DNA of 64,000 nt from assembly GCA_038231275.1 (NCBI GenBank), contig JBBRLQ010000031.1:25611-89610 (forward strand), given 5' to 3'. This DNA comes from Polyangiales bacterium. Lineage in GTDB: Bacteria > Myxococcota_A > Polyangia > Polyangiales > Polyangiaceae. Shown piece by piece: positions 1 to 64,000 of this stretch. Position 1 is the first letter of the stretch. Each line of letters opens with the position of its first letter. The notes beneath the pieces were generated by a model. It was given only the letters and a program-made list of their open reading frames with translations. It was not told the DNA's origin and ran no database searches. The position numbers and the translations under genes were made by a program.

Positions 1-282
1 CGCTACGGTGCGAGCGGCAACAGCTTCGTCGCGATCGTGGAGCTGTTACCCGATGGGCCGCGTGCGATGGCGGTGACCGCCGGCGGGGCGAGCGGCGATC
101 CGACGTCACGGCACTACGCCGACCAAATGGATCGCTACGCGAGCGGCCGTCTTCGCCCGGTGTATTTTCGCGCGCAAGACCTCGCCGGTCACACCGAGCG
201 TGTCTACCGCCCAGGCGACCGCCCACGCGCATCGGCCGATCAGCGGAGCGCGTCGGGCGTCGGGACTCCGTCGCGCTTGTAG
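1..282 (+). CDS. Penicillin acylase / Ntn-hydrolase family protein, C-terminal fragment (5' end outside window)
   Basis: Frame 1 is open from base 1: GNSFVAIVEL...GGASGDPTSRHYADQ...Y..G, typical acylase beta-chain C-terminus; 3' end overlaps the next gene by 43 bp. Confidence 0.7.
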   Translation, partial: RYGASGNSFVAIVELLPDGPRAMAVTAGGASGDPTSRHYADQMDRYASGRLRPVYFRAQDLAGHTERVYRPGDRPRASADQRSASGVGTPSRL

Positions 283-1694
283 ACGACGCCCCCCTTCATG
301 ACGAACGACACCCGCTCGAGCGCGGTGACGTCGGCGAGGGGATCGGCGTCCACAGCGACGAGATCGGCGAGCCTTCCAACCTCGATCGCGCCTAGCTCCT
401 TGCCGCGATCGAGGAGGTCCGCGGCCACCGTCGTGGCCGACTGGATGGCAGCCATCGGCGTCATTCCGTACTGGACCATGAACCCGAACTCGCGCGCCTG
501 GAGCTGCGTCCACGGGAACCCGCCCGCGTCGGTGCCGAACGCGATGCGCACGTTCTTCTTAACGGCCTTTCCGAACGCGACGCGCTCGGCGTCGACGAGC
601 TTGGGCCACACCCCTTTGCGCGCCGGCGCGACGTCGATGCCGACGCCGATGGTGGGGCACCAGTAGACCTTGGCGCGCACCATACGATCGAGCAGCTCGT
701 CGTCCAATCCGTCGCCGTGCTCGATCGTGTCGACGCCGGCGCGAAGGGCAGCGTCGATGCCGTCCCACCCGATCGCGTGCGCCGCGACGCGCTTGCCGAG
801 CCGGTGCGCCTCCCGCACGATCGCCTTGGCTTCTTCGTCGTTGAAGTTGACCATCGAGCACACCGCGTGTGCGCACGGGCCCTCGGACGACGTGAAATAG
901 CGACGATCGGCGTAGAATTTGATGAGATCGGCGCCGTACTTCACCTGCTCGCGCACAGCGCGCGTGACACCGTCGACGCCGTCGGCGATCTGCACGCCTT
1001 CCGGCATCTTGAGCTCCCACGAGTAGCCGAGGACCGGGTACATGCCGGTGGGCGCGAGCGCGCGCGTGGCCACGAAGAGGCGTGGCCCGGGGATGACGCC
1101 CCGCTCGATCGCCTTCTTCACGTCGACGTCGGCGTACATCGCCCCTTCGGTCTCGAGATCGCGCATCGACGTGAACCCCGCGAGGAGCGCGGTGCGCGCG
1201 GCGGCGGTCGCGCGGATGGCGCGGTACGGGATGCTCTCCTTCAAGATCTGCTCGTCGTACTCCTCGGAGGTCGCATCGCCTTGGAGGAGGACATGCGTGT
1301 GCGCGTCGATGAGTCCCGGCAGCAGCGTGGCGCCGTGGAGATCGATTCGACGATTCGGCGGCGCGCGATCTTGGAGCTGCGCGCGCGTGCCGATCTCTTT
1401 GATGCGACCGTCGACGACGAGCACCGCGACGTCCGCGCGCGGCGTGGCGGCGATCCCATCGATCATCTTGGCCGCCAGGATCACGGTGGGCTCGCCGGGC
1501 CCCGCGTCCGCAGTGGCGACGCGCGGCGTCGGCGTGAGGGGAGCGACCGGAGCGTTGAGCGTTGCTTGGCTCAGCGCAGGAGGCTCGCCCGATTGCCGGT
1601 CACTTTCGCTGCGCGCACACCCGACCGGCAGCAGCGAAAGCGTCGCCACGACGAGAGCTCGGACCTCGAGGCTACGGAGGAAGACCATCGTCAT
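240..1694 (-). CDS. Amidohydrolase family metallo-hydrolase (Xaa-Pro dipeptidase-like), probable lipoprotein
   Basis: PGLIDAHTH, IKF, AAHA, TIEHG, FGTDAG, G.IE.G..AD motifs; start re-picked at ATG 1694 (MTMVFLR...LPVGC lipobox-like). Confidence 0.85.
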   Translation of the reverse strand: MTMVFLRSLEVRALVVATLSLLPVGCARSESDRQSGEPPALSQATLNAPVAPLTPTPRVATADAGPGEPTVILAAKMIDGIAATPRADVAVLVVDGRIKEIGTRAQLQDRAPPNRRIDLHGATLLPGLIDAHTHVLLQGDATSEEYDEQILKESIPYRAIRATAAARTALLAGFTSMRDLETEGAMYADVDVKKAIERGVIPGPRLFVATRALAPTGMYPVLGYSWELKMPEGVQIADGVDGVTRAVREQVKYGADLIKFYADRRYFTSSEGPCAHAVCSMVNFNDEEAKAIVREAHRLGKRVAAHAIGWDGIDAALRAGVDTIEHGDGLDDELLDRMVRAKVYWCPTIGVGIDVAPARKGVWPKLVDAERVAFGKAVKKNVRIAFGTDAGGFPWTQLQAREFGFMVQYGMTPMAAIQSATTVAADLLDRGKELGAIEVGRLADLVAVDADPLADVTALERVSFVMKGGVVYKRDGVPTPDALR

Positions 1695-1777
1695 GGCGCC
1701 ACGATGAACGAGAACGCGGGAGTGGGAAAATAAGCCGGTCCCGCCGCCGGTCTCCCGCGCCGCGCGGCGCGGTCGCG

Positions 1778-2836
1778 CTACCGCGACGTGGTGGCGCGCA
1801 GGGCGATCGCCGCGGCGAAGAGCTCGTCGTGCGCGGCCGGGCGCGCCGCGCGGATCGTGATATTTTCGCGTGTAGGGTACACACGATTGGTCAAGAGCGT
1901 CACGACCGTCTGCGCGTCGGGATCGATCCAGACGCTCGTGCCCGTGAAGCCGAGGTGACCGAAGGTCCGTGGCCCCATGCGCGTCCCGGCGCTCGATCCC
2001 TCGGGGCTCTTGCCGTCCCATCCCGCGAGCAGCGATCCACCTTGCCGCGGACGCGTCATCCACGCGAGTCCCGGTTCGTCCCGCACGGCGTCGTGCGCCG
2101 CCGCGCCGAGGGCGATGACGGCCGCGACCGTCCCGAACATCCCTGCGTGCCCCGAGCCGCCCGTTCCCGTTAGCGCCCACGCGTTCTCGTCGTGGACCAC
2201 GCCGCGCACGACGCCACCACGCCACGCCACGTCCTCGGTCGCCGCCACGCGCGCATCGAAGTCCTTCCCGCCCGCGCGTTCGGCGAGCGTGCGCGCGGTG
2301 CCGAGCGTGTCCTCGAGCCCGAGGCGCTTCACCACGACGCGCTCGATCGCCTCCCCCGCGTCGCGCGCGCCGACGTGACGCGCGAGCGCGACGCCCGCGA
2401 GGACGTAGCCGAGATCGCTGTAGACCGGCGCGAAGCCTCCGCGTGGAGCCTCTCCTTTCGCGTCCGCCCTTCGCGCGTCGCCCGCACGCGCGATCGCGGA
2501 CGGGACGTCGACGGACTCCCCCGCGAGGAGCGGCGCATACAGAGGAAGGTGCGCCTCGAGCCCTGCGCGATGCGCCAGCAGCAGCTCGAGCGGAACCGCT
2601 CCGCTCGCGGTTCCCTTAGCCTCCGCGACGAGATCACCAAGCGTCGCGCGCACGTCGAGGCCGCTCCACCCGATCGCGAGCGCCGTCATCGGCTTCGTGA
2701 GGCTCGCGAGATCGAAGTACGTCTCTGTCGCGCCAGCGGTGGCCGTCACCCACACGCCCCCCTGCGCAGCGGCCGCCCCGGTCGCGACGACACCCGCAAC
2801 CCCCTCTTCGATAAGCCGTTCGATGAGCGCCTTCAC
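1778..2836 (-). CDS. Serine hydrolase, beta-lactamase/class C-like family
   Basis: FDLASLTK (SxxK), LLAHRAGL, YSDLGY, HDENA, GHAGMF, GHLGFTGTS; GTG start uncertain. Confidence 0.85.
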   Translation of the reverse strand: MKALIERLIEEGVAGVVATGAAAAQGGVWVTATAGATETYFDLASLTKPMTALAIGWSGLDVRATLGDLVAEAKGTASGAVPLELLLAHRAGLEAHLPLYAPLLAGESVDVPSAIARAGDARRADAKGEAPRGGFAPVYSDLGYVLAGVALARHVGARDAGEAIERVVVKRLGLEDTLGTARTLAERAGGKDFDARVAATEDVAWRGGVVRGVVHDENAWALTGTGGSGHAGMFGTVAAVIALGAAAHDAVRDEPGLAWMTRPRQGGSLLAGWDGKSPEGSSAGTRMGPRTFGHLGFTGTSVWIDPDAQTVVTLLTNRVYPTRENITIRAARPAAHDELFAAAIALRATTSR

Positions 2837-2883
2837 TGCCGAGTCCTTTGACCGTCGCCGCGTTCGCCAAGTACCCTTTGAGC

Positions 2884-4095
2884 ATGGCCGAGTTCGTGTG
2901 GGAAGCGCGCGCGCGTACAGGCGAGCTTCGCAAGGGCAGCATGGAGGCGGACGACGCCGACGCGGTGAACAACCGCCTGCGTTCGCAGCAGCTCACGCCG
3001 ACCAAGGTCAAGAAGAAGTCCAAGGGCTTCAACTTCTCGCTCGGCTCCGGCGTCAACGCGAAGGATCTCGTCACCTTCACGCGACTCTTCGCGACGATGA
3101 TCGATGCCGGTCTCCCCATCGTCCAGTGCCTCGAGATCTTGCAGGGCCAGACCGACAACAAGGCTTTCGCTACCGTGCTCCGCGACGTGAAAGCGAACGT
3201 CGAGCAGGGCTCCACCTTCAGCGACTCGCTCCGCAAGCACCCGAAGGTGTTCGACGCGCTCTACGTCAACCTCGTCCAAGCCGGCGAGGTCGGCGGCATC
3301 CTCGACACGATCCTGAACCGTCTCGCGGTCTACAACGAAAAAGCCGCGAAGCTGCGTCGCCAGGTCCGCGGCGCGATGGTCTATCCGAGCGCCGTCCTCG
3401 TGATCTTCATGGTCGTCCTCGGCATCTTGCTCGGCTGGGTCATCCCGTCGTTCAAGACGATCTTCAAAGATCTCGGCAGCAAGGACGACTTGCCGGCCCT
3501 GACCGAGATCGTCATCAAGGTCAGCGAGATCTTCGTCGGCTACTTGCCGCTCATCGTCCTCGGGCTCGTCGGCCTCGGCGTGCTGGCGGTCACCATTTAC
3601 CGGAGACCACGCGGAAAACGGTTCGCGCACAAGGCGATCTTGGCGATGCCCATCGTCGGCATCGTCATGAAGAAGATCGCCGTCGCGCGCTTCACGCGAA
3701 CGCTCGGCACGCTCCTCGCGTCGGGCGTTCCCATCCTCGACGCGCTCGAGATCGTCGCGAAGACCGCCGGCAACGTGGTCATCGAAGAAGGCATCATGTA
3801 CACGCGGCAGAAGATCAGCGAGGGCAAGAACATGGCCTCCCCGCTGATGGAGACGAACGTCTTCCCGCCGATGGTCGTGCAGATGGTCGGCGTCGGCGAG
3901 CAGACCGGCGCGCTCGACGCGATGCTCAACAAGATCGCCGATTTCTACGAAGAAGAGGTCGACGTCGCGGTCGCCTCACTGACGAGCCTCATCGAGCCGA
4001 TCATGATGGTCGGCATCGGCGGCACCGTCGGCGTCGTCCTCATCGCGATGTACCTCCCTATTTTCAGCATCGCCGGCAAGATCAAGGCGGACTGA
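2884..4095 (+). CDS. pilC: Type IV pilus inner-membrane platform protein PilC (T2SS F family)
   Basis: FTRLFATMIDAGLP, AGEVGGILD, AMVYP, VGEQTGALD, LIEP, AMYLPIF; start at ATG 2884. Confidence 0.93.
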   Translation: MAEFVWEARARTGELRKGSMEADDADAVNNRLRSQQLTPTKVKKKSKGFNFSLGSGVNAKDLVTFTRLFATMIDAGLPIVQCLEILQGQTDNKAFATVLRDVKANVEQGSTFSDSLRKHPKVFDALYVNLVQAGEVGGILDTILNRLAVYNEKAAKLRRQVRGAMVYPSAVLVIFMVVLGILLGWVIPSFKTIFKDLGSKDDLPALTEIVIKVSEIFVGYLPLIVLGLVGLGVLAVTIYRRPRGKRFAHKAILAMPIVGIVMKKIAVARFTRTLGTLLASGVPILDALEIVAKTAGNVVIEEGIMYTRQKISEGKNMASPLMETNVFPPMVVQMVGVGEQTGALDAMLNKIADFYEEEVDVAVASLTSLIEPIMMVGIGGTVGVVLIAMYLPIFSIAGKIKAD

Positions 4096-4120
4096 TCAAG
4101 ACGCTCCCCCGAGGGGCCGC

Positions 4121-5446
4121 ATGAAGCTCGGCACGGCCCAGAGCGACGGATTGGCGACGAGGCTCGCGTGGGTCACCGCGCTGCGCCTCGGCTTCTTGAT
4201 GCTGCTCCTCGGAGCGCTGGCGACGTCGTACCTGCGCGGCGGGCTCGAGGACTATCCGCACACGATGCGGATCGTGTTCCTCACGATCGGCGCGTCGTTC
4301 GCGCTCGGCGCGGCGTACGGCGTCGCGCTGCGGCGCGGGAAAGACCTCGCGCGCCTCGCGATCGCGCAGATCGTTTGCGATCAGCTGACGTGGACCGCGA
4401 TCGTCTACGTGTCGGGCGGCGCGACGAGCGGCGCCACGTCGTTCTACGCGCTCACGTGCCTCCTCGGCGCGATCCTCGCGGGTGAGCGCGGCGCGGCGGT
4501 TGCGGCGGCGGTCGGCGCGTCCTTGTACGGCGTCATGTGTGCCGCGTTCGCGCTGCATTGGATCTTGCCGCCCTCCGATCAGGGAGCCGCCAACTATACG
4601 ACCGAGGTCCGCGAGCTCATCTATCCGCTACTCGTGAACCTCCTCGGGATCGCGGTCGTCGCGCTCTTGGCGGGGTACCTCGCGGTGCGCCTTCGCCTCA
4701 CGGGCGGCGCGCTCGAGGACGCACAACGTCGCGCGCTCGAAGCCGAGCGGCTCGCCGTCCTCGGCACGCTCGCGACCGGTCTCGCGCACGAGATCCGAAA
4801 TCCGCTCGGCTCGATCTCCGGCTCGATCGAGATGCTGCGCGAGTCGCCGGCCCTCTCCGCGGAGGACAAGCAGCTGTGCGGCATCGTCCGCCGCGAGGCC
4901 GCGCGCCTGAACAACCTCGTCACCGACATGATGGACTACGCGAAGCCGAGATCGCCGAACCCCGAATCGGTGGACGTCGCGGCGCTCGCGCGGGAGGTCG
5001 TCGAACTCGCGGCGCGTTCGGACCGGAGCGGCGCGGGCGACGTGACGGTGAGCTACGAAGGGCCGCAACAGGCCACGCTCGCGCGGTGCGACGGCGCGCA
5101 GATGCGTCAGGTCTTGTGGAACCTCGTGCGCAACGCAGTGCAGGCGAGCGGCGCGGGCTCACAGGTGACGGTGCGGGTGGTGCCAGGTCCAAAGACCGTC
5201 GCGCTGTCGGTGCAGGACCGCGGCCCAGGCCTCCCCGAAGAGGCGCGCGCGCGCATCTTCGACGCGTTCTACACGACGCGCTCGCATGGCGTCGGCATCG
5301 GGCTCGCCGTGGTGAAGCGCATCATCGACGACCACGCCCCCTTCGGCGCGCGGATCGACGTCGCGAGTCCCGACGGAGGCGGCGCGCGGTTCACGGTCGA
5401 GCTCTCGACGGTCCTCACGCGTCGGCTCCCGCTCGCGCCGCGGTGA
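4121..5446 (+). CDS. pilS: Membrane sensor histidine kinase, PilS-like
   Basis: About 6 TM helices; H-box AHEIRNPL, NLVRNA, DRGPG, GVGIGL; follows pilC as in myxobacterial pil loci. Confidence 0.75.
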   Translation: MKLGTAQSDGLATRLAWVTALRLGFLMLLLGALATSYLRGGLEDYPHTMRIVFLTIGASFALGAAYGVALRRGKDLARLAIAQIVCDQLTWTAIVYVSGGATSGATSFYALTCLLGAILAGERGAAVAAAVGASLYGVMCAAFALHWILPPSDQGAANYTTEVRELIYPLLVNLLGIAVVALLAGYLAVRLRLTGGALEDAQRRALEAERLAVLGTLATGLAHEIRNPLGSISGSIEMLRESPALSAEDKQLCGIVRREAARLNNLVTDMMDYAKPRSPNPESVDVAALAREVVELAARSDRSGAGDVTVSYEGPQQATLARCDGAQMRQVLWNLVRNAVQASGAGSQVTVRVVPGPKTVALSVQDRGPGLPEEARARIFDAFYTTRSHGVGIGLAVVKRIIDDHAPFGARIDVASPDGGGARFTVELSTVLTRRLPLAPR

Positions 5447-5629
5447 CGGCTACGCAGCACGCAACCGCACGGTTCGTGCCGGCATCCAATGGACGAATTG
5501 TGAGCGATTTCGTAAACATGGAACAAGGTGAATCGGGCCGGTTGCTGTCCCGTCTGACCTGCAGCAAATAGAAAGACCCCCGCGGCGTGCTCCTGAGCCG
5601 CCCCGCGCGGGAACCCGGAAGAAAGCCCC

Positions 5630-6283
5630 ATGAAACGCACCCGCTTCTCGCGCGCCTCGCTCGCCTCCCTCGCGCTCCTTGCCTGCCTCGCCTTCGCAGG
5701 CTCCGCCTCGGCCGACGAGGGCGCGCAAAAATTCGTCCAGTCCGAGCACGTGAAGCTCGAGTTGCTCCTCCGCCAGCCGGCCTCCGCCGCGCGCGACGGG
5801 CAGGTCACGCACACGCTCGACACGATGGTCGACTACGACGAGCTCGCGCGCCGCGCCTTCGGGCAGCCGTGCCCGATGAACCACTCGTCGTGCACGAACC
5901 ACTGGGGCGAGCTCACCGCGCAGCAGCAGGAAGAGGTCGCCGGCCTCCTGAAGCGCCTCGTCGAGAAGAACTACCGGAAGAACCTGATCAAGACGCTCGA
6001 CTACGAGGTCACCTACAAGGGTCAGAAGGAAGTCGGCGGCGACTCGAAGATCCGCACCGAGGCGAAGAGCAAGCTGAAGCCGCGCGATCCGGCGGTGCAG
6101 GTCGACTACGTCGTGAAGCCGGCGTCGAACGGCGTGGGGTACCGCGTCGTCGACATCGTGACCGAGGGCTCGAGCCTCACGAAGAACTACTACGATCAGT
6201 TCCACAAGATGCTGACGACCGCGGGCCAGGGCTATCCGCACATCGTCAAGAAACTGAACGAGAAGATCGCGAAGCCGGACTGA
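5630..6283 (+). CDS. MlaC/Ttg2D-like phospholipid-binding periplasmic protein
   Basis: Signal peptide (ASA-DE), VDYDELARRAFG, W..LT..QQ, VDY, YRVVDIVTEGSSL..NYYDQF. Confidence 0.75.
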   Translation: MKRTRFSRASLASLALLACLAFAGSASADEGAQKFVQSEHVKLELLLRQPASAARDGQVTHTLDTMVDYDELARRAFGQPCPMNHSSCTNHWGELTAQQQEEVAGLLKRLVEKNYRKNLIKTLDYEVTYKGQKEVGGDSKIRTEAKSKLKPRDPAVQVDYVVKPASNGVGYRVVDIVTEGSSLTKNYYDQFHKMLTTAGQGYPHIVKKLNEKIAKPD

Positions 6284-6305
6284 GAGCGAACGTCGTCGAA
6301 CGGGC

Positions 6306-7442
6306 TCAGTTCGCGAGCTCGCAGAGGTAGGGGCGCGGCGTCGTGCCGTCGTCGGCGTGCGCGAGCTGCGTGTCATACGCCGACGTCGACAGGCTGATGT
6401 ACGCGAACGCGGTGTTCGCTCCGCTCGGCTGGTTGTCTCCCCACTCGAGCGGGTACTGCGTCACCGGCGCGCCGTCGGCCCACGCCCACGTGCCTCCCTT
6501 GCCGCGCACGAGGCCGATCCAGATCTCCGGGATCGGGGCCGGCGGCAGGAAGGACGCGAGCTCGCGCGCGAGCTGCTCTCGCCCTTCGCGCGTTTCGAAG
6601 ACGACGAGCCTGGCCCCGTTCGACGTGCAGCGATCGGCGGCCTCCTGCGCGGTCACCGCCTCCGGGAAGTATTGGTACCGGTGTGGCGGCGTTCCGCGGG
6701 TCGCCACGCACGTCGGCTGGTTGCAGAACCTGGCGGTCGTGCCGACGGGCTCGCGCTCGCATACGACGGCGGCCTGCCCGACTCCGAGATCGGGGGTGAC
6801 CGTGACCCAGGATTGATCGATGGCCGCGCGCGCGAGGACGCACGTGGGCTTTGGCCCGCTCGCATCGGGCAAGAGCCTGGGGATATCCCTCGCGCTCCCG
6901 TCGACGTGGGCGTAGCACCCGTCGCAGTTCCGGCTCCAGCCAGGCTCCATGACCGTAGACCCGAAGGGGACATAGGTGGGCGGCGCGGCCACGGTATCGA
7001 GATTCAAGCCCACCCAGAAGTCGGCTTTCTTCCACGCCAGCACGTTCGCGAACTCGGTCTCGCTCACGAACGTCACGAGATGCCCGCCTGTGTTCTCACA
7101 CTCCGCTCGCGCGGCTTCGATTTTGGCGACCGAGGGCAACGCGAGGTAGCAGTGATCCGTCGCGGGATCGAGCAACCCGCCATCGCACATGATTTGACAC
7201 GCGTTGCAGCCGGGGGCCGCCCCATCGGCAGGGTCACAGTGCTCGCCCGCATCGAAGTCGATGATCCCATCGCCGCAAAAGCCCGAGGGAGTAGGGGGAT
7301 TTCCTGCGTCGCCCGCGTCGAATGGCGCCACGCCGGCCGTAGAAATGTTGGGGAGGCAGGACACGGCGGCCATGAACGCGGGCACGCCCACCCCCAGCGC
7401 CACCGCCGAAAGAATCAGCCGCAGTTTCGCGCGGTCCTCCAC
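6306..7442 (-). CDS. Lipoprotein with Myxococcus Cys-rich repeat and two C-type lectin-like domains
   Basis: AVSC lipobox; CGDGIID..GEHCD; two C...GGHLV/GARLV...WVGL/WIGL...W...CE modules. Confidence 0.75.
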   Translation of the reverse strand: MEDRAKLRLILSAVALGVGVPAFMAAVSCLPNISTAGVAPFDAGDAGNPPTPSGFCGDGIIDFDAGEHCDPADGAAPGCNACQIMCDGGLLDPATDHCYLALPSVAKIEAARAECENTGGHLVTFVSETEFANVLAWKKADFWVGLNLDTVAAPPTYVPFGSTVMEPGWSRNCDGCYAHVDGSARDIPRLLPDASGPKPTCVLARAAIDQSWVTVTPDLGVGQAAVVCEREPVGTTARFCNQPTCVATRGTPPHRYQYFPEAVTAQEAADRCTSNGARLVVFETREGREQLARELASFLPPAPIPEIWIGLVRGKGGTWAWADGAPVTQYPLEWGDNQPSGANTAFAYISLSTSAYDTQLAHADDGTTPRPYLCELAN

Positions 7443-7498
7443 GATCGTTACCGTAGCAAAGGCGGTGCCCGTTGCGCCAAACGGCGTAAGATAAGAAG

Positions 7499-9091
7499 GT
7501 GATGACCTCGGCGGCGACGGCGCAAGGCGAGCGGACTCGCGTGGATGTCGCCGAGAAGTACCGGTCCCTCTTCATCATCGGCCAGGGCGGAATGGGCAGC
7601 GTCGAGGTCGCCCTCGAGCGCGCAGGTACCGAGTTTCAGCGCATCGTGGCGCTGAAGCGCATGCTCCCCGCGGCCGCCAGGGACAAGCGTCACGTCGACA
7701 TGTTCCTGCGCGAGGCGCGCCTCGCCGCGCTCCTCAGCCACCCCAACGTCGTCCACGCGTTCGACTTCGGCGAGGCCAAGGGAGAGCTTTACCTCGCGAT
7801 GGAGTACGTCGAGGGGGAGCCGCTGTCCCACGTCGTCACCTCCGCGTTCGAGAAGGAGGGGCGATTCGCACCGGCGCTGGTCGCGTACATCTTCTCGGAG
7901 ATCTGCGACGGCCTCCACGCTGCGCACGAGCTGAAAGACGTCAGCGGGAAATCGCTCAACGTAGTGCACCGCGACGTGTCGCCGCACAACGTGATGGTGG
8001 CGTACGAGGGGCACGTGAAGCTCCTCGACTTCGGCGTCGCGAAGATCGAAGACGATCGCGGCGTCACCAAGACCGGCGAGGTCAAGGGGAAGACCGGGTA
8101 CATGTCGCCGGAGCAGGCGATGGGGGATCCGCTCGATAGGCGGAGCGATCTCTACGCGATCGGCGCGGTGCTCTTCGAGTGCCTCGCGGGGCGGCGCATG
8201 TGGACGGGCACCGACATGGAGGTGATCCGCAAGCTCGCGCTCGAGGAGGCGCCGCGCCTCGAGGTCGACGCGCCGGGGACGCCGCAGCCCTTGTGCGATT
8301 TGCACGCGCGGCTCGTCGCGCGCGATCGCGACGCGCGGCCTGCGACGGCGCGGGACGTGGCGGACGAGCTTCGCGCGTTCGTGGCAGAGACCGGAACGCG
8401 CCCCGACGCACGGGTGATGCGCGCGGTGATGGCGCGCCTCTTCGCGAACGAAGAGCAGCGCCGTAAGACCCAGCTCACCGACGCGCTCACGACCGTCGTG
8501 GAACCCGCCCGCATCGCGACGCTGCGCGCGAGCCTCGGTCCCATGCTGCCGATTCCGGAGCATCTCCTCGCGCCGCAACAGGCCGGCGAGGGAGAGGTGC
8601 GCGCTTCTGCCGCCACGCTCGCCGCGTACCCCTCTGCGCCGCCCCCTGCGATGGCACCGGCGCAGGCGCCCGCGATGGCTCCTGGGTTCGTTGGGGAGCC
8701 GCCAGACTCGACGAGCGCGTTCATCGCCGCGCCTCCACTTCTGTCTCGATCGCGCGTGATCGCCGTCGCGCTCGTCCTCCTCCTCGCCGCGGGTGGTGCA
8801 GGCGCCTCCGTTCTTCTCCGCCGCACCGCGACCGCGACGCCGACCCCGACTGCGATCGCGACTCCGACGCCGACTCCGATCGCGACGCCGACGCCGACGC
8901 CGACGCCGACTCCGATCGCGACGCCGACTCCGACTCCGATCGCGAAGGGCACCGCCACCGCTCCCGTTCGCCCGCGCGGCGGAGGGGGCGGTCCGCGCGT
9001 GAAGCCTGCGCCCACGCCTCCTCCTAGCGCGACGCCGACCCCTCCTCCCACCGCGAAGCCGCTCGATGTCGATCCGAACGCCGTCCCTTAG
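7499..9091 (+). CDS. Membrane Hanks-type Ser/Thr protein kinase with Pro/Thr-rich extracytoplasmic tail
   Basis: GQGGMG, VALK, HRDVSPHN, DFG, GKTGYMSPE, SDLY; one TM helix then (TP)n. Confidence 0.92.
   Translation: MMTSAATAQGERTRVDVAEKYRSLFIIGQGGMGSVEVALERAGTEFQRIVALKRMLPAAARDKRHVDMFLREARLAALLSHPNVVHAFDFGEAKGELYLAMEYVEGEPLSHVVTSAFEKEGRFAPALVAYIFSEICDGLHAAHELKDVSGKSLNVVHRDVSPHNVMVAYEGHVKLLDFGVAKIEDDRGVTKTGEVKGKTGYMSPEQAMGDPLDRRSDLYAIGAVLFECLAGRRMWTGTDMEVIRKLALEEAPRLEVDAPGTPQPLCDLHARLVARDRDARPATARDVADELRAFVAETGTRPDARVMRAVMARLFANEEQRRKTQLTDALTTVVEPARIATLRASLGPMLPIPEHLLAPQQAGEGEVRASAATLAAYPSAPPPAMAPAQAPAMAPGFVGEPPDSTSAFIAAPPLLSRSRVIAVALVLLLAAGGAGASVLLRRTATATPTPTAIATPTPTPIATPTPTPTPTPIATPTPTPIAKGTATAPVRPRGGGGGPRVKPAPTPPPSATPTPPPTAKPLDVDPNAVP
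8824..8945 (+). repeat. Coding hexamer microsatellite (ACGCCG/ACTCCG)n encoding Thr-Pro linker with IA(TP)n superunits
   Basis: ATCGCG-headed units at 8855, 8879, 8915, 8939. Confidence 0.85.
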
Positions 9092-10067
9092 CCTCGCGCT
9101 CGCCCTCACGCTCTTCGCCGCGGTTCCTGCGCGCTCGGCGCTCGCGCAAGAGGATCCCGGAAAGGCCGCCATCCGGGAGCGCTTCCGCGCCGGGATGGAG
9201 AAGTACCAGCAGGGCGCGTACCGCGAGGCGATTGGCTACTGGGAGGCGATCTACCGCGAGATGGGGGCGCGCGACGGCTACCGGCTGTCGTTCAACCTGG
9301 CCCGCGCGTACGAAAAATTCAGCGATTTTACCGTCGCGGCCGAGCGATACGAGTCGTTCCTCACCGAGGTCGAGGTGCGGCGCCAGGAGAGCAAGCCGCT
9401 CGATCCCGTCGTCGAGAAAGAGGAGAAGGAGGCGAAGGATCGCCTCGAAGAGCTGCGCGCGAGCAAGGGGCGCTTGAAGGTGAACGCCGCGCGGCAGTCG
9501 CTCGACGCGAAAGTCGACGAGTCCGATCGGCGCGCCGCCGGCTTCGTCGCGTACGTCGCGCCGGGGCCGCACGTGATCGTCTTCGTGCGCGGGAGCGCGA
9601 CGATCGAGAAGCGGGAGGTGCAAGTGAAGGCGGGGGAGCTGCTCGAGATCGAGCCGCCGCAGGCCCCCGAGCCGGTCGTGCCGCCACCGATCAAGACCAC
9701 GCGCGAGGTGTCCCACCCGTTCACGCCGGCGGTCTTGTACGCGGTCGGAGCCGTCGCGGTCGTGAGCGTCGTCGTCCCGATCATCACGTACGCGCACGCG
9801 GCCAACGTGAAGCGCGATCACGACGGGATGCTCGACGGGAATGGAAACACCGACGCGTCGCAGATCAAGCAGGCGCGCACGCTGGAGGACGACTACCTCA
9901 CGGCGCGCACGACCGCGTACGCGACGCTGGCGATCCCGGCGGCGCTCGGCGCGATCACCGGCGGCCTCGTCGCCTGGTATTTCCTCGGCACGAAGGAGCG
10001 GGAGATCGTCGTCCGCCCCGAGGCGTCCCCCACCGGCATGGGCCTCGCGAGCGAAGTCCGTTTCTGA
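9066..10067 (+). CDS. Exported TPR + PEGA-like protein with C-terminal hydrophobic hairpin
   Basis: Signal peptide (ALA-QE); TPR helices (F..G...Y..G.Y.EA, FNLARAYE); GRLKV...V.PGPH beta domain; ends GLASEVRF; overlaps kinase stop. Confidence 0.7.
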   Translation: MSIRTPSLSLALALTLFAAVPARSALAQEDPGKAAIRERFRAGMEKYQQGAYREAIGYWEAIYREMGARDGYRLSFNLARAYEKFSDFTVAAERYESFLTEVEVRRQESKPLDPVVEKEEKEAKDRLEELRASKGRLKVNAARQSLDAKVDESDRRAAGFVAYVAPGPHVIVFVRGSATIEKREVQVKAGELLEIEPPQAPEPVVPPPIKTTREVSHPFTPAVLYAVGAVAVVSVVVPIITYAHAANVKRDHDGMLDGNGNTDASQIKQARTLEDDYLTARTTAYATLAIPAALGAITGGLVAWYFLGTKEREIVVRPEASPTGMGLASEVRF

Positions 10068-10076
10068 GGATTCGGC

Positions 10077-11399
10077 CTACTCGCCCTTCTCGATGCCGTA
10101 TTTGCGGAGGTACGCGCGCACGTGGTGGCGCTCCATCCCACTCTGCCGCGCCATCTCACTCACGTTGCCCTTCGCGGTGCGCGACAGGCTCGTGAAGTAG
10201 TCGCGCTCGAACGCCGAAATCGCGCCGCGCTTGGCCTCGCTGAAGGCCGTCGCCGCTTTGTTGCTCTGCGAGTCGCCCGGCGTGTCGCGCGCGAGGGTGA
10301 GCACGTCGTCGATCGCGCTCGGCGTCTCCGCCAACGTCGCGGCGACGCTCGTCACGTTCACGAGCTCGCGCACGTTGCCCGGCCAGTCGTACGAGCCCAT
10401 GCGCGACGAGATCCACTGCTCGACGACCTTGGCGTGCTCGGAGCGCCCGACCCGCGCGCAGATGTCCTCGATGAGGAGCGGCAAGTCGCTGAGGCGCTCG
10501 CGCAGCGACGGCAGCTCGACCCGGATCTGCGCGATGCGGAAGAAGAGATCGCTCCGGAAGCGCCCGGCGTTCATCTCCGCGCCGAGATCGCGGCGCGTGG
10601 CGGCGAGCACGCGCACGTCCATCGCCTCGAAGGCGTTGCCGCCGACGCGCTTGATCTGACGCTCCGCGAGGGCGCGCAGCAGCTTGGGCTGGAGCTCGAT
10701 GGGAAGCTCGCCGAGCTCGTCCAAGAAGAGCGTGCCGCCGTCGGCCTCCGCGAGCGCTCCCTTGCGTCGCTCGGTCGCGCCGGTGAACGAGCCCTTCTCG
10801 TGACCGAAGAGCAAGCTCTCCGCCAACGCCTCCGGGATCGAGCCGCAGTCGACGACGACGAACGGGCCGTCCTTGCGAGGGCTTGCGTCGTGGATGGCCT
10901 TGGCGACGACCTCCTTGCCGGTCCCCGTCTCGCCGAGGATGAGGACGCTGAGCGGCGTCGCGCTCACCTTCTCGAGGACGCTGAAGACGCGGCGCATCTT
11001 GGGCGAGTTGCCGACGAGGCCGCCGAAGCGCTCCGTGAACCCGACGTCGACGCGATGCTTCGCGGTGGGCTCGATGACGAGGCTCGACTGCCCGACGGTG
11101 AGCTCGCACGTCGTGGTGATCACGACCTCGCGCACGCGGACCGCTCCAATGAACGTGCCGTTGGTGCTGCCAAGATCCTTGACGAGGATGCCCTCGTTCG
11201 TCGCGCGCAGCTCGCAGTGCAGCGAGCTGATCTCTTGATCGGTCATCGGCAGCTGCGTGTTCGGATCGCGCCCGACGACGATGGGGTCCACGTCGATCGC
11301 GATCTCGCGGCCGTCCTTCGTCTTTGCGGTCCCGCCGCGCACGAACCAATGGACGACGCGGGCGTGGGTGGCGGCAGCGCGTGTAGAGCCGTCTGTCAT
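10077..11399 (-). CDS. Sigma54-dependent enhancer-binding protein with N-terminal FHA domain and Fis HTH
   Basis: FHA: VGR, ISSLH, DLGSTNGT; AAA+: GETGTGKE, GSFTGA, FLDE, FRSDLFFR, WPGNVREL. Confidence 0.93.
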   Translation of the reverse strand: MTDGSTRAAATHARVVHWFVRGGTAKTKDGREIAIDVDPIVVGRDPNTQLPMTDQEISSLHCELRATNEGILVKDLGSTNGTFIGAVRVREVVITTTCELTVGQSSLVIEPTAKHRVDVGFTERFGGLVGNSPKMRRVFSVLEKVSATPLSVLILGETGTGKEVVAKAIHDASPRKDGPFVVVDCGSIPEALAESLLFGHEKGSFTGATERRKGALAEADGGTLFLDELGELPIELQPKLLRALAERQIKRVGGNAFEAMDVRVLAATRRDLGAEMNAGRFRSDLFFRIAQIRVELPSLRERLSDLPLLIEDICARVGRSEHAKVVEQWISSRMGSYDWPGNVRELVNVTSVAATLAETPSAIDDVLTLARDTPGDSQSNKAATAFSEAKRGAISAFERDYFTSLSRTAKGNVSEMARQSGMERHHVRAYLRKYGIEKGE

Positions 11400-11519
11400 G
11401 CGCTTCTACCTTATCGCGCCCCGACCCCGAACGTCCCCGGAACCGCCGACCTTTGTGCCTGGACCTCTCCGCGTCCAGGTGGGAGATAGGAAATTCAGCC
11501 CATTTGAGCGGTTCGCGCG

Positions 11520-11535
11520 CGGCACATCCCCTGCA
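11520..11535 (+). promoter_or_regulatory. Putative sigma54 -24/-12 promoter
   Basis: CGGCACATCCCCTGCA (GG-N10-GC); predicted +1 near 11546, followed by GGGAGG (11552) and GTG 11563. Confidence 0.6.
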
Positions 11536-11562
11536 ACCGCTAGAATGGAACGGGAGGCTATC

Positions 11563-12438
11563 GTGTCCCACCTCTTCTCGCAGCACGGTCTCGGAGCCAT
11601 CGCCCTCGCCGCCGTCGCGCTCGCTTCGGTCGAGGGCTGCGCGGCGCATCACTCGGCCACGCCGGGCGACGACGACACCACGCTCCTCGCGCAGGACGGC
11701 TCGGACACGTCGGCGGCCGAGAACGACACCGAGACGATCTCCTCGTCATTCATCGCGGCGAGCGGATCGCTCGGCCTCGCATCCGGCGCAGACCTCGCCG
11801 GCGGGCAGCTGTCCGCGGCGAACCTCGGCGACGGCACGCGCGCGGAGTTCTACCCCGCCGGCTGCCTCACGGTGACGAGCGATCCGACCTCACGCGCCGC
11901 CACCTACGCGTTCGATCACTGCAGCGGCCCGTACGGCCTCCTCGACGTGACCGGCGTCGTCAAGGTCACGTCTTCGCCGTCGCCGGCGACGGCGGGCGCG
12001 ACGCGACTCGTGCTCGACTTCGTCGGCACCGGGCTCAAGATCAACCGGGCCACCGCCGATTGGAGCGCGCACGCGGAGATCGCGTCGACGGCGCTCGGCG
12101 CGCGGACGATGACGTGGCGCGCCACCCTCGCGGGAACGACCGCGCGCGGCCGCGCCTTCACGCGGACCAACCAGAAGACGGTCGCGTGGACGGTGGGCCA
12201 GGAGTGCGTGCTCGTCAACGGCTCGTCGGACGGCAACGTCACGGGCCGGCAGATTCACACCGACGTCATCCACTACTCTCGGTGCAGGGGCGAGTGCCCG
12301 GCCCCCGGCAGCGAGATCCGCATCACCAATGCGAACACCGGCAAGACCGTCGACATCACCTACGACGGCGGTCGCCAGGCGACGTTCACCGGCCCGACCG
12401 GCGGCCAGACGCAGATCGTGCTCGCCTGCGGGCTGTGA
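11563..12438 (+). CDS. Hypothetical Cys-containing beta-rich lipoprotein
   Basis: Hydrophobic leader ending VEGC; RBS GGGAGG 5 nt before GTG; paired cysteines. Confidence 0.7.
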   Translation: MSHLFSQHGLGAIALAAVALASVEGCAAHHSATPGDDDTTLLAQDGSDTSAAENDTETISSSFIAASGSLGLASGADLAGGQLSAANLGDGTRAEFYPAGCLTVTSDPTSRAATYAFDHCSGPYGLLDVTGVVKVTSSPSPATAGATRLVLDFVGTGLKINRATADWSAHAEIASTALGARTMTWRATLAGTTARGRAFTRTNQKTVAWTVGQECVLVNGSSDGNVTGRQIHTDVIHYSRCRGECPAPGSEIRITNANTGKTVDITYDGGRQATFTGPTGGQTQIVLACGL

Positions 12439-12610
12439 TTTCGTGAGCGAAGTGAACGGTCTTCTCGTCGAGTGAACGGCGTGCGCGCGAAGTGGGCGCG
12501 GTTGCACTGCGACGTGCGCTCGTTCGCACGACGGTCCCCAGATCGCCGCAGATCGCAGGCGATTCGTCGTCGCTCGAGGTTGGTCTACATGATGCAGTCC
12601 GTCGGCTTCG

Positions 12611-13720
12611 ATGAACAGAATCTCTTGCGCGCTGGCGATGGCAGCGCTCGCAGCTCTCGTTGCAGGTTGCACCGACCGAACCCACGCCGCAGCTACCGAG
12701 GACGAGCACGTCGGAACGACCTCCGCCGCGCTGACGGTCTTCGGATCGGGCTGGTCGCTCGTCAATTCCGGGGGCACGGCCACGCAGTGGTCCTATGACT
12801 CCGGCGGAGGGACCGTCGTTGGGAGCCACTATGGGACCGGCGGCTACCAAGTCGACTTCAACGGGATCCCAAACTCGAACCCCAGCATCGCGCACGTAAC
12901 GGCGTTCGGCGGCACCGCGCACTGCAAGGTCGGGTGGGGGCACCTCGGCGACTCGACCAAGTCGACGGTCTTGGTCAACTGCTATACGGCGGCGGGGACG
13001 CTCACCGACAGTGGATTCATCGTCTTCATCGACGCCCGCGCCGGCAACACCAGCAGCAACAAAAGCGGGTTTTTGACCGTGTCCGGCGGCAGCGCACCGA
13101 CGGTCTCGAACGAGTGGAACTGGTCCGGGGGGACGAGCACGGTGACGTGGAATGGGGACGAGTACGTCATCCAGGTCGCCGGCGTGTCCTACTCGAGCGC
13201 CAGCGCGCAGGTCACCGCGATCGGACTCGACTCGACGCGATGCAAGGTCGAAGCATGGGGAACCGCATGGGCGGCCGGCAAGGTGTGGGTGAAGTGCTTC
13301 GACACGCTAGGGCGGCCCGCGCCAGGGAGCTTCGATCTTTCGTACCTCGACGGCTCGGAGATCCCCGACAACGACGGCGGTCACACGCTGATCAAGCACG
13401 GGGTCGTGGACACGAGCTTCTCGGGCGGCGTTGGCTACGCGCCGTGCTCGGCGATCTCCTTCTCGGCCGCTCCGAGCGGGTCGCAGGTCCTCGTGTCGAT
13501 GACCAACGCGGGTCCCGTCAACGGAACGACGAGCGTCGTCCCGCTCGTCACGGCGCAGGGGAGCGACAATTCGTACTGCAACGTCACGCACTGGAGCGTC
13601 GCCGCGGACGGCACCGTGAGCGCCGGCGTGGCCTGCATGGATGGATCGGGGACCCCCATCAATGCCTCCTCGGTCAACTTTGCCACGACCTTCACGAGTC
13701 GATTCCACTGGCATTGCTGA
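12611..13720 (+). CDS. Hypothetical secreted lipoprotein with three tandem disulfide-containing beta repeats
   Basis: VAGC lipobox; VTAxG...CxV...VxC...G...F occurs three times. Confidence 0.75.
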   Translation: MNRISCALAMAALAALVAGCTDRTHAAATEDEHVGTTSAALTVFGSGWSLVNSGGTATQWSYDSGGGTVVGSHYGTGGYQVDFNGIPNSNPSIAHVTAFGGTAHCKVGWGHLGDSTKSTVLVNCYTAAGTLTDSGFIVFIDARAGNTSSNKSGFLTVSGGSAPTVSNEWNWSGGTSTVTWNGDEYVIQVAGVSYSSASAQVTAIGLDSTRCKVEAWGTAWAAGKVWVKCFDTLGRPAPGSFDLSYLDGSEIPDNDGGHTLIKHGVVDTSFSGGVGYAPCSAISFSAAPSGSQVLVSMTNAGPVNGTTSVVPLVTAQGSDNSYCNVTHWSVAADGTVSAGVACMDGSGTPINASSVNFATTFTSRFHWHC

Positions 13721-13805
13721 TCGCCAAGGATCGCTCTCTACGACTCTCGCAACGCGGCGACGGCACGACTCCGTCTGACGTCTGACACAAAAGGATCCGT
13801 CTCTC

Positions 13806-15443
13806 ATGAAGTGCCAACTCGTCGTCGGGATCGTGATCCCATCATTGGCCGTGCTCGGTGGCGCGTGCGGCGGAGATGCGCCAGCCGACGGCGTCGCCCA
13901 GGGCCAAATGGTGCACCACGTCGGTACGGTCGCTCAGGCGTCCATCTCCGACCCTCAGCAGATAAGGGACATTCGCACCGTCAATCCGGCGGCCGGAATC
14001 ATCCCGGTGCCGGCAGGATACGGGACGTATTGCAGCCTGATGAACGCCTCCGGCACCTTCAGATTCAACTGGGGCGGCGCCGGGAGCGACGCGTGCGCGC
14101 CTTATCAAAATACCGGCACGTGGACCGTTCAGCGGGCGGGGCTCTGGTCGGTGAGCCACAACAACAACGCCATGGTCCAGTGCACCTCGGCGGGCGGCTT
14201 TGGCCTCGGCATGTGGTACGGGTCGGGTGACTCGGCGCTCATCGCTGCCAAGAATGGCGCGACCGGCTCGAGCGTCAACTGCGTCTTCACCGTCGCGCCC
14301 TTCGCCCTTCCCATTTGGGGGAGCCCGATCAGGCTCTACGACTACACGCAGTACAACCAGTGGGGCTACAGCGTCTACGACGGGAACACCTACAAAATGC
14401 CGTGGAGCCCGACCGGTAGCTCGCAGGCGGCCGACGATCTGCAGAAGTACTCGCACATGCTCTGCGGGCCGGGACAGGGGACGCCGGGAGACGCGGCGAA
14501 CAAGCCGTGCACGACGACGGCGAACTGCGACCCCGGAATGATCTGTCACCACTTGGTCGCGTGGGATCAGGCGGCGTGCATCAACCCGCGGTGCGCCTCG
14601 GTCAGCCTCGACCGGACCGGCAAGGAGACGGTCTATGCGACCTCATGCGGCGTCGGCGCCATGGACGGCTGCAACGGCACCACCGAGCCGGTCGCGTTCG
14701 ACGCGGTCGAGGGCGCGTACGACTGGAGCACGCTGATCGACACTCCGCTGATCGCGATGGCGGACGGCCTCGTGGTTGGCTCGCAGTGCCGGGATTGGCA
14801 GGACAACGGCGGAGGCCAAGCCGGCAACTGTCAGCAGGAGCTCTTCATCGAGCACCAAGTCGGAACCGGCGTGTACGCCGAGCACTTCGTCGCCATGTAC
14901 CACCACATGGATTGGACGGGGAACGGGTGGCAAGACCCGAAGACCCTCGCGTGGTCGACCCTTCCTCCAGTAGGCACCGCCGTTCACAAGGGTGAGCAGG
15001 TCGGCCTCATCGGGCACTCGGGAAACGCCGGGAGCAACCACCTCGATCTCAGCGTCGTCAAGCTCACCAACCTGACCGGCGCGCGCGCCTATCCGCTGGT
15101 CCCACAGAACGTGAACTACAACACGTGCGGGGGAAGCGCGCCGGCCTGCCCACTCGGCTACGGCTGCCAGCTGCGAAACAGCCCCAGCACGAACTGCGCA
15201 ACGCAAGGGACGAACGCGTGCGATTGCGTGAGCGGCTGGGGTGTCAATGGTGGTCCCGGCATCATCGATCCCTTCGGGTGGGCGGGCGTCGGCGTCGAGC
15301 CGCAAGCGTGGATGTTCATCGGCCTGCCCTCGTCCGCCACGTACTCGACCGTCACGCCCGGGGCCTACAGCATCAATCTCTTCGCGACGCCGGCGCCCGG
15401 AGAGCCGGTGATTCCCCCCACGGTCGGTCCTACGGTGCAGTGA
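13806..15443 (+). CDS. Cys-rich lipoprotein with M23-peptidase-like domain (altered metal ligands)
   Basis: GGAC lipobox; YDW...TPLIAMADGLV, MYHHM, V.KGEQVG..G.SGN..HL, IDPFGW. Confidence 0.7.
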   Translation: MKCQLVVGIVIPSLAVLGGACGGDAPADGVAQGQMVHHVGTVAQASISDPQQIRDIRTVNPAAGIIPVPAGYGTYCSLMNASGTFRFNWGGAGSDACAPYQNTGTWTVQRAGLWSVSHNNNAMVQCTSAGGFGLGMWYGSGDSALIAAKNGATGSSVNCVFTVAPFALPIWGSPIRLYDYTQYNQWGYSVYDGNTYKMPWSPTGSSQAADDLQKYSHMLCGPGQGTPGDAANKPCTTTANCDPGMICHHLVAWDQAACINPRCASVSLDRTGKETVYATSCGVGAMDGCNGTTEPVAFDAVEGAYDWSTLIDTPLIAMADGLVVGSQCRDWQDNGGGQAGNCQQELFIEHQVGTGVYAEHFVAMYHHMDWTGNGWQDPKTLAWSTLPPVGTAVHKGEQVGLIGHSGNAGSNHLDLSVVKLTNLTGARAYPLVPQNVNYNTCGGSAPACPLGYGCQLRNSPSTNCATQGTNACDCVSGWGVNGGPGIIDPFGWAGVGVEPQAWMFIGLPSSATYSTVTPGAYSINLFATPAPGEPVIPPTVGPTVQ

Positions 15444-15561
15444 GTGGAGCGAAGCGCAGCGGAGCGAAACGCATCCTGGCCGTGAGGAGCGAGCGCCCTC
15501 AAAAACTCGCCGGTCCGCGTGGCGATGACGCGAGACGCGCGCTCTGCTAGAACCCGGCGTC

Positions 15562-16065
15562 ATGGCGCTGAAGAACATCCTGCCGGCCTGTGGCCTCTAC
15601 CGCACAACGAAGCCCCTCCCGGAGCACGACGCCGAGGTGCCCGCGGGCAGCCTCGTGTATTTCCACAACCACTCCGACTCGGGGCTGCCGGTCGTCATCG
15701 CGCCGGAGCACAACATCATGAACCGCTGGCATTTCCACGGTGCGGGCATTCCGTTCCGCGGTCTGTCGTGGGCCGACAGCCTGGTGAAGCTCCCGAACGA
15801 AGGCTTCTACTCGCTCCGGAAGGGGCTCGAGTTCGAAGGCGGCTCGTGGCCGAAGAGCACGCTCGTCCAGCTCGGATACACGAAGGCCGGCGATCCCATC
15901 CTCTTCATCGCGCAGCAGCGGGCGACGATGGAGGAAAACGATCTCTTCTTCTCGGACCGCGGCGTCGGCATCACGCGCGACCAGCTCGCCGTCCTCGAGC
16001 CCCTCGGCATCTTCATGGAGCCCGTCGCCGAAGGCGCCCACACCACCGGCACCCACGCTCACTGA
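15562..16065 (+). CDS. Hypothetical protein with two-fold internal repeat
   Basis: Typical codon bias; LPxxGxY...LV...GxP repeated twice. Confidence 0.75.
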   Translation: MALKNILPACGLYRTTKPLPEHDAEVPAGSLVYFHNHSDSGLPVVIAPEHNIMNRWHFHGAGIPFRGLSWADSLVKLPNEGFYSLRKGLEFEGGSWPKSTLVQLGYTKAGDPILFIAQQRATMEENDLFFSDRGVGITRDQLAVLEPLGIFMEPVAEGAHTTGTHAH

Positions 16066-16068
16066 GGC

Positions 16069-16497
16069 TCACTCCTTCGGCTCCTCCGGAGCCGGAGGCG
16101 GCGGCGCGCTTTCGTGGGTTCCCGAGAGGCCCGTGAATTCGACGCCGACGATGACGCCGTCGGGTTCTTCTTGGACCCACACGACGCGCCCTTTGCGGGG
16201 AGGGCCGTCGCCGGTGCCGACGTCGATCTCGAACTCCTGGCCGACCGCGATCTTTTCTTCGAGGATGACGCGAACGCCGCCGCGGCTAACGTTGAGCGCC
16301 CAGCCCTCGTGGTGGAGCTTGCCCTCGGCGTCACGGAAATAGACGCGCGTTGACACCTCGCGTCGGGCTCCGCCACGGCGCATCGCGTGCTGCCCTTCCT
16401 CGTCGCTGGCACCCGTCAGAGGGGACGCCGACGGCGGGGCCGCGGGGGGTGTGGGTGGCGTGGGATTACGGCGGTTGGTCACGGCGCGTCCAAGCAT
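16069..16497 (-). CDS. PilZ domain protein
   Basis: RRGGARR, NVSRGG, GRVVW, VGVEF; start uncertain (16497, 16482 or 16383). Confidence 0.8.
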   Translation of the reverse strand: MLGRAVTNRRNPTPPTPPAAPPSASPLTGASDEEGQHAMRRGGARREVSTRVYFRDAEGKLHHEGWALNVSRGGVRVILEEKIAVGQEFEIDVGTGDGPPRKGRVVWVQEEPDGVIVGVEFTGLSGTHESAPPPPAPEEPKE

Positions 16498-16728
16498 CCT
16501 AGCAGGTCTTCAAAAGAGGAATGGAAAGAGGCGCTTAGACCCGGGCGGCGGATCGCCCCGCCGAGGCTCCCGCAGGCGGCGGAAGTCTCCGCTCCACGAC
16601 GAGCGCTTGACGTCGAACCGCGCGGGGAAGAGAATTTGGTGCGTCAATCCAAGATCATCCCGTACGGTTTCCCGGTGGCGAGGATTTGAAATAGGTACCC
16701 TGGGGGGTGGCGGCGAGAAGAACCCACA

Positions 16729-17151
16729 GTGACGCCTCAACAACTAAAAAAAGCCCTGGTCGCGGCAGGATTCGAAGTCTTCCGCACGCTTGGCGATGAT
16801 GTCGTTCTCGCGGACCGGGTGCGCGAGAACCTCATCATGGACTCGGGCGTCCGGCTCAGGTCGGGGGAGCCGCTCCAGGTGAAGGTGGTCCTTCGGGCCC
16901 AGCGCGTCGACTTTCCGAGCGAGGAAGAGGGCGAGCTCTTCGCCCGGGTGCGCGCGTACGGCAAAGAGGTCGTCTCGATGGGCTTCGCCGAGATCGCCGC
17001 GACCGCCACGAAGGTCACGGATCCGGCCGACGCCGAGCGCACGCTCGACACGTTCTACGAGGTCACCTTCGCGAAGGACGTCGGCGACATGGAGTCGGCT
17101 CTGCCTGAGCTGAAGTTCGCCATGGCGCTCGACAAAGCCGTCCGAAAGTAG
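16729..17151 (+). CDS. Hypothetical protein
   Basis: Globular-looking 140 aa ORF with typical codon bias, same strand as downstream genes. Confidence 0.7.
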   Translation: MTPQQLKKALVAAGFEVFRTLGDDVVLADRVRENLIMDSGVRLRSGEPLQVKVVLRAQRVDFPSEEEGELFARVRAYGKEVVSMGFAEIAATATKVTDPADAERTLDTFYEVTFAKDVGDMESALPELKFAMALDKAVRK

Positions 17152-17228
17152 CCGCCGGCGCGCGCGCGTCGCTCGAGGGCAATGCGCGCTGGGCATCGAA
17201 GGGCGTTTTGCGCTAAGACCGCCCTCCC

Positions 17229-19070
17229 ATGCTCGACCTCTTCCGGAAGCGGGGCCTTTCCTCGATCGTCTACGGCGTCATCATCGTGGCGACGATCCTG
17301 GTCTTCGTGATCCAGTTCCGCCCAAACGCCGGTCAGCAGACCGCGTCGCTCAAAGAAGCGTGCGTCGTCCTCGTCAAAGGCCACTGCGTCAACCCCAAGT
17401 CGTACAAGGCGGCCTATCGCCTCCTGATCCCGCGCGACTCCCAGGGCAACTTGCTCACGGCGCGCGCGCGGCAGATGCACCTCGGTCAGGTCACTGCCGA
17501 CGGGCTCGTCGAGCGAGAGCTGCTCGTGAGCGAGGCCGACCGCATCGGCGTCCGCGCGACGCCCGACGAGGTCGACCAAGAGATCCTGAACGGCTTCATC
17601 CACGTCTCGATCCCCAGCGACAACCCGTTCCTCGCGAGCTCGCTCCGCGTCGCCGACGGGAAAATCTACGCCGGCTTCAAGGATCAGAAGACCAAGCAGT
17701 TCGACTACAAGGTCTACGAGCGCAGCATCCGCATGCTGACGGGCAAGAGCGCCACCGAGTTCAAGGAGGAGCAGGAGCGCGAGCTCGTCGCCGCGAAGAT
17801 GCGCGACATGATCCGTTCGCCCATCCGCGTCTCCGACGCCGAGGCGCTCGAGATGTACGTCTCCGAGAAGAGCAACGCGAAGGTCTCCTACGTGGAGCTG
17901 AAATCGACGTGGCTCGGGCGCTGGGCGACGACGGTGAGGGACGCCGACGTCGACGCGTGGCTCAAGGACAAGACCAATCAGGCGATCGTCGACTCGACGA
18001 TGACCGGGCGCGAGAAGGACAGCGCGCCGGTGAAGGATCACATCCGGCATATCCTCGTGAAGGTGAGCCCCGACGCGCGCACCGAGGACAAGGCACTGGC
18101 GCTCGGCCGCATCGCGAAGGCCTACGGCCGCGTGAAGGCGGGCGAGGCGTTCGCCGACGTCGCGCGTGAGGTCAGCGAGGACACCAGCAACACGCACGGC
18201 GGCGACGTCGGCGACAAGACCGACGGCTTCGTCGAGCCCTTTAAGCTCGCCGCCGACGCGCTCAAGCCCGGCGAGATGACGAACGAGGCGATCGAGACCC
18301 AGTTCGGCTACCACCTCATCTACAAAGACGATCCCGCGAAGAAAGACGACGTGATCGCGAAGCTCAAGAGGGGCGCGGCGCGGCAGCTCTATCTGAAGCA
18401 CGTCACGCTGGAGCTCGGGAAGACGCTCGCCGCGAAGGTGCGCGACGACATCAAGGGCGGCAAGAGCGCGGAGGACGCGGCGAAGGCCGTGGTCGCGCAG
18501 TACACGAAGGCGCCCGAGAAGCTCCCGGCGATTGCGGTGCACGGCGCGGCCAAAGCGACGGGTGCGAAAGACGCGAAGGACGCGGGCGCGGCCGACGCGA
18601 CCACCGCGGCCGGCGACGGCGGCGCGCCCAAGCCGGCGGCCATCGAGCCCAAGGCGCCGAGCGCCGACACCGATCCCGATCGCCCCCAGGTGCAGACGTC
18701 GGCCGGGTTCAACAAAGGCGGCGACGCGATCAGCGAGCTGTCGAACGACACGTCGGCCGAGGTGAACAAGTTCGCCTTTTCGAGCAAGGACGGCGACGTG
18801 ATGGCCGAGCCGCTCCGCACCGACGGCGGCTACATGGTCGTGCAGCTCAAGGAGCACAAGACGTCGTCGAAGGAGGAGTTCGACAAGGAGCGCGAGACGT
18901 ACGTGCAGACGCTCCTCGCCGCCAAGCAAGCCGAGTCGCTCGCCCTCTACGTGAAGCGCCTCCGCGAGTCGAGCAAGGCCGACGTGAAGATCGACGAGAA
19001 TTTCACGAAGGAAGCGACCGGCAAGGACGGCGGCGCGCCGAGCGACTTCGACGAGGACGAGCAGCAGTAA
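17229..19070 (+). CDS. PpiD/SurA-type periplasmic chaperone with parvulin PPIase domain
   Basis: N-terminal anchor MLDLFRK...; HIRHILVK, F..VA..VSED, GGDVG, FVEPF, ETQFGYHLI. Confidence 0.85.
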   Translation: MLDLFRKRGLSSIVYGVIIVATILVFVIQFRPNAGQQTASLKEACVVLVKGHCVNPKSYKAAYRLLIPRDSQGNLLTARARQMHLGQVTADGLVERELLVSEADRIGVRATPDEVDQEILNGFIHVSIPSDNPFLASSLRVADGKIYAGFKDQKTKQFDYKVYERSIRMLTGKSATEFKEEQERELVAAKMRDMIRSPIRVSDAEALEMYVSEKSNAKVSYVELKSTWLGRWATTVRDADVDAWLKDKTNQAIVDSTMTGREKDSAPVKDHIRHILVKVSPDARTEDKALALGRIAKAYGRVKAGEAFADVAREVSEDTSNTHGGDVGDKTDGFVEPFKLAADALKPGEMTNEAIETQFGYHLIYKDDPAKKDDVIAKLKRGAARQLYLKHVTLELGKTLAAKVRDDIKGGKSAEDAAKAVVAQYTKAPEKLPAIAVHGAAKATGAKDAKDAGAADATTAAGDGGAPKPAAIEPKAPSADTDPDRPQVQTSAGFNKGGDAISELSNDTSAEVNKFAFSSKDGDVMAEPLRTDGGYMVVQLKEHKTSSKEEFDKERETYVQTLLAAKQAESLALYVKRLRESSKADVKIDENFTKEATGKDGGAPSDFDEDEQQ

Positions 19071-19105
19071 CCAGCAGCCGCCGGCCGTAGGAAGAGGAGC
19101 GCGTC

Positions 19106-20404
19106 TTGATGGAGAGCCTGCGGGCGCAAACGACGGTCCTCGCCAACGGCCTGCGGGTCATCACGACGCCGCAACCGCAGCTCCATCGCGCGCACGTCGC
19201 GTGCTACGTGCGCGTGGGATCGCGCTTCGAGGAGAAGGCCATCAACGGCGTGAGCCATTTTCTCGAGCACATGCTGTACCGGGGCACCGATCGGCTGCCC
19301 TCCGCGCACGAAGTGAACCTCGCGTTCGAGCAGCACGGCGGGTACTTGTATGCTGCAACTCAGGCCGATTTCGGCGTCTATTCGCTGACGTTGCCGCCCG
19401 AGTCGCTGGCGACCACGTGCGATCTGTTCGCCGACGTCCTGCTTCGGCCACGCTTCTTCGACATCGAGATCGAAAAGGGGATCGTAGAAGAAGAGATCCG
19501 CGAGGACCTCGACGACGACGGGCGGCAAATCGACGCCGACAACCTCTCGCGCGAGCTGATCTATCCGACCCATCCGCTCGGCTTCACGATCACAGGCACG
19601 GCCGAGACCGTGCGCGGGTTCGACGTGCCAACGCTCGCGACGCACCACGCGCGGCACTACACGGCGGCGTCGAGCGTGCTCGCGTTCTCTGGCGCGGTGA
19701 TCCACGCCGAGGCGGTGGAGCTGGCCGAGAAATGGTTCTCGGCGATGCCGCGCGGCGAGCGGGTAAAGACGGAGGCGCCGACGCACGCTCAGAAGAAGCC
19801 GCGCGTGCGCATCGTCGACGACCAAGGCAGCCAGACCGATCTGCGCGTGTGCTTCCACGCGCCCGCGGAGGGAGCGAAGGAGCGACCGGCGCTCGACATG
19901 CTGATGCGCCTCATCGACGACGGCATGTCGACGCGGCTCTACCATCGCATCTGCGACAGCCAAGGCCTCTGCTACGACGTCACCTGCGGGTACGACGGCT
20001 ACGAGGACGACGGCGTCGTGGACTTCGCGGCGGGCGTCGCGCACGAGCGCACGGCGAAGGTGACCGGAGAAATCTTGGCGCTGATGCGCGAGCTCGCCAA
20101 CGACGGGCCGAGCGAGGACGAGATGGCGAAGGCGAAGCGGCGCGCGCGGTGGGAGGTCACGCAGCTGGCGGACTCCGCCGAGGACCTCGCGGGCTTTTAC
20201 GCGCACACCGCGATCTTCGGCCACGACACGACGCCCGAGGCGGAGCTGCAGAAGACGCTCGCGGTTACGCTCGACGAAGTGCGCGAGATGGCGCGCACGC
20301 TGGCGCAGCCGGACCGGCTCAACGTGCTCGCGGTGGGGATGCTCGATCGCGGGGAGGACCGACGGCTCGTCGACACCGTGAAAGAGTGGAAGGGCGGCGC
20401 TTAG
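19106..20404 (+). CDS. M16 (pitrilysin) family zinc peptidase
   Basis: LANGLRV, GSRFE, GVSHFLEHM (HxxEH), EKGIVEEE, HPLG, STRLY. Confidence 0.9.
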   Translation: MMESLRAQTTVLANGLRVITTPQPQLHRAHVACYVRVGSRFEEKAINGVSHFLEHMLYRGTDRLPSAHEVNLAFEQHGGYLYAATQADFGVYSLTLPPESLATTCDLFADVLLRPRFFDIEIEKGIVEEEIREDLDDDGRQIDADNLSRELIYPTHPLGFTITGTAETVRGFDVPTLATHHARHYTAASSVLAFSGAVIHAEAVELAEKWFSAMPRGERVKTEAPTHAQKKPRVRIVDDQGSQTDLRVCFHAPAEGAKERPALDMLMRLIDDGMSTRLYHRICDSQGLCYDVTCGYDGYEDDGVVDFAAGVAHERTAKVTGEILALMRELANDGPSEDEMAKAKRRARWEVTQLADSAEDLAGFYAHTAIFGHDTTPEAELQKTLAVTLDEVREMARTLAQPDRLNVLAVGMLDRGEDRRLVDTVKEWKGGA

Positions 20405-21297
20405 CCTAGCTTCGCGTCGAAGTGCGCGAGCAGCGCGGCCGCCAACGGATCGGGCTGCGTCCAGTGCATCATGTGGCCAGCCCCCGCCAGCGTGACGCGC
20501 GAGAGGTTCCCGATCGCCGCAAGCCGATCCTCCTCGTCGGGCGGATGCCAGCCGAGCGGACCGCCTTCGACGTAGAGCGTGGGCGCGGTGATCTTCTTCG
20601 CGAACTCGACGAACAGGTTGCGGAAGAAGGGCATCGGCGACGTCGTGCGGTGAAGCGGATCGTGCTTCCACGCGACCTTGCCGTCGCCGGCGTCGCGCGT
20701 GAGGTGGTGGAGACGCTCCTCGAGCACCGCGTCGCCGACGTTCGGGTGATTTCCCTTCAAGCGGCGTAGGGCATCCGCGCGATCCATCGCGCGCTCGGCG
20801 CCCCGCTTCCGGGCCGCGCGGACGCCGTCGATCCAGCTCCGCGCGCGCACGGGCCCGACCTCGAAGCCGTTGTCGGGCGGGCCGAGACCTTCGAGCAGCG
20901 CGAGCTTCGTGATCCGCTCGGGGAACGTGCCGGCGTAGAGCGTCGAGACGGTGCCGCCCATCGAGTGACCAACGAGATAGAGCGGCGACGGAGCGACCAG
21001 ATCGTCGACGAGGTCGGCGACGTCGAAGACGTAGTCCATGAAGTGGTAGTAGCCGCCGGCAGGGACGCGCGCGGTCTCGCCGTAGCCGCGGAGATCCGGC
21101 GCGAGGACGCGGAGCCCTCCAGCGACGAGCGCGGGGGCGACGAGATCCCAGGTGGCGCCGCCGTCCATGAAACCGTGAAGGAGGAGCGCGGTCGCGCGGA
21201 AGTCGGGCGGCGCCCACTCGAGGACGCGGTAGTCGAGGCCATTGGCGACGACGCGGAGGACGTTGGGAGGACCAGGTCGGGATCGGGGTTCGTTCAC
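20401..21297 (-). CDS. Alpha/beta fold hydrolase
   Basis: LLHGF, PDLRGYG, GHSMGG nucleophile elbow, AGHMMH. Confidence 0.9.
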   Translation of the reverse strand: MNEPRSRPGPPNVLRVVANGLDYRVLEWAPPDFRATALLLHGFMDGGATWDLVAPALVAGGLRVLAPDLRGYGETARVPAGGYYHFMDYVFDVADLVDDLVAPSPLYLVGHSMGGTVSTLYAGTFPERITKLALLEGLGPPDNGFEVGPVRARSWIDGVRAARKRGAERAMDRADALRRLKGNHPNVGDAVLEERLHHLTRDAGDGKVAWKHDPLHRTTSPMPFFRNLFVEFAKKITAPTLYVEGGPLGWHPPDEEDRLAAIGNLSRVTLAGAGHMMHWTQPDPLAAALLAHFDAKLG

Positions 21298-21325
21298 GCG
21301 TCGTCCAGCCTACTATTGGACGAGG

Positions 21326-22135
21326 ATGGACGCCGCAGCCCTCTCGCTCGCGCTAGTCGCCGCGCTGCGCGGACCTGTCTCGACGGGGGGCGGCCATGCG
21401 ACGGCGCTCGTGGACGCACCTGCCGGAACGGTCGTGAGCGCGGTCGAGCTCGACGGCTGCCGCGCGACGCCGCGAGGCGCGACCGAGCGTGCGCCGGTCA
21501 CGTGGGCCATCGCGTTCGACCCCGCGTTCGCCGAGAAGGAGCGCTTCCGCGACGCACGCCAAATTGCGCTGTATTTCGTTTCGCACGTCCAGGCCGGCGA
21601 CCGCATGAACGTCCTCGTCGTAGGGCCGGATGCGACGCGCTCGTCCGGCTTCCACGGCCTCGAAGACCTCGTGGCGCTCCGCGCGCCGATCGACAGTGCG
21701 CTCGATCCGACGACGCCTCGGCACGACGACGCCGGCGCGTGGGATCTCCTCTCTCTGGCGCGCTCTGAGGGTCGGGTGGCGCCGAACACGCCGGGCGAGG
21801 CCTCTCTTCACGTCGCGGTCGCGATCGACGGCGCGCGTGGGGGAGCGCGCGTGCGCGTGTCGGGCGAGGCAGTGGAGCTCGACGAGATCCTCCCGCCGGG
21901 CACGTCCCAGTCTCGGGGCCCGCGCCTCGTCGCAGAGGTCGCCGGACGCCTCGCGGCCGTCTCACGCGCACACTTCGACGTCACGTGCGCGACGCCCGAG
22001 CCGCAGGACGCGACGACGGCGACGACGACGACGACGACGAGCGGCGCGGAGGGACGGACGTTCCTCATCGCGGGAGCGGCGGCCGTGTGTGCGCTGCTCG
22101 TCGCGCTCGTCTGGCGCGCCGCGCGCCGCGGATGA
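21326..22135 (+). CDS. Hypothetical membrane-anchored protein
   Basis: Hydrophobic N-terminus, poly-Thr linker, C-terminal TM followed by Arg-rich tail; start uncertain. Confidence 0.55.
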   Translation: MDAAALSLALVAALRGPVSTGGGHATALVDAPAGTVVSAVELDGCRATPRGATERAPVTWAIAFDPAFAEKERFRDARQIALYFVSHVQAGDRMNVLVVGPDATRSSGFHGLEDLVALRAPIDSALDPTTPRHDDAGAWDLLSLARSEGRVAPNTPGEASLHVAVAIDGARGGARVRVSGEAVELDEILPPGTSQSRGPRLVAEVAGRLAAVSRAHFDVTCATPEPQDATTATTTTTTSGAEGRTFLIAGAAAVCALLVALVWRAARRG

Positions 22136-22150
22136 TACGTTCGGGCCCGG

Positions 22151-23152
22151 ATGGCCCATACGATCACCCTCATCCCCGGGGACGGCATCGGCCCCGAGGT
22201 CGCCGAGGCCACCAAGCGCGTCCTCGCCGCCGTGGGCGTCCGAATCGACTGGGAGACGCACGACGCAGGCGCCGCAGTGGCCGAGAAGCGCGGCACCACG
22301 CTCCCCAGCGAGGTGCTCGACTCGGTCCGCAAGAACAAGGTCGCGCTCAAGGGTCCGATCGGCACGCCCATCGGCAAGGGCTTCCGCTCCGTCAACGTGA
22401 CCTTGCGGCAGGCGCTCGATCTCTACGCGAACGTCCGCCCCGTCCGCAGCCTCCCCGGCGTCGAGCCGCGCTTCGAGGGGACCGACATCGTGATCGTCCG
22501 AGAAAATACGGAAGATCTGTACGCCGGGCTCGAGCTCATGATCATGCCGGGCATCGCACAGTCCATCAAGCTCATCACCGAGAAGGGGTGCCTCCGCATT
22601 TGCGAGTACGCGTTCGCGTACGCCGAGCGCATGGGCCGCAAGCGCGTCACCGCGGTGCACAAGGCGAACATCATGAAGCTCTCGGACGGCATGTTCCTCG
22701 AGGTCTTCCGCAAGGTGGCGCTGGCCCACCCGAAGATCGAGCCGGCCGAGATGATCGTCGACGCGACGGCGATGACCATGGTCAGAAACGCCAACCGCCT
22801 CGACGTCATCGTGACCGAGAACCTGTACGGCGACATCTTGAGCGATCTCGCGGCGGGCCTCGTGGGCGGCCTCGGCATCGTCCCCGGCGCGAACATCGGC
22901 GAGGGCGCGGCGATCTTCGAGGCGGTCCACGGCACCGCGCCGGACATCGCCGGCAAGGGGATCGCGAACCCTACCGCGCTGATCCAGAGCGCCGTGATGA
23001 TGCTCCACCACATCGGCGAGTCGGCCGCCGGCGATCGCATCGAGCACGCCCTCGTCGAGCTGTACCGAAGCCGCGCGGCGCTCACCGGCGATCTCGGCGG
23101 CACGGCGACCACCGACCAGTTCACCGACGCGCTCTGCACACGCGTCGCCTGA
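22151..23152 (+). CDS. Isocitrate/isopropylmalate dehydrogenase family (NAD-type IDH-like)
   Basis: IPGDGIGPEV, SVNVTLR, RENTEDLY, HKANIMK, NLYGDILSD, FEAVHGTAPDIAGK, ANP. Confidence 0.9.
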   Translation: MAHTITLIPGDGIGPEVAEATKRVLAAVGVRIDWETHDAGAAVAEKRGTTLPSEVLDSVRKNKVALKGPIGTPIGKGFRSVNVTLRQALDLYANVRPVRSLPGVEPRFEGTDIVIVRENTEDLYAGLELMIMPGIAQSIKLITEKGCLRICEYAFAYAERMGRKRVTAVHKANIMKLSDGMFLEVFRKVALAHPKIEPAEMIVDATAMTMVRNANRLDVIVTENLYGDILSDLAAGLVGGLGIVPGANIGEGAAIFEAVHGTAPDIAGKGIANPTALIQSAVMMLHHIGESAAGDRIEHALVELYRSRAALTGDLGGTATTDQFTDALCTRVA

Positions 23153-23239
23153 CCAAGACCCGCGGAGCGCCCGACGGGCGACCCGCGCGGATCGTCTTCT
23201 TGCTCCTGATGCCGCCGCGGGCCTTCGAGCAAGCCTCGC

Positions 23240-24094
23240 TCATCTGAAAATCGCGAGCGTCGCGCCCAGGACGACGAGCGCCGCGCCCACCGCCTCGCGC
23301 GGCGATGGAGTCGCGCCCATCGCCAGGGCTCCGATCGCGAGCGAGCCCACCGTCTCGCCGGGCGACGCCATCGCGACGATCGCCGGCGGCACGCTGCGCG
23401 CGGCGTTCTGGAGGAGCGTGTGCCCGACCAGGGTAGGCACGAGCCCCAGCGCGAGCACGGCCAGCCACGAGGACGCCGGCGCGCTCGTCCCCTGGACCGC
23501 CCGGAGCGCCATCGGCGCGAGGAGAAGCGTGCATACTGCATACACGGCGCCCGCGTAGGGCAGCGGCGGCATCGCGTCGCGCAAGCCCCGCGCGGCGGCG
23601 ACGTACGCGCCGAACACGACCACCGCGCCGAGGACCATCAAATCTCCGCCGAGCCGGTGCTCGCCCTCCCCGGCGCCGCTCGCGACGACGAGCGCCCCCG
23701 CGGTCGCCACGACCACGCCGATGCTCTCGCGCCGGGTCGGACGGATCCCGAACGCGGCCCACGCGACGAGGACCACGCTGAGCGGCTCGAGCGAAACCAG
23801 TGACACCGCGGCGGGGAGCGACGTCGCGGCGAGGCCCATCATGAAGAGCGCAAAATGCGCCGCGAGAAGCGCGCCGGCGCCGAAGAGGGCGAGGCGATGG
23901 CGAGGCGAGAGCGCGGCGACAGCGCGCGCTGTGGCGAGGGGTTGGAAGAGGAGCAGCAGCGTGCCCGCGACGAGGGTGCGGCCGGCGGCCACGGCGATCG
24001 CGGGCACCCCGACGGCGAGTCGGGCGAGCGGAGACGCGGTAGAGAACGCGAGCGCCGCGACGAAGACGAGGAGGGCGGCGCGGGACGCGCGCAT
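23240..24094 (-). CDS. DMT/EamA family transporter
   Basis: About 10 TM helices in two repeats; LAAHF, GD, GH motifs; start re-picked at 24094. Confidence 0.85.
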   Translation of the reverse strand: MRASRAALLVFVAALAFSTASPLARLAVGVPAIAVAAGRTLVAGTLLLLFQPLATARAVAALSPRHRLALFGAGALLAAHFALFMMGLAATSLPAAVSLVSLEPLSVVLVAWAAFGIRPTRRESIGVVVATAGALVVASGAGEGEHRLGGDLMVLGAVVVFGAYVAAARGLRDAMPPLPYAGAVYAVCTLLLAPMALRAVQGTSAPASSWLAVLALGLVPTLVGHTLLQNAARSVPPAIVAMASPGETVGSLAIGALAMGATPSPREAVGAALVVLGATLAIFR

Positions 24095-24212
24095 GCGGTC
24101 ACGTACCACTTTTCGGGCGGGACCGAGCGCCAATTGCCCGTTCCGTTCGGACGTCGTTCCCTCTAGCGTGTGTCACTGGGCCTCACTCGGGCCCGGGCAA
24201 GAGGAGACGACG

Positions 24213-24767
24213 ATGAGGTTATCCAAGACGGCGCGGCGCATCGCGCTGGGCTCGATACTGGCAGCGACGGCCATCTCGGTGTCGGGTACGGCGCTGGCGG
24301 CGTTCCAGGCGCACATCTCGATCAAGGGAAAGAAGCAGGGGCAGTTCAAGGGGGAGGGCCAAGACAAGCGCAAGGACAAGTGGATGCCGGTCCTCTCGCT
24401 CTCGTTCGGCGTCAAGTCCCCGCGCGACACCGCCACCGGCCAGGCCACCGGCAGGCGCCAGTACGAGCCGGTGTGCTTCACGAAGGAGGCGGGCAGCGCG
24501 ACGCCGCAGATCCTGACCGCGGTCGCCACCAACGAAGTGCTCTCCGAGGTGAGCTTCGAGCTCACCAAGGCCGGCCCGGGCGGCGAAGAATATGTCTACC
24601 AGACGATCAAGCTCACCGACGCGACGGTCTCCAGCGCGCGGCAGCACATGGAAGCCGCGCCGACCAAGGGGCCCGTCGACGAGGTCTGCTTCACGTTCCG
24701 CAAGATCGACGTCGAGAACAGGGACGGCAAGACCTCCTACGCCGACGACTGGACCGCGACGCCGTGA
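24213..24767 (+). CDS. hcp: Hcp/TssD-family tube protein carrying an N-terminal signal peptide
   Basis: GKKQGQFKGE, SPRD..TGQATGRRQY.P..FTK....TPQI, NEVL, Y.TIKLTDA, DEV.F.FRKI, DDW; RBS GAGGAG at 24201; leader MRLSKTARR-hydrophobic-ALA. Confidence 0.85.
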   Translation: MRLSKTARRIALGSILAATAISVSGTALAAFQAHISIKGKKQGQFKGEGQDKRKDKWMPVLSLSFGVKSPRDTATGQATGRRQYEPVCFTKEAGSATPQILTAVATNEVLSEVSFELTKAGPGGEEYVYQTIKLTDATVSSARQHMEAAPTKGPVDEVCFTFRKIDVENRDGKTSYADDWTATP

Positions 24768-24804
24768 TGCGGGTCGACCTCTGCACCGCCCAAGGGAGGC
24801 GAGG

Positions 24805-25560
24805 CTAGAACCGCTCTTTCGGCTCCTCTTTGCTCAACACCTGCACGTTCGGCAGAACCTCTTTCGCGAACCGGTCGCGCACGTCTTTCGCGCGGGGCTC
24901 GTCGTCGCGCGAGGGGATCGCGACGCCCACGACAAGGCACGCCTCCTTCCCCCATACCGGGTAGGTTCCATACGCCGCCGCGTACGACTCACGCGACGCC
25001 ATGGTGGCCGTCCTCGCCATCACGGGATCGATGTCGATCGGCACCGGCGCGATCTTCGCGCCCCCGGGCACCTTGTTCCACATGACCGCGACCGGCGCGT
25101 CGTGCTTCAGCTCGACGTCGAACGCTTCGAGCATCGGCGTCGCCAGCACCTCGAAGCTCTTCGCGCACGCGCCCTGTACGCTGTTGTCCTCCACGTGCGT
25201 GATGAACGCCGCGACGATCGCGTGATGATCCTTGCCGTAGCGGAAGCCCACGAGGCTCGGCACGCCCCAGAACCGAACGCGCATCCAATGCTCCGCGTCC
25301 GGGAGCGGCACGCGAATGCTGTTCTGCTTGTCGGTGCGGCCGTCGCTCACGCCGATCTTGAGCTGCTCAAGCGCCGCCGAGTGCTCGCTCCCGCCCTTGC
25401 CCTTGTCGCCGTTCGCGGTCGACCCGTCGTCCTTCGGAGGCGGCGCGGCCATGACCACGCGCAGCGGTTGCGTGGACGAGCTGCACCCGACCGCCGCGAG
25501 CGCCGCGAGCACCGCCGGAAAAAAAGCAATCGTTGCGGCGGCTCGCGTCATCTCCTTCAT
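24805..25560 (-). CDS. Hypothetical lipoprotein
   Basis: AVGC lipobox; start 25560 or 25551. Confidence 0.7.
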
Positions 25561-25669
25561 CTTGGACGAAACACCGCCCCGGCGCATTCCAATCTTGGCG
25601 ACAAGTTGGCGGCCTGGGGTGCGTTCGGGGCGATTTTGCGGTAAAGCCGTGGCTCAGGAAAACCCCATC

Positions 25670-27466
<1,797 letters not shown>

Positions 27467-27501
27467 CGCGCCTGTCGAAATCGCGTTAGCCTAGCGCGTC
27501 G

Positions 27502-29499
27502 ATGGCCACTGCTGCCCGTCCTTCCGGGTCCGACGCGCGTCTTCTCTCGGCGCTCGAGCGGGCGTTCGCGAAGCACGCAGGCGCCGATGGGGTCATCGAC
27601 GTCGCCGAGCTGAAGAGGGCGCTGGGGCTACGGAGCGAGTACCTGGCGCGGCGCGTCTTGACGGCGTTCGATCTCGACGGCGACGGCGTCATCAGGAAGG
27701 ACGAGTTCCTCGAGGGCGTGCGCAAGCTTTGCCTCGGGAGCGACACCGAGAAGCTCATGTTCGCGTTTCGTCTCCATGACCACGACGGGGACGGGACGCT
27801 GAGCCGTGACGAGCTCTTTCGCATGATCGCGATCGGGCTCGCCGAGAACGACGTGGCCGAGCGCGCGACGCAGCCGCCCGACGCGCTCGCCAAGGCGCTC
27901 TTCAACATGGCGGACACGAACAAGGACGGGAAGATCTCGTTCGAGGAGTTCGAGGCCGTCGTACGGCGGCGGCCGGCGCTGCTCGAGAAGATGACGCGCA
28001 GCGAGGCGGTGTGGATCGCACCGAACGAGGATCTGCTCGTCTGGCTCGACCCGCACCAGGCGCGCGAATCGCGGTTCTCTCGCCTGCTCGAGAACGGGTG
28101 GGCGCCGGTCGTCCTCTTGGTCCTCTGGGCGGCCGTCAACGTCGGCCTCTTCGTGAACGCGATGATTCGCGGCGCGCACGACGGCGCGAACCCCATCAAC
28201 CAGGCCGGCCGCGCGCTCGGCGCGTGCATCAACTTCGACGGCGCGCTCCTCCTCTTCCCGGTGATGCGTCGCCTCCTCACCTGGGTGCGCTCGACCTGGC
28301 TCGGCCGCGCGATCCCGGTCGACGAGGCGATCACGTTCCACCGCATCGTCGGGCACACGCTGGTGGCGCTCGGCGTCGCGCACGGCACTGCGCTCTTGGT
28401 GAGCTACGGAATCGGACACCGGAGCGGCTCTGTCGAGCACCTCCTCTTCGTCACCGAGCGCGGGCTCACCGGCGTCGGGCTCCTGATCGTCATCTTCGTG
28501 ATGTGGGTCTTCGCGCTCGCGCTCGTGCGCAGATCGGCCAAATTCGAGCTCTTTTACTTCACGCACCTCCTCTACGTGGTGTGGTTCGCCCTCGCGATCG
28601 CGCACGCGCCGCAGTTTCTGTTCTGGGCCGGCGTGCCGCTGCTCGGCTTCGTCATCGAGCAGATCTTGCGCCTCGCGCGGCGCGGAAAGAAGACGGTCGT
28701 TGCCGGCGCGCAGGCGCTGCGGTCCGGCGTGACGCGCCTCGAGCTGTCCAAGCCGAAGGGCTTCGCGCACCGGGCCGGCGACTATGTCTTTCTCCGCATC
28801 CCCGAGATCGCCAAGCACGAATGGCATCCGTTCACCGTGTCGAGCGCGCCGGAGAACGAGACGCTCACGGTCCACGTCCGCACGCTCGGCAACTGGACGA
28901 CCGCGCTTCGGACCCGCGTAGAGCGCGACGAGGCGACGCCCGGTGGAGCGCAGCTCGTCGCGTTCGTCGACGGCCCCTACGGTTCGCCGAGCGCGCACAT
29001 CGAGCGGTCGCGCCACGCGGTCTTCATCGGCGCGGGCATCGGCGTGACGCCGTTCGCCGCGGTGCTCGAGAGCCTCGTGCGCCGCGAGACGAGCGCGCAC
29101 CCCTCGAAGCTCGAGAAGGTGCATTTCTTTTGGCTCAACAAGGACCAATATTCGTTCGAGTGGTTCGCCTCGCTCTTGAAGGAGCTCGAGAAAATCGACG
29201 AGAAGGCGCTCCTCGACATCCACCTCTGCATGACCGCGGGCCGCACCGGCGCCACGGCGCTCGCCCTCGAGGTCGCGCGCGAGATCCTCCACGCGTCGGG
29301 GCGCAGCGACATCATCACCGGCCTCCGAACGCACACTCACATGGGCCACCCCGACTGGGAGAAGATGCTCGGCGCGATCAAAGTGCAGCACGCGCCGAAC
29401 AAGGTGGACGTGTACTTCTGCGGCCCCGTCGGGCTCGCCAACAAGATCCGCGTCGTGAGCCAGCACCTCGGCATGAGCTTCCGCCGGGAGCAGTTCTGA
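27502..29499 (+). CDS. EF-hand NADPH oxidase (NOX5-like): 4 EF hands, 6-TM bis-heme domain, FAD and NADPH domains
   Basis: EF loops AGADGVIDVAE, DLDGDGVIRKDE, DHDGDGTLSRDE, DTNKDGKISFEE; His280/294/355/368; HPFTVSS, DGPYG, GAGIGVTPF, YFCGP, C-terminal REQF. Confidence 0.9.
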   Translation: MATAARPSGSDARLLSALERAFAKHAGADGVIDVAELKRALGLRSEYLARRVLTAFDLDGDGVIRKDEFLEGVRKLCLGSDTEKLMFAFRLHDHDGDGTLSRDELFRMIAIGLAENDVAERATQPPDALAKALFNMADTNKDGKISFEEFEAVVRRRPALLEKMTRSEAVWIAPNEDLLVWLDPHQARESRFSRLLENGWAPVVLLVLWAAVNVGLFVNAMIRGAHDGANPINQAGRALGACINFDGALLLFPVMRRLLTWVRSTWLGRAIPVDEAITFHRIVGHTLVALGVAHGTALLVSYGIGHRSGSVEHLLFVTERGLTGVGLLIVIFVMWVFALALVRRSAKFELFYFTHLLYVVWFALAIAHAPQFLFWAGVPLLGFVIEQILRLARRGKKTVVAGAQALRSGVTRLELSKPKGFAHRAGDYVFLRIPEIAKHEWHPFTVSSAPENETLTVHVRTLGNWTTALRTRVERDEATPGGAQLVAFVDGPYGSPSAHIERSRHAVFIGAGIGVTPFAAVLESLVRRETSAHPSKLEKVHFFWLNKDQYSFEWFASLLKELEKIDEKALLDIHLCMTAGRTGATALALEVAREILHASGRSDIITGLRTHTHMGHPDWEKMLGAIKVQHAPNKVDVYFCGPVGLANKIRVVSQHLGMSFRREQF

Positions 29500-30158
29500 T
29501 GCGTGTGCGCGCGCTCGAGATCGTGCTCGGCCTGACGGTGCTCTTCGGCGCGGCGAGCGCGGGGTGCCAGGGCACGGTCGTCGCCGCTGCCGATGGGGAC
29601 GGCGGCACGAAGGCCATGGGGCCTTCGTGCGCGAGCTGCCACATGGCCGACTACCTCCAGGTGAGGACGCCGCCGCACGAGGGCGTGAAGCCGACCGCGT
29701 GCGCCGTGTGCCATACGCAGACCGGCTGGCATCCTTCTGTGCTCGATCACCCGTGGCCGCTCACCGGCAAGCACGAGAAGACCGACTGCTTTCTCTGCCA
29801 CAAGGACAAGCCGCCGGTCTTCAAGGGGACGAAGAAGGCCTGCTACGCGTGCCACGCCGCCGAGTACGACAAGCCACCGTTCGCCGATCACATGCTCTTC
29901 CAGAAGGCGTGCGAGGAGTGCCACACGACGACGGACTGGAAGACGCTCGTGCCGCACCCGATCTGGCCGCCGGAGCCGGCGAAGGAAGAGGACGCGGGCG
30001 CGCAGCACGACGCCGGCCACGCCGAGCCGCACGACGCCGGCGCGGGGGTCAAGCCGAAGCCAAAGCCGCCGCCGCCCAAGCCGACGGGCTCACCGACGAC
30101 GCCGCCAACGGGCAAGCCGCCGGACGTGACGACCGGCGGGAGTCGGCACGGTCGGTAG
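29499..30158 (+). CDS. Pentaheme cytochrome c lipoprotein
   Basis: ATG overlaps NOX stop (TGATG); leader ending SAGC; CASCH, CAVCH, CFLCH, CYACH, CEECH; Pro-rich tail. Confidence 0.88.
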   Translation: MRVRALEIVLGLTVLFGAASAGCQGTVVAAADGDGGTKAMGPSCASCHMADYLQVRTPPHEGVKPTACAVCHTQTGWHPSVLDHPWPLTGKHEKTDCFLCHKDKPPVFKGTKKACYACHAAEYDKPPFADHMLFQKACEECHTTTDWKTLVPHPIWPPEPAKEEDAGAQHDAGHAEPHDAGAGVKPKPKPPPPKPTGSPTTPPTGKPPDVTTGGSRHGR

Positions 30159-30167
30159 CGCGTTCGA

Positions 30168-30389
30168 TCACGCCGCGCGCTTGATGCAGCAAGCCCAGCG
30201 CATGCCGTCCTGCGACGTGAAGTCGACGTGCCTGTCCGTGTCGTAATACGGCACGATGTGGAGGCGGCCCGGGCGCGGAAGGAAGGGGACCTCGATGCCA
30301 AGCATGGAGCCGGGGACACCGACCAGGACCGGCGGGATGACCTGCTCGGCCAGCTCGTTGCGCATCCAAAAGTGCCTGAGCATCATCAT
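30168..30389 (-). CDS. Small hypothetical protein (73 aa)
   Basis: MMMLRHFW...WACCIKRAA; fills the gap with plausible codon usage. Confidence 0.5.
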   Translation of the reverse strand: MMMLRHFWMRNELAEQVIPPVLVGVPGSMLGIEVPFLPRPGRLHIVPYYDTDRHVDFTSQDGMRWACCIKRAA

Positions 30390-30489
30390 GGGCGACTGAC
30401 GCCACCCGACCGACGTTGTCGCACCGAAAAACGACGCGATTGAGACTCCGCGGAGGCGCGGCGAGAACCCGCGTCTTTCGGGGCAGTTG

Positions 30490-30984
30490 CTAGCGTTTGC
30501 TCCGCGCAGCTGCCTTCTTCGGCGCGGGCTCATTGGCCGCGGCCTTCTTGGGGGCCGGCTTCTTCTTTGGCGCGGCGGCCACCTTCGCCGGGGCCGCGAT
30601 CGCGCGCTTCACGGTTGGCTTCGCCGCCTCGACGCGCGCCGGGCCCTTCTTCGACGCGGTTTGCGCGAGGGCGTGCGCTCTTCGGACCCAGGCGCCGAGG
30701 CGCAGGCCGTCGCCGTGCATCACGGCGGGCAAGAGCACCCAGTGGCTCATCGTCATGGTTCCGGCGACCCACGGCGACGCGCCCGGCATTTTCATCGCCT
30801 CCGAGTAGGCGATCTCGTTCGGCAGGCGGACGCCGATGCGCCCGAGCTTCCACACGAGGCCGAAGATGTTCCCGCTGGCGAAGAGGCCATCGCACCCGAA
30901 CATGCGTTTCTTGGACACCCCCGCGAGCCCATTGGCCGCGGCGTCCAGCACCGCCGCGAGCTCGTCGAGCGAAACGTCTGCCAA
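30490..30984 (-). CDS. TfoX/Sxy N-terminal domain protein with Lys/Ala/Pro-rich tail
   Basis: KRMFG..GLF..G.IFG, MSHWVLLP, W..RA; tail PKKKPAPKKAAA. Confidence 0.75.
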   Translation of the reverse strand: MADVSLDELAAVLDAAANGLAGVSKKRMFGCDGLFASGNIFGLVWKLGRIGVRLPNEIAYSEAMKMPGASPWVAGTMTMSHWVLLPAVMHGDGLRLGAWVRRAHALAQTASKKGPARVEAAKPTVKRAIAAPAKVAAAPKKKPAPKKAAANEPAPKKAAARSKR

Positions 30985-31057
30985 GAGTCACCTCCGATTT
31001 CCGGGTGGAGGATACCTGCAACCAACGGAAATGCTTGTCGGTTCGCGGACACCGAAC

Positions 31058-31069
31058 TGAACGCGTTCA
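31058..31069. promoter_or_regulatory. Palindromic operator 1, TGAACGCGTTCA
   Basis: Perfect 12-bp palindrome in the divergent intergenic region. Confidence 0.6.
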
Positions 31070-31119
31070 AAATCGTGCTTGCCGGCGTGAATCACGACCC
31101 TATCCTCTTCGTCGGACGT

Positions 31120-31135
31120 TTTGAACACGTTCAAA
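31120..31135. promoter_or_regulatory. Palindromic operator 2, TTTGAACACGTTCAAA
   Basis: 7-bp arms with 2-bp spacer, same TGAAC-N2-GTTCA core; just before RBS AAGGAGG. Confidence 0.65.
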
Positions 31136-31154
31136 TAACCTCAAAGGAGGCCTC

Positions 31155-31622
31155 ATGGAACCGTCCACCTCGTTCCTCGTCCCCGTTTACGGCGCGTATG
31201 CCCTCGTCAGCGTCACGCTGACCATCTTCCTCGCGCGGACGCTCTTCAAGAACGGCGCGGTGTTCCTGGAGGACGTCTTCAAGGACACGCCGAAGATGGC
31301 CGACGCCGTGAACCACCTGCTCGTCGTCGGGTTCTACCTGCTGAACCTCGGCTACGCGTCCCTCATCATGAAGGCCAACGGCGGCACGACGGTCATCGCG
31401 GCGGTCGAGGTGCTCGCGTGGAAGCTCGGCGCGCTGCTCATGTCGCTCGGCGTCATGCACTTCCTGAACATGTACCTCTTCTACCGGATCCGTCGGCGCG
31501 CGCGGATCGCCGTTCTGCCGCCGCCCGTCGCGCCGCAGATGCGCCTGCCCAACGGGAGCGGTGGGCAACCGTTTCCGAACGCGGCCGAGCCCGTGCACGC
31601 GTGGCGTCCGCAGAGGGCGTGA
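31155..31622 (+). CDS. Conserved hypothetical membrane protein (3 TM)
   Basis: RBS AAGGAGG; L.KNG.VFL.DVF, A.AVNHLLVVGFYL.NLGY, LG.MH. Confidence 0.8.
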   Translation: MEPSTSFLVPVYGAYALVSVTLTIFLARTLFKNGAVFLEDVFKDTPKMADAVNHLLVVGFYLLNLGYASLIMKANGGTTVIAAVEVLAWKLGALLMSLGVMHFLNMYLFYRIRRRARIAVLPPPVAPQMRLPNGSGGQPFPNAAEPVHAWRPQRA

Positions 31623-31623
31623 C

Positions 31624-32055
31624 GTGGACTCCCTCTTGGTCCTCTACGACGAGCGCTGCGCGCTTTGTATTCGATGCCGCGACTGGCTGATGCGGCAAAG
31701 GAGCTTCGTGCCGCTCGGCTTCCTCGCGTGCGGCTCGCACGAGGCGCGCAATCGCTACGGCGCGGTGCCGTGGCTCGGCGAGGAGCTCGTCGTGGTGAGC
31801 GACGATGGGGACGTGTGGGTCGGCCCCGCCGCGTTCCTCGTCGCGCTCTGGGCGCTCGAGGAGTGGCGCGAGTGGTCGTACCGCCTCAGCGGCCCCGAGC
31901 TCGCGCCGCTCGCCGAGCGGTTCTTTCACGCGATCAGCGGCAACCGGCGCGCGATCGCGGCGCTCCTCAAACCGGATCCGTGCGCGGGAGGCACGTGTAA
32001 GCTCCCGGCCGGCCACGCGGCGCCTCAGCACGCGCCGCGCGCCGCCTACCGATGA
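31624..32055 (+). CDS. DCC1-like thiol-disulfide oxidoreductase (DUF393)
   Basis: LYDERCALC (DxxCxxC), G..A...LW; C-terminal CAGGTC; GTG start right after upstream stop. Confidence 0.8.
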   Translation: MDSLLVLYDERCALCIRCRDWLMRQRSFVPLGFLACGSHEARNRYGAVPWLGEELVVVSDDGDVWVGPAAFLVALWALEEWREWSYRLSGPELAPLAERFFHAISGNRRAIAALLKPDPCAGGTCKLPAGHAAPQHAPRAAYR

Positions 32056-32738
32056 CGGACACGAAGAAGGCGACGCCGAAGAAGCGAGAGCTCACGCGCG
32101 AGAAGATCCTCGCGAGCGCGCTCTCGCTCTTTCGGCGTCGCGGCTTCGAGAAGACCACGATGCGCGACGTCGCGCGCGCGGCGAAGGTGGCCTTGGGCGC
32201 CGCGTATTATTACTTCCCTTCGAAGGAGGCGCTCGTCCTCGCCTACTACCACGACACGCAGGACGAGCACTCCCGGCGCGCGCGCGCGGCGATGGCCAAG
32301 GAGCCGACCTTGCGAGCGCGCCTCGGCGCCGTCATGCACACGAAGCTCGACGTGCTGGAGCGCGACCGCAAGCTCCTCGGAGCGATCTTCCGCAGCGTCG
32401 CCGATCCCGACGATCCGCTCAGCATCTTCGGTGCGACGTCCCGCGGCGTGCGCGAAGAGAGCCTCCAGCTCTTCGAAGACGCGCTCTCGACCTCCCCCGA
32501 CGCCGCCGGCGCGATGCTCGAGCCGGAGACGCGGCGCATCGTGTCGCGCGCTCTCTGGGGCCTGCACATGGGCCTCCTCCTCTATTACCTGCACGACGCC
32601 TCACCGGCTCAGGAAAAGACGCGCGCGCTGACCGACGGCGCGCTCGACCTGGCCGTGCAGCTCGTCTCGGTGGCGCCGCTTCTCGGCGGGCTCACCGATC
32701 CGCTGGCCGGGCTGCTGCGCGACGCAGGGCTCACCTGA
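32052..32738 (+). CDS. TetR/AcrR family transcriptional regulator
   Basis: TREKIL..AL.LF..GFEKTTMRDVA..A.VA.GAAYYYFPSKE; ATGA overlap. Confidence 0.92.
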   Translation: MTDTKKATPKKRELTREKILASALSLFRRRGFEKTTMRDVARAAKVALGAAYYYFPSKEALVLAYYHDTQDEHSRRARAAMAKEPTLRARLGAVMHTKLDVLERDRKLLGAIFRSVADPDDPLSIFGATSRGVREESLQLFEDALSTSPDAAGAMLEPETRRIVSRALWGLHMGLLLYYLHDASPAQEKTRALTDGALDLAVQLVSVAPLLGGLTDPLAGLLRDAGLT

Positions 32739-32816
32739 CGACCTCACTGTAAAGCTCTGAAAAGAATGGACGTCGAGCCCCGGGGTTTTGGGTCAAACTG
32801 AGGGTAGCCGCAAAAA

Positions 32817-34106
32817 ATGGCGAGCCTCCCCAACAAGAGCACCTGGCCGAGGCGCATCCCCTGGATCGCGCTGCTCCTCGCCATCGTCGGAGGCGGCGTC
32901 GCGTACTGGCGCTACGTGCTCGCGCACCCGCCGCCGCCCATCACGTACAAGACCGCGCCGCTGGAGCGCCGGAAGATCACCGGGCGCGTCACCGCGAGCG
33001 GCACGCTGCAGGCCGTCGTCACCGTGCAGGTCGGCACCCAAGTATCGGGGCGCCTCCAGAAGATCAACGTCGACTTCAACTCGCAGGTAAAAAAGGGCGA
33101 GCTGCTCGCGAAGATCGATCCCCAGCTGGTCCTGGCGAACGTCGCGCAGGCGCACGCCAACTACGTCTCGGCGCTCGCCGGCGTCGTCCAGGCAGAGGCG
33201 AAGTCGCGCGACGCCGAGCGCGTGTACAAGCGAACGAAGGCGCTGAACGAGCAGAACCTGGCCCCCCTCGCCGACGTCGAGACCGCCGAGACGAGCCTCG
33301 CGGTCGCCAAGGCCGGAATCGACGTCGCGAAGGCGTCGCTCGAGCAGTCGAAGGCGCAGCTGAACCAGACCGAGGTGAACCTCTCGTACACCAGCATCTT
33401 CTCGCCGATCGACGGCGTCGTGATCTCGCGCAGCGTCGACGTCGGGCAGACCGTCGCGGCGTCGCTCCAGGCGCCGGTGCTCTTCACGATCGCCGAGGAC
33501 CTACGCAAGATGCAGGTGAACACGAACGTCGCCGAGGGAGACGTCGGTCGCCTCGCCCCCGGCATGGCGACGTACTTCACGGTCGATGCGTTCCCCGGCC
33601 AGCGGTTCAACGGGAAGATCTCGCAGATCCGGAACGCGGCGCAGACCGTCCAGAACGTGGTCACGTACGACGCGGTCGTCGACGTCGACAACTCCGATCT
33701 GAAGCTGCGCCCCGGCATGACCGCGAACGTGACGGTGATCTTCGATTCGCGCGACGCGGCGCTCGCGATGCCAAACGCCGCCATGCGCTTCAAGCCGCCG
33801 CCCGCGATGCTCGGCGCGTCGAGCGCATCCAGCGCGGCGGCAGCGCCGACCGGCAGCGGCTTGGGCCAGGGCGGGCAGCGACGACAGCGCGGCGAGAAAG
33901 AGACCGACACGCGCACCGTCTGGGTGCTGCACGGCAACGCGGCGACCCAGGTGACGATCAAGCTCGGCCTCTCCGACGGAACCGTCACCGAGGTCGTGAG
34001 CGGCGACGTCAAGGAGGGCGACCTCGTCGTCACCGACGCGACCTCCGCGACCGGCGCGCCCACAGCGGCCGGCGCCAGCCCGGTGCGCGCGGGCAGGATG
34101 TTCTGA
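32817..34106 (+). CDS. MacA-like efflux periplasmic adaptor subunit
   Basis: ASGTL, VGTQVSG, VKKG.LLA.ID, SPIDGVV, GQTVAAS, LRPGMTANV. Confidence 0.9.
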   Translation: MASLPNKSTWPRRIPWIALLLAIVGGGVAYWRYVLAHPPPPITYKTAPLERRKITGRVTASGTLQAVVTVQVGTQVSGRLQKINVDFNSQVKKGELLAKIDPQLVLANVAQAHANYVSALAGVVQAEAKSRDAERVYKRTKALNEQNLAPLADVETAETSLAVAKAGIDVAKASLEQSKAQLNQTEVNLSYTSIFSPIDGVVISRSVDVGQTVAASLQAPVLFTIAEDLRKMQVNTNVAEGDVGRLAPGMATYFTVDAFPGQRFNGKISQIRNAAQTVQNVVTYDAVVDVDNSDLKLRPGMTANVTVIFDSRDAALAMPNAAMRFKPPPAMLGASSASSAAAAPTGSGLGQGGQRRQRGEKETDTRTVWVLHGNAATQVTIKLGLSDGTVTEVVSGDVKEGDLVVTDATSATGAPTAAGASPVRAGRMF

Positions 34107-34810
34107 TGGCCGAGCCGCTCATCGAGCTGACCGATCTCACGAAGATCTACGTCACCGGCGACGTCGAGCTGCACGCGCTCGACGGCGTGTCGCTCACGAT
34201 CACCGAGGGGGAGTTCGTGGCGATCATGGGGTCGAGTGGCTCCGGAAAATCCACGATGATGAACGTCATCGGCTGCCTCGATCGCCCGACCCTCGGCACC
34301 TATCGCCTCAGCGGTCGCGAGGTCAGCGGCATGAGCAAGAGCGATCTCGCCGAGGTCAGAAACCAGCTCATCGGCTTCGTGTTCCAGCAGTTCAATTTGC
34401 TCGCGCGCACCAGCGCGGTCGAGAACGTCGAGCTGCCCCTCGTCTACGCCGGCGTCGGCTCGCGTGAGCGACGGCGGCGCGCCACCCACGCGCTCGAGCG
34501 GGTCGGCCTCAGCCAGCGCCTCGAGCACCACCCCAATCAGCTCTCGGGCGGCCAGCAGCAGCGCGTCGCGATCGCACGCGCGCTCGTCAACGAGCCCAAG
34601 GTCATCCTGGCAGACGAGCCCACCGGCGCGCTCGACTCCAAGACGAGCGTGGAGGTGATGGCGCTCTTCCAGGAGCTCTGGCACGCGGGGATCACCGTCG
34701 TCGTCGTCACCCACGAGCCCGACATCGCCGCGTACGCATCGCGCGTCGTCGTCATGCGCGACGGCAAGGTCCTCTCCGACGAACGCCACGAGCCAGAAAA
34801 GGCGGCGTGA
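34106..34810 (+). CDS. ABC transporter ATP-binding protein (MacB/LolD-like)
   Basis: [35 protein letters not shown]. Confidence 0.93.
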
Positions 34811-34811
34811 C

Positions 34812-36041
34812 GTGAACCCGCTCCTCACGCTCCGCGTCGCGCTGCGAGCGATTCTGCGCAACAAGATGCGCGCATTCCTCACCACGCTCGGCATCATCAT
34901 CGGCGTCGCCGCGGTGATCGCGATGATGGCGATCGGCGCCGGCGCGAAGGCGCAGGTCGAGCAGGCGTTCGCCGCGATGGGGACGAACTTGCTCATCATC
35001 CTCCCAGGATCGACGTCGACGGGCGGCGTTCAAGGAGGCTTCGGCTCGATGCCCACGTTGACGTGGGACGATCTCGCGGCCATTCGCGCCGAGGTCCCTA
35101 CCGTGAAGGCCGCCGCGCCGACGATGCGCTCGAACATGCCCATCGTGAGCGAAGAGCAGAACTGGACGACCGGCGTGACCGGGACCTTGCCCGAGTACTT
35201 CGAGATCCGCAGCTGGCCCATCGCCCTCGGCGCGGCGTTCACGCAGTCGGACGTCGACACCGGCACCAAGGTCGTCGTGCTCGGCCAGACGGTGGTGGAG
35301 AAGCTGTACGGCGCCAGCGCAAACCCGGTCGGCCAGAGCGTACGCATCGGGACCACGCCGTTCACGATCGTCGGCGTCGCCGCGAAGAAGGGGCAGTCGT
35401 CGACCGGTCAGGACTACGACGACGCGGCGTTCATCCCCGCGACCACCTTCGCGCAGAAGGTGCAGGGCGGCCTGAGTAAGTACCTCACCGGCCAGATCAT
35501 GGTCGCCGCGACCTCGTCCGACACGACCTCGCGCGCGCAGAGCGACATCGCGTCGCTCCTCCGCGATCGGCACCACATCGCGCCGGGCATGGACGACGAT
35601 TTTTCCTTGCGCAACCTCTCCGAGATCGCCGGCGCGCAGCAGCAGGGGACCGACACGATGACCACGCTCTTGGCGAGCGTCGCGGCTGTATCGCTCCTCG
35701 TCGGAGGCATCGGCATCATGAACATCATGCTCGTCAGCGTGACCGAGCGAACGCGCGAGATCGGCGTGCGAATGGCCGTCGGCGCGAAGCCGCACTACAT
35801 CCTCGCGCAGTTCCTCATCGAGGCGCTGAGCCTCTCGTTGGCGGGCGGGCTCCTCGGCGTCGTCGTCGGCCTCGGCACCGCGACGTGGCTCGCCGCGCGC
35901 TTCAAATGGCCGATGCTCGTCCAGACCGACGTGATCGCGATCTCGGTCGGCTTCAGCGCGTTCGTGGGGATCGTGTTCGGCCTCTACCCGGCCCGCAAGG
36001 CGTCGCAGCTCGATCCGATCGACGCGCTTCGCTACGAGTGA
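34812..36041 (+). CDS. MacB-like ABC transporter permease
   Basis: [52 protein letters not shown]. Confidence 0.93.
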
Positions 36042-36044
36042 GCG

Positions 36045-37709
36045 TCAGGGACCAGGAGCGGGCGGCGGGGGAGCCGGCGGCGCGGGCGCAGGACCGGGCG
36101 TGATCGTGATCCCCTGCGCGCCGGGCGGCGGAGGAGCAGGAGGCTCGTCGGTCCTTTGTTTGCCGGGCTTGCCATCGTAGCAATCCCACCCCGCGGGAAG
36201 CATCGTCGAGCGCTCACATTTGGCCGTCTCGATGCCGCGCACCGACGAGAGATCGGTCCCGCTCATGTCGACGCGATCGAGGACGGCGCCGGTCATGTTC
36301 GCGTCGTCGAGCTTCGCGTTGATGAGCAGCGTGCGCGACAGATCGGCGCTCGAGAGATCGGCGCCCGCAAGGTTCGCCCAGCCGAGATCGAGGCGAGAGA
36401 GATCGGCGCCGACCAGGTTCGCCCCCGCGAGGTCGCGCTCGCCATTGCGGAGGATCGCGACCACTGCCTCGCGCCCCGCCGGAGTGGAGCGGTGCAAGCG
36501 ACGCCACGCTCCCGCCGCGCCGACGCGGCCCACGGGGTCCAGCGCGACCGACACGAGGAGCACGCCGAGGACGGAAATCGAGCGCCACCGCATCGACGAC
36601 ATCGGCACCATCAACGTCGCCGTCGCGAGCCCGGCCGCCACGACCAGCGTGAGACCGAAGACGCCGGCGGCCTCGAGGGGCAAGAGGTAGCCGGGCAGCA
36701 TCGCGCCGATCGCGAGGAGGATCCCGATGACCCCGGCCTTCGGGCGAGCGCCGATCACCGCAGCGTCGATGGGCACGTCGGATTGATAGCCGGAGGTCCG
36801 CGACGGCTTCGGCGCAGCAGGCGCGGCTGGGCGTGGCGCGGCGGCGTGCGGGCGCGCCGGTCCCGGCATCGTCACCGTGAGATCCGTGCGAATGCGATCG
36901 AGATCGGCGCGCAGCTCCGCGACGCTCTCGTGGCGCTGCTCGGGAAGGGCGGATACGGCCTTGCGGTAGACGGTGCCGAGTCCGGCCGCCTTCCCGGTGA
37001 GCTCGCGCTCCGAGGCGTCGTTCGGCTCGTGCTCGGTGACGAGGAACGCGAGGAGGTGCCCGACGCTGAGCACGTCGCTGCGGGCATCGAGGGCCGCGCC
37101 GTCCTGCGCCTCCGGCGACGCGTACGCGCCGTAGCCGAAGAACCCTTCGCGATCCCCCTCGAGCGAGTCGGACAGCGAGACCATGCCGATCTCGGAGAGC
37201 ACCGGTGCGAGCTCGTCGTCGAGGAGGACGTTGTCGGGGCAGAGCCCTCCGTGCACGAGGCCCGCGCCGTGGATGCCTTCGAGCGCGTCGCACACGCGCG
37301 CGACGAAAGAGAGCCGCTCGCGTAGGGGCCATCGCAAGACGACGAGATCGGCCGCCGTCCCGTTTGCGCACGGGTTGGACACGAAGGCTTCGACCGCTTC
37401 GGCGACCGAGTGGACGTCTTGCACACCCGTAGTCCCCGCGAGGACGATGAGCGAGCTCGCCGCGCCGAGGATGCGCGTTCGCTCGCCTTCCGTCGCGCAC
37501 GCGTCGACCACCGTCAAGGTCACGTGCTTCTCGTCGCTCTGCACCGCGTCCCACACACTCATGAGCGGGCGCTGGACGAGCTTCTTCGCAAGGCGCAGCC
37601 CGAATTTGTCGGCTGCCTTGAGAGCGCGGCCGTGATCGGCGGACCTTCGCATCGACGGCGGGAGTGACCCCGCGCGATCGCGTTCGCCAGGAGGCGGAAT
37701 GGAGAGCAT
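36045..37709 (-). CDS. Pseudokinase-domain membrane protein with C-terminal pentapeptide repeats
   Basis: Kinase C-lobe remnants HGGLCPDNVLL, SEIG, YASPE, RSDV; 3 hydrophobic segments; A(N/D)L pentapeptide run. Confidence 0.75.
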   Translation of the reverse strand: MLSIPPPGERDRAGSLPPSMRRSADHGRALKAADKFGLRLAKKLVQRPLMSVWDAVQSDEKHVTLTVVDACATEGERTRILGAASSLIVLAGTTGVQDVHSVAEAVEAFVSNPCANGTAADLVVLRWPLRERLSFVARVCDALEGIHGAGLVHGGLCPDNVLLDDELAPVLSEIGMVSLSDSLEGDREGFFGYGAYASPEAQDGAALDARSDVLSVGHLLAFLVTEHEPNDASERELTGKAAGLGTVYRKAVSALPEQRHESVAELRADLDRIRTDLTVTMPGPARPHAAAPRPAAPAAPKPSRTSGYQSDVPIDAAVIGARPKAGVIGILLAIGAMLPGYLLPLEAAGVFGLTLVVAAGLATATLMVPMSSMRWRSISVLGVLLVSVALDPVGRVGAAGAWRRLHRSTPAGREAVVAILRNGERDLAGANLVGADLSRLDLGWANLAGADLSSADLSRTLLINAKLDDANMTGAVLDRVDMSGTDLSSVRGIETAKCERSTMLPAGWDCYDGKPGKQRTDEPPAPPPPGAQGITITPGPAPAPPAPPPPAPGP

Positions 37710-37825
37710 CAACAAGACCCTCGGCCAGCGAATTTAGGTCCAGCGAGGCGCACGCACCAGTTGTATGTTCTCAAGTGGCTGTCTCGCATTTCGACGCAGC
37801 TGTTTCGCAATCGCTTGGAGGCTGG

Positions 37826-38611
37826 ATGGCGGACCCGAAGTCGCGCTCGAACCCCCCGAAGTCGCGCTCGGTGCCGCCGAAGCGGCGCTCGATGCCGCCG
37901 CAGCCGCCCGCCGGCTCTCGCATGCCGCGCCCGATCGCCTCGATCGCCGGCGCGCCGAAGGGGCGCTTGCGAAAGATCGATCCGTCCGCGAACGCTCCGG
38001 CGCCCGCTCCGAAGCCGACGCGCGAGGACGCAGGGCCGCCGCCGCTCCCGCCCGCGAAGAGGCGTTCGCTCCCGCCGAAAGCGCGGTCGCTTCCTCCCAA
38101 GGCTCCGTCTCTCGCACCGACCGCGCTCATCCTTCCGAAGGGCCCGGCGGCCTTCGTCATGGAAGAGCCGAAGCGACGCTCGATCGTCCCTACTTCGACG
38201 CCCGACGACACGGGCAGCGAGGCCCCTTCCATCCTGGTCGTCGACGACGACGACGCCGCGCGACGCCTCATCGTTCGCGCGCTCCGCACGCTCTACACGG
38301 TCTACGAAGCCGCCGACGGTGAAGAGGCGGTCCGCGTCCTCGAGCGCGTCCCGCCCGTCGCATGCGTCGTCACCGACATCATGATGCCGCGCGTGGACGG
38401 CGTGATGCTCGCCAAGAAGATGCGCGCCGATCCGCGCCTCAAGTCGGTCCCCGTCGTCTTCGTGACCGGGCGCGGCGCCGCCGGCAGCGTCCTCGACGGA
38501 ATCAACGTCGGCGCGAAGTTCTACATCCAGAAGCCCTTCAAGGTGAAAGACCTGGTGGAGAAGGTGCGGACGGTGGTGCTGACGACCGCGGGGTCGAGCG
38601 CGCCACGCTGA
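37826..38611 (+). CDS. Response regulator receiver protein with N-terminal RSxPP-repeat region
   Basis: ILVVDDD, TDIMMP..DG, FVTG, YIQKPF; start re-picked at 37826. Confidence 0.85.
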   Translation: MADPKSRSNPPKSRSVPPKRRSMPPQPPAGSRMPRPIASIAGAPKGRLRKIDPSANAPAPAPKPTREDAGPPPLPPAKRRSLPPKARSLPPKAPSLAPTALILPKGPAAFVMEEPKRRSIVPTSTPDDTGSEAPSILVVDDDDAARRLIVRALRTLYTVYEAADGEEAVRVLERVPPVACVVTDIMMPRVDGVMLAKKMRADPRLKSVPVVFVTGRGAAGSVLDGINVGAKFYIQKPFKVKDLVEKVRTVVLTTAGSSAPR

Positions 38612-38631
38612 GGACCACGAGGACGGGCTCG

Positions 38632-39186
38632 TCACTCCTCAGGGTTCACTTCGGCGATGATCGGCGACGTGTTGATGACGCCCGCCTGCACCTTGCCGTT
38701 CAGCTGGAACGTCGAGAAGACACCGTTGCCGTTCAGATCGCCGTTCGCCGTGATCGAGTAGGCGCCGGCCGTCGACGTCGTGTTGCTCGCCGTGTACTGA
38801 TACGAAAAATACTGGGGCTGCTCGAGGGAGAACTTGAGGCAGTTCCACCCCGGATCGCCTGACCAGTCGGAGACCTTCGATTGGTACTTCGCGGACGCGG
38901 GCGGCGTCGCAGGCACGGCGGACGACGACGCGCACAGCTTCCGAAGGAGCGGGCTCGATTGCTTCGCCGCCATGACGGACGTCCCGCCGGTCTCACGCTC
39001 GAAGGCGATCTGCGCGTCGTGCTGGATCTGTCCGAGGGCGTTGCGCGCCTCGGTGGTCTTGGAGTTCGCGATGTACTTGCGCACTCCGTAGATCGCCAGG
39101 ACCGCGAGGATCCCGACGATGGCCACGACGATCATCATCTCGACGAGGGTGAAACCCCTGCGAATCCTTCGCACACCTGCGCTCAT
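38632..39186 (-). CDS. Type IV pilin (PilA-like)
   Basis: Prepilin site RRG|FTLVEMMIVVAIVGILA, KTTEAR, one Cys pair, GDLNGNG; start 39186. Confidence 0.9.
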   Translation of the reverse strand: MSAGVRRIRRGFTLVEMMIVVAIVGILAVLAIYGVRKYIANSKTTEARNALGQIQHDAQIAFERETGGTSVMAAKQSSPLLRKLCASSSAVPATPPASAKYQSKVSDWSGDPGWNCLKFSLEQPQYFSYQYTASNTTSTAGAYSITANGDLNGNGVFSTFQLNGKVQAGVINTSPIIAEVNPEE

Positions 39187-39303
39187 TTGGCCCCGTGACA
39201 CGTCGCGAGTTGAGAGATGAAAGGCTAGCCCTACGGACGCAGTACGGCTACTTTCGCGTCCCATCGTTGCATGTGCACGTGCAGCGCAGCCGTCGAGGAA
39301 GCC

Positions 39304-41280
<1,977 letters not shown>

Positions 41281-41400
41281 CGGGCGAGACCGAGGATCGT
41301 CCGATCCACGCGGGCTGGCCGAGCTTTCCTCCACGGTGAAAAGTTCGGCTGCCGGCACCATTGCTCGCATGGATTCCAGCGGTTAGGCGCGCGTCATTTG

Positions 41401-41416
41401 CGGCACGCGGGGTGCA
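41401..41416 (+). promoter_or_regulatory. Putative sigma54 -24/-12 promoter
   Basis: CGGCACGCGGGGTGCA (GG-N10-GC), predicted +1 about 11 nt before the kinase ATG. Confidence 0.5.
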
Positions 41417-41437
41417 AAACTGCACCGTACGAACCCC

Positions 41438-42877
41438 ATGGGAGCCCTGCCGAGACCGAAGCTGGACCCCGAGGCGACAACCACCTACACGCCGTCCCCC
41501 GGACGCGCGTTCATGGGCGCGACGCTCGGCGGCAAGTACGAGGTGACCGGCATCCTCGGCGTCGGCGGGATGGGCGTCGTCTGCGAGGCGCGCCACACGC
41601 AGCTCGGCGGCAAGCGCTTCGCGGTGAAGCTCGTGCAGCGCTACTTCGCCGGATCGGAGCTCGCGGCCGCGCGCTTCCGCCGCGAGGTCCGTGCGATCGC
41701 CGCGGTGGAGAGCGAGCACATCGTCCAAGTCACCGACGTCGGCACCGACGAGCAGTTCGGCCTCTTCATGGTGATGGAGCACCTCCAGGGCGAGGATCTC
41801 GCGACGCACCTCCACCGCGTGAAGCGTCTCCCGACGATCGACGCGCTCAAGATCGCCCACCAGATCGCGCGGGGCCTCGGCGCGGCGCACGCGGCGAACA
41901 TCATCCACCGTGACTTGAAGCCCGGGAACGTCTTCTTGATCCCGCGCGAGAACGGCGTGCCGTTCGTGAAGATTTTCGACTTCGGGATCTCCAAGATGAT
42001 GGGCGATCCGGACAAATCGGGGACGTGGTCGGCCGATCTCACGGGCGTCGGGATGCCGGTCGGGACGCCGCAGTACATGTCGCCGGAGCAGGCGCAGGGC
42101 GCCGACGATCTCGATCCGCGCACGGACGTGTGGGCGCTGGGCGCCGTGCTGTTCGAGATGCTGGCCGGGCGATCGCCGTACGAGCCGAAGGGGCGCGCCC
42201 ACCACACGATGATGCGCGTCATGACCGAGCGCGCGCCGCGCCTCGAGCAGGTGGCGCCGTGGGTTCCGCCGGCGGTCGCGCGCGTCGTGAACGCCGCGCT
42301 CGAGCGCGATCGCGATCGCCGCATCCCCGACTGCGAGAGCTTCGCTGATCTGCTCGCGCAGGCGATCCCCGCCGCGTTCCGCACGTCGAGCGCGCCGCGC
42401 GCGCGAACCGACGAGGAAGTCACGCGCGTGGCGCCGAACCCGACCTCGCCCGGCTCGAGCTCGAACCCGTCGATCGACGTGCACGTCTCGATCGCGTCGA
42501 TGGGCGCGGTGCACGGCTACACGCCCGCGAGCGTCCGCCCGCCGATGCCGACGACGCCGATCCCCGAGCAGCTCTCGCCGTACCCGACTCCCCTCCCCGA
42601 CGCGCCGCGCGGCCCGTCGTCGCACGTGCGCTTCGCCAAAGAGATCGGCGAAGAGCGCACCGTCGTAATCGATCTCCCGCCCTCGTCGCTCACTTCGGCG
42701 ACGCCGATGCCGACGCAAGCCCCCGCGCGCGCCGCGCAACGCCGCAGCGGACGCGGGCTCGTCGGAATGCTGGCGCTGTCGATGGCGCTCGCAGCCGCAG
42801 CCATCGTCGGAGGGCACGCGGTGAAGGGTCGCCTCCCGGCGCTCCTCAGCTACGCGGCGGCACCCGTCTCGCGCTGA
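41438..42877 (+). CDS. Hanks-type Ser/Thr protein kinase with C-terminal TM helix
   Basis: GVGGMG, FAVK, HRDLKPGN, DFG, GTPQYMSPE, DVW. Confidence 0.93.
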   Translation: MGALPRPKLDPEATTTYTPSPGRAFMGATLGGKYEVTGILGVGGMGVVCEARHTQLGGKRFAVKLVQRYFAGSELAAARFRREVRAIAAVESEHIVQVTDVGTDEQFGLFMVMEHLQGEDLATHLHRVKRLPTIDALKIAHQIARGLGAAHAANIIHRDLKPGNVFLIPRENGVPFVKIFDFGISKMMGDPDKSGTWSADLTGVGMPVGTPQYMSPEQAQGADDLDPRTDVWALGAVLFEMLAGRSPYEPKGRAHHTMMRVMTERAPRLEQVAPWVPPAVARVVNAALERDRDRRIPDCESFADLLAQAIPAAFRTSSAPRARTDEEVTRVAPNPTSPGSSSNPSIDVHVSIASMGAVHGYTPASVRPPMPTTPIPEQLSPYPTPLPDAPRGPSSHVRFAKEIGEERTVVIDLPPSSLTSATPMPTQAPARAAQRRSGRGLVGMLALSMALAAAAIVGGHAVKGRLPALLSYAAAPVSR

Positions 42878-42900
42878 TCCGGCTGTTTTTCCCGCGCCCA

Positions 42901-42928
42901 TGGACGCGGAGCGACGATGGGTTATAAT
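42901..42928 (+). promoter_or_regulatory. Putative sigma70-type promoter
   Basis: TGGACG-N16-TATAAT; a perfect -10 box is rare in such GC-rich DNA; ATG 12 nt downstream. Confidence 0.55.
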
Positions 42929-42940
42929 TCGGTTAGACCG

Positions 42941-43375
42941 ATGCCCCGCAAGCCCCGACCCGCCAAGCACATTGTCGCGTTCAAGGTGGAGCCCGAGCTC
43001 GCGGCCCTGCTCGACGCGATGCCGAACAAGAGCGAGTTCATCCGGGCGGCGGTGCAAGGTCGGCTGGCCACGGCGTGCCCACTCTGTCGCGGGAGCGGTG
43101 TCGCGCCGTACGGCGGCGTGGGCGACGAGCTGACCAAACTCGTTCAGCAGCACCCGCTCTGCGTATGCGCTGGCTGCGGCGTGAAAGAGCCGCGCCCGTG
43201 CCACACGCCGGGCCACTGCGACGCGGATCCGCGCGTCGAGGCGTTCGAGCGATGGGGCGTCTTCTACTGCGAAGCATGCAGCGGTCAGGTGGCCTTCTGC
43301 ACGGCGTGCCACAAGCCGCTCGGCCGCGGGAAGAAGAAACTGACGTCGCGCTGCGACGACTGCAAAGCCGCCTGA
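42941..43375 (+). CDS. Ribbon-helix-helix-like protein with Cys-rich zinc-finger C-terminus
   Basis: IVAFKVEPELAALLD..NKSEFIRAAV (RHH pattern); 13 Cys including five CxxC. Confidence 0.75.
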   Translation: MPRKPRPAKHIVAFKVEPELAALLDAMPNKSEFIRAAVQGRLATACPLCRGSGVAPYGGVGDELTKLVQQHPLCVCAGCGVKEPRPCHTPGHCDADPRVEAFERWGVFYCEACSGQVAFCTACHKPLGRGKKKLTSRCDDCKAA

Positions 43376-43391
43376 CCCGGCGCGGTCAGGC
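43370..43391. terminator. Stem-loop at the end of the RHH gene (possible terminator)
   Basis: GCCTGACC-6 nt loop-GGTCAGGC; no U-tract. Confidence 0.35.
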
Positions 43392-43551
43392 TCGAACCCT
43401 GCGAAGACCGACGGCACCCCGTGCTCGGTCGGCGCGTGCAAGACGGGCGTTTGCACAACTCGCTTGTAGCAGCCAAGCGCGGTCGAGCACTGTTGGAACC
43501 GCTGAGTCGCTCGTGAATGCAGGCGCAGACGTCGCCGATGCTGACCCGGCA

Positions 43552-45303
43552 CTATCGCCCGGTGCCACGTCGGTCGGCGGCGCGTCGAAGGGCCACCGCT
43601 GCGCCGATCGCCGCAACCGCGAACGCCAGCCACGCGAGGAGCGACGTGCTCTTCGGTGGCGGCGCGGGCGGCGCAGGCGGCGCGTCCAGGATCGCGACCA
43701 ACTCGGCGCGCGCGTCGAGCCACGCGCGGCCGCGATCGGGCCATGACGCGCGCTTTCCGGCGCCGGCGAGGGCGCTCGGGATCACGCGCCGCACGATCGC
43801 GTCGGCGGCCTCCGGATCCGTCGCGCGCGCCGCGTCGATGTAGGCCGTGTCCTGTACGCCGCGGCGGAGGTTCTTGAGGCGTACCGACGGAAGGACGGCC
43901 GTAAGATCGAGATCGCGCATCCCCTTCGTGCGTTGCCGGCCGGGGTAGACGAGGATGCCGTCGCCGTTCGCGTAGTCGCCGTCCGCGTTGTGGAATGTTT
44001 CGGCGACCTCGAAAGGATCGAAGCCGTCGGGCTTGCCGCGCCCGCCGCGGTTGTCGTCGAACCAGTACATCGACTCCCAGTAAAACCAGCGGTCGACGCC
44101 GTAGCGCGCGGCGATCCAGGCGTTCGCGCGCAGGTCGACCGCCGGGACGTCGAGCATCATCGGCCCTGCGTAGGGGCGCTGGCCGTTGTAGGCCCACACC
44201 CATTTTCCCGCCGCCTTCGCCGCGCGCGCGCGACCCGGCTCGTAGTCGGGCGCCGTCATCATCACGAGATCGGCCTTCTGCGCCGTCGGATCGTCTCCGC
44301 ACGTCGCGCCGACGCGTACGTCATGCATCGCGTCCGAGCCGGCGAAGAGCGCGCGCCACTCGGCCGGCCACGAGCTCTTGCAGTCCTCGTCGACGGCGTA
44401 GACGAAGATCTGTGTATCTTGCATGCGACCGGCACCACGCAGGCGCGACGCGAACGCTTCGGCGACGGCGAGGCTCGACGGGCTCGGCGCGCGGAGGCCG
44501 CCGTACGCGCCGATCGCGAAGACGCCCTCTCCCTTCCCTTCGCCGGGGCCTACGTAGCCCTGCCCCGGCGTGTAGAGCTCGCCGGACAGCGCGCGATCGT
44601 CGAGGTCCATTTCGCGCGCGTCGTGCAGCTCGCGAAACGTGCTGAGGTGGTGCGCGTGCATCAATTGGCGGAGCTCGATCTCGGCGGCGCGATCGCCCAT
44701 TCGCCGTTCGAGGTTCGCTGGCTCGTAGAAGACCATCGTCTTCGCGGCCGCCCAGGGCATGTCGCGATCGAGGACGCGCAGGCGCACCGGGCGCGCGGCG
44801 ATCGCCCCCTCCGCGCTCGCGACGTGGAGCATCGAGGTGTACGTGCCGGGCGGCGCGCCGGAGGGAACCGTGACGTCGATCCACAGCGCCGCGCGCCCCG
44901 TCGTGTGCGTGAGCTCGGCGTCGCCCGGGACGAGCGCGTCGGCGAGCCAACCGGTCAGCTGCTTCGGATCGGGCGCGGCCGCGGCGGTGAACGCGAGCGA
45001 GCCGGGCTCACGCTCGTTTCCGCTCGGACGTTTCACGTGGACGAAGTGCTCGGCGAAGACCTCCACCCGCGCGTCGAGGGCCGTCGCGCCGTCCACGAAC
45101 GGCGTCACCGTCGCGTGGACGCCGTGCAGAGGAGTCTCCGACGTGACGACCGCCTGAACCGCCACCGTCTCGCCGCGCATCGCGAACAGGCTCACTTCGG
45201 CAGGCCATGGCGACGGTGGCAGCGCGTGGTCCACGTCGCGCGCGACCTTCTCCCCGTCGTCGAGCACGACCAGCAGCGCGGCGAGCGCGAGGGCCTGGAC
45301 CAT
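43552..45303 (-). CDS. DUF4091 / GH123-like exported protein with C-terminal membrane anchor
   Basis: RGETVAVQ, W.ADALVP, LWID, DE, NGDGILVYPG, PSVRLKNLRRGVQD; C-terminal TM. Confidence 0.7.
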   Translation of the reverse strand: MVQALALAALLVVLDDGEKVARDVDHALPPSPWPAEVSLFAMRGETVAVQAVVTSETPLHGVHATVTPFVDGATALDARVEVFAEHFVHVKRPSGNEREPGSLAFTAAAAPDPKQLTGWLADALVPGDAELTHTTGRAALWIDVTVPSGAPPGTYTSMLHVASAEGAIAARPVRLRVLDRDMPWAAAKTMVFYEPANLERRMGDRAAEIELRQLMHAHHLSTFRELHDAREMDLDDRALSGELYTPGQGYVGPGEGKGEGVFAIGAYGGLRAPSPSSLAVAEAFASRLRGAGRMQDTQIFVYAVDEDCKSSWPAEWRALFAGSDAMHDVRVGATCGDDPTAQKADLVMMTAPDYEPGRARAAKAAGKWVWAYNGQRPYAGPMMLDVPAVDLRANAWIAARYGVDRWFYWESMYWFDDNRGGRGKPDGFDPFEVAETFHNADGDYANGDGILVYPGRQRTKGMRDLDLTAVLPSVRLKNLRRGVQDTAYIDAARATDPEAADAIVRRVIPSALAGAGKRASWPDRGRAWLDARAELVAILDAPPAPPAPPPKSTSLLAWLAFAVAAIGAAVALRRAADRRGTGR

Positions 45304-45383
45304 CCTCCTTCATCCTACAGATTTGGTCGGTCGCTCCACGAAATTTGGCCCGGCGTGATCGGCTCTGGTACCGCAAAGATGCC

Positions 45384-45662
45384 ATGACGTCGATCACCGA
45401 GAAGAAGCTGGTCACGGACCGCGTCAAGCGGCTCCTCGGCACCCTGGGCGACTTCGGCTATCTCGAGGTGCGCCTGCACGGCCCGCACATCGTCATCGGT
45501 CCGCCGAACGGCTTCCTCGCGCGCCTCACCGCGCTCGGGCCGGACACGTTTGGCCTCTCCTTCCGCGCGCACGAGGGCGGCTGGGAGCCGATGCTCCTCG
45601 TCGACACGCTCGACGAGGTCGTGCACGGCATTACCGCGGCGATCGAAGCCCCCGCGGCGTGA
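45384..45662 (+). CDS. Small hypothetical protein
   Basis: 92 aa, typical codon bias, ARLT...F.L.F...GGWEP; start re-picked at 45384. Confidence 0.65.
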   Translation: MTSITEKKLVTDRVKRLLGTLGDFGYLEVRLHGPHIVIGPPNGFLARLTALGPDTFGLSFRAHEGGWEPMLLVDTLDEVVHGITAAIEAPAA

Positions 45663-45666
45663 GTCA

Positions 45667-46662
45667 CTATCCTCCGCGCAGAAGGGCGAGGAGCGACGGC
45701 GGGACTTCGGAGAGCGCGCCTTCCAGGAGCGGGGCCATCGGGGCGCTCGAGAGAGTGTGCCAGTAGAGGACGACCTTCTCGCGGCCGCCTTCGAGGACGT
45801 CGAGCGCCGCGGCGAACGACTTCGCGGTGTACGTCGCGTCCAGCGTGAGGCCGGCGTCCTTCGCGAGCGTGATCGCGCGGGCGCCTTCGTCGGTCGCGTA
45901 TCCGTAGCCGCGGCCGAGCCAGCGGTTCGTCGTGGTGAGCCTCGCCGCGAGATCGCCTCGCGACACCGAACCGCCCGCGCGAGCGACGCACGCGCGCGCG
46001 AGGTGATGCGTGTACCATGCAAATACCGCGGTCGGGCCGACGACGGAGACCCCGAGCACGCGCGTCTTCATTCCCTCGAGCGCGAAGCCGGCGGCGAGCC
46101 CCGCCGCGGTCCCGCCGGAGCCAAGCGTCACGACGACGAGATCGGGCTCGGGGAGCTGGCCCGATCGAACCTGCGCCGACAGCTCGCGCGCGCCGTCGAC
46201 GTAGCCCATCGCGCCGAGCACGCTCGAGCCGCCGACCTGTACGAAATACGTTTCTTTCCGGTACCGCCGTCCTAGCGCAAACGGCACGAGCGCCTCCCGC
46301 GTCGCGCTCGCATCGAGCCCCAACGCGAGCTCGGCGCGCAAATTCACGAGCGCGTGCTCGGTGCGTGGCTGAGGAACGAGCACCGCGCGCACGCGAAACC
46401 CGTTGCGTGCCCCATAAAGAGCCGTCGCCAGGACGTGGTGACTCCCCACCGCTCCCGCGGTCAGGAGCTCCGTCTTGCCACGGGCCCGCGCGTCGCCGAG
46501 GACGTACTCGAGCTTCCGTACTTTGTTGCCGCCGTACGCGGGCGCCGTCAAATCGTCGCGCTTCACCCAAAGCGACGCGCCCGGCCGGGATAGCGTCGGC
46601 AGCGGCTCCACCGGCGTCGGATAGTCGCCGAGGAAGACCCGGCTCGTCGCGTCAGGCCTCAT
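45667..46662 (-). CDS. PLP-dependent D-cysteine desulfhydrase / ACC deaminase family enzyme
   Basis: PTP, WVKRDD, GGNKVRKLE, SHH, GSGGT, LDATYTAK, WHT; RBS AAGGAGG; D/T pattern favours D-cysteine desulfhydrase. Confidence 0.88.
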   Translation of the reverse strand: MRPDATSRVFLGDYPTPVEPLPTLSRPGASLWVKRDDLTAPAYGGNKVRKLEYVLGDARARGKTELLTAGAVGSHHVLATALYGARNGFRVRAVLVPQPRTEHALVNLRAELALGLDASATREALVPFALGRRYRKETYFVQVGGSSVLGAMGYVDGARELSAQVRSGQLPEPDLVVVTLGSGGTAAGLAAGFALEGMKTRVLGVSVVGPTAVFAWYTHHLARACVARAGGSVSRGDLAARLTTTNRWLGRGYGYATDEGARAITLAKDAGLTLDATYTAKSFAAALDVLEGGREKVVLYWHTLSSAPMAPLLEGALSEVPPSLLALLRGG

Positions 46663-46727
46663 CGAAGCCTCCTTTGTATATCCGGCCTTGCACTCTCCAG
46701 GCAGGTGATTAGAAGCCATCCGAGCCC

Positions 46728-48641
<1,914 letters not shown>

Positions 48642-48659
48642 GCGCGCTCGTTTTCTTCT

Positions 48660-48860
48660 TCACGGCGCGACGGGGACGAGCGGCGCCTTCTCGACGACGG
48701 GGTGCTGCTCGATGACGATCGAGCGCGCCTGACGCGGCGCCATGTGCGACGTGGCGGGCGGCGGCGAGAAGGGGCGATGGTGGCGGCCGAGCGCGACCGC
48801 AGACACCGAGATCAACGCGGCGAACGTTCCGATGGCGACGTAACGGGTGATGGGGGCCAT
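48660..48860 (-). CDS. Small hypothetical exported/membrane peptide
   Basis: 66 aa with hydrophobic N-terminus; fills the gap; weak support. Confidence 0.4.
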   Translation of the reverse strand: MAPITRYVAIGTFAALISVSAVALGRHHRPFSPPPATSHMAPRQARSIVIEQHPVVEKAPLVPVAP

Positions 48861-49006
48861 GGCGTCCCCTACTCCAAACATCGTGCCGCGCGTGATTTCA
48901 GCCCTTCTGAGCGTGGTCCACGTGCGGGTCGACGCACGCTGTCCCGTCGGCGCGGCGCCAGGGGGAGCTTCTGCCCTGGCACCGCGATTTCACGTGAATG
49001 CGTCGT

Positions 49007-50446
49007 TCAGTTCGCGGCGCCGACGTCGCCACCGCCGAGCGTGACGCCGGGATCGCCGCCCGCCTGGGTCCCCGTGCCACCCGGGCAGTTGGCGTTGATG
49101 AAGTTCTGCAGCACCTTCGCGCGCGCCGGCAGAAACTTCAACGTGAGCGCCTGCGAGATCGTGCTGCGTTCGTCGATCTGCGTGAAGCCGTTCGACGTGG
49201 GCCAGCTGAGGCCACCGCCCAATGGGCGTGTGTTCGACACCTGGTGGCAGCCCGCGCACGACTGCGTCGTCGAGCGCTCGAGGATGTTCTGCGCAGTCAG
49301 GTCGGTGCGGCCAATGCTCGCGAGCTTCGACGTGATCGCCGTGAGGAAGCGCGTGTTGGCGCCGCCCTGGAAGAGATAGTCGTTCGTCTGGTCCTGCTCG
49401 TTGCTCTGCCCGGCGTTGTCGACCGTCGGCGTCGACATGCCGATGCCAGGGATCGACTTGGCGGCGAGGTGCGGCACTTGGCCGATGAATTTATTCTGGA
49501 AGGCGACCGAGGCGGAGTCGGTGCCGCCGAAGAGCGTTCCGAACGGATTGGTCGCGACCGACGTGTCGTGCGCGACGAGCGAGCAGCCGCTTCCGTCGGG
49601 CAGACACGCTTGAAACGCCAGGCGGAACTCACGCAGCTGCCACGGATCCTGGCCGGTCGCGTTCTTGAACATGTTGGCGCGGATCTGCCCGGTGTCGGTG
49701 CCACCACCAACGCCGTAATGCGCGGCCTGGACGACCGGCGAGAAGCCCGCGAGCCCCGTGAAGTAGAAGGCCTGCAGCTTGTTCGCGCGCGACGTGGCGT
49801 CGGCATCGTTCGTGAGACCGTCCCAGAATTGCGCGACGGGGAGACACGCCACGAGCCCAGCGGCCGGCGTCGGGTTGGGGAGAACCGCCTCGAAGATGAT
49901 CAGCACGCGATCGAAGCCGTTCGTGAGCCCCGAGCGCTTGCCGTACACGACGCGGTACTGGCCGCAGTTGCTGCCGCTCTTCGGCGCGAGATCGAAGCGG
50001 TTCACGATCGCGACGGGGATGTAGGCGTCGTTGCCGGTCCCGAAGGGGTTCGTGGTCGAGAGGTCTCCCTCCGCGCGCGGGCACTGGATCGGGAAGCCGT
50101 TGATCGAGGGCACGCCGTTCGTGAGCACGTCGTCGCAGTGCGGCCCGGTCGTCGTGCCCTGCGCCTTCGTGTGCATCGTGTCCATCATCTGCTGGTAAAC
50201 CGAGGTGCCCGTCTGTCCCGTGGCGCTCCCGGTCGCGGCGATCTGGTTCATGACCTTTTGCATCGGGAACTTCGCGAGCGCCGTCGGGTCGGTGACGAAG
50301 AGTGAGCGGCTCGGATCGGGCGGCGTGGCGCACGTCCCGGTGATCGCGTCCTCCGAAGTGCCGGCGGCGCCGTCGTCGTTCGACGACGAGCACGCGATCG
50401 CGACGAGCGAAAAGAGGGGAAAGAGGGGAACGAGTGAACGGCGCAT
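49007..50446 (-). CDS. Hypothetical lipoprotein with a single C-terminal CxxCH (possible c-type heme)
   Basis: RBS AAGGAG; AIAC lipobox; NRFDLAP..CGQYR, IFEA.LPNP, GQIRAN, WQLREF, SCAGCH. Confidence 0.75.
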   Translation of the reverse strand: MRRSLVPLFPLFSLVAIACSSSNDDGAAGTSEDAITGTCATPPDPSRSLFVTDPTALAKFPMQKVMNQIAATGSATGQTGTSVYQQMMDTMHTKAQGTTTGPHCDDVLTNGVPSINGFPIQCPRAEGDLSTTNPFGTGNDAYIPVAIVNRFDLAPKSGSNCGQYRVVYGKRSGLTNGFDRVLIIFEAVLPNPTPAAGLVACLPVAQFWDGLTNDADATSRANKLQAFYFTGLAGFSPVVQAAHYGVGGGTDTGQIRANMFKNATGQDPWQLREFRLAFQACLPDGSGCSLVAHDTSVATNPFGTLFGGTDSASVAFQNKFIGQVPHLAAKSIPGIGMSTPTVDNAGQSNEQDQTNDYLFQGGANTRFLTAITSKLASIGRTDLTAQNILERSTTQSCAGCHQVSNTRPLGGGLSWPTSNGFTQIDERSTISQALTLKFLPARAKVLQNFINANCPGGTGTQAGGDPGVTLGGGDVGAAN

Positions 50447-50639
50447 GGGAAGTCTCCTTGGGTAAAGGGCGCGGGCACACGTCGGCCTGCGCGCGGGAGA
50501 GCCCACGCGCGAATGGCCCGCGCTTCATGCGGTCAATTGACCGACCCGCGCACCTTCCGTGATGAAATCGTCCAACGTGGGTGGACCGATCCCCTCGGAT
50601 CCAGTGGACTTCTCCGGGTCCAGGGGGGCGCGGGATTCG

Positions 50640-51749
50640 TCAGACGACGAGCGAAATACGCTCTTCGTGCGCGTCGTCGAGGCTGCCGTTTCCGCCGGCT
50701 TCGCCCGTTTCACCGCGCTCCGCGTTTTTGAGGAGGCGCCAGATGTGGCGACCGAGCACGTCGATCTCGGTCGACGCGAACTGCTCGCCGCCGAAGCGTT
50801 GGATCGTCTCGGTCTGGAGCTTCAAGATTTCGGCGTCCTGCTTGAAGATCGCGAGCGCCAGCGGGTGCAAGAACGGCTTGATGAGCGCGCCAGGGATGCG
50901 CAGCTTGAAGCTCACGACGGCGAAGATGCGCGTGACGAAGTCGCTCACCGGCGTCATCGCGGAGGCCACGAGGATGTGGTTCTCCGTGCCGATCGAGTAC
51001 TCGACCTCGGCGATCGACGGCAGGAGGAAGCGATCGAAGTGCGTCACCGTTCCGCCGGACGGCGACAAGAGTCGCGCGACCACGCCGGGCGGTCGCGGCT
51101 CACCGAGGTACTCCGCGACGACCTTGTCCTTGGTGCGCGTGACGTGCGCTTCGATCGTGATGTTGCGGCTCTTCGTGCGGAAGAGGCCCTTGTGAAGGAA
51201 CGCGGTGTGCGGGACGTCGAGCGCGTTCTCGATCGTCGCGTGGAGCGTGGCCGGCGACTCGACGATCTGGCGCACCGTCGTGTACCCGGGCGCGTTCGCC
51301 TTCGTGAAGCGGTACGGCACGCTCTCGGGCGGACCGGCCTCTGCGCGTGAGCTCGAGTAGACCCAGACGAAGCCGTCTTGCTCCACCGTGGGGTAGCTCT
51401 GCGCGTGGCGCGCCTTCGCGTCGGCTTCTCCCACGAGGCTGGGGATGTGCTTGCAGACGCCTTCGCGATCGAAGCGCCAGCCGTGGTAGCGGCACTGGAG
51501 TTGCCCACCTGCGATTTCTCCGGCCGAGAGCGGCACGTTGCGGTGCGGACAGCGGTCGAGGAGCGCGCCCGGCTTGCCTTCGCCGTCGCGGAAGAGGACC
51601 AGCGGCGTCCCCTGGAGCGTGCGTGCGATCGGCTTTTTCCCAAGCTCTGCGCTCGACGCCAGGATGAACCACTGGCGCGGCAAGTGGACGACCGACGCGT
51701 GGCCCTTCGTCGCCGGCGGCTTCAGGACATGCAGCACGGGAGCGGCCAT
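50640..51749 (-). CDS. Rieske non-heme iron oxygenase alpha subunit (VanA-like)
   Basis: CPHR...CRYHGW Rieske ligands; ENALDVPHTAFLH; QD. Confidence 0.9.
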   Translation of the reverse strand: MAAPVLHVLKPPATKGHASVVHLPRQWFILASSAELGKKPIARTLQGTPLVLFRDGEGKPGALLDRCPHRNVPLSAGEIAGGQLQCRYHGWRFDREGVCKHIPSLVGEADAKARHAQSYPTVEQDGFVWVYSSSRAEAGPPESVPYRFTKANAPGYTTVRQIVESPATLHATIENALDVPHTAFLHKGLFRTKSRNITIEAHVTRTKDKVVAEYLGEPRPPGVVARLLSPSGGTVTHFDRFLLPSIAEVEYSIGTENHILVASAMTPVSDFVTRIFAVVSFKLRIPGALIKPFLHPLALAIFKQDAEILKLQTETIQRFGGEQFASTEIDVLGRHIWRLLKNAERGETGEAGGNGSLDDAHEERISLVV

Positions 51750-51827
51750 GCCCTCTTCTTATCGCATTCCCCGAGCCGTTCCACCCAAGAGGCGCAGGTA
51801 CGGGCAAAGGTCGTGCATAATGGCCGC

Positions 51828-52820
51828 GTGATCCTTCTCCGCGTCGTGCCGCTCGCCTTCGTCGCCTCGATGGCGGCATGCGTTCATCCCCGCGCCCCGC
51901 TCGCGGCGCCGGCGACCGCAACGCCGACCGCGACCGCGACCACGACCGCGACCGCGAGCACGACCACGACCGCGACCACGACCGCGACCGCGACCGCGAC
52001 CGCGACCGAGCCACCGGCGCCGAAGATCGAGCTTCCACAAGGTGGTCGAGAGCTTTTCCCCGCGCACCGCCTCGTCGGGTATTGCGGCACCCCCGGCGCG
52101 CCTGCCCTCGGTCGCCTCGCCGGCGATCTCGCCGCGCGAACCAAGAGCATCCAGTCGCTCGGTGCGAAGTACGCGCAAGATCGCAAGGTGCTCCCGCTGT
52201 TCGAGCTCATCGCCGTGGTCGTGCAAGGCGCGCCGGGTCCCGACGGAAAATGGCGGCACCGCGTGGCCGACTCGGTCGTCGACGAATACTTGCAGGCTGC
52301 ACGCGATGCGAAGGGGCTCCTGCTGCTCAACATCCAGCCCGGGCAGTCGGACTTCATGACCGAGGTGAAGCACTTCGAGCGGTACCTCCGCGAGCCGGAC
52401 GTCGGGGTCGCGCTCGATCCGGAGTGGGCGATGAAGCCGAAGCAGAAGCCCGGCGTCTTTTACGGGCAAGCGTCGGGCGCGACGATCAACGAGGTTGGCG
52501 AGTACCTCGCGAAGATCGTGAAGGACGGAGACCTCCCCGAGAAGGCGCTCGTCTTCCACCAGATGAACGGGTGGGTCGTGAAGGACGAAGGGGTGCTCGC
52601 GCCGCATCCTGGCGTCGTCCTCATCAAGAGCGTCGACGGCTTCGGCCCGAAGGGGGCGAAGATCAACACCTACAAGTTCCTCGTGAAGACGATGCCGGAG
52701 GTAGTGCACGCCGGCTTCAAGCTGTTCTTCGACGAGGACACGGCGAGCGGCGCCAAGCTCATGAGCCCCGACGAGGTGCTGGGGCTGACACCGCTGCCCG
52801 AATACGTGATGTACGAGTGA
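51828..52820 (+). CDS. Hypothetical lipoprotein with Thr/Ala linker and globular (possibly TIM-barrel) domain
   Basis: MAAC lipobox; LLNIQPG, GVALDPEW, LVFHQ, DGFG..K, GFKLFFDED; start uncertain. Confidence 0.7.
   Translation: MILLRVVPLAFVASMAACVHPRAPLAAPATATPTATATTTATASTTTTATTTATATATATEPPAPKIELPQGGRELFPAHRLVGYCGTPGAPALGRLAGDLAARTKSIQSLGAKYAQDRKVLPLFELIAVVVQGAPGPDGKWRHRVADSVVDEYLQAARDAKGLLLLNIQPGQSDFMTEVKHFERYLREPDVGVALDPEWAMKPKQKPGVFYGQASGATINEVGEYLAKIVKDGDLPEKALVFHQMNGWVVKDEGVLAPHPGVVLIKSVDGFGPKGAKINTYKFLVKTMPEVVHAGFKLFFDEDTASGAKLMSPDEVLGLTPLPEYVMYE
51912..52008 (+). repeat. Coding hexamer microsatellite (ACCGCG/ACCACG)n encoding (TA/TT)n linker
   Basis: Seen directly in the sequence. Confidence 0.85.
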
Positions 52821-52921
52821 GCAGAATCGGCGCAAGGCTGCGCGGGATCTGCTCGAAATCGCGTGAAACCCCTCGATCCGCGCGGCGTTTCGCGCGGATC
52901 GCTCCTTGCTGGAGTACCACC

Positions 52922-54301
52922 ATGCGTCTCACCCCCGCCCTCTTCATCGCCTTGTCCGCCACCGCATTTGGTTGCACCACCAGCTCGAACAACGCCGGCC
53001 CCGACGGCGGCGCCCCACCCGTCGACGCCGCCCCGGCCGACGGCGCCGTCGTGCCCTCGGCCTGCCCCGCGCCCACCGGAGGCCCGACGACCCACAAGAG
53101 CAGCGTCGCCGCCGACGAGACGTGGACCGCCGCCGCGAGCCCGCACATCCTTCCGTACGACACGGAGATCACCGCGACGCTGACGCTCGAGCCGTGCGCC
53201 GTCGTCCTGCTCGCCCCGAGGCTGACCGTCACGATCTCCACGAAGGGATCGATCGTCGGGACCGCCACCGCCACGACGCCGATCTCGATCGCCGCGCGCG
53301 ACGCCGGGAAGCCCTGGGCCGTGATCCGCGCGATCGGCGGCACCATGAACCTCACGTACGCGACCATCGACGGGGGCGGAGATCCCTTGAACACGTCGCC
53401 GGTCCTCGCGGGCGCGCTGTACGGCCAGACGGGCGGCGATCCCGCGAGCGCGCCCGACGCGTTCGCGCTCAAGCACGTGGTCGTCTCCGGCTCGAAGAGC
53501 AACGGCGTCACCCTCACCGGCACCGCGCATTTCTCCGCCGACTCGACCGCGCTCACGGTGACCGGCTCGGCCGGGTACCCGGTCAGCATCTTCCCGCGCG
53601 TCGTCGGCTCGCTCCCGAGCGGCACGTACACCGGCAACGCGAACGACGAGATCCTTCTTCCGGGCGGCGGCCAGGGCGAGGTCATCATCGACGATCAGAC
53701 GATGCACGAGCGCGGCGTGCCGTACCACGTGGGTCACCCGTCGTCGGCCGGCGAGCTCCGCGTTGGCAGCTCTTCGGCGGGCGCCGCGGTCGCGACCCTG
53801 ACGATCGAGCCCGGCGTCGTGGTTCGTTTTCAGAAGAAGGGGTACTTCGAGGTCGAGGAGTTCGGCGGCGCCAACCCGGCTACCGGCGCGCTCGTCGCGA
53901 AGGGGACCGTGGACAAACCGATCCGCTTCACTTCGGCCGAAGCGGCGCCGGCGCCTGGCGACTGGGTGGGCGTCAACTTCGGCGGACTCGTCGATCCGAA
54001 GACCGCGCTCGACTACGTGTGGGTCGAGTACGCCGGGCTGCAGACGTCGGGCGGCAGCGGCTCGTGCATGACGGGCCTGCGCCAGCACGCGGTCAGCATC
54101 AACGGCACGCCCACGCCCCGCGCCTTCATCACGAACTCGAAGGTCACCCACGCGCCCAACGCAATCAACTCGGGCTGGAAGGGGGCGCCGGTCGATTTCA
54201 CCGTCTCGAACACGTTCGAGGACATCAGCGGCTGCAAGCTCACCAATCCGCCGGACGCCAACAACGACTGCACCGGGCGACCGCCCTGCGCGGTGAACTG
54301 A
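52922..54301 (+). CDS. Hypothetical lipoprotein, probable right-handed beta-helix with duplicated module
   Basis: AFGC lipobox; TLTLEP...TPISI...W and TLTIEPG...GT..KPIRFTS...GDW..V repeated. Confidence 0.7.
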   Translation: MRLTPALFIALSATAFGCTTSSNNAGPDGGAPPVDAAPADGAVVPSACPAPTGGPTTHKSSVAADETWTAAASPHILPYDTEITATLTLEPCAVVLLAPRLTVTISTKGSIVGTATATTPISIAARDAGKPWAVIRAIGGTMNLTYATIDGGGDPLNTSPVLAGALYGQTGGDPASAPDAFALKHVVVSGSKSNGVTLTGTAHFSADSTALTVTGSAGYPVSIFPRVVGSLPSGTYTGNANDEILLPGGGQGEVIIDDQTMHERGVPYHVGHPSSAGELRVGSSSAGAAVATLTIEPGVVVRFQKKGYFEVEEFGGANPATGALVAKGTVDKPIRFTSAEAAPAPGDWVGVNFGGLVDPKTALDYVWVEYAGLQTSGGSGSCMTGLRQHAVSINGTPTPRAFITNSKVTHAPNAINSGWKGAPVDFTVSNTFEDISGCKLTNPPDANNDCTGRPPCAVN

Positions 54302-54331
54302 CGGCGCGGGCCGCTCACATCGGTCCGTCCG

Positions 54332-55234
54332 TCAAGGTGCGCGGCGCCGCGCGAGCTCGGCGACGACCGCGCGATGATCGCTCACGACCGCATCCAGCGT
54401 CCGGTACCTCACGAATTCCAGCTCCGGCGAGATCAAGATCCAATCGATACGCCGCCACGGGTGTCTCCCCGCAGGGTAGGTGTCCTCCGCGTCCGGCGCG
54501 AGGTACGCGCGCAGATCGAGCCCGCGCGCGAGCTCGCCGAGCGCGCCGCGCCCCTCCTTCCACGACGCGTTCATGTCCCCCATCACGACGAGCGGCCGGA
54601 CCCCGCGCGCGCGCAACGTCGCGACGGTTCGACGCACCTGCGCGCGCCGCGACCCCTCGAAGAACGGGTCGAGGTGAATCGCCACGACATCCAGCTCACC
54701 GCCCTCGAGCGCCGGCGGCCTCGCCGTGCCGACCACCAGCCCCTTGTCGTCCAGGAACGACGTACCGAACGCGACGCTGTCGGGCGCTTCGATCGGGAAC
54801 GCCGACAGGAGCGCGGTGCCATGCTGCATCGCGAACGGCCCACTCTGCACGTGACGATGGGCGCCGAAGGTCCCGTGCGCCAGGCCCGACTCCTCTCCCA
54901 GCCACGCGTAGTGATCGATCCCGCCGCTGTAAAACGATCGGCGATCGAGCTCCTCCAAGGCGACCACGTCCGGCTCCTCGTCGCGAACGAGGCGCGCGAT
55001 GTCCGACAAGTTCCGCTCGATCGTCGCGCGCCGAAACAGCGCGGCAGGGAGGGGCGCGCGCGCGCCGTGCGCGACGTTCAACGTCATCACGCGGACGACG
55101 TCGGGCCGGCCGGAGCCGTGCGAGAGCGCGGCGTGGATGGGAACGCTTGGACGCGACGGCGCGCACGCCGAGAGCAGCGCGGCGAGGGTGAGCGCGGTGA
55201 GTGGCTTCGCGATCCGGGTCGTGGAGGTTGTCAT
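54332..55234 (-). CDS. Endonuclease/exonuclease/phosphatase family lipoprotein
   Basis: LSAC; MTLNV, PDVVALEE, HL, GDMN, RIDWI, SDH. Confidence 0.88.
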   Translation of the reverse strand: MTTSTTRIAKPLTALTLAALLSACAPSRPSVPIHAALSHGSGRPDVVRVMTLNVAHGARAPLPAALFRRATIERNLSDIARLVRDEEPDVVALEELDRRSFYSGGIDHYAWLGEESGLAHGTFGAHRHVQSGPFAMQHGTALLSAFPIEAPDSVAFGTSFLDDKGLVVGTARPPALEGGELDVVAIHLDPFFEGSRRAQVRRTVATLRARGVRPLVVMGDMNASWKEGRGALGELARGLDLRAYLAPDAEDTYPAGRHPWRRIDWILISPELEFVRYRTLDAVVSDHRAVVAELARRRAP

Positions 55235-55410
55235 TGCTGCACCGTGGCCCGCGGAAACGGATGCGGCGTCGACGCGGCGTGAAACCCTCGTGAACGCGGG
55301 GCGAACCTGCCGCGCTCGCAGGACCGCCTCACCCCGCCCGGAGCACGACCTCGAATTTCCCTGCAAAAACAGCGTCCGTGTGTGGCACGAAACTGGCCAT
55401 AGGAGGTCTC

Positions 55411-55587
55411 ATGAACACGAACAAGACGACCGTCCCCGTCCTGCTGGTCATCCTCGGCATGCTCGCGCTCGGCGCGTGCCGCAACACCTACAACGGCGCG
55501 AAGGCCGACACGCGCAAGGCCGTCGACAAGACCGGACACGCCGTCGAGCGCACCGGCGAGAAGATCGAGGACTCTTCGAAGAAGTGA
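55411..55587 (+). CDS. Small entericidin-like lipoprotein
   Basis: RBS AGGAGG; LGAC-RNT..G...D followed by an amphipathic helix; 58 aa. Confidence 0.7.
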   Translation: MNTNKTTVPVLLVILGMLALGACRNTYNGAKADTRKAVDKTGHAVERTGEKIEDSSKK

Positions 55588-55619
55588 CCGGCCCTCGAAT
55601 GGCAGGCTAAGCTGACGGC

Positions 55620-56753
55620 GTGCTCCCCCGCGCCGCCACGTTCGCCGTCGTGAGCGTGGTGCTGCTCGCCGTCGCCTGCCACAAGCCCGCGGAGCCGCCG
55701 GTACCTCCGCAGGCCCCCGCGGGAGAGGCGTGGCTCACCCTTCAACAGATCAAAGACGCCAAGATCGAGATCTTGGAGGTCGCCGAGCAGAACGTCGACG
55801 ACACCATCCTCACCAGCGGACGCGTGACGTTCGACGACCAGCGCGTCGCCCACGTCTTCTCACCGGTGAGCGGGCGCGTGCTGAGCATCTCGGCGCGCCT
55901 CGGGGCCCGCGTCCTCAAGGGCGCGTCGCTCGCGGTGATCGAGTCGCCGGAGATGGGCATCGCCTCGAGCGACGTGGGCAAGGCGAGCGCCGACGTCATC
56001 GCGGCAGAGCACGACTACAAGCGCCACAAGGATCTATTCGATCACCACGCGGCGTCGGAGAAGGACCTCGAGGCCAGCCTCGACGGGTTCCGAAGAGCAC
56101 AGGCCGAGATGGCGCGCGCACGGCAGAAGGCGCAGCTCCTCAAGGCCGGCGCCGGCGTCTCGCAGGGCTACACGGTGACCACGCCGATGGAAGGCGAGGT
56201 CATCATGAAGAACGTCAGCAACGGCGTCGAGGTGCAGGGCCAGTACGGCGGCGGCACGGCCGTCGAGCTCTTCACGGTGGGCGAGCTCGACAAGGTATGG
56301 GTGATCGCAGACGTCTTCGAGATGGACATCGCGCGTGTGAAGATCGGCTCGCGCGCGACGGTCAAGGTCGTCGCGTACGCCGATCGCCAGTTCGACGGGA
56401 AGGTCGACTGGGTCAGCGGCACACTCGATCCGGTCACGCGCACCGCCAAGGTCCGCTGCAACTTCGACAACGCCGACCGCCTGCTGAAGCCGGAGATGTA
56501 CACGACGGTGCAGATCTCGGTCGAAGAGCGCCGCGCGCTGGCCATCTCGCGCCCATCCTTGATTCGCCTGGGAGACGAGACCGTCGTCTTCCGGGAGGTC
56601 GGCACCGCCGCAGACGGCAGGCTCCGCTTCGTGCGCGCGCCGGTGGTCGTCGACGAAGGCGAAGGCGGCAAGTGGGTCCCCGTGAGCCGCGGCCTCGAGC
56701 CCGGCGCGAGGATCGTCACCTCGGGTGCGATCTTACTGTCCGGGATGATTTGA
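55620..56753 (+). CDS. CzcB/CusB-like RND efflux periplasmic adaptor
   Basis: AVAC lipobox, SPVSGRV, VWV.ADVFE.D, LDPVTRT.KVR, LKPEMY, GL.PG..IV. Confidence 0.85.
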   Translation: MLPRAATFAVVSVVLLAVACHKPAEPPVPPQAPAGEAWLTLQQIKDAKIEILEVAEQNVDDTILTSGRVTFDDQRVAHVFSPVSGRVLSISARLGARVLKGASLAVIESPEMGIASSDVGKASADVIAAEHDYKRHKDLFDHHAASEKDLEASLDGFRRAQAEMARARQKAQLLKAGAGVSQGYTVTTPMEGEVIMKNVSNGVEVQGQYGGGTAVELFTVGELDKVWVIADVFEMDIARVKIGSRATVKVVAYADRQFDGKVDWVSGTLDPVTRTAKVRCNFDNADRLLKPEMYTTVQISVEERRALAISRPSLIRLGDETVVFREVGTAADGRLRFVRAPVVVDEGEGGKWVPVSRGLEPGARIVTSGAILLSGMI

Positions 56754-57338
56754 GGCGCGCGCGCGGACCCCTGCGCGCGACCACTCCACGCGGAGGCGTG
56801 CGCGCGCGAAGGACGCGAGCAACTTCGCCCGGGGCAGCGTCTCCCTAGCCCACGCGTAGGCCGCCAACGTCGCGAGCGCGACGAAGAACCATACGGTGCG
56901 CGCAACCACGATCGCGCGAGGCCTGAACGCGCCGACGATCGCGAGGTCGGCTTCGGCTTCGGCTTCGGCTTCGGAGATCGGAGTCGGCGTCGGAGTCGGC
57001 GTCGGAGTCGGGCCGAGCACGCGAACGCGCACGGGGATCAGCTCGGGGACCGGCGCGGGCGACGCCGCCGTAGGGAGCGGCGGCGGAGGGCGGCTCGTCT
57101 TCGCGGCGGGCCGCGGCGGCGTAGGGCGCGAGGGCCGAGGCTCGAGCCCTTCACTCCGCGCCATGGCGAGGATCTCCGCGGGAACGGCGTCCACCTTGGT
57201 CGTCTCGGCAAGATCACATTCGCCACCGACCTTCGCGAGCTTGGGCTTGGGCGACGGGACGACCGTGAGCGCGCGGCGCTTCGGAAGAGGCGGGGGCTGG
57301 AGCTTCGGCGCGGTCCGGGGCATGGGCGCGATGTTCAT
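56733..57338 (-). CDS. Hypothetical Pro-rich membrane protein
   Basis: Low-complexity N-terminus, (PT)n and (EA)n runs, one TM helix; upstream sigma54-like site. Confidence 0.5.
   Translation of the reverse strand: MNIAPMPRTAPKLQPPPLPKRRALTVVPSPKPKLAKVGGECDLAETTKVDAVPAEILAMARSEGLEPRPSRPTPPRPAAKTSRPPPPLPTAASPAPVPELIPVRVRVLGPTPTPTPTPTPISEAEAEAEADLAIVGAFRPRAIVVARTVWFFVALATLAAYAWARETLPRAKLLASFARARLRVEWSRAGVRARASNHPGQ
56946..57010. repeat. Adjacent hexamer microsatellites (TCGGCT)n and (GTCGGA/GTCGGC)n
   Basis: Seen directly; encode EA and PT runs on the minus strand. Confidence 0.8.
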
Positions 57339-57358
57339 GGCAGTTGGAAATATCGAAT

Positions 57359-57374
57359 TGCATGTGCCGTGCCC
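57359..57374 (-). promoter_or_regulatory. Putative sigma54 -24/-12 promoter
   Basis: Minus strand GGGCACGGCACATGCA (GG-N10-GC), predicted +1 about 10 nt before ATG 57338. Confidence 0.5.
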
Positions 57375-57498
57375 TGCGCGGATCGTCGATTTTCCGCGCG
57401 ATTGCGCAGGAGGGTGATGGCGACCGGCAGCAGGCGTCGCTCGCCCCGATCCAGACCAAAGACCTTGCCAGACCCGGATTGGGGAGTGACCGGTTCGG

Positions 57499-58074
57499 CT
57501 AAGGCAGCGCCGCGAACGCGCGCAGACTCGGGCGGCGGCGGTGCTCGCGCATTTCGAACATCATTTCGCGCAGCGCGTCCGCCCCGAGGATGCGGCGCGC
57601 CTCCGGGTACACGATGCGCTCCTCGAAGCGCAGATGCTGGAGAGCGCATTCCTCGAGCTCGACGCGCGCATCGTGCAGATCGCGCACGCTGACCGGGTCA
57701 TCGCCCGTCGTCAGGCGGGTGAGGTGCCCCTCGAGGCGCCCCCAAAGCGGCCTCAGCACGTCGTGCTCGGCGTCGAGCCGATCGAGCGCCTCGCCGAGCG
57801 CGCTGTCGTTTGACCCGATCGCCGCGCGCAGCTTCGGAAAGAGGAGACCCTCCTCGTCGAACGCGTGGAGCTCCCCCTCGCGCCCGAGCAAATCCAACGC
57901 CGCGAGCGCGAGCCGCGACGCCTCGTCGAGGGACTCCGGGTCGTGGGTGCGCACGCCGGCGTCGATCGCGCGCAGGCGCTGGAGCTGATCACGAACGGTC
58001 ATGTGGTGCGCGATCATCACGTCGATCGCGTCGCCCTTCGGCCAGACTTCGTACTCGCCGCTCTGCGTGCTCAT
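57499..58074 (-). CDS. Hemerythrin-like (HHE) domain protein
   Basis: HH, H..DEE..LFP, EH, H...EE..VYP. Confidence 0.8.
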   Translation of the reverse strand: MSTQSGEYEVWPKGDAIDVMIAHHMTVRDQLQRLRAIDAGVRTHDPESLDEASRLALAALDLLGREGELHAFDEEGLLFPKLRAAIGSNDSALGEALDRLDAEHDVLRPLWGRLEGHLTRLTTGDDPVSVRDLHDARVELEECALQHLRFEERIVYPEARRILGADALREMMFEMREHRRRPSLRAFAALP

Positions 58075-58148
58075 GGGGCCCCCGCCTCTTCCCAAAATCT
58101 ACGACTTCCCGGCTGCGCGCCACGTGCTTCGGATTCCGACCCCGATGC

Positions 58149-59204
58149 CTACCGGAAGGCCTGTTGGAGCTTCTGGAGCGCCGCGTTGCCCGGGCACAGC
58201 TCCTCGTGCGCGACGCGCGACAGCGGCGTCTTCACGGTCTTGGCGGCGTCGTGCATGTCCTGCGACGACTCGTCCAAATAGAGGAGGCCGGTGGCGATCT
58301 CGCCCGAGCTCTGGTGATCGCGCAAGTGGCTCAATACAGCGACTCGGTCGGTAGGATCGTAGTCGGCGGCGACCTTGCGGAAGCGGACCACGCTCCCGTC
58401 GTGCATCTTCACGGAGTGCGCCGAGCCCGGCGGGTACTCGGCGGTGATCTCGTTTGCGAACGGCACGAAGTCGGCCTCGATGATCGGCAGCTGGTGCTTG
58501 CGCGTGTACTTGTAGCTCTTGGTCGAACCCTCGTGGTCGTTGAACGTGACGCACGGGGAGATGACGTCGATCAGCGCGAAGCCGTTGTGGCGCAGCCCGG
58601 CCTTCAAGATCGGGACGAGCTGCGTCTTGTCCCCGGAGAAGCTCCGCGCGACGAACGTGGCGCCGATGTTGAGGGCGAGCATCACGGGGTCGAGCGGCGC
58701 CTGGGAGTTGGCCTCGCCCTTCTTGGACTTCGAGCCGACGTCCGCCGACGCGGAGAATTGCCCCTTGGTGAGGCCGTAAACGCCGTTGTTCTCGATCACG
58801 TAGAGCATCTTCACGTTGCGGCGGATGGCGTGGCACATCTGTCCGAGGCCGATCGAGAGCGAGTCGCCGTCGCCGCTGATGCCGATGTACGTGAGCTCGC
58901 GGTTCGCGGCGCTGGCGCCTGTGGCGATGGCCGGCATGCGACCGTGCGCCGAGTTGAAGCCGTGGGCGCCGGAGACGAAGTACGTCGGCGTCTTCGACGA
59001 GCAGCCGATGCCGGAGAGCTTGGCCAGCATGTGCGGCGGCGTATCGAGCTCGTAGAGCGCGCGGACGATCGCGGCCGTGATCGAGTCGTGCCCGCACCCC
59101 GCGCACAGGGTGGACATCGCGCCTTCGTAGTCGCGGAGCGTCAGGCCGAGCGCGTTCGGCTGGAGAGACGGGTGCCTCGCGACGGGCTTCTTGATGTAGC
59201 TCAT
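58149..59204 (-). CDS. korB: 2-oxoacid:ferredoxin oxidoreductase beta subunit
   Basis: CAGCGH, SGIGCSSK, HGR, GDGD...N..YGLTKGQ TPP motif, SPCVTF. Confidence 0.92.
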   Translation of the reverse strand: MSYIKKPVARHPSLQPNALGLTLRDYEGAMSTLCAGCGHDSITAAIVRALYELDTPPHMLAKLSGIGCSSKTPTYFVSGAHGFNSAHGRMPAIATGASAANRELTYIGISGDGDSLSIGLGQMCHAIRRNVKMLYVIENNGVYGLTKGQFSASADVGSKSKKGEANSQAPLDPVMLALNIGATFVARSFSGDKTQLVPILKAGLRHNGFALIDVISPCVTFNDHEGSTKSYKYTRKHQLPIIEADFVPFANEITAEYPPGSAHSVKMHDGSVVRFRKVAADYDPTDRVAVLSHLRDHQSSGEIATGLLYLDESSQDMHDAAKTVKTPLSRVAHEELCPGNAALQKLQQAFR

Positions 59205-59241
59205 TCGCCGGTTCCTCGGGCTTGGTTGCGGATGACGTTGC

Positions 59242-63350
<4,109 letters not shown>

Positions 63351-63377
63351 GACGATCAGAGGATCAGGAGAGAGCAG

Positions 63378-64000
63378 ATGAAGGTCAAAGAGGTCCTGGA
63401 GCTCGCGCAGAAGAACGACGTCAAATTCGTCGATCTCAAGTTCATCGACTTCCCCGGCGTGTGGCAGCACACGACGATCCCGGCGCACCGCTTGAACGAG
63501 GGCCTCTTCGAGGACGGCCTGGCGTTCGACGGATCGAGCGTCCGCGGGTGGCAGCCGATCAACGCGTCCGACATGATCATGATCCCGGATCCGGAGACGG
63601 CGAAGCTCGATCCGTTCTTCGCGAACCCGACCTTGTCGCTCACGTGCTCGGTCTTCGATCCGATCACGAAGCAGCCGTACTCGCGCGATCCGCGCCACAT
63701 CGCCAAGAAGGCCGAGGCGTACCTTCGCCAGACCGGCATCGGCGACACGTCCTTCTTCGGTCCCGAGGCGGAGTTCTTCGTCTTCGACGACGTGCGCTTC
63801 GATCACTCGCAGCCGAACGCCGGCTACTACTACCTCGATAGCGCGGAAGGCGCGTGGAACAGCGGCCGCGAGGAGTTCCCGAACCTCGGCTACAAGATCC
63901 GTCACAAGGAGGGCTATGTCCCCTGCCCGCCGACGGACACCCTCGCGAACCTACGTATGGACATGATGCTCGCGCTCCAGGAGAGCGGCATCGAGGTCGA
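63378..64000 (+). CDS. glnA: Glutamine synthetase type I, N-terminal part (runs off the window; absent from ORF track)
   Basis: RBS AGGAG; VKFVDLKF.D..G.WQH, FDGSS, SDM...PD, Y.RDPR, GPEAEFF, KEGY. Confidence 0.95.
   Translation, partial: MKVKEVLELAQKNDVKFVDLKFIDFPGVWQHTTIPAHRLNEGLFEDGLAFDGSSVRGWQPINASDMIMIPDPETAKLDPFFANPTLSLTCSVFDPITKQPYSRDPRHIAKKAEAYLRQTGIGDTSFFGPEAEFFVFDDVRFDHSQPNAGYYYLDSAEGAWNSGREEFPNLGYKIRHKEGYVPCPPTDTLANLRMDMMLALQESGIEV

Follow-up and report, generated by a model that had tools for sequence, protein, structure and literature searches.

A conserved NOX5-type oxidase and multiheme cytochrome gene pair in Polyangiales-type Myxococcota: a candidate Ca2+-controlled transmembrane electron exporter

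Where would a bacterial NADPH oxidase send its electrons when its gene runs directly into that of a multiheme cytochrome? The question is raised by a two-gene pair on the forward strand (27502–30158) of the window, a 64,000-nucleotide stretch of a Polyangiales bacterium genome (contig JBBRLQ010000031.1), in which ORFs and translations confirm a NOX5-type gene followed by a cytochrome gene (Table 1). The TGA of the first (29497–29499) and the ATG of the second (29499–29501) have one A in common, and the sequence at the junction reads with the same letters, TGATG, that the original prediction had given. What bacterial NOX enzymes do for the cell is acknowledged to be unsettled: the 2024 SpNOX structure papers call the functions of SpNOX and csNOX5 unknown and allow for a physiological acceptor other than O2 (PMC11031084, PMC11564096). 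Judging from the sequences, we think it rather probable that here electrons would pass from NADPH through FAD and two b-hemes to a periplasmic cytochrome c, likely under the control of Ca2+.

Table 1. Features of the gene pair (positions in the window)
Feature	Position	Strand	Basis
NOX5-type flavocytochrome gene (665 aa, P0001)	27502..29499	+	ORF, Pfam domains, best PDB matches
Four EF-hand loops: residues 26-37 (non-canonical), 57-68, 93-104, 138-149 (canonical)	27577..27948	+	Pfam, loop sequences
Six-helix ferric-reductase-type membrane domain	28087..28686	+	alignment to 5o0t; ligands invariant
Arg237, equivalent of NOX2 Arg54 at outer-heme propionate, kept	28210..28212	+	alignment to NOX2 8gz3
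Leu298 and Ser301 at positions of O2-centre His (NOX2 His119) and Asn	28393..28404	+	alignments to csNOX5, human NOX5
Gly305-His306, periplasmic end of helix 3	28414..28419	+	invariant in A2 alignment; clade-specific
Cytoplasmic dehydrogenase domain	28705..29454	+	Pfam, csNOX5 DH alignment, clade comparison
FAD motif HPFT	28825-28836	+	within dehydrogenase domain
NADPH motif GAGIGVTPF	29029-29055	+	within dehydrogenase domain
TGATG stop/start overlap	29497..29501	+	sequence; orthologous junctions
Pentaheme c-type lipoprotein gene (219 aa, P0002)	29499..30158	+	translation, Pfam Cytochrome_C7, 42-sequence family alignment
Signal peptide and lipobox (..FGAASAG, then C23)	29499..29567	+	sequence
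Heme domain, CxxCH at residues 44-48, 68-72, 97-101, 115-119, 138-142	29628..29924	+	invariant columns
Pro/Lys/Thr-rich low-complexity linker	29952..30119	+	sequence
Conserved C-terminal tail PDVTTGGSRHGR	30120..30155	+	P208, S215 in at least 90% of 42 sequences

The product of the first gene is as originally described, a 665-residue protein with four EF-hand loops (the first degenerate), a bis-heme transmembrane domain and FAD/NADPH motifs; translation, Pfam and the loop sequences all agree on this. EF-hand_7 (1.3e-22), EF-hand_1 in three stretches, EF-hand_8 (residues 29–71), EF-hand_6 and EF-hand_5 exceed their curated Pfam cut-offs, as do Ferric_reduct (258–365), FAD_binding_8 (402–497) and NAD_binding_6 (507–651), with values for the dehydrogenase families of 7.7e-21 (PF08022) and 1.5e-23 (PF08030). 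Loops 2–4 are canonical (DLDGDGVIRKDE, DHDGDGTLSRDE and DTNKDGKISFEE), the first (AGADGVIDVAEL) is non-canonical, and the Ca-ligand positions are invariant across 14 paired orthologues. Among solved structures the best matches are human NOX5, at E 2.7e-116, and the dehydrogenase (5o0x) and transmembrane (5o0t) domains of the Cylindrospermum stagnale enzyme, csNOX5; the csNOX5 dehydrogenase domain matches at E 2.6e-73 and the transmembrane domain at E 2.5e-44, where a single 2-residue gap interrupts the 196 aligned residues. The heme-ligand histidines H280, H294, H355 and H368, on helices 3 and 5, align with the ligands of csNOX5, NOX5 and NOX2 and are invariant in the A2 alignment, and the inter-heme W361 is present. 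The helix-4 Thr-Gly signature, which separates NOX from metalloreductases (PMC3591440), is found as T323-G324 (T178-G179 in the 'ITG' of NOX2), G324 being invariant and T323 present in at least 90% of the A2 alignment. Three marks of the NOX5 subfamily are thus present: an EF-hand domain, a four-His ferric reductase domain (FRD) and a FAD/NADPH dehydrogenase. NCBIfam gave only sub-threshold matches, including an EF-hand likeness to XopAW far under the cut-off.

The O2 centre is another matter. The roles reported for its residues concern R54 and H119 of NOX2 and the Asn three residues further on (PMC9568551, PMC11031084, PMC3591440), and the His has been used to distinguish ROS-making NOX from metalloreductases (PMC3591440). 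Of the Arg, His and Asn that make up a NOX5 O2 centre, the window protein retains only Arg237, a position occupied in 35 paired sequences by R (32), N (2) or H (1). Helix 3 is readable in 35 paired NOX5, and in every one of them the place of the His is taken by another residue, hydrophobic or otherwise; the Asn is also missing, both from the window protein and from the 29 distinct paired sequences checked (29/29). For the wider family, a comparison of its best 150 representatives gives Arg/His/Asn as the majority state (65 complete). The periplasmic Gly-His at 305–306 is present in 35/35 paired NOX5, and H306 is one of only five positions that are conserved in the paired clade and missing from canonical NOX5. 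Three of these five (G236, A238 and H306) lie on the outer-heme face, together with the lost positions 298 and 301. In principle, a site for O2 could be restored by the new Gly-His motif. The 25 NOX5 in which the His is kept all lack the cytochrome; for 21 of them the sequence extends 1362 nt or more downstream. On the NOX tree, a single change (SH-aLRT 72) explains the paired clade, so the link between His loss and cytochrome represents one historical event, not 35 independent ones, and is not replicated evidence. Since SpNOX lacks the His and the Arg yet reduces O2 in vitro (PMC11564096), loss of the His at position 298 is no proof of lost O2 reduction.

The second gene encodes the 219-residue lipoprotein with five CxxCH motifs that had been proposed, and its further histidines, put originally at five or more, number six in the heme domain (H60, H78, H84, H92, H131 and H153). 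Its signal peptide (MRVR..LFGAASAG) runs to the lipobox Cys23, which is conserved in 16 of 17 orthologous loci and in at least 90% of 42 family sequences. The CxxCH motifs are kept in at least 41 of the 42 family members, and most heme-motif columns are invariant. Cytochrome_C7 (PF14522) matches the protein at 28.3 bits against a cut-off of 24.8, and all Pfam matches of the NOX5 partner are to c-type cytochrome families. In the 42-sequence alignment the conserved distal His are those at 60, 84, 92 and 129/131, three of them invariant, which makes four for five hemes; candidates for the fifth ligand vary (M49 in 22/42, H78 in 26/42). Because of this shortfall, one heme of the five might be catalytic and not a wire.

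Flexible linkers flank the ~110-residue heme domain on both sides, and the one after heme 5 is 67–128 residues long in 28 of 29 pentaheme orthologues (16 in the remaining one, L070). The strict C-terminal tail motif is found in 24 of the 29 pentahemes. A general sorting tag is ruled out for this tail, which occurs just once when all 48,380 frames of the genome around the window are considered. Among the 28 of 38 cytochromes with a recognised lipobox, the lipid Cys is followed by G, S, Q, A, E, T, R, D or H, a variety from which the anchoring membrane is not readable; with an outer-membrane anchor, docking on NOX5 would rely on the flexible linkers. The family is rare (31 clusters in 5.8 billion). 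An AlphaFold2 model of the cytochrome built on the 42 sequences (mean pLDDT 56.7, pTM 0.31) was too poor for a fold search, and a profile search of PDB sequences gave weak matches to HmcA (1z1n, E 0.0034), MtrC (E 0.006) and NrfB (E 0.056). This search and an ESM Atlas look-up together returned only generic c7/class III, HmcA and MtrC likeness and chance zinc-finger matches. A cytochrome c maturation family is found in the window's genome. The genome also carries large multiheme clusters, and 10-, 14- and 21-heme cytochromes are present.

How firmly the two genes belong together can be judged from a survey of 70 distinct NOX5-like gene 3′ ends from Myxococcota, cyanobacteria and other phyla. 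A cytochrome gene lies directly downstream on the same strand in 38 of them (29 pentaheme, nine octaheme), a recurrence beyond chance. The original prediction had staked itself on finding the pairing in related genomes; within the paired clade the cytochrome comes next at 38/38 distinct loci with sequence past the NOX stop, two of which have the cytochrome cut by a contig end. At each of 16 junctions examined, the cytochrome start overlaps the NOX stop or sits at most 16 nt away. Scanning in reverse from the cytochrome, with a 12-sequence alignment (A3), places NOX5 directly upstream at 27 of 33 loci; the six exceptions are L038, where the contig begins at the cytochrome, L066, which has no NOX and is the sole genome locus where a single-module cytochrome had no NOX5 upstream, and four giant cytochromes of several modules. 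When flanking ORFs were clustered all against all, no third conserved neighbour emerged (at most four loci share one), and of the related loci only those of the two closest relatives share the window's own neighbours (PEPCK, TfoX, DCC1, TetR and EamA). NOX identity drops to about 52%–55% and all other neighbours change, yet the pair persists, and one MAG has two distinct pairs (L070 and L072). A promoter and terminator scan of 25000–31200, uninformative for a high-GC host, found no promoter-like sites and three terminator-like sites against 4.2 expected from shuffles. In Polyangiales-type Myxococcota the two genes form a conserved, self-contained and translationally coupled module.

In the mechanism that we propose, the NOX5-type protein would take electrons from cytoplasmic NADPH via FAD and pass them across the inner membrane through two stacked b-hemes. 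The outer heme would then hand them to the lipid-anchored penta- or octaheme cytochrome in place of O2, the cytochrome docking at the exposed outer-heme face. The module would thus be an NADPH:cytochrome c transmembrane electron exporter, with cytoplasmic Ca2+ probably throwing the switch via the EF-hand domain. Candidate final acceptors are further multiheme cytochromes of the host, reductases in the periplasm, metals, or O2 reacting at the cytochrome. Nothing is missing from the electron path, which comprises four heme His, W361, HPFT and the NADPH motif; the cytochrome belongs to the c7/class III electron-transfer type, and the periplasmic loops are short, as in csNOX5, whose outer heme has been described as freely accessible (PMC11031084). 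We infer docking, the direction and directness of electron flow, and Ca2+ control from sequence. A complex prediction of the NOX5 transmembrane domain, four hemes and the mature cytochrome, with separate alignments and without controls, gave an ipSAE of 0.00 in two runs, which counts neither for nor against docking. A more detailed version, which we regard as doubtful, has a Ca2+-triggered, NADPH-driven export device in which the TxGxSRR tail would dock on a partner, His306 may ligate a c-heme, and electrons would cross the periplasm to outer acceptors. The tether in that version would be the lipid anchor plus the two flexible linkers, His306 would supply the missing sixth ligand of the c-heme, and the outer acceptors might include 10-, 14- and 21-heme cytochromes, minerals or prey.

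As to the switch, csNOX5 is reported to need two Asp, D611 and D631, for activation by Ca2+, and its D611H mutant is not Ca2+-activated (PMC7317449). The corresponding residues lie in the EF-binding region of the window's dehydrogenase domain, where D631 is conserved as D603 and D611 is replaced by G583. The D611-equivalent position is G in 20 and D in five of 25 paired NOX5, and D in nine of 12 canonical NOX5. Conservation of the EF loops makes Ca2+ gating of the paired NOX5 likely. Gly583 at the Asp611 position counts against Ca2+ control of the window protein.

The original prediction had given the cytochrome two possible roles, taking electrons from the outer heme or managing superoxide. 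The first is favoured over the second because neither the His nor the Asn of the O2 centre survives in the paired clade. It is nonetheless conceivable, if unlikely, that the NOX5 still makes periplasmic superoxide from O2 and that the cytochrome is a downstream superoxide-oxidising sink, relay or scavenger, whose reduction SOD would then suppress: the protein belongs to the NOX5 family, the Arg at the outer-heme propionate is mostly kept (32/35), SpNOX is reported to reduce O2 without the canonical His and Arg (PMC11564096), and the shortage of conserved distal His (four for five hemes) could leave one heme reactive. Against this, the His of ROS-making NOX (PMC3591440) is replaced in 35/35 paired proteins and the adjacent Asn is lost too, the cytochrome is missing beside all 25 His-keeping relatives, and a scavenger would have no need of strict translational coupling to one oxidase clade. 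The cytochrome could also serve above all in structure or maturation, capping the outer heme in a manner comparable to p22phox or DUOXA of eukaryotic NOX, and stabilise or tune the oxidase without being its main sink. We consider this improbable: five to eight covalent hemes are a high cost for structure alone, across 42 sequences there is no change in the heme motifs or in three of the distal His, and canonical bacterial NOX5 do without such a partner (0/25), even though strict co-occurrence and coupling speak for it and the clade-specific His306 and family-specific C-terminal tail suggest a dedicated protein–protein interface.

Electrons might instead run the other way, from a reduced periplasmic cytochrome through the b-hemes and FAD to NADP+ or a cytoplasmic acceptor. 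Reduction of NADP+ by c-type hemes would, on established redox chemistry, be uphill without an energy input, and all characterised NOX and FRD enzymes are reported to move electrons outward (PMC11031084); thus, although the FRD scaffold is reversible in principle and the large multiheme clusters of the genome are possible donors, we hold this to be very improbable. That the genes are merely co-inherited, their adjacency having no functional meaning, would agree with the single origin on the tree. This is the hardest to credit, as the pair has been kept while NOX identity fell as noted and all other neighbours changed, start and stop codons overlap, in one MAG the two genes have been duplicated together, the cytochrome is of a rare family, and L066 is alone among the genome loci in having a single-module cytochrome without an upstream NOX5.

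Electron export to the cytochrome, the reading we prefer, can be set against known systems. With human NOX5 and csNOX5 the window protein shares the order of domains (EF-hands, six-helix bis-heme domain, FAD/NADPH dehydrogenase), the heme ligands, the inter-heme Trp, the helix-4 Thr-Gly and one regulatory Asp. It differs from them in having Leu298/Ser301 for His/Asn, 'GRA' for 'ARG' around the Arg, the clade-specific periplasmic Gly-His and a Gly at the csNOX5 Asp611 site, and its clade differs from canonical, His-keeping NOX5 (0/25) in always having the downstream multiheme cytochrome gene. MsrQ-MsrP (YedZ-YedY) is similar in that an FRD membrane protein with an exposed outer heme feeds an adjacently encoded periplasmic protein (PMC11031084, PMC11564096). 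However, MsrQ lacks both EF-hands and a fused NADPH dehydrogenase and is supplied with electrons by quinol or a flavin reductase, and MsrP is a molybdoenzyme, whereas the partner here matches cytochrome families only. With a cytochrome partner and a membrane protein that has its own dehydrogenase, the pair falls outside MsrPQ and would resemble it in working only.

SpNOX is likewise a bacterial NOX without canonical O2-centre residues, and direct reduction of cytochrome c under anoxia is reported for it (PMC11564096); its authors suggest that a protein acceptor may exist (PMC11564096, PMC11031084). SpNOX is a constitutively active enzyme from a Gram-positive source, without EF-hands or an identified partner, whereas here a candidate partner is genetically fixed. 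The ferric reductases of the FRE group also combine an FRD with FAD/NADPH domains, lack the NOX His119 signature and use non-O2 acceptors (PMC3591440), but the window protein lies inside the NOX5 radiation and has EF-hands and the helix-4 Thr-Gly, and its likely acceptor is a protein and not a free metal chelate. The cytochrome resembles the class III/c7 cytochromes, NrfB, MtrC and HmcA in its tightly spaced CxxCH hemes and His distal ligands; it differs from the multiheme conduits in lacking a close solved relative, in its flexible linkers and in a C-terminal tail of its own. The pair's neighbourhood contains neither a porin nor a quinol dehydrogenase partner. With no conserved neighbour besides the two genes, the pair is not an outer-membrane conduit of the Mtr/Pio type, in which a porin is clustered with periplasmic and surface decahemes.

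No published description of a NOX5–cytochrome pairing was found in the literature, nor did our search yield a dedicated cytochrome acceptor for NOX5, of which the original prediction had likewise known none. Among prokaryotes, the abstract of PMC7317449 names only cyanobacteria as having NOX5, and the pair extends NOX5 biology to Myxococcota. For the open question of what bacterial NOX do, the module offers a genetically fixed candidate acceptor. Loss of the O2-binding residues in the paired clade is a natural "experiment" on NOX, and the module would show how the NOX scaffold switches acceptor specificity among O2, metal and protein. For aerobic bacteria of soil and fresh water, it points to a route of electron transfer, periplasmic or extracellular, that is linked to NADPH and Ca2+. 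If the doubtful, more detailed version of the export device were true, the cytochrome would rank as the first protein to serve any NOX enzyme as its physiological acceptor, and in aerobic Myxococcota the module would tie Ca2+ signalling in the cytoplasm to redox output outside the cell.

The original prediction, a NOX5-type EF-hand NADPH oxidase translationally coupled to a pentaheme cytochrome c lipoprotein, is borne out in all its described elements and in their placement, as judged from the ORFs, Pfam and the junction sequence (table below). The closest solved relatives of the oxidase are human NOX5 (E 2.7e-116, full-length coverage) and both domains of Cylindrospermum stagnale NOX5 (csNOX5) for which crystal structures exist. 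The last base of its TGA is the first base of the cytochrome ATG. The cytochrome's signal peptide is basic and hydrophobic and runs to the lipobox Cys23; next come five CxxCH motifs in residues 44–142, a linker rich in Pro, Lys and Thr, and a short tail that is conserved. It matches Pfam Cytochrome_C7 (28.3 bits against a cut-off of 24.8), and sequence and feature searches place it in the c7/class III electron-transfer superfamily; the same searches returned no close solved relative.

Features of the NOX5–cytochrome pair and of related loci (window positions unless a locus is named)
Feature	Position	Strand	Basis
GTP-type PEP carboxykinase-like ORF	25316-27466	+	
NOX5-type ORF, 665 aa	27502-29499	+	ORF translation
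EF-hand pairs	residues ~29-71 and 83-154 of NOX5		Pfam, above curated cut-offs
Ferric_reduct	residues 258-365 of NOX5		Pfam, above curated cut-off
FAD_binding_8	residues 402-497 of NOX5		Pfam, above curated cut-off
NAD_binding_6	residues 507-651 of NOX5		Pfam, above curated cut-off
NOX5 stop TGA	29497-29499	+	
Cytochrome ORF, 219 aa	ATG 29499-29501, end 30158	+	sequence
Cytochrome C-terminal tail	30120-30155	+	
10-, 14- and 21-CxxCH cytochrome cluster, same genome	G000:C2:602000-611400 (L067:6115-15362)	-	
Canonical Polyangiaceae NOX5	L009:4001-5983	+	
MtrC/MtrF-like decaheme cytochrome	L009:341-4011	-	PF22113, E 8.4e-53
Third-clade NOX5	L011:2702-4666		
Third-clade NOX5	L034:1516-3489		

To assess conservation, we pooled three scans of one-genome-per-species contigs (queried with the NOX5 protein, the cytochrome alignment and an alignment of canonical bacterial NOX5) with one search of 401 phylum genomes, 8 of which gave a match. 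Collapsing duplicates by NOX C-terminus left 70 distinct NOX5-like gene ends. Of the 70, 38 have a cytochrome homologue directly 3' on the same strand (29 pentaheme, two of them cut by contig ends, and nine octaheme), and these we call paired. At all 16 junctions examined, the cytochrome start codon overlaps the NOX stop or lies at most 16 nt away; TGATG occurs seven times, the window included, and a TTG start overlapping TGA five times. When loci are taken from the cytochrome side, a NOX5 gene immediately precedes it in 27 of 33; the remaining six comprise a contig that starts at the cytochrome (L038), a locus without NOX but with other cytochromes near (L066), and four giant cytochromes built of module repeats. 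In one metagenome-assembled genome (MAG) the complete pair is present twice, as distinct copies (L070, L072). The cytochrome itself is of a rare family, represented at E <= 1e-3 by 31 clusters in 5.8 billion, all lacking an informative name.

The PEP carboxykinase, TfoX, DCC1 and TetR neighbours of the window pair were found again only in the two nearest relatives, and comparison of flanking genes across loci yielded no further gene common to more than four. A 35-nt gap free of terminator-like sites separates the PEP carboxykinase-like ORF from the NOX5 start; given the ORF's restriction to those relatives, any co-transcription with NOX5 would be genus-specific. The NOX5 coding sequence is broken into at least two frames in four loci (L030/L054/L082, L039, L052 and L055), the EF-hand domain for example lying in a frame of its own; the downstream cytochrome is intact. 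The breaks reflect either frameshifts or pseudogene formation, or misassembly of long-read MAGs.

Paired and canonical proteins differ at the site of O2 reduction. The putative O2-reducing centre of NOX2 has been described as Arg54, the outer-heme ligand His115 and His119 (PMC9568551), with the Asn three residues past His119 reported as also required (PMC11031084); His119 with Thr178-Gly179 has been proposed as a signature separating ROS-producing NOX from metalloreductases (PMC3591440). Pairwise alignments from the outer-heme ligand onward read HTGAHFLNY in csNOX5, HTVAHTVNF in human NOX5 and HGTALLVSY in the window protein, which has Leu298 in place of the His and Ser301 in place of the Asn and retains Arg237 and Thr323-Gly324. 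In every one of the 35 paired proteins with helix 3 available, the His position is occupied by L, F, V, Y, A, T or I, and a Gly-His, on the periplasmic end of that helix, lies at +11/+12 from the heme ligand. Conversely, none of 25 His-keeping NOX5, including cyanobacterial, spirochaete, alpha- and gammaproteobacterial and other Myxococcota sequences, has the cytochrome beside it (at least 1362 nt of downstream sequence in 21 of the 25), and among loci L068–L108 no ORF with at least three CxxCH lies within 3 kb of one. Across all loci, the paired and the His-keeping proteins separate completely. The family search gave 13,494 matches, and in its best 150 representatives Arg/His/Asn is the prevailing state, with 65 complete and seven partial. 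Only five positions are kept in the paired clade yet absent from canonical NOX5 (column comparison, 25 paired vs 12 canonical), and three of these (G236, A238 and H306) lie next to the two lost residues on the outer-heme face.

A maximum-likelihood tree of 29 full-length proteins places the paired state on one change (SH-aLRT 72), so the cytochrome gain and His loss count as one event and not as independent replicates; the state is retained down to ~52%–55% identity. The sister of the paired group is the canonical Polyangiaceae NOX5 of L009, which keeps Arg/His/Asn and has no downstream cytochrome. Divergent to it is an MtrC/MtrF-like decaheme gene with a collagen-like N-terminus, and a second neighbouring ORF has nine CxxCH; this arrangement was seen at one locus only. 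A small third clade (L011, L034, L105) has no resolved placement next to the paired clade (L011, L034). It has N, D or E for the outer-heme Arg and His or Arg at the His119 position, and occurs as a second copy in genomes also having the paired form (G165 and MAG BP_638). The L034 gene is convergent with a hybrid histidine kinase, and that of L011 follows a cNMP-binding pyridine-nucleotide-disulphide oxidoreductase.

Across 42 aligned cytochromes, each of the ten Cys and five proximal His in the CxxCH motifs is present in at least 41 sequences, and most of these columns do not vary. His60, His84 and His92 are invariant and a fourth distal His lies at 129 or 131. No fifth distal His or Met is conserved (Met49 in 22 of 42, His78 in 26 of 42), so the sixth ligand of one heme may be unusual or external. 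The heme domain (~110 residues) has low-complexity linkers on both sides, of 12–42 residues after the lipid Cys and of 67–128 after heme 5 in 28 of 29 pentahemes (16 in L070). After the Pro/Thr-rich linker, the extreme C-terminus follows the strict pattern P-D-V-T-x-G-x-S-R-R in 24 of 29 pentahemes; of the other five, three deviate slightly, one is cut short and L070 has no such tail. Among 48,380 frames of the genome to which the window belongs, the tail turns up once, so it is not a general sorting tag. The octahemes (L013, L029, L039, L042, L043, L048, L091, L092 and L098) have three extra CxxCH, in an extension that takes the linker's place, and a similar end (..TRGTRSRR). Those included in the tree form the earliest branches of the paired clade, so the octaheme may be the ancestral partner from which the pentaheme and its tail were derived. 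In L056, L061, L062 and L063 (Polyangiaceae, Planctomycetota), cytochromes of 490–715 aa carry 4–6 tandem copies of the heme module with no NOX5 near, which points to a reusable building block.

The electron path of the window NOX5 is intact (NADPH motif, HPFT, four heme ligands and inter-heme Trp361), and its periplasmic loops are as short as those of csNOX5 (one 2-residue gap over 196 residues), whose outer heme has been described as freely accessible and possibly serving acceptors other than O2 (PMC11031084). There are precedents for protein acceptors: MsrQ passes electrons to the periplasmic protein MsrP, and the Streptococcus pneumoniae enzyme SpNOX under anoxia reduces cytochrome c directly and faster than O2, its authors suggesting that there may be a protein acceptor (PMC11564096). 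Together these make outward transfer from NADPH to the tethered cytochrome the most likely function of the pair, judging by sequence and analogy; electrons would pass outward through NOX5, and O2 reduction would be lost or cut to a side reaction. It is possible instead that superoxide production continues and the cytochrome serves as a sink, since SpNOX, which also lacks the canonical centre, still reduces O2. A structural, cap-like role for the cytochrome, inward electron flow, and a meaningless linkage of the two genes all fit less well, and outward transfer to the cytochrome explains the combined pattern better than any of these rivals.

Ca2+ control of the paired NOX5 is likely, because EF loops 2–4 are canonical and their ligand positions invariant. 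The essential Asp631 of csNOX5 (PMC7317449) is kept as Asp603, whereas its Asp611 is replaced by Gly583; 20 of 25 paired proteins have Gly at this position and 9 of 12 canonical ones have Asp, so the activation contact may differ from that of csNOX5.

Genes for cytochrome c maturation are present in the window's own genome, which also contains, at another site, clustered cytochromes with 10, 14 and 21 CxxCH. These consist partly of modules resembling the pentaheme (40%–45% identity), lie with a membrane protein weakly matching DUF4405, and are possible downstream partners of the pentaheme.

In full-text searches, which cover few subscription journals, we found no published description of a NOX5 with a dedicated cytochrome or of NOX5 in Myxococcota. 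A 2017 survey of bacterial NOX treats NOX5-like genes only for cyanobacteria, and a term search of it gave no match to 'operon', 'genomic context' or 'neighbor' (PMC5676040). On these grounds, we regard the pair as a new variation on the FRD/NOX carriers: a transmembrane electron carrier whose acceptor site appears to have been re-tooled for a co-encoded multiheme protein.
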